Assembly: GCF_963853765.1 (NCBI RefSeq)
Contig: NC_088856.1
Span: forward strand, 25,296,001-25,360,000
Length of the DNA stretch: 64,000 nt
Origin: Magallana gigas
Taxonomy: Eukaryota
Direction of reading: 5' to 3'
Shown here: in pieces, positions 1 through 64,000 of the stretch
How the letters are laid out: the number at the start of each line of letters is the position of its first letter
Numbering within the stretch: position 1 is the stretch's first letter
Translations under genes and position numbers: made by a program
The notes under the pieces: model-generated
Told to the model about the DNA's origin: nothing
Seen by the model: the letters and a program-made list of their open reading frames with translations, nothing else
Databases searched by the model: none

Positions 1-21477: not shown

Positions 21478-24400
21478 ACCAAACTAACAGCATTGTAGCA
21501 TCCTCACTAAAAACTCAGTGTATGCATAGTAGGCATAGATCGACTAACACTTGCCGTCCGATCAGTCCCTCTAACCAAGCCCCCCACTCCTCATTAAAAC
21601 CTACCCCATCTCCCAAACCCAAGCCCAGTAGTACACCCAAATCTCACAGCTCGGTTAATTTGATTATGCCTATCATGAAAAACACTGTTAGTGTTGATAT
21701 CTATGATACTCCCATGCGTGCATTGGTTGATACAGGTGCATCTATCTCATGTATTACATCCTCTCTTGTGACTAGGTTAGGGATAGACAAGAGTTCAATT
21801 CAATCAACTAATGCAACTGATGCGGTCGCTGTTGGCGGTGAAGTTCATCGCAGTCTTGGTGTTCTATCCTTGCCAATTTCTTTTGATGGTTTTGTTTTTA
21901 CACATGATTTTCAGGTTTATGACAAATTCCATCAACCTCTTATTTTGGGCTTAGATTTTTTAAGAGCAAATGATGCTGTTCTTAGCATTGCACAGAACAC
22001 TCTCTCTCTTAAGGACCCTATTTCTAACCATGTCCTTGCAATTGACGTTAATTCAGGTCTTGCTAGAGTTTGTCAAACAGTCACTGTCAACCCAGGGTGT
22101 GTCATGGCAATTGAGGTATTTATCTCAAGTTCATTAAAAGGTGCTCATGTTCTGTTGGAACCTTCACAACAACTTCCCAAGTTAGGCCTTGCAGGAGCCA
22201 AATGCTTAGTTGATACCCTAAACAACGAGATTCATTATATGCAAGTCATCAATCCTACAACTGACCCAATTACTTTGTCAGCAAATACATGCATTGCATC
22301 TGCCACAGTTGTTAATCCTGATACTGTACTATCTCTAGACAACCCAAAACCATCCAATACAGACTCTGATCCCAAACCACCACAAGGTTGTCCAATAGAT
22401 TTTGATCTTTCTGACTCTAATCTTAATCCCACACAAAAACAGATTCTTCTAGCTTTTCTCAACAAACATAGATCTGTTTTTGCAACAGAATTATCAGAAT
22501 TAGGCAACTGTGCTGTTCAATCCCATCGCATAGAAACTGGTGATGCATTTCCTGTCCGACAGCGATTTTATCGACAGTCCCCAGAAGTAAATGCTGAGAT
22601 GAATAGACAACTAGAGGAGATGTTAGAAGCCAATATCATTGAAGAGTCAACATCTATGTGGCAAAGTCCAGTTGTCATGGTTAAAAAGAAAAATGGCCAA
22701 CTACGTTTTGCGATAGATTATAGAAAGCTAAACTCTGTCACAAAACAATACACATTTCCCTTACCTCGTTTGGAAGATGTTTTTGACACAATTGGCATTT
22801 CTAAAGCACAGATATTTTCTACTCTAGACTTAGCTTCTGGTTTTTGGCAAATACCCATGGATCCTGAAACTGCCCACAAATCAGCATTCGTTACCCCTAC
22901 TGGAGTGTATCAGTGGAAACGTATGCCCTTTGGCCTTGTCAATGCCCCAGCTAGCTTTCAGGCACTTATGACCCAAGTACTTAGGGGTCTTAACTGGAAA
23001 ACCTGTCTTGTCTATGTAGATGATATTCTTGTCTTCTCTAGCTCCTTTGAACAACACCTTCAGCATTTGGATCAAATCTTTTCTCGCCTTAGTTCAGCAG
23101 GTCTTACATTGAAACCTACCAAATGCTCTTTTGCTCAACGCCAAGTGCAGTATCTTGGTCATGTCATTACCAAAGATGGAGTCCAAGTGGATGTTTCTAA
23201 GACAGATGCTGTGAAGTCATTCCCAACACCAAAATGTACAAAAGATGTCCGATCTTTTCTTGGCCTATGTAACTACTATCGAAAATTTATTCATGACTAC
23301 AGTACCATCATAGGACCATTAACAGCATTACTGAGAAAAGACAACAAATTCAAATGGTGTGATGAATGTCAAACAGCCTTCGATCTACTGAAAACAGCTC
23401 TCACATCGCCACCTGTTTTAGCATATCCAGACAACTCCAAACCATTCATCCTTACTACTGATGCATCTGGAACAGCATTAGGGTTTATTCTTGGACAATT
23501 TGATGACAACGGAAAAGAGCGTGTAATTGCATTTGGTGGACGATCCCTCAACAAACATGAAAGAAACTACACCATATCAGAACGCGAATGTTTGGCCATT
23601 ATTGAAGGTATTAAGAATTACCATGTTTATCTCGCTAGCAAACCATTCACAGTGTACACTGACCACTCAGCTCTTAAATGGCTACAGACTGTCAAGCATG
23701 ATACAGGCAGACTCGCTCGTTGGTCCATCCTCTTACAGGGCTACAACTTCAATGTAATCCACAAGAAAGGCAAGAAAAATGGAGTAGCTGATGCCCTCTC
23801 CAGAAGAAACTACCCACAACCACCCAAGAAAGCTGAAGAACCAGAGGATGTCATACCCAGTACTGCTACAGTATCCGTCCTCTCTACTCCATCTGAACAC
23901 AATCAAGCGACTTTCTTCTATAAAAATGAAAACTGTGGATCTCAGCAATCTAAACACCAAACACAATCAAACGTATGCACCATTGACGAATCTACAGAAA
24001 TTGGTCAGCTTCAAAGCCAGTGTCCAGACTTTGGTCCCTTACATGCTTACTTTACAGATGGAGCTGTTCCGTCAACAAAACAAGAGCGTGACAAACTTAT
24101 CTCAGAGAGCAAACATTATGTTTTCTTAGACCATACACTATACCATTTTTACGAACCTCGCTCAAAGAAAATAGCTCAATGTCAACCAATCTTAAAACAG
24201 TTAGCCGTACCACGTTGTCTAAGAGAAGATGTTCTGAGATCCTACCATGACAGTCTAGCAGGAGGAGCACATCTTGGCCTTGACAGAACATATCGAGCAA
24301 TTCAACTGAAGTACTATTGGCCCAAGATGTACCAAAATGTTGCCGACTATATTCGCTCCTGTGATACATGCCAGCATGCCAAGAAACAAACCACTTTACC

Positions 24401-25763
24401 ACGCGCTCCCCTCGTCAATATGCCAGTTGAGGACACTTTCCTACGTCTCCATATGGATATCTTGGGACCACTTACCACATCAAAACAAGGCCACAAATAC
24501 ATCCTACTGGTCGTGGACTCATTCAGCAAATTTCCAGAAGCATTTCCATTAAAAACTCAAGAATCAAAAGAAATAGCTGAAGTTCTCTTCGCAGAAATAT
24601 TTGCAAGATATGGAGCACCACGTGTGATTGTGAGTGATAGAGGACAGAACTTTCTGAGCAAACTTGTTACGGCAGTGTGTGAAATATTCCAAGTCACCAG
24701 ACATTTTACTAGTGCCTACCACCCTCAGACAAATGCAGCTTGCGAAAGAATGAACAGTACCATTGCCCAGTGCCTCCGCACCTACATCAATCCTGAACAA
24801 ACAAACTGGAACAAACTCCTTCCAGGAGTTATGATGGCCTTGAGGATGAGTCCTTCTACACAAGCATCTGATCTGTCACCATACCATCTTGTCTTTGGGA
24901 AAGAAATGAACCTACCATTTGATACTTCACTAATTCCCAAAAATGGACTCAATAAGGATGCAAAAACTCATGTAAGTGATCTCATGTCTCACCTTAAAAT
25001 CGTGAAGAATATCGCAACCAAAAACATCCAAAAAGCCCAACAGAAACAGAAACAGCAGTATGACAAAAAAACTCAAGTTCGAGAGTTTCGTGTAGGACAA
25101 TATGTACTGCTTCACACAACAAAAGTTCCTCAAGGATTGTCACCTAAATTAACCAGCCCATGGGAAGGTCCCTTCTATGTGTGTAGAGTTGGTCCAAACA
25201 ACACCTACAAAGTGCGCAGATGCTCCAACAACAAGGAACTGAAATCCTTCATTCATGTGAACAGACTCAAACCCTACAATGACCCAGATCATCGTCCAAG
25301 TTTTGACCCACCTCGTCCAGATGAACCCATTGATGATGCCCATTATCCCCCAGACCCTGTAATCCCGCAACCTCCAGATGCACCAATTGATGCTACTCAT
25401 CAACCCCCAGAAACTGCACCCGTGCAACAAACCATACAAGTACAACAGGAGCCAAAGTTACCTCCTACTCAAACTGCTGACAATCCAGCACCTTACCCGC
25501 AGCGTTTACGTGCTCAATGTTCATCAGACTCCTCAGTACAGACACAGGACGTCTCTGATAAAACTTATTTTGTTGACAAACTACTGCGCTACAAGTTTGT
25601 CAAAGGCAAGAAGCTATTCCGAGTCAAATGGCTAGGATACGGCGAACGAACATGGGAACCTGAAGAAAATCTTCCTCCCTGTATGGTTCGCAAGTTTCAT
25701 ATTACCAAAACACAACAGGGTTCGGCCCGCAAGAAGAGGACAAAACTGACTTGTTTTAAGTAG
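21447..25763 (+). CDS. pol: Pol polyprotein: aspartic protease, RT, RNase H, integrase with GPY/F motif, chromodomain
   Basis: PR LVDTGAS; RT FAIDYRKLN and YVDDIL; RH TDAS..ERECLAI..TDH..ADALSR; IN H..H..CDTC, MDILGP, SDRG, ERMN and WEGPFY; chromodomain YFVDKLL..VKWLGY..TWEPEENL. Confidence 0.96.
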   Translation, partial: GNAPILSKDRHQTNSIVASSLKTQCMHSRHRSTNTCRPISPSNQAPHSSLKPTPSPKPKPSSTPKSHSSVNLIMPIMKNTVSVDIYDTPMRALVDTGASISCITSSLVTRLGIDKSSIQSTNATDAVAVGGEVHRSLGVLSLPISFDGFVFTHDFQVYDKFHQPLILGLDFLRANDAVLSIAQNTLSLKDPISNHVLAIDVNSGLARVCQTVTVNPGCVMAIEVFISSSLKGAHVLLEPSQQLPKLGLAGAKCLVDTLNNEIHYMQVINPTTDPITLSANTCIASATVVNPDTVLSLDNPKPSNTDSDPKPPQGCPIDFDLSDSNLNPTQKQILLAFLNKHRSVFATELSELGNCAVQSHRIETGDAFPVRQRFYRQSPEVNAEMNRQLEEMLEANIIEESTSMWQSPVVMVKKKNGQLRFAIDYRKLNSVTKQYTFPLPRLEDVFDTIGISKAQIFSTLDLASGFWQIPMDPETAHKSAFVTPTGVYQWKRMPFGLVNAPASFQALMTQVLRGLNWKTCLVYVDDILVFSSSFEQHLQHLDQIFSRLSSAGLTLKPTKCSFAQRQVQYLGHVITKDGVQVDVSKTDAVKSFPTPKCTKDVRSFLGLCNYYRKFIHDYSTIIGPLTALLRKDNKFKWCDECQTAFDLLKTALTSPPVLAYPDNSKPFILTTDASGTALGFILGQFDDNGKERVIAFGGRSLNKHERNYTISERECLAIIEGIKNYHVYLASKPFTVYTDHSALKWLQTVKHDTGRLARWSILLQGYNFNVIHKKGKKNGVADALSRRNYPQPPKKAEEPEDVIPSTATVSVLSTPSEHNQATFFYKNENCGSQQSKHQTQSNVCTIDESTEIGQLQSQCPDFGPLHAYFTDGAVPSTKQERDKLISESKHYVFLDHTLYHFYEPRSKKIAQCQPILKQLAVPRCLREDVLRSYHDSLAGGAHLGLDRTYRAIQLKYYWPKMYQNVADYIRSCDTCQHAKKQTTLPRAPLVNMPVEDTFLRLHMDILGPLTTSKQGHKYILLVVDSFSKFPEAFPLKTQESKEIAEVLFAEIFARYGAPRVIVSDRGQNFLSKLVTAVCEIFQVTRHFTSAYHPQTNAACERMNSTIAQCLRTYINPEQTNWNKLLPGVMMALRMSPSTQASDLSPYHLVFGKEMNLPFDTSLIPKNGLNKDAKTHVSDLMSHLKIVKNIATKNIQKAQQKQKQQYDKKTQVREFRVGQYVLLHTTKVPQGLSPKLTSPWEGPFYVCRVGPNNTYKVRRCSNNKELKSFIHVNRLKPYNDPDHRPSFDPPRPDEPIDDAHYPPDPVIPQPPDAPIDATHQPPETAPVQQTIQVQQEPKLPPTQTADNPAPYPQRLRAQCSSDSSVQTQDVSDKTYFVDKLLRYKFVKGKKLFRVKWLGYGERTWEPEENLPPCMVRKFHITKTQQGSARKKRTKLTCFK

Positions 25764-25933
25764 ATGAACAATTAAGCCCTAGTTCTATCCTGTACCTGCC
25801 CTTTCCTATAATTCTACCTCTAACTATGCTCTCTGAGCCCCTCATCATGTATCATTGTTAATATCTCAATATATTGCTCAAAAGTTGTTATTTGTTATTT
25901 TGACTGTTTGATATTAACAATGAATACATGACC

Positions 25934-25974
25934 CTTTTTTTTTTTCCCCTAATCTTCCTCACTTCCTTCCCTAG
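25934..25974 (+). promoter_or_regulatory. Splice acceptor for a subgenomic env mRNA
   Basis: Long polypyrimidine tract, CTAAT branch-like motif and CTAG|G. The env ORF has no ATG of its own. Confidence 0.7.
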
Positions 25975-28394
25975 GTACCCCAGGACTTCCGCCTACATTG
26001 TTCCTCATTTGTCTTGTCTCCCTTCTTGGAGTTGTGCCTACTGGTAATGCTGCCACATACCAACGTTTAAATTATGGCGTCCTATTTGAGCAACAACAAC
26101 AGCTTTATCTTGGACAGGAGTATTGGTCGCATACTTTCCAAATTCCCCTGCCCAAGAAAGTGTATTTACACAGAGAGCTGTATTGCAACAACGCCCCTCA
26201 TTGTAAGTACGGCAAACATGTGATCAAAACACTCAATGCACTGCGGACCCAAACCATGGCAAACCTAAATGCTACCGTACATGATATTCACATGCTGATT
26301 CCACAAAGTCACCTTCCAAGACCTAAATCCTTCATCGGCTCATCTAGATCTAGATCCAAGCGCGGCATTTTTGACTTTGTAGGACAAATTTCAAAATCCC
26401 TTTTTGGAACAGCAACTTCTGATGATATAGCTACATTGCAACGACACATGCAAACTCTAAACAGAAACAATGCCCAAATTGCTCACACCATGGCCATTCA
26501 AGAGAAACATCTTTCTTCTTTTATATCTACTGTTGATGCCAGGTTTAATAATATAGTAAGTGCGGTAAAGAAAAATCATCAAGACACAGTAGCTCTCACA
26601 GACCTTTTACACAGCTCAGTTGACTCTGTAGAACATGAGTTTATATTATTAGAACAGCTCATCATGAAACAAACGAATGCATCAGCTCATTTACAACAGG
26701 CTTTAGATCGTGTCAAACTCAGCATACATGAACTCATCAAAGGAAAACTCTCACCTTATTTGATCACCCCTCAGGCAATAACATCGTCCCTTCACCAGAT
26801 CCAAAGCATTATGGACAAAAAGTATCCCCAGTTTACTATAATTCATAAAGATCCCCTTTACTATTTTACATATGGTGATTTCTTGTATGCAAGAGTTCAT
26901 TCCACCTTGTTTCTGACACTCAAAGTTCCCATCTCTCCATTTAAACAACCATTGTTATTGTATAATATTTACTCATTTCCTGTTCCAATTAATTCATCTA
27001 CTTCGCATGCCACAAAACTCAAGGATGTACCCCAGTATTTCGCACATACACATGACAATCAACATTTCACAGTGATAACTTCTCACCAGATATCTAAATG
27101 CATTGGAACTTCAATGCTATTTTGCTCATTTCATTTAGCACTCACATCATCTGCATCACCCTCGTGCATTTCAGCATTATTCTACAATCAAAAGGAATCG
27201 GTTCACTTTTTATGTGACTTTCGCTTTCTAACCAATGAAATCAAACCAAATATTGTAGAGTTATCTCCCTCTAACACTCTTATGTACCAAACCCCTATGG
27301 TTGCTCTTGACTGCCCTTCTGGTCAACGAATTATCAAAGGATGTCCCTTTTGTGTCATGCAGTTACCTTGCCTCTGCTCAGTAACATCAGGTACCCTGTT
27401 CTTACCCCCCAGGATGGGTTCATGCAACAATAACTCGCAGTCAGTTACTGTCCTTCACCCAGTCAACCTCGCACTCATCCAAGAATTTTTTGATCCTAAA
27501 TCTCATTCAACTATCTTTGGTGATACAACATTTCAACAATATCTTGATCTCAAAGTTCCAAATTTCAAAATTTTCAATCATTCATTTTCTCATTTTGTGG
27601 CTGCTGATCAAAAACAACACTTAAATTTAAAGAAAATGGCAAAATTAGCACAAAAAGATGCAACAGTGTTTCAATCTTTGGCAGAATCCATGTTAGATGG
27701 TCAAATTGACTTTGCTGTGACCTCTTTCCCTGACACTAGTGGTACCATTGCACTAATCGCTTCTGCCCTCGTTCTCATTTGCATGATTTATTGCATTTGG
27801 TCTTTCTTTAAAATTAGAAAACTGACAACTATTATTACACTTACACAACTTCCTAACTCTGCTAAAGCTTTACCTACCCCTCACCCTGATTTATTATCCT
27901 TATATTCTAACCCTTCCCAAACTGACAACCAAGTAACAACTCTTCAAAATGTTTACACCTCGTTCACATCTCCTTGGCCCTATGTTACACTGTCTGTCCT
28001 AACAACACTGCTTATTTGCTTTTATCTGCACAAACTGTGGAAAAAGTTTAAACGCACGCACAAAACCACTCTTCACTTAGAAATCACAACAGGAACTGAA
28101 TGCATGCTCTTTCCAATCACTACTCTTCCACTTTGTCCAGACAACTGGAACATAACCCCACCACAGGTCATCAACAACATCATACTTCGAAGAACATACC
28201 TCGGCTGGGCTAATTTCACAATCAATGCATCAGATCTCACCATACAAAACAAACATACCAACACCATACTCAACATACCAAACACATTCCGACTTTCACC
28301 ACTTAAAGCACTGAGACTACGTCGTCTGTTACAACAACCATATACTGCATACTACCTTTTGTCCCATCATCAGTATTATCAATTGCTTCAGTAA
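25975..28394 (+). CDS. env: Envelope glycoprotein, F-type class I fusion protein
   Basis: Signal-like LFLICLVSLLGVVPTGNA; furin site RSKR followed by GIFDFVGQISKSLFGTATSDD; heptad region; Cys-rich region; TM IALIASALVLICMIYCIWSFF; second hydrophobic segment. Confidence 0.9.
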
Positions 28395-28892
28395 AAATTT
28401 AATTAGAAATTCCTATGTAGATCTAGGTTATCAAAACTTGCCATTGGTATGAGAGTTGCATACCGAGTCTGATTTGTTCTTAACAGTGTTTATATTGTGT
28501 TTTGGTAAATTTTTACCATAATGATTGATGCATATGTATCACTTCCATTGTACTTAGTACATGTATTTACATGTACTCACATGTCTATGAGTTTCTACAT
28601 GTACTTTTGTATATATAATTACATCTTGCTAATTAACCAAGATATTCTACCAGATTTTTGTGTTTGACATTGATTGCAATGATCTCTAATTTCAATATTT
28701 CATATCATGTTTTCCTTATACATTTTTTATTTTATTCAACAATGTTTGTATTAGAGTACCTAGTTTAGTTATTTTTCTTTAGGGTAGTATTTTCCTACAT
28801 TTTAGGATGTCAACACTAGTTTTTGTTGATTTTATATTTTTTTGTTTTGTATGCATACAATTTTTTTATCTTCGGGGACAAAGATTTCCGAA

Positions 28893-28902
28893 CCAGGAGG
28901 GA
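28893..28902 (+). promoter_or_regulatory. Polypurine tract
   Basis: CCAGGAGGGA lies 2 nt upstream of the 3' LTR. Confidence 0.65.
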
Positions 28903-28904
28903 TT

Positions 28905-30636
28905 TATCATCAGGTCTCATTGACCCTCTGATATTATTTTTATTATATATAATTTTAATGTAATATATCATTTCTCAAACTTATTCAAAAACAGTTCTTT
29001 TTGGTTAAATGCTTTTTACTACTTTTAATTACTACAATTCGTGACTAAGTCTCTGTTTAACTTGTGTCAAGCATTAACAATATCTTTTATTCTATAAATT
29101 AGACACGATAAGAAGTTAGGTACATATTAACACCATTCGATGCCACGAGGAATTTTGGATAATTTGCCAACAAACAACTTTTACATAATCACATGACAAT
29201 CAATTAAGAAAGCCTTTTGATGTCCCCTTTACTCAATTACTGTCAGGATTACGGATTAGCGCTGCTTTTGTTTAGGCCACGCTACATCCCTTCTTTCGGG
29301 TATGAGGCCCCCGACAGGGAAATTATTGTGTTTTCTTTTTAACTTTAATATTGTACACCTATCGTGTACCCTACCTTGACCAAGAGGAATTTTTGTATCA
29401 AAGCCCAGCGCGTCACTTTTGCTGGACGCTTCCTCAATAAAAGACGTTTTCTTCACATTTGAACTCTTGGTCATATTTTACAGGTAGGCAATATTTTACT
29501 TACTTTTTAATTATTTTTGTATTGTACGTTTTTATGATCTCAGGTTTATGTGTTCAATTTTACTTAATTTGTATAACACATCAATATAAGTTTGTACTTT
29601 ATTTTATGTGATTTTTCTTTGTTCTTGTTGCATGTAGATTAGTCATTTACATAGATCCCATTGTATGCTGTTGAAATGCGTAAATGTACAAAAGTAATTT
29701 AATATCGATTGAAAAATTATCTCATTTGAAAATCTAAAATTACTTTGGGTAGATTTATCTCAATATTTGAATTACTCTTTTTATTATTTTTATGCAACAC
29801 TTTTCCTGGAAATTTATGTGTCACATGACCAGTTCTAAATTTAGTCTCGGCTTTGTTTACATGAGTTCGCTTCCGCCCGAATTGAAAATGTCATGACTTA
29901 AGGAAAACATTGTTAATCTGCATAATACATTTGATAACTAAATGGCATAAAGATGTAAGTTGATAATTACATATTTTTACTGTAATTCGTTTAGGGATTT
30001 ATTGTCATTTCATACTTTATGATTCTGATTGAGGGTTTTTATGACAATAGACATGTACAGTGATGCTGTGTGTGTTTTCATTAAGCATTAATGATTTCAA
30101 TTCTTTTATTTGTTTTAACTTCATAAGTGAAAGTCCAGAATCAAAATCTATTTCATCTTTATTCAAACATATCTTTCGATTCAAATCATGAATTTAAATT
30201 GAGTACATGTAGTTTGAAATTATGCAAATAAGACCCTATGCTTATGTCTACTCCTTCATAATTTGTGTACCTTATCATGGCCAAGTGAAGTTCTCTACCG
30301 TTAAAGTTAATTCTCCCCACTTAAGTTAATCTTCCCATTTGATTATAAGCATTTATACTTGATGTGGTTTTTGTACTTTTGTTTATTTTTATTGATGTTT
30401 GCACATGTAAGTCATATGATTAATTTTACATAATGTGGTCATTGATATTTTATATTATCTGTTGCACTATTTTATATGTGCAAAGACTCATTGTTTATAA
30501 TCTTATGATTTATATGTCATGAGACTTTTGCTGGACGCTTCCTCAATAAAAGACGTTTTCTTCACATTTGAACTCTTGGTCATATTTTACAGGTCAACTT
30601 TGATTATATATTTAAACCCCATATTCCATGATGACA
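28905..30636 (+). repeat. 3' LTR (1732 bp)
   Basis: Matches the 5' LTR; only four differences were spotted by eye. Confidence 0.93.
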
Positions 30637-31523
30637 AATAGTTCAGAATTTAAAAACATCAAAGATATAAAAAAATTACCAAAATATCAATTTTTGTAAT
30701 AGTTTGTCGTAATTAGTCTGATTTATTTTTTGCTTCTTAGTGTTTCACTTTCTCATGCTGGAGACTTGGGTTTCTTGTGGCTAGATAGTATGCAAATCTT
30801 CCTTACCTAAACCAAATCGGCAAAAACGCTCAATAATGCCGTGCACTCTGCTGTTGAAATAGATGTGAAATAGATAGTAATGAGATAAATGTTTATAAAA
30901 TACAGTTGTATACGCACGGAAAACGTTCAAAAAGTCCTTGTTTATTGACAAATGATGAATTTTGCACATTTTGGTTTTCATCAAATGGAACGGTTACCCC
31001 CCCCCCCCCCCCTTTTCCAAATTGCTGGATCCGGCTCTGAAAGACTTATAGAAACGAGTTTTGAATAAAAATTAGATGACAACCTCTGCACTGGTAAGGA
31101 GTATCAAATGAATGACGAAACGGAACAGATCGACAGGCACACAAATTTCAGAAATTCTTGTAATTGTTTTCCTGTGTCTGTTTCAACATCGCACAAACCA
31201 CACACTGTGGCAGATCGTGAACTGACCGCATGGATTTTAGAATTGATGTTGCTACTCCTGGATTAATACTATCATTAATCTATTAATATGTTGGATGTAC
31301 ATCTAGTGCCGCCATGGTCTTCAAAATGATGCATACGTTATGCACTCTGTAAGAGCGAAACCCGTGTTCGAAGTGCATGCGAAGCAAGGCAGTCCTATCG
31401 GTGCCAGATAATACGTATACATTGGAAATTTTTTTAAAGAATAATCACATTTTATGTTTCATTTAATGTGATTTCCTTTATTCTATTCTTACAAACATTT
31501 TACTACAATGTGTTGTTCGCTCA

Positions 31524-31677
31524 NNNNNNNNNNNNNNNNNNNNNNNNNNNNNNNNNNNNNNNNNNNNNNNNNNNNNNNNNNNNNNNNNNNNNNNNNNNNN
31601 NNNNNNNNNNNNNNNNNNNNNNNNNNNNNNNNNNNNNNNNNNNNNNNNNNNNNNNNNNNNNNNNNNNNNNNNNNNNN
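31524..31677. other. Assembly gap (N run)
   Basis: N characters. Confidence 0.99.
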
Positions 31678-32188
31678 CAGTTGATTATTGTCAAAATATC
31701 ACTTAGATGCAAGGTATGTGTAATTTTTGCTGCGCTCGCCAGAACGCACCATAAAACTTATCAATTTTAGAAATGACTTGGCATAAGAAATACTGTTATA
31801 TATACTTTTTGGCATTTATGTAGAGGTTAAACAACCAAACACAAAACTTCAGATTATCTGTAGATGGTTAAAACGAAATTGACAAGGTGCAATTTATAAA
31901 CAGAAGTATTCCAAGAATGTCCTAGAATGTGGAGTCGAGCATGTGTATTCCAGTAAAAAAGGACTAAGTTAAACGTAGTTGCTATTATAGCGCTCGAGAG
32001 CGCTAGCAAACACTTTTTCATCAATGCCTTTCTGAATTTGATATCGGATACGTAAATAAAAAAAAATAATTAAAAAAAATATCATCGAAATAATTCAAAC
32101 TTCCGCCAGATTCCTTTGTACCAAACCAAATCTCTGTGTGCGGAGAGACAGAAGACTATGGGTTTGCGAAATGAATCAGAAGCAACTG

Positions 32189-32280
32189 TGACGTCACAGA
32201 TATGCAACGTCATAATATCTTCACAGCTGTAAATTAAAAAAAAAAAGCATCTACATGATTCAGAAGCAATTGTGACGTCA
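32189..32280. promoter_or_regulatory. Two perfect CRE palindromes (TGACGTCA) in a short tandem duplication upstream of the micropeptide gene
   Basis: TGACGTCA at 32189-32196 and 32273-32280. Confidence 0.4.
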
Positions 32281-32590
32281 CGATTCATACGTCATAATAC
32301 CCTCCAGCTATTTCTGAGTAAAGGTGTTGCTTGCCTCCCAGGAATATTCTTCGGAAAATTTTCAGTTTTCAATTATTCCTAAAGCGGAATATTGTATTCA
32401 TTGTTCATTAAGAAGTTTACCAGGACATCAAGAATTCTGTAAGTAGATGTAATTCTGAATATCTGAAAATTAATTTTATTATTTTAGAAATGTAAATTCT
32501 CATTTCACACGATTCTTGTCATGTTTCACGGGTTGATTTATAATTCAATGAAATATCCAATTGTTTCCCTTCTCATTGATAGATACTAAA

Positions 32591-32869
32591 ATGATAGGAT
32601 TCACGATCTTCGTTATGGCGGTGTTTGAAGGATTCAAGTGGCTGAGAAAAGACGGTAAATATTTACCATATATGTACATAAATATCAATAGCATTAATAT
32701 ATACATGCATTGTTATGTATATTTTTTTTCAGTGCTACTAAGATGAAATTGTCTGAAAAAAATGAATAATGCATTTTGTATTCATATCATTTCAGATGAG
32801 GCGGATATGAACCGCGAGATCTCTGAACAGATTGATGCAATGCTAGAGAGCATTCAGAGATCATTGTAA
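32591..32869 (+). CDS. Putative 45-aa spliced micropeptide MIGFTIFVMAVFEGFKWLRKDDEADMNREISEQIDAMLESIQRSL
   Basis: Exon 32583-32654 (AG|...G|GTAAAT, ATG at 32591) and exon from 32796 (TTTCAG|, TAA at 32867-32869). Upstream donor GTAAGT at 32439 and AATAAA at 32879. Differences among paralogs fall mostly at third codon positions. Confidence 0.6.
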
Positions 32870-33063
32870 AAATGTTGAAATAAAACATTTGACCGATCCC
32901 ATTCTGGCCTAATGTTTGATTTTATTTTATTTCGTGTAATGTACATTCAAGTTCAATCAATTTTTTTTATGCTTTTACTGGAACGGTTGCAAATTAACAA
33001 AAACAAAGGATGACCACAAAAGTGCAGGGAATGGGTTATACAAAGACAATGGCTTTACGCAAA

Positions 33064-33069
<6 letters not shown>

Positions 33070-33119
<50 letters not shown>
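33070..33119. repeat. (GA)n microsatellite
   Basis: Direct reading. Confidence 0.97.
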
Positions 33120-33123
<4 letters not shown>

Positions 33124-33335
33124 CGTTTAGAGCGATGACTTACCAATTTAAAAAGTTAAGATCGAGGTTTGGGCAGCATACATTATTTGTTTCATTTTTC
33201 AATGCGTAAAAATTGTCCTAATTGAGAAATAATTATAAACAATGAGACATGGTTATCTAAATGTACATGATAAACAGTCATCTTGCATGTTTAAGATATT
33301 TTGTATGCACGGCACATATGAACGTGTTTGGACAC

Positions 33336-33369
<34 letters not shown>

Positions 33370-34608
33370 TGTTATTTGTATATATCAGTGCATACAACAG
33401 ATCGCAATTTTTTACACCACCATCTCCAACAATTTATTTCATTTTAAGCCATCTGCGGGTTGGCTAGTATCTCTGAGTCCTCAGCATGTCTAATGATCAT
33501 ACGTTTGTAACTTCTTCGTCTAAATTATTTACATGTATCTTTGTCAGGAGTAGTAATTGATCATGATTTAATTTTTCTTACATCTATGTTGGCCAGACTC
33601 CACTCATTTGACATGACGTTTGAAAAGCAAAAAAAAAAAAAGCAAAATAAAAAAATAGATAGATAAATAATGATAAAAAAAAATAATAAAAAAAGACGTA
33701 CAATTTTCCAAAACTCCGTTGAAAGGGGGGGGGGGGGGGGGCTTCAGTATGAGTTGTTGTTGTTGTTGGTGTAGTGTAAATGTACATGCATGTACCCTAC
33801 CTAAAACTTCATTGATTCTTTCATTTCCTCCATTTCCCTTTAATTTTCACATGTTCCCCAAAAAGTGGGGGCGGGCGGCAACTCTAACTTTGTTCTGTAA
33901 ATTGAAAAAAAAAATGTTTTTGCTGCGATAAAAAGTGTGTATGTGTCTTACCATTTATTTCACAAGTTAACTCTTCTATAAGGAGGGTGATTTTGGCAAA
34001 AACTGTGTGAATAGATTTTTTTTCATGTTTTTAAAGTTTATTATACTATAATAGAATTTTCAGAAAAACCAAACGCATAATACATTCCGGATAAAATAAA
34101 ATAGGTTGGGTTTTATTATTACTATTTTAGTGTCTTGAACGTTTGATTTAAGGTTCAGAGCATATAGTATTTTTCAAGCGTTTGACAAACATTGACTGCG
34201 ATTTAGAAAACAACGTGTTGTTCATGTCTTGTTTTTAAAATGCCATTTTTCATCAAATCAAAAAGGAAGCAATCAAAGTCTAAGGTATTATTTTTTCTAT
34301 GAAGTAATGCTGCATTATATGGTTTTGTTTTCCTTTCACAATAACTCTCTTATTCAACATTTCATCGATGATAAAAACGCTAAAAAGTGACATATACATG
34401 TATCTGTATATTATATATACAACCATGTGTACGGTTTCAAATGAACGTAGAAAAATACCTGATTTATGACACTATTCAATAGAAGCATCTGTTCATAGGG
34501 AAGAATATGCGTTCTCGTTTAAATCATCTAAGAAGACCCCCCCCCCCCCCCCACAAACTCTGACTCAAAAATGCAGAGATAGGAGATGGGTAGAAAGAAT
34601 AATCTTAC

Positions 34609-34718
34609 CGTGACCAGGCTACGCTCAGGTCACAGTAAGAATGTGTCCCATATACTTGCAATGTAGCAGCTGCAAAGCGGATCTGCTTCTCATCAATTTT
34701 AAGTCTGTTAAAGATAAT
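34609..34718 (-). other. Orphan exon-like segment (IIFNRLKIDEKQIRFAAATLQVYGTHSYCDLSVAWSR)
   Basis: CCCTGCAG| acceptor, |GTAAGA donor and one open frame; partner exons not established. Confidence 0.4.
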
Positions 34719-35264
34719 CTGCAGGGTGGAAACACATTTTACATATTACAAACCTCTTTGGACATGCATATGTAATTTAGTCCACAAAATATCTATTTTA
34801 TGAGTCATAACAAGGCATGTCTCCAATAATATCATTAACATGGCGAACGTAAACAGCGAATTTCAAATAAGATGTTAAAAGTGGCAGTAATTTTGTTGCA
34901 AAATCAGTTAATGTGGTAAAATGGGATTATAAAAGAGCAACATTGTATTTGAGACCAATCATCAGAAAATTAAGGCAACATACAGCGCGATATATTTTTT
35001 TAGGAATGAAGCGAATATATGGGACGAATTCAATCATTAAACCGGGTCTGTAGGACATCTGTCATTTTAACGATAGAGAATTCTATCTAGGAGATGGGAT
35101 TTTCATGGTTTTGGAGGAGATTCTGTCCACCTTCTTACTTGGTTTGACACCTTCACCCAATCTTGGAACAGTCTTTCATAACCATGTTGTGGTTGAAAAT
35201 TAAAGATTGTGAAACCTGCTGATGGATAATATAGCTGATCCAGACGTGTAATGGATTGGTCACT

Positions 35265-35630
35265 GCACCAAATGTAATGGGATGGGAGAAGTAATGATTG
35301 ACCAGACAGGGATTCGAACCCGGGCCCCCAGAATCTCTAGTCAGGTACTCTACCAACTGAGCTATCTGACACCTATATTCTAACCGGTCTGACCGCCACA
35401 TTCCTCCCCCTCAAATGATATTTGCCCTTGAAGATCACCCCAGGCTCTTCCCATGGCAAGAGTTCACCTGTCAGTTCCAGGTTTGGTCACAGCACCAAAT
35501 GTAATGGGATGGGAGAAATATTGACGTATCAGACATGGATTTGAACAGGGGCCCCCTGAATCTCTGGTCAGGTGCTCTTCCAACTGAGCTATCTGGCGCC
35601 GGTATTTGAACCAGTCTGACCGTCACACAT
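35265..35630 (-). repeat. Two tandem tRNA-derived (SINE-like) units, period about 227 bp
   Basis: Minus strand has A box TAGCTCAGTTGGTAGA and B box GGTTCGAATCC. The second copy is degenerate and the anticodon arm is irregular. Confidence 0.65.
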
Positions 35631-36052
35631 GCATGATGATGAACAATTTAGGACTGTCAAGAGATTCAGTGAAGGTGTCGTCAAATTAAAAGCTGAGCCA
35701 AATCTCTGCCAAAACTTGGTTGTTAAAAGAGTTCAGAAGTCCAATCATCTCTGTAAAACATTATTTTATCAGTGAATGCATGCAAGCATATATTCAGTTA
35801 TACAATGTCAAACTCAAGCAGTAAGAAATTAGAATTGAATTTTGAAATCAGCATTGGATACATATTACCAAATATGAGTGACTAAGATGTACATGACTGC
35901 ATTAAATAAGTAACCATTTATTAAACTTGCATTGCCAGTTGTGTTGTTTGATTTACTAAAAGATACTGTAATTCTATGTAATGCAAATTCAATTTATTAG
36001 TACATGTTCCAGTACATAACTGGTAATACTATATTTAGAGCTTTTTTTCCAG

Positions 36053-39000
36053 ACAAAAAATCAGAGACCACAGGTGTCGCTCAGTGGAGAACCCTCAAAA
36101 CGTAAAAGGAAGAAGCTTAGGCTGCAGAATGAAGAAATAGAGAGTGAATCAGAGATAGAAAGGTTGGAATACATGTAGCTTAATTAACTTGTTTAATGCA
36201 CACATAAAGTTCTCAATGACTTATACAGCATACACTTTTAGACAGCATACACTTTTAGACAAGCTGTATCAATGTCCACAAAACATGATATGGTGCTGTT
36301 GATATTGGGTATTATTTCTGACATCAGCATCTAGATTTTTGATGCATGGTGCAATGGACGTCACATGTTGATTCGAGTCTGAGTCCCAACCACTGTTTCT
36401 TTTTGTACTTCAACCTCAATATCTCACACATATAAAAAATTTGCTTGCATGGTCCCATTGAGGTTCAAAACAACGTTTGAATGTTATTTTAAAGATACCT
36501 TACTGTAAATTCCTTATTTTACGTGAGTACTTAATTCTCCGATTCTGCTGTTATGTATCAAATCATAAGAACATAAAATTGCGATCACCAATTTTTTGTT
36601 ATAATTTCCTAAAGTTCAAAACTGTCTGAAAAATAAAAGTGAGATTTTAAAATCTGCGAGGAATGCTTCTTGCGATTTTACGCGGAAATAAATTCCTCGC
36701 ATTTAATAAGGAATCTACAGCATTTGCAGTAATTGTGATATTTATACAGACTTCATAGTCTTATATTGAGTACCTTAATTACTATTTTATTTGTTCTATT
36801 TTTTATCTGTTTTTGACAGTGATGAAGGTGAAAGAAAGGCTGAAGTGGTGACATCCTCAGACGAGGAGGAAACTGCACAGGAAAAAAAGTTGCGTCTTGC
36901 AAAAGAATATCTAGCCAACCTAGAGCAAGAAGGTACGGATACCTTATTTGGAATATTAGTTGCATTGTACATCAATTAAAAGGAATATTTACTGAAAGAT
37001 GATATTTTTGTTGAATTTCTTGTCATGTAATTAATTTGTTTTTGAACACATGAAATATTTATTAATATCTAATAAGTTTTTATGCTTTTTAAATTCTTGG
37101 AAATGACACGTTCAGATACAAAATTTATTTGGAATAAAGATGTTAAACATTAAGTTACTCTCAAAAAAGCAGCATTTTCTTTTGTAACACATTTGTTGTA
37201 AATTAATTCTTTATCAAAAAAAGGTTCAAAAAAGAAATAACTTTATCTGCGAAGTCTATAACATTGAATGACTCGAGGCCAAAAAATATGAAGAGTAATC
37301 AAAGCATGGCCTTAATTATTCATGTCTCTATCATTCAGAGGCAGAGAAGAGAGAAGAGGATGACATCCACAGAGACATTATATCTCACAGACTAAAGCAG
37401 GACCTGGTAAGAATAAGATAATCTTCCATTAAATGGGTAGAAGATTGTAAAATTTCGTAGGTTTTTTTTTCATGTCTAGAATGCCAAACTTTTTTAAATT
37501 TCATGAAAACCACTTTAAACTCAGCAAGTGATTAATGTAAGTAATGTCAAATGAAATGTCTAGAATATTTGATTAATCAAATCAGTCCAGCCATATTGAT
37601 ATTATTGACATTTGCGAGATGGCACTTTGAGTATGTACGTGTAACTATTAAATTAATAGTTAAATCATATTAATACGTAAAATTAACTCAATTAAGAAGG
37701 AGCGGAGGGAGCGAAGTGACCGAGCCCATTCTTAATTGCGTAAATTTAACTTAAATCAATTTAACTTAAATCAATTTTTAATACTTAAATCAATTTTTAC
37801 TCAATTGAATTGTGACTTAGCTGTGACCTTAGAGAAATTCTTGGTAATTAAAAACAACACTTAAGAGAATATTTATTGACTGCTGATTGGATGAAAAAAT
37901 GGGTTATGTTCTAAACAAATATAGTATCCATTCAGAACCATAATTAATGGAATAATCCATATGTAGAAAGATATACAAACCACATGCTTTTCATTCATAA
38001 TGATTGCTGGTCGGGGAAATAATGTATATATACATCATACATACAGGACTTATGATTGTTTCATTTTTTTTTTGACAGTTGGAACAAAGTGGAAAAGTAC
38101 AGAAACTTGTTGCAGATGGGGTAAATATTTTATTTAGGATAGAGATGATTTATAAAAGTTTAAGATATTAATAAACAATTTTTATAATTTGATTTTTTTT
38201 CAAATTGAGGATAACTACAGTCAAAAACCTGGGTGTTTTTGTTTTAGCTAGGCCTTTAATTGGGAAAATTAGCAACACAATAAAAAATACAGTAATTAAA
38301 AATAGTTATCGAATAACTACACCTTTCATTTTTAGTGAGATATAACAGAAGTGTGCCATGGCATTAAGGATTTGATTTATTGTGTTTTCAGTTTTTAGTT
38401 TTTTGCTGAAATTTTTTATGCATCAGTTGTCTTTCTTTACATCACTGCTGTTGTGTGTGTTACAGTATGAAAAACCATCCCTGGATGACATCATCGTTCT
38501 GCGGGGGCATCAGTTGAGTGTGACCTGTGTGGTTATCTCCCCTGACAAAAGACACGTTTTCAGTGGCTCCAAAGACTGTAGTATCATCAAGTGTAAGCCT
38601 GACCCAAATGATTTATAATGAGGCGAATTTTAAATGTCTAATGCCCATTATTCAATTCGTCTGTTCACCAGTCTGCATTGAATAATGCAATCATATTACA
38701 TCGAATTTAAATGACTAATTTAAATATAACAGCTTAAAAATGGTTTACATTGGTGCCGAAATTTGATTATTTGTGAATGTGAATTGATGAGATGATGAGA
38801 TTTTCACAGGGGATGCGGTGGAGGGTAAAAGACTACACATGATTCCTGGGGGGAGGAAAGGGACGGAGGACACTCATACAGGACACACAGACCACGTCTT
38901 CTGTCTCGCAATGTCCTCCGACGGAAAATTTCTGGTTAGTGACACATATCAAGTATATTTTGTAAGCTGTGCGTTAAAGAAATATCTGTCATGTTTACCT

Positions 39001-42000
39001 CTTTGAACATTTTTACTCTGAAAGGGGTAGTATCAAACATGGCATTTTTCATATATTTTAAATATATCTTTTAATACAGCAGATGTACAACAAGGGTTAG
39101 ATTGCTTTTTTGTAGAGGAGGATAATGGTCAATCTTTCTTTACTTAGCCATTAACATTAAAGACGTTATCACAGATTATTTTGATAATACATAAACATCA
39201 AGGGGGAAAACTCTTACAAAGATGTGAAACCATTGGCATCATTGGATTTGAATGGTTATGTACAGCTACTTAATACATGTACAAGTAATAGTTTCTTGAT
39301 TGTATTGATACACAGATCAAGAATTGTATCTATAGTATAATAAGGGTTTTAATCTATCAGTTTAACTATTTTAAAAAATGAGCCGTTACATGTACCACGA
39401 TTGTTTTGTCTCAATAATAATTAATACCGTGCAGGTGTGTTCTTATTTGAAATTAAATAGTATTTGTCCATTGCAGGCATCAGGAGGAAAAAATAAGTTT
39501 GTTCTCCTTTGGAACCCAGACACCTGCCAACTCATTCACAGATTTAATGGCCATAGGGGTGCCATTTCTGTAAGGATATATTTATGAGTGTTCATTGTAG
39601 AATGAGGTTTCTTTAATATCATGCATGATAAATAAAACTTTGGCTTTGTAATCAAGATTAGTGTTTGAGCTACAGATTTATTCCTTCTCTGTCTATAATT
39701 TCCCAAAATACAAGACTGATCTGTATGAATACAGGTACTTATCAACAATACTGGAGACACTTTTTATCAATTTCAGGGCCTGGCTTTTAGAATTGGCTCC
39801 CATCAGTTGTTTAGTGCTTCACATGACCGATCAATCAAAATCTGGAACGTGGATGAGCTGGCTTACATAGAAACATTGTGAGTACACTATTGGTGATGAT
39901 ATTTTATATATATTTACTGGCCTGGCTTATTGTCCTCCAAGACAGCAACTATTTTACGAGGCAAAGTTTATGGATATAGTTGCTGTTGAGGGGGATACTA
40001 AACTTACATTTGTTCGATTAGTCAGTAAATAGATATTTCATTATACTGAGAAAAAAAACGATATTTGTCGGTAATGCATAATTTTGATGATTAAACAAAT
40101 TAGAGCTGTGGGAGTTTTAAATCAAGGGAAATTGATTGCCACCGCTGAATAGTTCTGATGACTATTCACCATGGGTATATAGCAAGGAAACAATTTCACG
40201 GTTAGATAGAATAGCATGTTTATTCGTTGTAATTTTACATAGAAAATATTAACAAAGGCATGATTAAGATACTTATTTGTCAGAGAAAATGTCTTTAAGG
40301 TCAATGTGCCTTAAGCTTAACTTGCTCTTTTTGTCACAAATTATGATTATTTTGTTATAATCACATAAACTAATACTAGATACTCAGGAACATGTACATT
40401 TAGTTAACTTTAACATTTATCTTTGGAATGTTCAACATCAGGCTTCATTTTATGTTGATTAGTCAATAAAGACTGTGCTGAAGTTATGTCCCTTTGTGGA
40501 ATATCTAGATTTGGTCACAGTGATGCAATCACAGGAATCGACAGTCTGTTCCGGGACAGGGCTATCACATCAGGGGGGAGGGATGCCAGTATCCGAATCT
40601 GGAAAGTCGTGGAGGAGTCACAGCTAGTGTTCAATGGAGACCCGTGAGTAATTTGGATGTTTATTTTGTATTGACTGTTAGTTCTGTTAATGTACTTACC
40701 TCTATTTATTAATGTTTCAAAAGCATTTTTTATCACTTATCACATAAAATGAAAGAGATTTTATGAGTGTATATTTTATACCTGGATTTTAGTTATGCTT
40801 TGTACACAACTTAAATCTATTTCTGTGTCATATGAAAGAAGAAATTTGAAATTTATGTATTTGTATGAATTTATTAGGTTTGTACAACACTGCATAGATG
40901 ATTGGTTGTTATGTATGCCATAGTTAATTATTTTCAACAGAGAAATCTATTCCATTTGAAATATTCTACTTTTAAAATTTTTGATTTCAGGGGATCCATA
41001 GACTGCATAGCCTTCATCAATGAATCTAATTTTATATCAGGAACTGACAACAAGTAAGTGAGATAATCACCAGGTTCCAGAGTTTCTGACAGTCAATGAT
41101 TTAACATACATGTACCACATATAAACATGAAATTCACTATTGTAAATTATATGATATACCAGCAGATAATTTTCATGTATCAATTGATCCTTTAGAATAT
41201 TTCAGATATAAACTTTTTTTAGATAATAGAATTTTTAAAAGTTATGCAAATAAGTAAGTTTTAAGTTTATGTGATTCATAATGAGTTGTATAAGGCAAAA
41301 TGTAATAAACAAAAACATATGTAGACAGAGTAAAGAACATGCTCGGAGGTAGTTGATTTTTTATTTCCCTGATTGATACACAGGTGACAAGCACAACAGA
41401 AACCAGTTTTAGAGTTAAAAAAACTTCTTACATTGATCTTTTTACAGCTCCATATCCATATGGTCCCTCATGAAGAAGAAGCCACTGGTGACAGTGAAGA
41501 ACGCTCACCACGGTCAGGACCAGAATGGGAACTCCAGCACCCAGACCAACTGGATAACCTGTGTGGCAGCTCTCCATAACACGGACCTGGTGGCGTCAGG
41601 TAGCTCACAGTAGTATAAGACTGTTTGATCATTGTTTACTTTGGATTACAGAACACACCCTTAAGGAGGCTGAATGGTCAACAAATTGCCCATTAGATTA
41701 CCCTCAATTTTAAATATGTTATTTTTGCACATAGATGATTATTTAGTAGAGATAAAATCCAATTTCCTAGCTTTGAAGTTTTATTATTTTCTTACATCTT
41801 TATTCAGAGCTCCTTTTCTCAAGGAGATATAGTATTTAAAAAAATGGCAGCAGCTAGCCACCAAGCCTTCTTATGCTCTCAACACTGCACATTTAATAAT
41901 TTTATAGTACTTTTATGCATATAGAGTGATTGCCCTTGGATGTAAAACATATCAAGCTTTAAACAACTTTTTTAATCAGTTCACATTAATATGACCACAA

Positions 42001-43005
42001 CAAAGTAATGAAATTATGTACATATTTTATTCACATGTTATAACATACACATTTATTTCCCAATTTTACGGTAAAGAACAACGATTTTTTTATGGTAATA
42101 AAATTGTGTATAACAATATAAACAATTTTTCTGATAAAAATTTACAAATACACATGTACTGAAGTTGAAAATGAATAAGATATTAAAACTCAGTAATGTA
42201 CACTTTTTAACAATAAATTTTCTCTCAGATCTCCATTGTTCAGCCGCCTCAGCTTTGACATTTTGACACGACATTGTATTAAATTAAATATATCTTAATT
42301 GTTCATAGAATATGATTATATGTGATTAACTCTAATTTAGAAGGATACAGATACTTTATGGTTACCTTTTTGGCATTCTTTATATAGCAGGGCATTAGTT
42401 GTTTTTAGTACCAAACTAGATTTAGAAGTCCTTGAAATATGTTCATTGGTTCTCTGGTACTTTACACATATACATGTGAAAGAATTGGATCTCACTAAAA
42501 GATTTTGTTCAGCAGGATCGAAAGATGGCTGCATCAAACTATGGAAGATCTCCAAGAATTACACAGTATTGCAGCCACTGTATTCAATACCTATGGTAGG
42601 TAGATTTCAAGTTATTTTCACATGGAAATGTCATGTGCAAGTTATTTTTGAAGTAAATTTACTACATGTATGTGAATTTTAAAAAATTGAATTTTGGAAG
42701 GAGGTCTGGACCCCCCCCCCTCCCCTGGATCTGTGTATGGAAATATGATAACTGTTATTGGACATTGATTGTGCTTCTTTGTTATACAGTGTATACATGT
42801 AGTACATGATACTCAGCAACATGCAAGTAATGGCTGTTTTATTTCCTTTATTTAGGTTGGTTTTGTGAACAGTCTGGCATTTTCACCTGATGGACAGGTG
42901 TTGGTGGCAGGAATCGGTCAGGAACACAAACTAGGTCGGTGGTGGCGAATCAAAGAGGCCAAAAACGGGATAAGAATCATCAAGTTAAAGAGGAAAGATG
43001 TCTGA
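36053..43005 (+). CDS. RRP9: U3 snoRNP-associated WD40 protein (U3-55K)
   Basis: Phase-consistent exons: 36053-36162, 36820-36932, 37339-37406, 38079-38120, 38466-38592, 38810-38934, 39477-39569, 39777-39877, 40509-40643, 40991-41053, 41448-41599, 42516-42595, 42856-43005. Motifs EETAQEKKLRLAKEYL and GQEHKLGRWW. First exon uncertain; a candidate is ATGGCGAAC|GTAAAC at 34840-34848. Confidence 0.93.
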
Positions 43006-45255
43006 TGGAAGGAAAACATCATCTTTTTTTTTTACTTTGATAGTAAAATTCATTTGAATTTTAAGAAGGGAAACAGACATTGAATGATTGAAAGATGTAC
43101 ATGTTAATACACATGTACTGGTTACATAGACATTGGTTTTCATGTATAATTTACATGTGTATGTAAGACGTATTGATTATATAGATTCGGAAAAGCTTTG
43201 ATACTGGATTTATATGAGAGCCTGTTGAATTGAGAATGCAGATTGGTGTAATGAATCGCAAATAAAACAAAACACAAATAACACATCTATGTTTTAATTG
43301 TCGTTATTTTGAGTTATACATCTAAGAAATTAATACATCTTATCTGTATAACTGAATGGGATCTGGTGCAATGTATAAAACCTTAGGAGCTGTTTCATAC
43401 AAAGTAAAATAAACAAATTGATGCAGATTGTGTGATCCCAGTGCAGATTCTGCGATCGATTCTCGGCTTTGATACACAACAGTTGTTGTTCCTCTGTTCA
43501 TAGTATACTCAACAAAGAGCAATAAACAATTCAGGATTAATGCATACAAGCTGGAGGGATTTAGAAGAAAACTCGTATCACGTAAATCTTTGTAAAGTTG
43601 ATCACCAAATGTATTCTATCCTAGTCTGCTGTAGTTAATTATGTAAGATTCTACAATGGGAGTGTACAATAATATTTCTTGGGAGGGAACTTGATAAATT
43701 TAGTGTGACGAGAGTCATATGGATACCAGAATTTGAACTCGAAGCTTACTAAAATACAACATAGTTTCAACCCACTTCCGGAGTAAAATAGATTTTTCCT
43801 GAGATAATCAGTGGATAATAAAATGCGCCATTTAATTTGTACATTTGCGTTAGTCTTGTCTGAAAATTAGTAATTTCGCAGAGCATTTTACTAGTATGTT
43901 TATGTTAAAATTCGGAAAATACACGCATTGCACGTCACATATTCTTGCCAAACAAATATAAAATGTACATGTATCGACGTCTCCGATACATAACATAAGT
44001 CCTTTGTTTTCATAATTTGCTTTAAATTATGTACATGAACTACGCTTGCAGATAACGTTATAAAATAATGCGCTTGCTGACATTCTGACGTTCATCGACG
44101 CGATACAGCTCCAAAATTAAATATGGAATAAATAAACCAATTTGAAACTGTATATATTAGAGAATATATGTATGATATGTTGGTTAATATTAAAATGCAT
44201 AATTGCTCAAGAAAGATTATTTAAGACTTTATTCTCTTGATTATAATATTATCTACATGTACTTTCTAAAATAATTTGAATTGTTAAAAAATGTTTATGA
44301 CGATACTCCTCGCGTGAACAAAATGCTTCAAAAGCAGGGTTGTTGAACACACCATTTAATCAAACGATGATTAAAAGATTTCTAAAAATTTAAAGCGAAA
44401 AAAAAAACAGATCCAAAATTCATTTACATCAAAACACGCACGCACATCGACGTTTTTTGCTCATGATGGCGCACTTTGGACATAACTTTAACATTATAAT
44501 TCCATTCAAATAGTTTATTTTACTTTGATTTTTATACGTACATGTACCCTGTTTGGTGACAAAATCGGAAACCTTCGTCGCACATTGAGCAGCTGTGTCT
44601 GCACAATTACAACGTCATAAAAAATAATTATTAGTTAATACACCAGGCAAGGATTGGTGAACAAAATCCCCGTGCCCTTGACGTCTGTGTCCTGCAAGTT
44701 ACAAAATTTAGTTATTGTCAGATAATTACCATTTTAGTTACAATTAATCCGCTTTTAGTTCTTGTTATGAATGCAATATGAAATAAATGATATTTATATA
44801 TTGAGACCTAAAATGCCAGAATGTGGTAGATATGTAGAAAACATCCCTTGACGAATTTGGAGATGCGTAGAACTTCAACTCTGTTCAGCGGTCAATCCGT
44901 CATCTAATATCCATGCCCCCACTCTCCGAACCCTCGTAAATGCATTTATTCCGGTCCGTATTCCCCGCTGACGCCATGGTATCTAATTGGACACATCGAC
45001 AACGATTCCTCCCCAAGAATACTTAATTTCGCCTCCCTCTTAATACCTAACGGACAGCCAAAACATTGGCGGATCTGTCTAATTCGTATATCTCCTATAG
45101 GTCGCGTTGCGGTCTGAGAACTTACTAGAGACAATCCATCGATCGGTTTTTATATGGTGATAAGATCCGAGACTTATTTAGTTTTAATTTGTCGGAATCG
45201 CCAAGTCCACAGTTTTCTTTTTGCTGCCCCGTAATCTGTGGGAAATCCAGTCGCT

Positions 45256-46219
45256 ATGTCTGGGCGCGTGTTACCATGGATATGTTTGTTCCTGGGACTG
45301 ATGAAGTTTTCTAGCGCCTGTTCCTGCTATATGCCACGATATCAAAACTCGTTCTGCAATGCTGAATTTGGTCAGTAAAATTATTATAATTCAATTTAAT
45401 GTATATAGTAAGTTCGTTTATATGATGTTTGTATTTAAAATAATGTTAACCTTTTAGATCTAATTTGCATGTTAATTCATGTTCTATTTAATTTTTCATA
45501 AGGTATATATGTTAATTTCACGGTATTTTTAGAAGATATATAGGGGTGTCTTTGCTTGTACATTGCATTCAATTTGATATTTTTTTTGTGTGTTAATTCA
45601 GCAAATATTTTAAGGTGGCCCACTACACCTTGAAACATATTCTCAAATCAGCAGAAAGATACTTCATTAAAAACAGCATGACAAATGAGAAGTATATTCA
45701 GTAAAATATGCGAAAAAAATATGCAATTTTGGATATAAAAAATTATGGCTTTCATTAATTCAATTTGTGAATATGAACAAAAGTCCGTGGCAATTTACAA
45801 CTGATCTGCGGTTTACAATAATTTATAGCGAATTACCAATTTGGGATCTTGCAAAAGTAAAACATACACAAAAAAAAACGCCATAAAAAATTAAAGAAAA
45901 CCCCCATAAAACAAACAAACAAGCAAATAAACAAAAACAGGAAGAACAAAACACTTACTAGTGCATCAAACGATATCTTTTGAATTTCATTATAACAGCA
46001 ATCACAGCAAATGTCACTTCCTCTGAGTTGTTTTTCCGGGACGGGAGAAGTTTGAGTTCCTACGTGCTAGAGGGCGTAATTCCGGACCGACATCAGCGCC
46101 TGGAATATAACTACTCCATTGATGTGCTGGACATCTTCAAGGTCAGCAATACGATTACTTTAAAAGACTTTAGTTCTAGGCCATCATCTGGGTTTAATTT
46201 ACGGTCAGCTCCTCTCCTC

Positions 46220-46312
<93 letters not shown>

Positions 46313-49300
46313 TTGGCTAGAGGAGATACTATGATGCATGTTTTTGTATATTTTCGAAAAATATGCTTCAATCTCTAGAAAAAGGAAGGAATAAAAAAGA
46401 ACTAATGGAAATATTCCAAAGTGTACACAGTGCGTAATGATGAAACATGCTCGAACAATGTTGGTTTATTTTTAAAGATAACTCCCACTTTTGAGACGGT
46501 CGACCAGAACTACGTCACTTCCGACGCATTTGACGGATCCTGTGGGATTGAGCTGTCCGTTGGGACAGTGTACTACATGACGGGTCAGATATTCTATATA
46601 AAGTTACACATTTTTTTTATTGTGGTGGCTTAATTTTCGTGAATATGCAATTAATTGCCCGCTTCATTTATAATGCACATATAAACATGTCGCTACAAAT
46701 CTGTTAATTTAAAATTTGGTTATCCTCGAAAATCGACCCTTCAAAAAATCGCACTGCATAACAAGTATAAATTTACGTGTACTATTGTAAATATCTCAAA
46801 CCAATATATATCTGATGGATTTTTCCTATTAATACCGTTTTAGAATTATAAGTATCACAGACGATTCTTCACGATGGTTCTTGCTTATACGTGTTTATTG
46901 AGACATTGAACGTTAGTACCTGTTGTCACAGGTACTACATGTACATGTATGTCATCAAACAATCCTTTTTAATAAATTTGATCGGCAGTAGTGGTATATA
47001 CCGAACATGTATTTTTGTGTATGCTCATGAAGAATGGTTTCGATTCATTTAATCACGTGACGTATCACCCGTGAAATGACGTTATTATACCCCCGCAAAC
47101 GAAGTTTAGGGGGGTATATTGGTTTCACCCTGTCCGTCTGTCTGTCCATCCGTCTGTCCGTCTGTCTGTAGACGCAACTTTGTCCCCCCTATAGAATTTA
47201 TTATTACTGCATGGAACAGTTTGAAAATTTGTACATATGTTGAACACCATCTGAAGATGTGCACCTGCAATTTTTTTTAAGATCAGACAAGATTTAATGA
47301 TTTTATGACAGTTTTCATTTTCCTTATTCTATATATTGTACACTAATGTTGAAAAGTAAGGGAGGTAATCCTTACAGATTTTATTAATTAATTGATAGAA
47401 AACACTCTAAAATATATTTATATAAATACATCCAGATGGAGTTTTTTGTCTTTATGTCTTAATTAATAAAAAAAAATTATTTTTTATAAGTGTTTTATCA
47501 ACTGACAATGCAAAGCTTTTGTTTGTCAATGATAAATTCTTAGGAGCTAATAAGAACATCAAAGACAAGTGTGGCTGAATTCATTTGTCCCAAGGGAGCC
47601 ATTATCTGAGCCATGGTTCAGATGGAGCATGTGTTTAGGGGACATTAATAATCTGTAAAGTGGGTGATGGTTTTGGGGCTATTTTAAAACTGTTTCATGT
47701 AAACCAAAAGGTCTATCATTATAAGGAAATAAATAATATAATTATTAATAAAGAAGTAAAACTATTTTTAGAGGTTGTTTAAATTTATTAGTCGAGTAAA
47801 TTGATGGAGTGACCCTATTGGGCATTAATTTAAATGAAATTCAAGATTTCTGATATGATTGTAGTGTTTTGGCAATTTTAAAATTGTTTGTAATATTAAA
47901 TTTTCTTCTTTTTTTTTTACATATTTTTACATAGTATGGTAATTATGGTAATGTTTTGGGAGTTTATTAAATTTGACAAGTTCATCAAAGAAAATCATAG
48001 TCCTATGGGATAAATTTTCTGATATGGAGTTCCATTGTGCCATAGGAGAAAGTGAGGAAAATTTGAAACAACTAATTGCATCTGTCAAGACTCTTATTAG
48101 AAAGATATTGAAAGTTTTATCAACAGAAAAGCATTGCTTGGCTACCGGTATTTCTATTCACTGCAAAGGGAGGGGTTATTGTCATTTTGTTGGTTTTTCT
48201 TTAAATCAATTAAATTAAAAAAATACATCATCAAATACATACATTTGTAAATGTATTACTGTTATAGATATGTATTTACATTGAAATTCTGACAATTTTG
48301 ATTTTAATTTTTCTTAGTTAACTTTTTTTTTTACAATTCTAGAAAAAAAATTTTGTATGTGTTCCAAACCTTTATTATTCAATTCAATTATTTGTCCCAT
48401 TTGAAATTAGCCTAGCGGGGGTATTAGTCCCATTAGGACAGTTCTAGTTAACCCTGTTATGAATTTGACAGGTTACGTCAGAGACGATCACATGGTAGTC
48501 TCGTCCTGTTTCACCACGGCGCCTTTCTCGGAGCTGAAGGCCGGGCACCTGGAGGGAATCAGGGGGCTGTACGCCGACAACTGTAAATGTCGGGTAAGAC
48601 AACCGGTGTCAAGACACGAAGTACATTAAACTGTTTTGTGCTAAAATCATTTAATCATAAATGTAATGTGATTTTACACAATTTATGTAATGTATGCATG
48701 TCGGTGTTGATATGCTAAGTGTATAAGCGTTTAACAGGATTGGTTAGATTTCCTATATGAAAGTGTGAATGAGCCAATCGGAATAAAGCATGAAATTTTA
48801 ATGTGAACAAAAAAATTTCAATGAGTTTACCCATGGTCAGTAAGCGTATGCGAGACTGACTGTGTGTTTACGACAGTGAATGATGTGTAGTATATACTGG
48901 CATGATACAAATAACTAGTCGTTTAAAGGTCATAAATACTTAAGACTGAATCAGATGTCCGTCATCAAAACTCCTCGGATACGTACATGTAGCAGCAAGA
49001 AGCTAGGTGGTGGTCTTTCACTGTTTTTAAATAAAACTTTTTACTCATTTAAATTATAATCTAGATGTATAATTAAACTTTCAAACCGAGTGTTCGATCC
49101 CATTTTTCCCTGCCCCGTTCACTTTTAAAATCGAGGGTACATGTCTGTTCTTGGCATCATGATTTTAACGATCCGTCGAAACTTACATCTTAATGCACTC
49201 ATCATTGATAGTCACACATTTTTAATCATCTTAATGATTAAACATTAACTCTTTATTTTGATGATTTTCAATCATTTATAATCACTTGTTAATCAATCAT

Positions 49301-49781
49301 TCAAAGCTTTTATTTAATAATTTTATTTTGAAATAGAAGACTTTGANNNNNNNNNNNNNNNNNNNNNNNNNNNNNNNNNNNNNNNNNNNNNNNNNNNNNN
49401 NNNNNNNNNNNNNNNNNNNNNNNNNNNNNNNNNNNNNNNNNNNNNNNNNNNNNNNNNNNNNNNNNNNNNNNNNNNNNNNNNNNNNNNNNNNNNNNNNNNN
49501 NNNNNNNNNNNNNNNNNNNNNNNNNNNNNNNNNNNNNNNNNNNNNNGAGTCTGTAGAAACACTAGAGAAAATCTGATCAATTTCGCCGCCTTATTTTTTT
49601 TTTAATTTATAAGGTAAACGAGCTGATGATGGAAAAATGGAAGAAGAAGAAGGTGTGCCAGGCCGAGTGGTACTCTCCGTGCGAGGAGGCACAGGCCGTC
49701 TGCGTCAAAAGAAAAGGCGGGAAATGTGTTTGGCGCCATATTGCAGACGAACCCTGCTTACTGGATGATGAGGACAAATAG
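45256..49781 (+). CDS. TIMP: Tissue inhibitor of metalloproteinases (TIMP-like A), about 217 aa
   Basis: Exons 45256-45370, 45999-46141, 46478-46583, 48472-48593, 49614-49781 (phases 1,0,1,0). Signal peptide then CSCYMPRYQNSFCNAEF; SCGIEL..YYMTG; LEGIRGLYADNCKC; 12 mature Cys. Confidence 0.88.
46223..46309. repeat. (GA)n microsatellite in TIMP-like A intron 2
   Basis: Direct reading. Confidence 0.97.
47082..48449 (+). mobile_element. HINE/DINE-1-like non-autonomous element in TIMP-like A intron 3
   Basis: 5' TTATACCCCCGC and 3' GCGGGGGTATT subterminal IRs, with a (GTCY)n microsatellite at 47131-47170. Confidence 0.7.
49347..49546. other. Assembly gap (N run), inside TIMP-like A intron 4
   Basis: N characters. 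Confidence 0.99.
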
Positions 49782-50993
49782 ATATATGGACGCACGTTCA
49801 TGTTTAACGACTATGGGTATTTTAAATCTTATGTCTATGTAATTTCTTAAACGATTAAAGTGGACGAAGTTCAACAGAACAGGGTACGTGTTCGTTAAAA
49901 AGAATGTATGAATGCATTATTGTTTAAACACCAAACAATTCGCATAATGATTTCATTTCACTGTGAGCGTTTTATCAGAAATCTAATTGTATGAAAATTT
50001 AGACTTATAAAACTAATTTCCAAAATTAGACATAGACATGGCTCAGGTGGGAACTTTGGTTTTAGAAAAATTGAGTGTAACCAATGCAATGATTCATTTG
50101 AAAAGTTTTGTATTACAGGTAAACCATACCATGCATGATTTTTGAAATACTCCTTTCTAAAATGTTTTCAATAAGATTTTAATTTGTGGAATGAATACAT
50201 AAAAGATGTACTTGCAAGTGACATTCGATGGCTCGAGCTTCGATCGCTCGAAATTCTTGATCTCGAAGTGAAATCACTTCACTATATATAGGAATTTATT
50301 GATACCTTTCAGACCCTGACAAGTGTAAGAAGAAGGGTGCGGGGAGGGATGTTTGAAATATTGTTGTTTTTGGAGTTGTTGTTGTTTTTTTTACGTAAGT
50401 TTATTGCTCTAATAAAATTAAATTTCTTTTGTTGACGAATAAAATCTGATAAATAGCAAGACTGAAAAAACAAACAAAGCTGGTCTTTTATTGAGTAATA
50501 TTTTAACGTACATGAATAACAAAATGATACTGATATTGAAAAATTCAATATGACCACCACTTTATCAAGTGAACATTGGTTTTTCAAAAACTTTTAAAAG
50601 TCTACCAATCATGAAATCTTTAAAACAAAAACAATTGCACTTTTTAATAGCAGTGATATTCAAAATATATATATACAAATATATGTGTAATATATAATTA
50701 ATGAGACAAATTCTTATAATGATATTGCATTGTTTGTATATATACATATTAGTATACAAATTTAAAAGAAATCTACATTACACGTGTAAGTTACACAAAA
50801 TATACGAATTACAAATGTACTTACACAGACCGATTACGTACCCCGATTCAGGGTTAAGTTTAAAAAAAAATGGTTTAATATACATGCAAAAAAGTAGTTC
50901 CCTGAAGTATGAAATCCCCGTCTGCTACATGCTCACACGAGCTGCCACTTTGAGTATTTTTAACGTTATCGTTTTGATTTTCTTGTTTTTGGT

Positions 50994-53900
50994 TTATTTT
51001 CCTCGTTGCTTTTTCCGGAATTTTCCTTTCCACTGACACGTTTTCTTGCGATAGACACAAACAGCGTGGTTGACGTAGCAATCAACGTCAAATAGTTTTG
51101 ATTTTCGAGATGTGCAGCCGCGAAAACCGGGATCTTTTGGACTTAAATGATATGGACTGTCCGTACCAATGTCAGCCTGAATGAAAGAGAAGGTTTTAAA
51201 TTCAGAATCGTTGCAGCTTATAAAGCGGATTAGGTTTATTCATTTTATCTTCTTAAAATTATCAAAAATGAACATTAAAGACACATAAACAGGAAAATTA
51301 AAAAAAAAATATCCTTTATGCTTTTGCTTTCATTTAAATGAGATAGAAGAAAAAAACGAACAAAGTTGCATGGACGATATGTTTTTGGAACTCACAATGC
51401 AGCGGCAGTTCTTTTTATAGAGCTTACGCAATCCCAGCTGTTGGGTTTTAGTCAGTGTATGTGTCAACTGCATGAAGTTACACTTGGTCATCCTCATCTC
51501 ATTGTCCAAGATCACCCCTAATGAAAAATCGACAGAGTCAAACAATTCAGAAGAAAAGCCACAGAAATACAAGTACGCTTCGATGTTGCAACATCCAATA
51601 CTAAACGTTTAAAACCATTATACGTGGGCGAAAAATACGGTTTGATAGTAAAAAAAAAATAGGTCGAACTTTAAAAATCATTTTGAATCAACTGCTATCT
51701 CAGAAACTTTAGCACACATCATTTCTTTCGATAACCAGTTAGAACTTTCTAGAATAATTTAAGAGTAGAACATTTTGAAATTGCAAGGATCAAAGAACCA
51801 TGGTTGCCACCTACATGTACACGTTCTAACCACTGAGCCACTGAAGTCACAAGAACTAATGATCTAAATGCTGTACATAATTATAATGTTGTGTCTGCTA
51901 AGTTGAGCTGTCTTCTGATTTCGATCATTTTTGCAAAAGAGATGGAATTTTGGTGTTTTACAGAGTGATATGGTTTTAATTAATGCATTGTGGGTCAAGC
52001 TTTTGTTGACTAAGTCTGCACTGTTTTAAAAGAAATCATTCGTTATATGCAGAAAGCAGACCATTTCTTATAAATAAACTTCGTTAAATTAGAGAGTTTT
52101 GCCAGAAATATTGCAACTAGATAAATTGGTTGCTGATTGCTTTTAGGTTAAACTACAGACATACTACCTTATTCACCCATTTTCTAGCTTCTGTGAAAAA
52201 ATTCCCAAAGTAAATATAAATTGTAAAGGAATTGATACCATATGCATGTTACAAAAAATTAACCTTGACAATGTTGTGAAACACCTATTGAAACCCATGC
52301 AAATCTCTTATCAAAGAGACAAATGCATATTGCGTACATCTTAATCTAAAATCTAAGGCAAGTACATTTAATTCAAACGCATCTCCATTTAATGTCAAAA
52401 TTAAATAATACAAAATGTCATCCCATTTCCAAACATTTTTGTTACACATCTGCAAATTGCACATCATAAATTGTGCAATTATAGAAATTAAATGTAACTT
52501 GCACCTGGGCACTTTAAATTCAGTACATTTGTAACTTAAATGACGAAAAGAGAGGAAAAAAAATTGAAAATATTAAGGAAGAAAAATAAAAACGATTTTT
52601 TTCTTCAGTCCTTCTCCATCAATATATTAAGTACGCACATTTTAAAGTTGGGAAAATGAATCAATGAGGACCTGGATTTTATTTATTAAATAAATTTACA
52701 TCTGGCTAATAACTGAAAATGTTTGTAAAAACATTACTCAATATCACTGACAAATCTTCTTTCGATTCAACAACTCCAACAATGTAGGGGACCTAATATA
52801 ACAACTTAACACCTGTGATTTCAATGAAATCACGAGATAACATCACTAAATAAAAACCTAGAAGTTGATACACAGCTCTCCGCTATCTGATTTGGATCCA
52901 TTATCAATTTAGGGGCCATTTGAATCTGTATGAAACAGTTGGATACAAACTAAGTGTACTTTCTTTCATTAGCAAAATCAACACAAGTAGAATGTGTTTT
53001 GAACTTCCTAAAATTTTCTAAATCTTCTTTTCTAGACGTATTTAGTTCAATAACGTGTTGTTTTAGTATACTAGACCCCCCCCCCCCTTATATTTATTCC
53101 GAATATGGGTTTAATTTTTATTTTTCGCTTCAATTACTACAAGGTATAGATCAAATTGTTATCTTTTTAATATTTAAGGGCGTATATTAAATTATTTAAA
53201 ATCATCAATATTTTTCCCTTCCTTTGTCTTTAAACCAAAAAATCACTAAAGCGACCTGTATGATTGTACTTAATAAAAAGATCAAGTTTAAAAAGAAAAG
53301 CACAATGCAATGACGTGCCATCAGGTTTGAAATGTATCGTGTTTTTAATTGTCAAATTAATTGTTGGTCCGTGTCAAACACGCTTGAATAAACTCGTAAC
53401 CTTTATCGTGTTAAATTTGCTGCTGTATATATGTCGCTTCAGCTGTTGAACTTAGCCTTGCATATTGAACGCACCAAACACAAGATTTCACGATGTCATG
53501 TCAAGTGGCCGTGTTCGAACCATAACGCACGATTTAATTTTAGGTATTAAAAGGAAGTGATGTTACACTTGCACTTTTGTTCTCCCAGACCCACACAAAA
53601 GCGCACGCGCCCAACACAATTACTATATAACGTATCATCAGCTATATATATATTTGGTAAAGCAATTTCCGAACTTCTAAAAATTTACCACAATAAAAAT
53701 TAACTTGTTATCTGTATGAAGTATAGGTTGAAGTCGGTTATTGTTGTTTAACATCCTGACCAGCTGATTGTATATGGATCTAGACCCCGTCCAAAACTAT
53801 ATGGAGATATTCTGTAGATTGTAAGCACAATATCTGCACTATTTTTTTACCCCTGACAATGACTAAACAAAATGATATTTAAAAAATCCGAAAAATATTA

Positions 53901-56900
53901 TTTTCATGGGTATGTAATACTCTTAACAGTGGTACACTATGTTTAAAGATTTGGTAAAAATGTTTTGTTTTAAAACGTCAAAAAAGTGTATATGCTTGTT
54001 GAGAAAGTGTAAAATGAAGAACGAACTCGCGAATGAAAAGTTCCTTTTTGCCGCTACTCGTTGATATAAGAAGATAATTTTTTCCTTCAATTACATATAT
54101 TGTCATTATTGTCGTTTAAAGAATATTTCTCTAAACCCCACCTGAGAAGACAGCTAGCGTTTGAATTACAATCACAGTGTACACGTATCAAATGAATGTT
54201 GTTTTTTTTGTTATTCTCCTTACCCATCATAATATACTTTCGCCCGATTCTTGGTCTAATGTTACACCCCAGTGGCGTATATATCTTTGTGTGGTCAATG
54301 TTCTTGAATTTTCGTTCTCCCTGGAAAAGAAAACAGCTACAGTAACAAAAATGTACCCAAATAATGACCTCACGTACCAATTTACCTACGCCTTAGATCG
54401 AAAGGATATTTCGTAAAGGACAAGAGCGTACAAGGCCTGACAAATCCTCCGTACCCAGGATTTTGAAATGGCATATGAAAATCTTAACATTTGAAAGTGT
54501 GCATCAGTACATGTACATGTATAATATAGAACTGCATTCTCTGACAAATAAATAATTAGCACATGTACTTGGTACTCATATCCTTTGTATTATTTGTTGC
54601 TTTCCAAACATTACAGCATGATCTCATATCTGTGATAGCGCTATCTTTATCCGACATTGTGTTTACAGAACATGAACATTGCGTAATTGTTGTGATTATA
54701 TAAATGTTATAAGATATTTTTTTCATAATAATCCAATAAAAAAGCAAAATATATGTTTTAGTTTAAAGTAAATGAATTCACCCTCTACATAGAGAAGGAT
54801 GGACTACAAGTCTCCACGTATAACAGTGAGCTACATTGACACATTAGAGTACGGGTGAATAAAATTGTTTGACAATAATTGATAAAGTAAAGCATTTATG
54901 GTAAAAACTACGAATTTGAACCATTATGGGTCTAGACTCCATTTTAATTAATCAATAATAAAATCAATATCAACTTATTCTTTAATTAAAAGTAGTTTAA
55001 GGATGGAGTCAAGACCTATTCATACCTAAATTTTGGAATTTAGAACAGTGAATGATCCAAGATTTCAATATTAGCGTGCAGCTTAGTTTGGAAACCTATA
55101 CACGTCGTGTTTAAAGAATGAAAGCACAATATTGATTTACATTAAAAACAATACATACAAGCCAAAAATTAATATTCAAACTTAAATTGAAATTCTTTCG
55201 TCTTCATTGCTCCGAGTGGGGGATATACAACGCCTTGTACGCCCCTGTCCTCCCCCCTTCCCCATCCCACCGCATCATAATGACATGTTTAATTTAATTC
55301 TATCTTGGTGTAAATGAGTTTTTTTATATTTCATTACATCATAATATACTTATACTGTTTGAATGAAAGCGATAGAAGATGGTTATGAACTTAAAACGAA
55401 ACGGTTTTGAAAATCATAATGCATCAGAATAGACTTTTTTAAATGGTACTGACTGCAGATAGTAGTGCAATAAGAACTGTAAGTTGTTTATTGATTTGAT
55501 ACCGTAGAACTACTCAAGTTTGAATAGGACATTTTTCTTTTTTGGAGAGAAAATGCTATTAAATTTTTATGATACGATTATATAAACCAAGAAAGATTTT
55601 TTTTAACCATGAAAATCGTAAATGGAATAGTTAACCATTTTTTGTATATAACTGTTAACTGTAACTGTGCTGTACTGAGAGTTGATTAATTGTTGGCAAT
55701 AACTATTTAGGAACGAGTAACTCTAAATGGTTACAGTTAAAATTGAATTTTGAAATAGTAACTGTTTCAACATTCAATTTTAACGGTTGGTAGTTAAGTA
55801 ACTGTTTTGGTTTTGTAATTAATTAAGCAACTGTTGGTAATAGAAAGTTTTTGTTTTTTTCACTGTACATGTGAAAGGTTGAGAATTGAATAGGTGTATA
55901 AGTTGTGAGTTGATAACTTTTTTGTAGTTGATAGTTCTTTACGTGTACTGTATCTGTTAAGAGGTAGAGATTCTGTTAAAACTGTACTGCAGTTAAGTTA
56001 TTGAGAGTTAATTATCTGATAGGAATTGAAAATAGTTGCTTACAATTATTTGTAAGATGATTTTAAGTGAGAGTTGAAAAAATAAAAGTAACTGTTGAGA
56101 GTTAGGAAACTTTTTCATAAATGTATTTAGTCTGATTAGCTAAAAGTGATTGAACGTTGATTAACTATAATTGTTAGCAGTAAACTAAAATCGACGAATC
56201 AATTGAATGCTGATCGAGATCGAAAGTTTATAAAATTTAACTGTAAGATGTTTGACTAACGTTAAGTTAACTGCTAGTGATCGAGAGTAGATTAACTGTA
56301 AATAACTGTTACGAATTGTTAAGATTGAGAAAGTTGATTAACTAAAATTAACTTTAAGTAATTGAAAATTTATTAAGGAAGCTGACAATATCATGTAACT
56401 GCCATCAAGCGCTTTTCAACTGTAAATAAGAGAGAGGTTTTTCATGCCAGTCAATCAGGAGTCATTATGACACTTTCATCTGACCTTGAACTTCTGATAG
56501 ATGTGGACATGAATGTGGTTGCCAATTGGACGGCCAGGTACTTGTTTGGAATACACTCGGGTGATGTTCGTGATGTAGGCTTTGATGACTGCAAAAGACC
56601 AAGTGAAGCCGTCACCAACTTTCCTCAAGTCAATACTCAGTCTCAAGTCTGAGTTGAGTTGAGTGAGTTGAAAAATTTTGGTGACGGTGAAGCCAAATCT
56701 CGAAGGTTAAATGTATTTCGGACAACAGTAATGTATAAAATAATGCTATTCGTATAACAGTAATAAAATTCAATGCTATTCATATGTCTTTATTCAATCT
56801 GAAGTATTCGCAAAAACTTTAGATATTTAAATTTTCATGGAAAAACAAGATTACTAACAAAAGCAGCAAATATTAGACTGAAGACTTAAATAAGATCTAT

Positions 56901-57140
56901 AAAAGATAAGTTTTGTATTTAGCCAATTGGTTCATATACATGATTCAAAAAGCAAATTTAATAATAAAACATGTAACAACAATTTTGATTTGAACATATT
57001 GCATCAATAGTTTTACCTATGTCAGACTTGCAGTAGAGCCATTGGGGATGTTCTGGACCGGGACATTTGCAACATGACGTCAACTTCGGTCTAAACAGGC
57101 ACATCATGCTAAGGAAGAAAATCAACTCTTTCCAATCCAT
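50994..57140 (-). CDS. TIMP: Tissue inhibitor of metalloproteinases (TIMP-like B), about 209 aa
   Basis: Exons 57140-57017, 56588-56485, 54320-54224, 51517-51396, 51176-50994 (phases 1,0,1,0). Signal peptide then CCKCPGPEHPQWLYCKSDIVIKA; FKG; IYTPLGC..KYIMMG; QQLGLRKLYKKNCRC; CQW. Confidence 0.88.
54418..55250. mobile_element. Putative MITE in TIMP-like B intron 2
   Basis: Inverted repeats GGACAAGAGCGTACAAGGC / GCCTTGTACGCCCCTGTCC; no TSD verified. Confidence 0.45.
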
Positions 57141-57224
57141 CTCTGAAAATGAAATTCCCTTCCGCCATATAAAATATGTTTAAGAAACATGTGTTCTTTT
57201 TTCTTATTAATTGGTTAATATTAA

Positions 57225-57546
57225 GGTAGTATGGGGCACCTCCATGCTGTGACGTATTATTTATCGAAATAAACAATAAAATCAAGTAGAATGTTATAAA
57301 TAATTGCTTTATCAAAGTTGTTTTATAACAGGGTAAAGCAGAAGGTTAGTGGGTTCACTACGGAGCTGAAAGTCATGAGTTAGAATCACGCTGCTGTTTT
57401 TTTAAATTTGTACTTTTCCAAAAAAATTTAAGACGTATTTTTTTTGTTAAATAATGTAAAATTTGAAAATTCTAAATTGGTAAAGCTAGTATTTAATTAT
57501 AATGTACTTTAATCCACATCAATATCGACAGGTGTACCATACCACC
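57225..57546. mobile_element. TTAA-flanked MITE (Kolobok- or piggyBac-type target)
   Basis: TTAA|GGTAGTATGGGGCACCT ... AGGTGTACCATACCACC|TTAA. Confidence 0.75.
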
Positions 57547-58074
57547 TTAATAACTGCAGAAACTAATTTTGGCCAGAATTTGCTTACACGAAATTTATCT
57601 CATTGGTTGAGAGATTGATCCTATAATGTTTTTGATCGCATCCCAGAACTTGCTCATAATTTAGACGAAGCTTCTGCAGCAACAAGTTTTTTGTATGGTA
57701 TAATAATGAAATAAATGGACAAATTTATGTCTGAAACCTCAGTCGCTGTTTTATAATGCATTCCGATCTAAAAGATGTAGAGCTTGGACCAATGTGTCTC
57801 TCGTCCACATCTTTGATAATGTTGAAGGTTAATACAAACATACATGTACGTGACACGTGCAAGAATTCTCACACGACGTCTTGGCTTAGGGTGGTCGAAT
57901 TAAAAAAACACAAACTGAATGAGTTGGTATCGTATTTCCGCCACACACAAGCCTTTCTACCAAGTGAAGCCGTTTTGAATTGGAAGGTTAATTGCGCAGT
58001 TAATAGATTTGTATTTATCATGTATATGTTTCACGGGAAGGTTCCTTGCCTGGAGTCTGTTATCATACAAGACC

Positions 58075-58076
<2 letters not shown>

Positions 58077-58121
<45 letters not shown>
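58077..58121. repeat. (GA)n microsatellite
   Basis: Direct reading. Confidence 0.97.
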
Positions 58122-58124
<3 letters not shown>

Positions 58125-59986
58125 TTTTCTGAATCATTCATTTTCTTTAATTCATTCAAATTTTCTGTTATTTCAAAAATAGCGAATTCTTTGACTAACT
58201 GGCATTTTTTAAACAGCAGGCAACACGAATGATTGATAAGAAAAGTACAACCTGTTTAATTAGCTGTATAATAAGAAAAGCTAACAGCGAACTGTCGGAA
58301 CAAGCTTAACGCACCGTCTATTATAATCCCAGAAGCACGACAGGGTTAGCTCTGGATCAAAGAAAACAAAACAGGTTTTGCTTTTGTTTGCTTTGAGTGA
58401 GTTTTTTCCTTCTGAATTTGGTCTTTTGGGATAAGCTTGATCACGCTTTGATTTAAGTGTTGTTTATTTTTGTTAATTTTTTTTTTAACGGCATCTCTTC
58501 TTGCAAAATATTATACGCATACAATGTTTGTTTTTGATCTAATTATGTACAATGTAATATTTTTTTCATACCATACGTGTACTTAAGGACTGGGTATATG
58601 CATGTTAAGCGAAATCTAGACATGTATTAATTCATTTCTGTTAATAAATCTACGATTTTTTTTTTTACAGACAATTAAAATTAAGTTAACTTTGAAACAA
58701 TTTTCTTCGGTATTACACATTCACGTTTAAAATAAACCCAGTTCAATATTAAAGTTTTTATCAATACTTAAATAAAAAGCCATAAAGTAAAGTTTGTTTA
58801 ATATAAATGCAAATAAACAAAAGATTTAATTTAAGAATTATTAAATAAATAGACATCAATAAAATCCGTTCTTTGAACGTGTTATATTTATTATCTGCAC
58901 ATCAAATTAAAAGACGAATTTCGAACGATTTTAAAAAAAAAAATAGAGATAAAATTTAATGTCCTTTTTTATACCATGCATGCGTATATAATTTGAAGAA
59001 GAAACTTATCAAGAAAGTTTAAAGCGCATTGAAGTTTCTTTTAATAAAAAGTATCACAAAATTAACGACCTTTAATACATTGTTCGATTACAGATTTCAA
59101 CGTCGTAATTAGCTTACCTTTGAGCAACAAAATCCAATTGATAAATCTATCAACAATTTTTTGTTGTTGTTGTTTATACGGCAGCAAGAGGTCAAAGGGT
59201 GTACAGGCAATTTGCTCTATGTGACATTAAGCCCCGTAGCAATAGTCCCTGTCGTTTGCGAGATCAGATATCTGTAATTAACATTTCATCCAAACTACGG
59301 GGCCAGCCAATTCAATGTGGCATTCCACACATAACTGAAACGCTCGTCAAAAATCGTAAAAATTCAAACTGCGAGACCTTCAGGTGAAATATACACATTA
59401 GATTTAATTCTATTACCCCTGTTATTCGGGAGAGTTTTTAGCCCCAAGTATACCATGTTCTTGCCAAGTTTCGAACGCAGGGATTTTCTTCTAATAAAAA
59501 AAATAGGAGGGGATTCGCAGTTTCCTATAACCAACGTTACTGATTTAAGAGGGCAAGTCAGGCTTTTTATGACTGTAAATCGTATACATGTGTCATTCAT
59601 TGTATGTTTACCAACTATTTTATTCTATTTATGTTACCGTATTTCTTACAACATTGATTTGCGGTAACCGTTTTAGGTGTAACGTATTATTTAACTCCCT
59701 AGCTGTATTTAATAGGTCACTTTTTTTTTAAAGTAAGCAGATATAAGTGTCCATTTATTTAGTTGACACCTATATGACAATTTTAGGGAGCATGAAATCA
59801 TTCAAACTAGCGCCTTATATTTTTTTAGTAGCCTCTTGCGAATAGACGGAACGTAGCGTAAACCGTGTATATAAATTTTATGGTACTTACGTCTAGGAAT
59901 GAAGCGACAAATTTACCTTGCCTAAATAATAAAATGATTTTAATATTTTTCGAACTTAAAGTTTGTACATTTATCTTCATGAATAT

Positions 59987-60141
59987 NNNNNNNNNNNNNN
60001 NNNNNNNNNNNNNNNNNNNNNNNNNNNNNNNNNNNNNNNNNNNNNNNNNNNNNNNNNNNNNNNNNNNNNNNNNNNNNNNNNNNNNNNNNNNNNNNNNNNN
60101 NNNNNNNNNNNNNNNNNNNNNNNNNNNNNNNNNNNNNNNNN
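59987..60141. other. Assembly gap (N run)
   Basis: N characters. Confidence 0.99.
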
Positions 60142-60675
60142 TGTTTTCCCCTTCAAATCATTGTTGAAACAGTTAAGTTAAACGAATTCTTTGAATATTC
60201 TCGATATCGTCCGAAGATTTCATTCATTATGGCTGAATATTACATCACATCACATTACACACGTTTAATTTTTTTTTCTAAAATTACTAAATTCTTTTAA
60301 ATGTTTACTTACCAGTGCGATGTCTTCAATTAGTTTTTTTTTTTAAATTACACTTTCCTCCATGCACTTGTATTGTCATTAACGTGTTGTATATTTTTAT
60401 TTAGTTAAACACTATCTAGAAAATGACTGTACAACAAATACCAACTATTCACTCCTATCTTAGGAATCCATGAATATGTACTGGTTTAACCGACTTACAT
60501 GCAAATTATTTTATGATAGTTTCGATTTTAAAAAATTCTCTCTCTCTCTCTCTCTCTCCCCTTTCGCTCTCTCTCTCATTAAAATTTATGTTAGATTAAA
60601 TTAGATGTTAGATCCGCCCGCTTACTTGCTATTTTCGTATGTTTAGCATATAAGCGAGCGGATCCAACACATACC

Positions 60676-60821
60676 NNNNNNNNNNNNNNNNNNNNNNNNN
60701 NNNNNNNNNNNNNNNNNNNNNNNNNNNNNNNNNNNNNNNNNNNNNNNNNNNNNNNNNNNNNNNNNNNNNNNNNNNNNNNNNNNNNNNNNNNNNNNNNNNN
60801 NNNNNNNNNNNNNNNNNNNNN
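60676..60821. other. Assembly gap (N run)
   Basis: N characters. Confidence 0.99.
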
Positions 60822-61623
60822 GCAACTTTAAACACAATGGATACTTATCAACAGTGTACAGGAATGCATGCTTGATATATTATTAGCTGATGTATATATA
60901 TATATACTAGCTAATATATAAAGTAAACTGAAGTAAATTGGTTAAAAAATTTACAATATCAACTCGAACTGCTGATTATCACATACAGAAATAAGGCTTC
61001 AAAATTTTTCATTTTATAGTAGGATATAATTTTCTGTACTACACGTACAAATAACTGTACTTTCAGTTTCAGTGTTTGTTTTGTTGAACAATGTGTATAC
61101 TCTATAAACCGCCGCCCTACCCTAACGTTCCAGGAAAAACGGAAAGCACCTTTTTTGCCAAGTTACTCCTGTGGTAAAGTTAAAAGCAGTGGCGAAAGGA
61201 AGAAACAATATGCTCATGCACGTATATTGTTCTACTTACAGATTTAACCAATTTCATTTCTCATTATTTGCGTCAATTGTACGATTAAGACGCTTTAAAA
61301 GTTATCTTTATTCTTGACCAAATGGACCATTTCATTACGATCATTTATCCTTATTTTATTTATAGGAAAGTTTTTTTTAAAGAATTCTCAACTTATGAAT
61401 TGACATAGATAGAAGCCCAACAATATGCACATCTTTGAAACTACAACTGATGACTATGGTAAATGTACATGTAATTCAATTGCATATTCCGTTGACCTAT
61501 ATATTTTGTGTAATTAAAAACTATATTAATATTATATATCTGAATATATAAATTACAGTATCTGTACCCGATTTCAATTGTTCATTTTTATTAGTACGAT
61601 AAAAATATGTTGAAATCTGATAA

Positions 61624-61887
61624 GGCCTATAAAAAAAATTGTGTGTTTAGGGTAACACTGATCAAAATATTAGGTTAGGTAGGTAGGGATTTTTTTTTTA
61701 TTTTATCATATTTTTTCATGCATGAATCCTAAGAGTGTTTGTTTGTGTCATATTTTAAAAATGGGTTTTTAATAGAAATAATATAAAAATCACAAACAGA
61801 TAAAAACAGACATCTAAAAATGGTAGGATCGGGGCATTTTTGTAGGTTAGGTAGGGTTACCCTAAACATACAACTTTTTTTTAGGCC
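61624..61887. mobile_element. PIF/Harbinger-type MITE
   Basis: TAA|GGCCTATAAAAAAAATTGTGTGTTTAGGGTAAC ... GTTACCCTAAACATACAACTTTTTTTTAGGCC|TAA, i.e. a TAA TSD. Confidence 0.75.
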
Positions 61888-64000
61888 TAAAACTATAACA
61901 TGAATAACAAGGTGATGTTATTGTGATTACATAAAGAATGGTTGAATCTGTAATTTCCATGGTTTTTGCCTGTAGAATCGTATCAAATCACATCAATAAT
62001 TCGAATACCTTCTTCATTGAACATTTTATTCAGGAGTCGGGAACCAATTCGTTAAGAGGGCACGATGGTGTTATTGAGACTTAAATATGTAGGAGAACAT
62101 TCAAATTTTAAAGGTAAAATTTTTAAAATTTTTCATTACTTTATGATAGTTTATGGCGAAAACTTTGAGTTAGATTTGATGGATAATCTGTTGACCATCC
62201 AGACATCATAAATGCTAATCAAAACGACGTTTCACCTGTAAAATTGCAGAAATGGCAATTAATGACGCCAGGCTGTTGTAACAGCAGATGATTTAGACAC
62301 ACAAGGGGTTTAGTCATGTCCATATTACAGTAAGTGGCATTGAAAATGTGTTAAGTTATTGGAAAATGCCAGAAGAGACGCACTCGATGACGCTCAATCT
62401 TGTGAATATGACGTCTTAGGTAAGGTCAATACGAATTTGAGATAGTCCCAACTACATCTCTAGAGATTACTTATCTAGAACGTTAGGCCTAACTTATTTT
62501 ACACAGAAAAAGTAATTTTTGCCTTGAATAACGTACATGTAGTTCGAAATTTCATTTTAAAGTAATTTTACAAAAATGTACCTTTTCTTTCATCTACTAG
62601 ATTTGAAAAATACTTTTCTATACATTGTTCAAGACTTTTGTGTTAAAACTCACGTAGATCATTGGGGCACAGATACCTTTGTAAATAAAAAGAACGGAGT
62701 AATTGAATTGAGATTCGAATGAATCGCATACAGAAAGAGAGACAATTCATGGTGAATCATTTAAGAACATTCTTTTAAATTTAAAACTGTTTTTTATTTC
62801 AGTTTTGCCTGTTTCTTTTATTGTTAAATTGTTCCATTTTATAGTTTTATACAATGAAGCTTACCTGAGGGAAATAAACTGTCCACTTCAAGCACCACAT
62901 CCTACTTTTAAATATTAAATCAAATTGTAAATAAAAGCGGAAAACAACATAACAGGCATTGTTCAATTACAAATTTGTTCAAATCATGACAATTGCTTCA
63001 AGAAATGGGCCCAGATTATGTGACGATATTAAGAGCAAGCAACGTAGGACAGAACTTGAAAAAATTCTGAAAGAACTACCCGACGATACATTTTGACTTA
63101 TTCCTAAGCAAGTAAACTAATGTAGTGTAGATCTAAGTATGTACAAACTGATCCCCTGACCAGTATTTGAGAAGATGCAAACATTTTGTGAAACTTTTCA
63201 GACTTCGGAATTTTTAACAAATTGAGATAAGCATGCATTGTGTCCCACTACCCTCTATAAAATTTTTCTATGAGAATTTTTTTTCTTATAATATGTATAG
63301 GATAAAAAGAAATAATACTTTTTAATAGATATTTCAAAGTTTGGTTATATCATTAATATACACGCTGAAAAACAAATAGCAGATTTATCATTAAATTTTC
63401 TCTACTGTTTTATTGTTTTTGCAACCATTTTTTTTTTTAATCTTTTAAGTCTATGCAACCATCATACTACATGTATATCTTTAAATGACTTTATACCAAA
63501 TGTTTGATTTCAATTTAGATATACACGATTTGTTGTAGTAATTATCTATGTTTTATCATTTGAAAATTTAAAAAAGTCAAGAAACGAAACCAGAAGTTAA
63601 ACTTCGTGCTTGACATAGTCGAATCGCCGTCTGGTGAACTTGAAAACTAAGTTAAGAGGTTCACAGGCTGTGTGTTAGAATATATAATATTGCATACGCT
63701 TTGCCCTTGGTACATGATGTACATGGTAGTCACAGGATTATTTCCCTTTAAAAGCGTCATGGCGTTATCGCGGATTTAGATAGAAGAAAACGGTCCAAAC
63801 TAAGGATAGAGCTTTCACGAGTATATACCTAAATTGTAAGAAGACTTCAACACCTGAACAACTACGATACTTTTATTCCTTACAACAACAAGAACATGAA
63901 TCCAAAAGTTGGTAAGAAACTTGAAAACGCTTGCATTTTTTTTTTTTACTATTCTTGAATTATATTTTGTCCCGTCAAAAATTGGTTATGATTATCCTTT

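Follow-up and report, generated by a model that had tools for sequence, protein, structure and literature searches.

Organization of the locus

We analyzed a 64,000-nucleotide stretch of Magallana gigas DNA (hereafter the window), in which an intact gag-pol-env Ty3/gypsy element occupies 12.5 kb of the plus strand (18139–30636), with uninterrupted genes between two long terminal repeats (LTRs). The features of the element are collected in Table 1. The two LTRs differ by only two substitutions and two indels (1 and 6 nt), hence the insertion is young. Gag has a capsid-type domain (Retrotrans_gag, E = 1e-7) and a Cys/His knuckle region. The order of Pfam domains in pol (protease, RT, RNase H, integrase) is that of Ty3/gypsy elements, and a chromodomain lies C-terminal to the integrase (pol residues 1376–1418, E = 1.1e-7). 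The third gene, env, is a stop-to-stop frame of 813 aa (25953–28394, plus strand). Judged by its sequence, the element is a young, intact, chromodomain-carrying Ty3/gypsy errantivirus, taking that term operationally as Chary and Hayashi do (eLife 2026, PMC13524379).

Table 1. Coordinates of the element and of the segments of its Env protein (positions within the window).
Feature	Position	Strand	Remarks
5' LTR, 1737 bp	18139–19875	+	starts TA, ends CA; AATA target-site duplication at 18135–18138
Candidate primer-binding site, starts TGG	19879–19890	+	3 nt past the LTR; proposed from sequence
gag	19905–21446	+	first ATG outside the LTR; ends TAG
Candidate env splice donor G/GTAAGT, phase 1	21268–21276	+	first CxxC of the gag knuckle; exon end 21270
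Candidate stop-codon readthrough signal (gag TAG in frame with pol, then hairpin)	21444–21477	+	shuffle test
pol, uninterrupted, 1438 aa	21447–25763	+	protease, RT, RNase H, integrase, C-terminal chromodomain
Phase-1 splice acceptor of env (polypyrimidine tract and AG)	25955–25974	+	19/20 pyrimidines
Env N-terminal signal sequence	25975–26051	+	Env 9–33; hydropathy 2.0; putative cleavage site
Class I F ectodomain	26052–27743	+	Env 34–597; profile, predicted fold
Furin-type cleavage site RSRSKR	26346–26363	+	Env 132–137
Fusion peptide GIFDFVGQISKSLFGTATSDD, amphipathic	26364–26426	+	Env 138–158; alignment, sequence
Heptad helices after the fusion peptide	26427–26738	+	Env 159–262; hydrophobic moment, model
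F membrane anchor TM1	27744–27809	+	Env 598–619; 151/155 relatives
Internal signal-peptide-like segment	27810–27869	+	Env 620–639; basic residues, 8-residue hydrophobic core, A-x-A end
Thr/Pro-rich linker, probably lumenal	27870–27983	+	Env 640–677; no net positive charge
Last membrane helix and basic cluster	27984–28064	+	Env 678–704; 152/155 and 145/155 relatives
Basic beta-rich C-terminal domain, predicted Mononegavirales-matrix-like fold, and stop	28065–28394	+	Env 705–813
Candidate polypurine tract, short and purine-rich	28891–28901	+	before the 3' LTR; putative
3' LTR, 1732 bp	28905–30636	+	AATA target-site duplication after it, 30637–30640

Both LTRs (18139 and 28905) start with TA instead of the usual TG and end with CA, and their terminal inverted repeat is imperfect. 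Each also contains an exact 71-nt internal duplication (18649–18719 and 19763–19833; 29415–29485 and 30524–30594), which includes AATAAA and terminates at TTTTACAG/GT. Copy 1 continues as a donor-like GTAGGC and copy 2 is acceptor-like; the LTR-derived leader looks as if it held an intron of ~1.1 kb. In the N-terminal region of Gag, upstream of the capsid domain, approximately seven 51-nt tandem repeats (20051–20400) encode an acidic Ser/Thr/Asn-rich unit of 17 residues.

Elsewhere in the window, two long single frames on the minus strand (4220–5914 and 10636–12330) encode B-box/coiled-coil/NHL (TRIM-like) proteins and form a tandem duplication of ~6.3 kb; a third unit is partly present near 13952–15000. 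Inverted dispersed repeats at 15057–15716 and 32171–33023, which are 75–85% identical and common to 1639–2182 and 7863–8333 of the tandem gene region, are probably remnants of host transposons. A tRNA-like ARAGORN call with a four-base anticodon (35299–35371, minus strand) lies in a local duplication (35253–35400 and 35480–35627) and is probably a pseudogene or a SINE-like piece. Outside the window, relatives of Env are encoded by three contigs in Sedimenticola MAG records (L001, L002 and L003), two of them with a Ty3/gypsy pol. All three look like animal-host DNA in bacterial bins, and L002, whose ends overlap by 91 nt, is circularly permuted.

Expression of pol and env

At the gag-pol junction, the gag TAG is followed by an 8-nt spacer and a 10-bp hairpin (z = −4.0, 0/200 shuffles). 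We take this spacing to resemble that of the gammaretroviral readthrough signal, and the sequence makes readthrough of the TAG the likely mechanism of gag-pol synthesis. A nonsense mutation at the junction is disfavored, given the hairpin 8 nt downstream and an in-frame TAG at the same place in L002 (5881–5883), where no comparable hairpin was found.

Env is most likely translated from a spliced RNA because its frame lacks a start codon; the first in-frame Met is residue 102, past the signal sequence. Of the 13 AGs between 25700 and 26060, the one ending at 25974 makes the best acceptor. With the candidate donor close to the 3' end of gag, the splice would fuse most of Gag to Env. Splicing of env from a donor within gag has been described for the idefix subclade (Senti et al., 2025, PMC12992720). 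To compare gene models, we took the 22 relatives with more than 100 residues ahead of the Env start motif. In 14 of these, a CxxC-G/V was joined to the Env signal sequence 26–36 residues upstream, and 12 of the 14 are named and come from seven bivalve genera; the others join pol (5/22) or something else (3/22). A strong donor formed by Cys-Gly-Lys codons could attract gene predictors. A Gag search among longer proteins gave two matches and no transcript-derived Gag-Env fusion, which is weak evidence. LTR donors behind a three-codon ATG exon in phase 1 (18778, 18928 and 19877) are alternatives to the gag donor. A gag-env splice universal to the group was rejected: in L002 the acceptor of env is in phase 0 and env starts with an ATG of its own, L001 and L003 likewise have in-frame ATGs before or within the Env signal, and five of the 22 long models join pol. 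We give a spliced Gag-Env fusion in this element about an even chance. For the bivalve subgroup it is similarly balanced whether Env is also produced as such a fusion, which would leave a membrane-tethered capsid protein that lacks the knuckle.

Profile and predicted fold place Env among the F-type class I fusogens

The initial annotation had noted, within 26341–26430, a furin site and a fusion peptide of the baculovirus F/errantivirus pattern, with a heptad-rich segment behind them. Both motifs lie in that interval. On its own the furin motif means little, because bare R-x-K/R-R occurs 49 times when the window is translated in six frames. A regular expression covering site and peptide together, which was composed after the motif had been seen and is thus a lenient test, matched these six translated frames at a single place and gave no match in 20,000 shuffles of Env. 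Independent comparisons concur. Pfam Baculo_F matches Env residues 77–426 (E = 2.3e-15), and phmmer aligned a solved 'fusion protein' (9w4c/9w4d) in register with Env across the motif (E = 7e-7). Among the 128 relatives of alignment A1, strict R-x-K/R-R is kept in 76 and the P1 Arg in 121, and the LFGTA core of the peptide retains its F in 124, its G in 127 and its A in 121. The segment behind the peptide is indeed heptad-like, with a hydrophobic moment of 0.77–1.25 at a period of 3.5 (windows starting at 157–241), and the predicted model has long helices at 156–208 and 217–262.

Structure prediction had been proposed as the check for a class I F fold, and the model gave that fold: the ectodomain matches RSV and hMPV F and has the paramyxo/pneumovirus F fold, with 51 matches at E ≤ 0.001 in the fold search. 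The rmsd is high (6–12 Å), for which conformation is probably the cause. The model is that of a monomer. Matches of the ectodomain profile to coronavirus HR1 were set aside as heptad similarity only. Env belongs to a large family (3022 clusters at E ≤ 0.001). Its nearest named relatives are bivalve proteins from several genera (35–67% identity), and a Magallana gigas gene model is 93.6–100% identical over four stretches of gag, pol and env. Collectively, profile and predicted fold support an F-type class I fusogen. The protein is almost certainly an F-type errantivirus Env, and the claim of such a fusogen in a non-insect host stands.

F-type bivalve errantiviruses are already known, having been catalogued in 2026 (PMC13524379). 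In that work, Chary and Hayashi describe F-type errantiviruses with furin site and fusion peptide across animals, oyster members included, and a clade with chromodomains that spans cnidarians, molluscs and annelids; supplementary file 1 has 36 rows for bivalves, at least 30 of them marked ENV_F, and the element list contains no 'gigas' entry. As in the element studied here, the bivalve 'ancient' errantiviruses, e.g. Crassostrea ariakensis Cari_errantivirus_2 and _4, are described with gag-pol-env between long LTRs, a Ty3/gypsy pol with a chromodomain after integrase, and an F-type Env with a furin site. Drosophila Env-F (gypsy, ZAM, Idefix; PMC12992720) and baculovirus F likewise share the furin site, the fusion peptide, the Cys pattern and the transmembrane segment. 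Drosophila env is read from spliced RNA (PMC12992720), and a candidate splice is present here.

The C-terminal part of Env

Drosophila Env-F is described as a signal peptide, an ectodomain, one transmembrane segment and a cytoplasmic tail (PMC12992720). By contrast with insect Env and baculovirus F, the Env studied here lacks this single-pass, plain-tail layout and extends 194 residues beyond the F anchor, with two further hydrophobic segments and a folded domain. We surveyed the layout in the 155 of 225 collected proteins that cover the post-anchor region. The internal segment has basic residues in 139/155, an 8-residue hydrophobic core in 133/155 and small residues at −3/−1 in 124/155, the last against a background with a median of 4% but with one background pair at 81%. 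The copy studied here has a weak core (KD 1.7). The net charge of the linker is zero or negative in 146/155, the tail is net positive in 148/156 proteins, and all features of the layout occur together in 101/155. The tail here has two sequons and three Cys; the sequons are kept in 3/155, and sequon density did not separate the tail from the ectodomain. Because basic residues follow both long helices, a membrane crossing should lie between them, so that the middle segment would be an internal signal peptide and the last domain would be cytosolic. We consider this three-crossing topology with a cytosolic tail probable.

The predicted fold of the tail resembles matrix proteins. Two aligners and two libraries independently ranked matrix proteins of four families first, and in one search the score dropped from 3.7 to 2.4 below them. 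The best structural matches are Borna disease virus M, VP40, and domains of paramyxovirus and pneumovirus M. Like the Mononegavirales matrix proteins, the tail is a basic single domain, of a size near bornavirus M; unlike them, it is membrane-anchored and encoded in env after F. Matrix proteins of the Mononegavirales are separate soluble gene products. Encoded within env and preceded by a membrane helix, the tail can be called matrix-like at best and is not a member of that group.

The leading viral matches of the tail are the same long glycoproteins that the ectodomain search had found. Among them are the jingchuviral glycoproteins of Aliusviridae ollusviruses and of Hubei myriapoda virus 8 (Myriaviridae), which match the tail model by structure only. 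They have a class I F ectodomain like that of Env, Viro3D places Aliusviridae among class I, and the myriavirus glycoprotein has the same layout of hydrophobic segments and charge. These are proteins of 1017–1235 aa from genes of negative-strand RNA viruses, with ~10–23% identity to Env, and the link between the tails is structural only; a comparison of the Env tail with the myriavirus tail gave no sequence-level link. A profile search for longer relatives found none among proteins of 1575–4495 aa, a range above the size of the aliusvirus glycoproteins. In the ESM Atlas, segments of two proteins (P0003, 680–795; P0087, 843–1017) had no usable match. For the malacoherpesvirus envelope fusion protein (HaHV-1 p119/OsHV-1 ORF68), the product of a DNA virus gene, the likeness concerns the ectodomain; the abalone herpesvirus protein is absent among the 50 tail matches listed.

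Two other readings of the C-terminal part bear on these results. Env might cross the membrane only twice and escape internal cleavage, in which case the tail would be extracellular, remain part of F1 and serve attachment or stabilization. That the ectodomain is followed by only two long hydrophobic helices, that the middle core is short and weak in this copy, and that the tail carries sequons and cysteines would all suit such an arrangement, but it conflicts with the basic clusters after both long helices (139/155 and 145/155), with the uncharged or acidic linker, and with a basic tail whose sequons are rarely kept; we regard it as unlikely. The other reading accepts an ordinary ancient errantivirus F Env and makes the C-terminal domain an unrelated small beta-sandwich, for adaptor, trafficking or receptor-binding functions, whose resemblance to matrix reflects a common arrangement. 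This is a less improbable alternative, still clearly a minority view for us: it sits poorly with the agreement of aligners and libraries on four matrix families, with the gap in scores below them, and with the coincidence of the tail's leading viral matches with the long glycoproteins of the ectodomain search. On the predicted models, homology of the tail to the matrix fold is reasonably likely, the reading of Env as a polyprotein with a matrix-derived tail is somewhat better than even, and whether the tail works as a matrix is evenly balanced.

The predicted matrix-like tail and polyprotein layout are what is new here, on structural evidence of moderate strength. Searches of the open-licence literature turned up no account of errantivirus Env or jingchuviral G carrying a domain that resembles matrix. 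Chary and Hayashi analyzed only the Env ectodomain between signal peptide and transmembrane segment, and in the main text of their article 'matrix', 'cytoplasmic', 'splic' and 'readthrough' have no occurrence (PMC13524379).

A possible mechanism

Upon entry of Env into the ER, furin would cut after Arg137 and free the fusion peptide. The heptad helices would next refold in the manner of paramyxo-, pneumo- and baculovirus F, and the particle would fuse with another cell, as expected from the family. Past the F anchor, the internal signal sequence would re-enter the membrane and would probably be cut at A-x-A. This cleavage would free a second type I membrane protein, in which a short linker in the lumen and a single helix are followed, on the cytosolic side, by a basic domain of predicted matrix fold. 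In a matrix-like manner, the cytosolic domain might line the inner leaflet and organize the budding of Env-bearing particles.

Origin of the env gene

The fold search added the F-type fusogens of mollusc herpesviruses and jingchuviruses, which, like the matrix-like tail, the initial annotation had left unmentioned. Among viral structures, the ectodomain is matched best by an abalone herpesvirus protein of similar length (801 aa; BFVD A0A145VUZ2, E = 6.8e-26), which we infer to be p119; HaHV-1 p119/OsHV-1 ORF68 is listed as an envelope fusion protein (PMC6353905). The bivalve relatives P0020 and P0072 carry annotator names derived from ORF68. Exchange between mollusc herpesviruses and these elements is possible.

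Had env been captured from a baculovirus recently, or come over from an insect errantivirus, this would account for the Pfam family name Baculo_F and for the match of baculovirus F proteins to the ectodomain (E = 1e-14). We consider such an origin very improbable: the nearest relatives are bivalve proteins of several genera, herpesviral and jingchuviral proteins outrank baculovirus F in the fold search, and the pol chromodomain is that of the clade described from cnidarians, molluscs and annelids. A baculovirus donor is also rejected by Chary and Hayashi, who argue for a Precambrian age (PMC13524379). The proposal of a different or older donor, or of ancient inheritance, agrees with that published conclusion and hence is not new. 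The F-plus-tail layout, in turn, is apparently present in jingchuviral glycoproteins, so the env gene would share ancestry, as a unit, with negative-strand RNA viruses and not with baculoviruses. The direction might also be reversed or indirect, with F-plus-tail native to ancient retroelements and either captured by viruses (as malacoherpesvirus ORF68-like proteins and jingchuviral G) or passed on via a mollusc herpesvirus. The rank of the abalone herpesvirus protein, the two relatives named after the listed fusion protein ORF68, the size of the Env family, and the argument that env is as old as metazoans (Chary and Hayashi, PMC13524379) all speak for this history, which is a serious possibility that we hold to be somewhat short of even. 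It concerns history only and is compatible with, not exclusive of, the matrix-like fold. Against it, the matrix fold is otherwise typical of the Mononegavirales, and on this ground an origin in that order would be favored.

Implications

We tentatively propose, at a confidence a little below even, that the env of a large group of marine-invertebrate errantiviruses is an F-plus-matrix cassette common with jingchuviruses, from which signal peptidase releases a membrane-anchored matrix of Mononegavirales type. Chary and Hayashi leave the source of env open (PMC13524379); a matrix-fold domain behind F, common with jingchuviral glycoproteins, is a second traceable character by which hypotheses on the donor can be tested. 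Should the fold match be due to chance, the element adds another intact representative to a family already described. If the proposal is true, retrotransposons own a borrowed budding machine, the origin of F-type env is tied to negative-strand RNA viruses, and the apparently missing matrix of aliusviruses and myriaviruses sits inside their glycoprotein. The cassette would also account for the budding of enveloped particles by an LTR retrotransposon, and would locate the matrix in a virus order for which no matrix gene is annotated.

What the first reader, a model, noticed from the sequence alone, without database searches (positions are those of the whole stretch)
32591..32869. Unannotated 45-aa spliced micropeptide family with a coding-type substitution pattern
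Seen: two coding exons give MIGFTIFVMAVFEGFKWLRKD-DEADMNREISEQIDAMLESIQRSL, a hydrophobic N-terminus with an acidic amphipathic tail, flanked by canonical splice sites and an AATAAA. Four copies occur in the window. The 15.2-kb copy differs only by two synonymous changes (GCG/GCC, GTG/GTT). The tandem-unit copies differ mostly at third positions (TTC/TTT, GTT/GTG, GTG/GTA, GGA/GGT). The gene is too short for the ORF track and I do not recognise the family. Inference: a small membrane-anchored or secreted peptide under purifying selection.
Basis: partly seen in the sequence, partly recalled or inferred. Interest (0 to 1): 0.7.

Follow-up and report, generated by a model that had tools for sequence, protein, structure and literature searches.

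The report
Oyster 45-residue micropeptide gene family
This is a real, spliced three-exon oyster gene for a 45-residue peptide, one of at least ten intact copies under strong protein-level selection, but the other three copies in this window are dead or truncated and its function is unknown.

Summary
The two coding exons (32591-32654, 32796-32869), GT..AG intron, TAA and AATAAA (32879-32884) are as described.

- The 15.2-kb copy has exon 1 only; homology stops at the acceptor.
- Both tandem-unit copies carry TGG>TGA at codon 17 and frameshifting insertions in the second coding exon, and they lack the promoter.
- A 5' non-coding exon (about 32300-32438) is spliced to 32583.

Contigs of one run (X1, labelled RNA only by guess) show the 32654|32796 joint. 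An intron-less 1473-nt contig from another run maps as three exons onto a paralog.

Genome-wide I verified 10 intact copies on three chromosomes. All have 45 codons and the same phase-1 intron. In frame pN/pS is 0.15-0.17, against 1.2-1.3 in shifted frames (binomial p 4e-18 over five independent pairs). All ten intact copies carry a conserved TGACGTCA / ACGTCATAATA promoter module.

Relatives exist only as mis-modelled 89-97-aa 'uncharacterized proteins' of Magallana gigas. There is no Pfam or PDB match.

Predicted: an N-terminal hydrophobic helix (2-20) and an acidic amphipathic helix (26-44). Most likely it is an N-terminally anchored regulatory micropeptide. Translation, membrane anchoring and function are untested.

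The parts
32171..32235 (+). Upstream copy of the promoter module, with the palindromic CRE TGACGTCA at 32189-32196
   Evidence: It is a duplicate of 32255-32310 and is also found in paralogs L002, L003 and L004.
32255..32299 (+). Proximal promoter module: CRE TGACGTCA at 32273-32280 and ACGTCATAATA at 32289-32299
   Evidence: aligned and conserved across seven paralogs, including the divergent L012 and L013; both motifs also lie upstream of L029, L030 and L031; in L032 only ACGTCATAATA lies inside the fetched stretch; 5 TGACGTCA in the window against 0.5 expected.
32300..32438 (+). 5' non-coding exon. The 5' end is approximate; contigs reach 32307. It holds an in-frame TGA at 32315-32317, no ATG, and the donor CT|GTAAGT.
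   Evidence: an X1 contig covers 32307-32436 joined to 32583, and an X3 contig covers 32319-32425. One search gives the frame analysis. One search shows the same exon in the mRNA contig of paralog L030.
32439..32582 (+). Intron 1 (GT..AG)
   Evidence: Joint; the acceptor ttgatAG|ATAC is conserved in the seven paralogs aligned.
32583..32654 (+). Exon 2: 8 nt of 5' UTR, then the ATG at 32591 and codons 1-21 plus the first base of codon 22
   Evidence: X1 contigs cover 32590-32654, one of them with zero differences.
32655..32795 (+). Intron 2, 141 nt, phase 1, GTAAAT..TTTCAG
   Evidence: joints 32653/4 to 32795/6 and a paralog-variant joint; the same intron position in all intact copies.
32796..32900 (+). 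Exon 3: codons 22-45, TAA at 32867-32869, AATAAA at 32879-32884. The 3' end is approximate.
   Evidence: contigs 32795-32830, 32801-32854, 32825-32878; the first 60 nt of 3' UTR differ by only 2-14% between chromosome-4 (C4) paralogs.
15057..15716 (-). Truncated paralog with promoter, 5' exon, exon 1 (15271-15208, two synonymous changes) and intron. The second coding exon has been lost.
7962..8333 (-). Dead copy in tandem unit 2. Exon 1 is 8251-8188 with TGA at 8203-8201; the second coding exon is frameshifted by 7 inserted nt; there is no promoter or 5' exon.
1809..2182 (-). Dead copy in tandem unit 1. Exon 1 is 2099-2036 with TGA at 2051-2049; the second coding exon has a 5-nt insertion; there is no promoter or 5' exon.

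Best explanation
Window 32300-32900 (+) is a small three-exon gene. It has a non-coding 5' exon and two coding exons, and its first AUG opens a 45-codon ORF. It belongs to an oyster family with at least 10 intact paralogs on three chromosomes.

Shown:
- The mRNA is spliced at the predicted sites.
- The ORF length, phase-1 intron position and stop position are identical in all intact copies.
- Substitutions between paralogs are overwhelmingly synonymous.
- Copies that lost the promoter or acquired a stop are decaying.

Inferred:
- The product is translated.
- Residues 1-17 (hydrophobic, with a conserved Glu13 and Trp17, followed by Lys/Arg) act as an uncleaved N-terminal signal anchor. The positive-inside rule would put the N-terminus in the lumen or outside and the rest in the cytosol.
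- Residues 26-44 form an acidic amphipathic helix (net charge -5) with a conserved hydrophobic stripe (I30, I34, M37/L38, I41, L45). It faces the cytosol and binds a partner, so the peptide acts as a small regulatory subunit of a membrane protein or organelle surface.
- The paired CRE-type sites conserved in every promoter suggest control by a CREB/ATF-type bZIP factor, that is, signal- or stress-inducible expression.
For: Splicing:
- contigs of run X1 join 32654 to 32796 (GT..AG) and 32436/8 to 32583.
- an intron-less 1473-nt contig from another run carries a 45-codon ORF. It maps as three blocks onto paralog L030 at 93-98% identity.

Start codon:
- there is no ATG in any frame of the 5' exon, an in-frame TGA at 32315, and A at -3.

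Selection:
- variable columns by codon position are 14/11/36.
- pN/pS is 0.17 in frame, against 1.30 and 1.18 in shifted frames. In the broken tandem copies exon-2 divergence (6-13%) exceeds intron divergence (2-6%).
- five independent pairs give 54.5 synonymous against 35.5 non-synonymous differences, where 18.5% synonymous is expected (p = 3.6e-18).

Family size.

Promoter.

Fold: one search gives helix 2-20 and helix 26-44 at pLDDT 69.5. One search gives a mean Kyte-Doolittle hydropathy (KD) of 1.95 for residues 1-15, a hydrophobic moment of 1.67 for residues 24-45, and charge +1 / -5.
Against: - There is no direct evidence of translation (no Ribo-seq or peptide data).
- Expression evidence for the window's own copy rests on low-depth contigs (depth 3-9) of one run whose RNA label is a guess. 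Some junction contigs carry paralog variants.
- A 1% sample of a deep polyA run (X20) gave no reads on the gene.
- The hydrophobic core is only about 12-16 residues and is interrupted by Glu13, which is short for a transmembrane span. It could lie in the plane of the membrane or be a cleaved signal.
- The CRE reading rests on motif conservation alone.
- No partner is known.
Confidence: 0.8

Rival explanations
1. The peptide is a secreted pro-peptide. The N-terminal hydrophobic stretch is a cleaved signal peptide, and the acidic 25-30-residue helix is released, possibly after the Arg-Lys pair at residues 19-20.
For: There is a hydrophobic N-terminus and a dibasic RK at 19-20. The helical C-terminal part is conserved on both faces.
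Against: - There is no n-region.
- No good -3/-1 small-residue cleavage site follows the hydrophobic core; Phe sits at -3 before Gly14, by sequence inspection.
- The positive charges lie after the hydrophobic segment, which favours an uncleaved anchor.
- The product would be strongly anionic, with no Cys and no C-terminal Gly for amidation. That is unlike known mollusc antimicrobial peptides or neuropeptides (own knowledge).
- RK is replaced by RN or RG in paralogs L030 and L032.
Confidence: 0.12
2. The transcript acts as a non-coding RNA. The ORF is not translated, and the conservation reflects RNA-level or gene-conversion effects.
For: - The mRNA is very short.
- The 3' UTR is more conserved than the intron among the chromosome-4 paralogs.
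- There are no protein-level data.
Against: - The excess of third-position and synonymous changes is specific to one frame.
- All 10 intact copies keep exactly 45 codons and the same stop.
- Divergent paralogs with unalignable introns keep the protein.
- The 3' UTR hairpin is not significant (z = -1.4).
Confidence: 0.05
3. The exons are the 3' end, or an upstream ORF, of a longer gene such as the neighbouring B-box/NHL TRIM-like genes.
For: - In the tandem array each dead copy lies about 2.3 kb upstream of a 554-aa B-box/NHL ORF on the same strand.
- UniProt models of relatives have N-terminal extensions.
Against: - The intact copies are not near any TRIM-like ORF within 10 kb on either side.
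- The 5' exon has an in-frame stop and no ATG.
- The UniProt extensions are unrelated to each other.
- The mRNA contig L014 holds only the 45-codon ORF.
- Each chromosome-4 copy has its own AATAAA.
Confidence: 0.03

Closest known systems
Magallana (Crassostrea) gigas 'uncharacterized proteins' K1QVE1 (93 aa), A0A8W8K171 (97 aa) and A0A8W8N8W7 (89 aa)
   Same: They are true homologues. E-values run from 2.6e-17 to 2.2e-8 at 67-87% identity over all 45 residues. A0A8W8K171 and A0A8W8N8W7 differ by one residue from paralogs L029 and L012 of this genome.
   Different: The database models are 2x longer. Their N-terminal extensions are unrelated to each other; one reads through the stop and one retains part of the intron ('GKYT'). 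The conserved unit is the 45-residue ORF. None has a name, domain or described function.
N-terminally anchored mitochondrial or ER micropeptides such as mitoregulin (MTLN/MOXI, 56 aa) and STMP1 (47 aa). This comparison is from my own knowledge and was not tested here.
   Same: They share the size class and the architecture: one hydrophobic helix at the extreme N-terminus, then a charged helix, all encoded by a very short mRNA.
   Different: No sequence similarity was detected with any Pfam or PDB entry. The tail here is strongly acidic rather than basic. The family is multi-copy and seen only in oysters.
SERCA-regulating micropeptides (phospholamban, sarcolipin, sarcolamban, DWORF)
   Same: They are short single-helix membrane peptides that regulate a larger membrane protein, which is the kind of mechanism proposed here.
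   Different: Those are tail-anchored, with a C-terminal transmembrane helix. Here the hydrophobic helix is N-terminal, and there is no sequence match.

Membership tests
Oyster 45-aa family (K1QVE1 / A0A8W8K171 / A0A8W8N8W7 relatives) | Significant sequence similarity over the whole 45 residues | tested here: met
   E = 2.6e-17, 3.6e-12, 4.7e-10 and 2.2e-8; 23 invariant columns.
Oyster 45-aa family (K1QVE1 / A0A8W8K171 / A0A8W8N8W7 relatives) | Two coding exons split by a phase-1 intron after codon 21, with the stop after codon 45 | tested here: met
   identical in all 10 intact copies of this genome.
Oyster 45-aa family (K1QVE1 / A0A8W8K171 / A0A8W8N8W7 relatives) | Promoter with TGACGTCA followed 16-19 nt later by ACGTCATAATA, then a non-coding 5' exon | tested here: met
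Translated smORF micropeptide | Spliced, polyadenylation-competent transcript in which the ORF starts at the first AUG | tested here: met
Translated smORF micropeptide | Frame-specific purifying selection | tested here: met
   pN/pS is 0.15-0.17 against more than 1 in the other frames.
Translated smORF micropeptide | Direct evidence of translation (ribosome footprints or a detected peptide) | not testable with these tools
   No Ribo-seq or proteomic data could be reached.
SERCA regulins (phospholamban / sarcolipin type) | C-terminal tail-anchor transmembrane helix and family sequence signature | tested here: not met
   The hydrophobic helix spans residues 2-20 and there is no Pfam match.
Cleaved-signal secreted peptide (antimicrobial or neuropeptide precursor) | Signal peptide with an n-region, an h-region and a -3/-1 cleavage site, and a basic or Cys-rich or amidated mature peptide | tested here: inconclusive
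   Sequence inspection only, with no predictor available. There is no n-region, the -3/-1 site is poor, and the mature part has net charge -5.
TrbC/VirB2-like pilin repeats (hits P0005 and P0006) | Homology beyond the hydrophobic helix plus the 'G-x-K-W' motif | tested here: not met
   29-31% identity over query residues 2-29 only, in 822- and 1147-aa repeat proteins. I treat this as a composition or motif resemblance.

The most novel reading that the evidence does not exclude
This is an oyster-restricted, multi-copy family of CREB/ATF-driven, N-terminally anchored 45-residue micropeptides. Their conserved acidic helix regulates a membrane transporter or an organelle-surface complex during signalling or stress. 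On this reading it is a lineage-specific functional counterpart of the vertebrate and insect regulatory micropeptides, hidden so far by mis-modelled annotations.
Probability: 0.25. Interest if true: 0.65.

Novelty: new member of a known kind. Interest (0 to 1): 0.42.

Why it matters
Very few micropeptide genes have been described outside vertebrates, insects and plants. Here a mollusc family can be defined from sequence alone with unusually clean evidence: ten paralogs with fixed length and intron phase, pN/pS of 0.15, and dead copies as internal controls.

It also corrects three public gene models and gives a concrete gene structure and promoter to test.

The interest is moderate. The class of small anchored peptides is known, and no function is shown.

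Tried and rejected
- Word-index protein search with the single peptide found nothing, because of the length and word limits.
- Exact look-ups of the window peptide and of P0021 in public contigs found nothing.
- Pfam gave only one chance hit at E = 0.1. The PDB profile search gave only kinesin light chain at E = 0.54. Both were rejected.
- The ESM Atlas feature search scored at most 0.78 against unnamed clusters, with recognition 1917 (below the 2300 that 91 in 100 proteins of known families reach), so it is uninformative.
- Foldseek against the Swiss-Prot AlphaFold models gave no match.
- The 3' UTR hairpin that would present AAUAAA is not better than shuffles (z = -1.4).
- A link between the micropeptide gene and the TRIM-like B-box/NHL genes is rejected. 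They co-occur only in the tandem array of dead copies.
- The TrbC/VirB2-like hits P0005 and P0006 are rejected as relatives.
- Literature searches for oyster micropeptides and for the three UniProt accessions found nothing relevant.
- Raw polyA reads from X20 (about 1% of the run) gave no reads on the gene, so neither strand nor transcript ends could be read.
- No complex prediction was run, because no binding partner is claimed.

Full report
**Observation**

- The ATG is at 32591. Exon 1 ends at 32654 and is followed by GTAAAT.
- The acceptor TTTCAG ends at 32795. The second coding exon runs 32796-32869 and ends in TAA.
- AATAAA lies at 32879-32884.
- The spliced ORF is 45 codons.

Exon-1 copies occur at 15271-15208, 8251-8188 and 2099-2036, all on the minus strand. 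Three points were missed.
- The 15.2-kb copy keeps the promoter, the 5' exon, exon 1 (two synonymous changes) and the intron. Similarity then stops at 15057, exactly at the acceptor, so its second coding exon is gone.
- The two tandem-unit copies both have TGG>TGA at codon 17.
- They also have a 5-nt insertion in the second coding exon (7 nt in total in the 8-kb copy) that shifts the frame.

The tandem copies have no counterpart of the promoter or 5' exon either. Their homology to the 32-kb unit starts at 32508, inside intron 1. So the window holds one intact gene, one truncated copy and two dead copies.

**Genomic context**

The window is G000:C4:25296001-25360000 of a 564-Mb oyster genome.
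- Positions 1-12944 are two 6.15-kb tandem units, with a partial third unit at 13952-14993.
- Each full unit carries a 554-aa single-exon B-box/NHL (TRIM-like) ORF plus one dead micropeptide copy.
- Two more such units lie just upstream of the window (L007, L008). They share the same TGA and the same 5-nt insertion, so the gene died before the array was amplified.
- None of the intact paralogs has a TRIM-like ORF within 10 kb on either side. The association is therefore incidental.

**Transcript evidence**

Contigs of run X1 laid on 31678-33070 show the following.
- Joints 32653/4 to 32795/6 (GT..AG), plus a paralog-variant version of the same joint.
- One contig covers 32590-32654 with no differences, and another covers 32825-32878.
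- A 168-nt contig covers 32307-32436 and continues at 32583, so there is a 5' exon spliced to the acceptor 8 nt before the ATG.
- Run X3 (RNA on record) has a contig on 32319-32425.

There are caveats. The depths are 2-9, the RNA label of X1 is a guess (although intron-less joints argue for RNA), and some contigs carry paralog or allele variants. About 1% of a deep polyA run gave no reads on the gene.

Independent support comes from the exhaustive protein search. It returned a 45-aa protein (P0002) called on a 1473-nt contig of another run. That contig has the ORF uninterrupted. It maps onto paralog L030 of this genome as three blocks at 93-98% identity, with introns at the homologous places.

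**Gene model**

| Part | Coordinates | Notes |
|---|---|---|
| 5' exon | about 32300-32438 | non-coding |
| Intron 1 | 32439-32582 | GT..AG |
| Exon 2 | 32583-32654 | ATG at 32591 |
| Intron 2 | 32655-32795 | phase 1 |
| Exon 3 | 32796 to about 32900 | TAA at 32867-32869 |

The 5' exon has no ATG in any frame and has an in-frame TGA at 32315, which is conserved in the chromosome-4 paralogs. The ATG at 32591 is therefore the first AUG of the mRNA, and it has A at -3. The three UniProt relatives have N-terminal extensions, but those extensions are unrelated to one another.

**Family**

DNA and profile searches of the genome and inspection of the loci give ten intact copies.
- Five are on C4: the window copy, L002, L003, L004 and L006.
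- Three are on C3: L013, L029 and L030.
- Two are on C5: L012 and L032.

All ten have exactly 45 codons, the same phase-1 intron after codon 21 and the same stop position. Defective copies also exist.
- The four tandem dead copies.
- The truncated 15-kb copy.
- L011, which has a 3-kb intron insertion and an early stop.
- L031, which has lost its donor site.
- An array of exon-1-like repeats on C6 (L033).

**Selection**

- Across eight intact coding sequences, the variable columns fall 14/11/36 on codon positions 1/2/3.
- Summed pN/pS is 0.17 in frame, against 1.30 and 1.18 in the two shifted frames.
- Five phylogenetically independent pairs give 54.5 synonymous and 35.5 non-synonymous differences. 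Neutrality predicts 18.5% synonymous, so p = 3.6e-18 and pN/pS = 0.15.
- Synonymous divergence reaches or exceeds intron divergence.
- The divergent C3 and C5 copies keep the protein although their introns cannot be aligned with those of the C4 copies.
- In the dead tandem copies, the second coding exon diverges faster (6-13%) than the intron (2-6%), and the few exon-1 changes are all non-synonymous. This is what relaxed constraint predicts.

Together this is strong evidence that the 45-residue product is made and matters.

**Promoter**

Every one of the ten intact paralogs carries the same upstream module directly before the 5' exon: the palindromic CRE TGACGTCA followed 16-19 nt later by ACGTCATAATA. 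For L032 only the second motif lies inside the fetched stretch. L031, which has lost its donor site, carries the module too.
- In the window these sit at 32273-32280 and 32289-32299.
- A duplicated module lies at 32171-32235, with a CRE at 32189.
- TGACGTCA occurs 5 times in the window against 0.5 expected.

That TGACGTCA is the CREB/ATF site is established knowledge. That these genes are regulated through it is my inference.

**Protein**

- AlphaFold2 on a five-sequence alignment predicts two helices, 2-20 and 26-44, at mean pLDDT 69.5.
- Residues 1-15 have a mean Kyte-Doolittle hydropathy of 1.95.
- The C-terminal part has net charge -5 and a hydrophobic moment of 1.67.
- Invariant residues include E13, W17 and D21.
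- A hydrophobic stripe is also conserved (I30, I34, M37, L38 and I41 invariant; position 45 is Leu, Phe in one member), as is an acidic stripe (D25, E29, D35, E39).

My reading is an uncleaved N-terminal anchor with Lys/Arg on the cytosolic side, and a cytosolic acidic amphipathic helix that binds a partner. The hydrophobic core is short and contains Glu13. An in-plane anchor or a cleaved signal therefore cannot be excluded.

**Comparison with known families**

- The only homologues are oyster sequences. Three are mis-modelled Magallana gigas 'uncharacterized proteins'. The rest are exon-plus-intron ORFs called on genomic contigs.
- There is no Pfam family, no PDB relative and no Foldseek match. 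No paper mentions these entries.
- In architecture it resembles the N-terminally anchored micropeptides (mitoregulin, STMP1) more than the tail-anchored SERCA regulins. It is not a member of either group.

**Verdict**

I added a corrected gene model, the true state of the four window copies, the family size, a formal selection test, the conserved promoter and the existing mis-annotations. Function remains inferred.

Noticed in passing
window 18136-30637: An LTR retroelement with two 1.74-kb direct repeats (18136-19876 and 28902-30637, 99.4% identical). Between them lie long + strand ORFs at 19758-21446, 21522-25763 and 25998-28394, and G+C is higher (0.39-0.43). I only observed it.
   Followed up: no
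window 4220-5884 (-) and 10636-12300 (-): Two 554-aa single-exon ORFs with B-box zinc finger and NHL repeats (TRIM-like), 89.7% identical to each other. There is one per 6.15-kb tandem unit, and the array continues upstream of the window.
   Followed up: partly
window 31706-31746: A 41-nt segment appears at very high depth (up to about 2500 in X5) in all four runs laid on it. The flanks in those runs are consistent with each other but differ from the window, so the reads come from an abundant RNA or repeat elsewhere that shares this piece. It lies next to the N run 31524-31677, which I left alone. Rfam gave no match.
   Followed up: partly
window 35299-35371 (-): A tRNA-like sequence (Rfam tRNA, 37 bits). 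ARAGORN reads its anticodon loop as a 4-base 'agag' and assigns no amino acid. It is probably a tRNA pseudogene or a tRNA-derived repeat.
   Followed up: no
L033 (G000:C6:32006600-32007800, minus strand): Three tandem units of about 210 bp each contain an exon-1-like ORF of the family without a GT donor, and the third is full of stops. There is one TGACGTCA upstream. This looks like a local amplification of exon 1 only.
   Followed up: partly
window 32870-32930 and the same region of L002-L010: The first 60 nt or so after the stop (AATAAA, the likely cleavage site and a GU-rich tract) differ by only 2-14% between the intact chromosome-4 paralogs, whose introns differ by 17-44%; the stretch is also near-identical in the dead copies by inspection. 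The small hairpin there is not significant.
   Followed up: partly
window 33076-33120: A (GA)n microsatellite of about 45 nt lies just downstream of the gene.
   Followed up: no
L011 / ctxL011 (G000:C5:20859000-20878999): This family copy has exon 1 and the second coding exon separated by about 3 kb. The insert includes an inverted-repeat-rich element (GGGAGAAA..CTACTATATAGTAG motifs) directly before the acceptor, and the second coding exon ends early.
   Followed up: no
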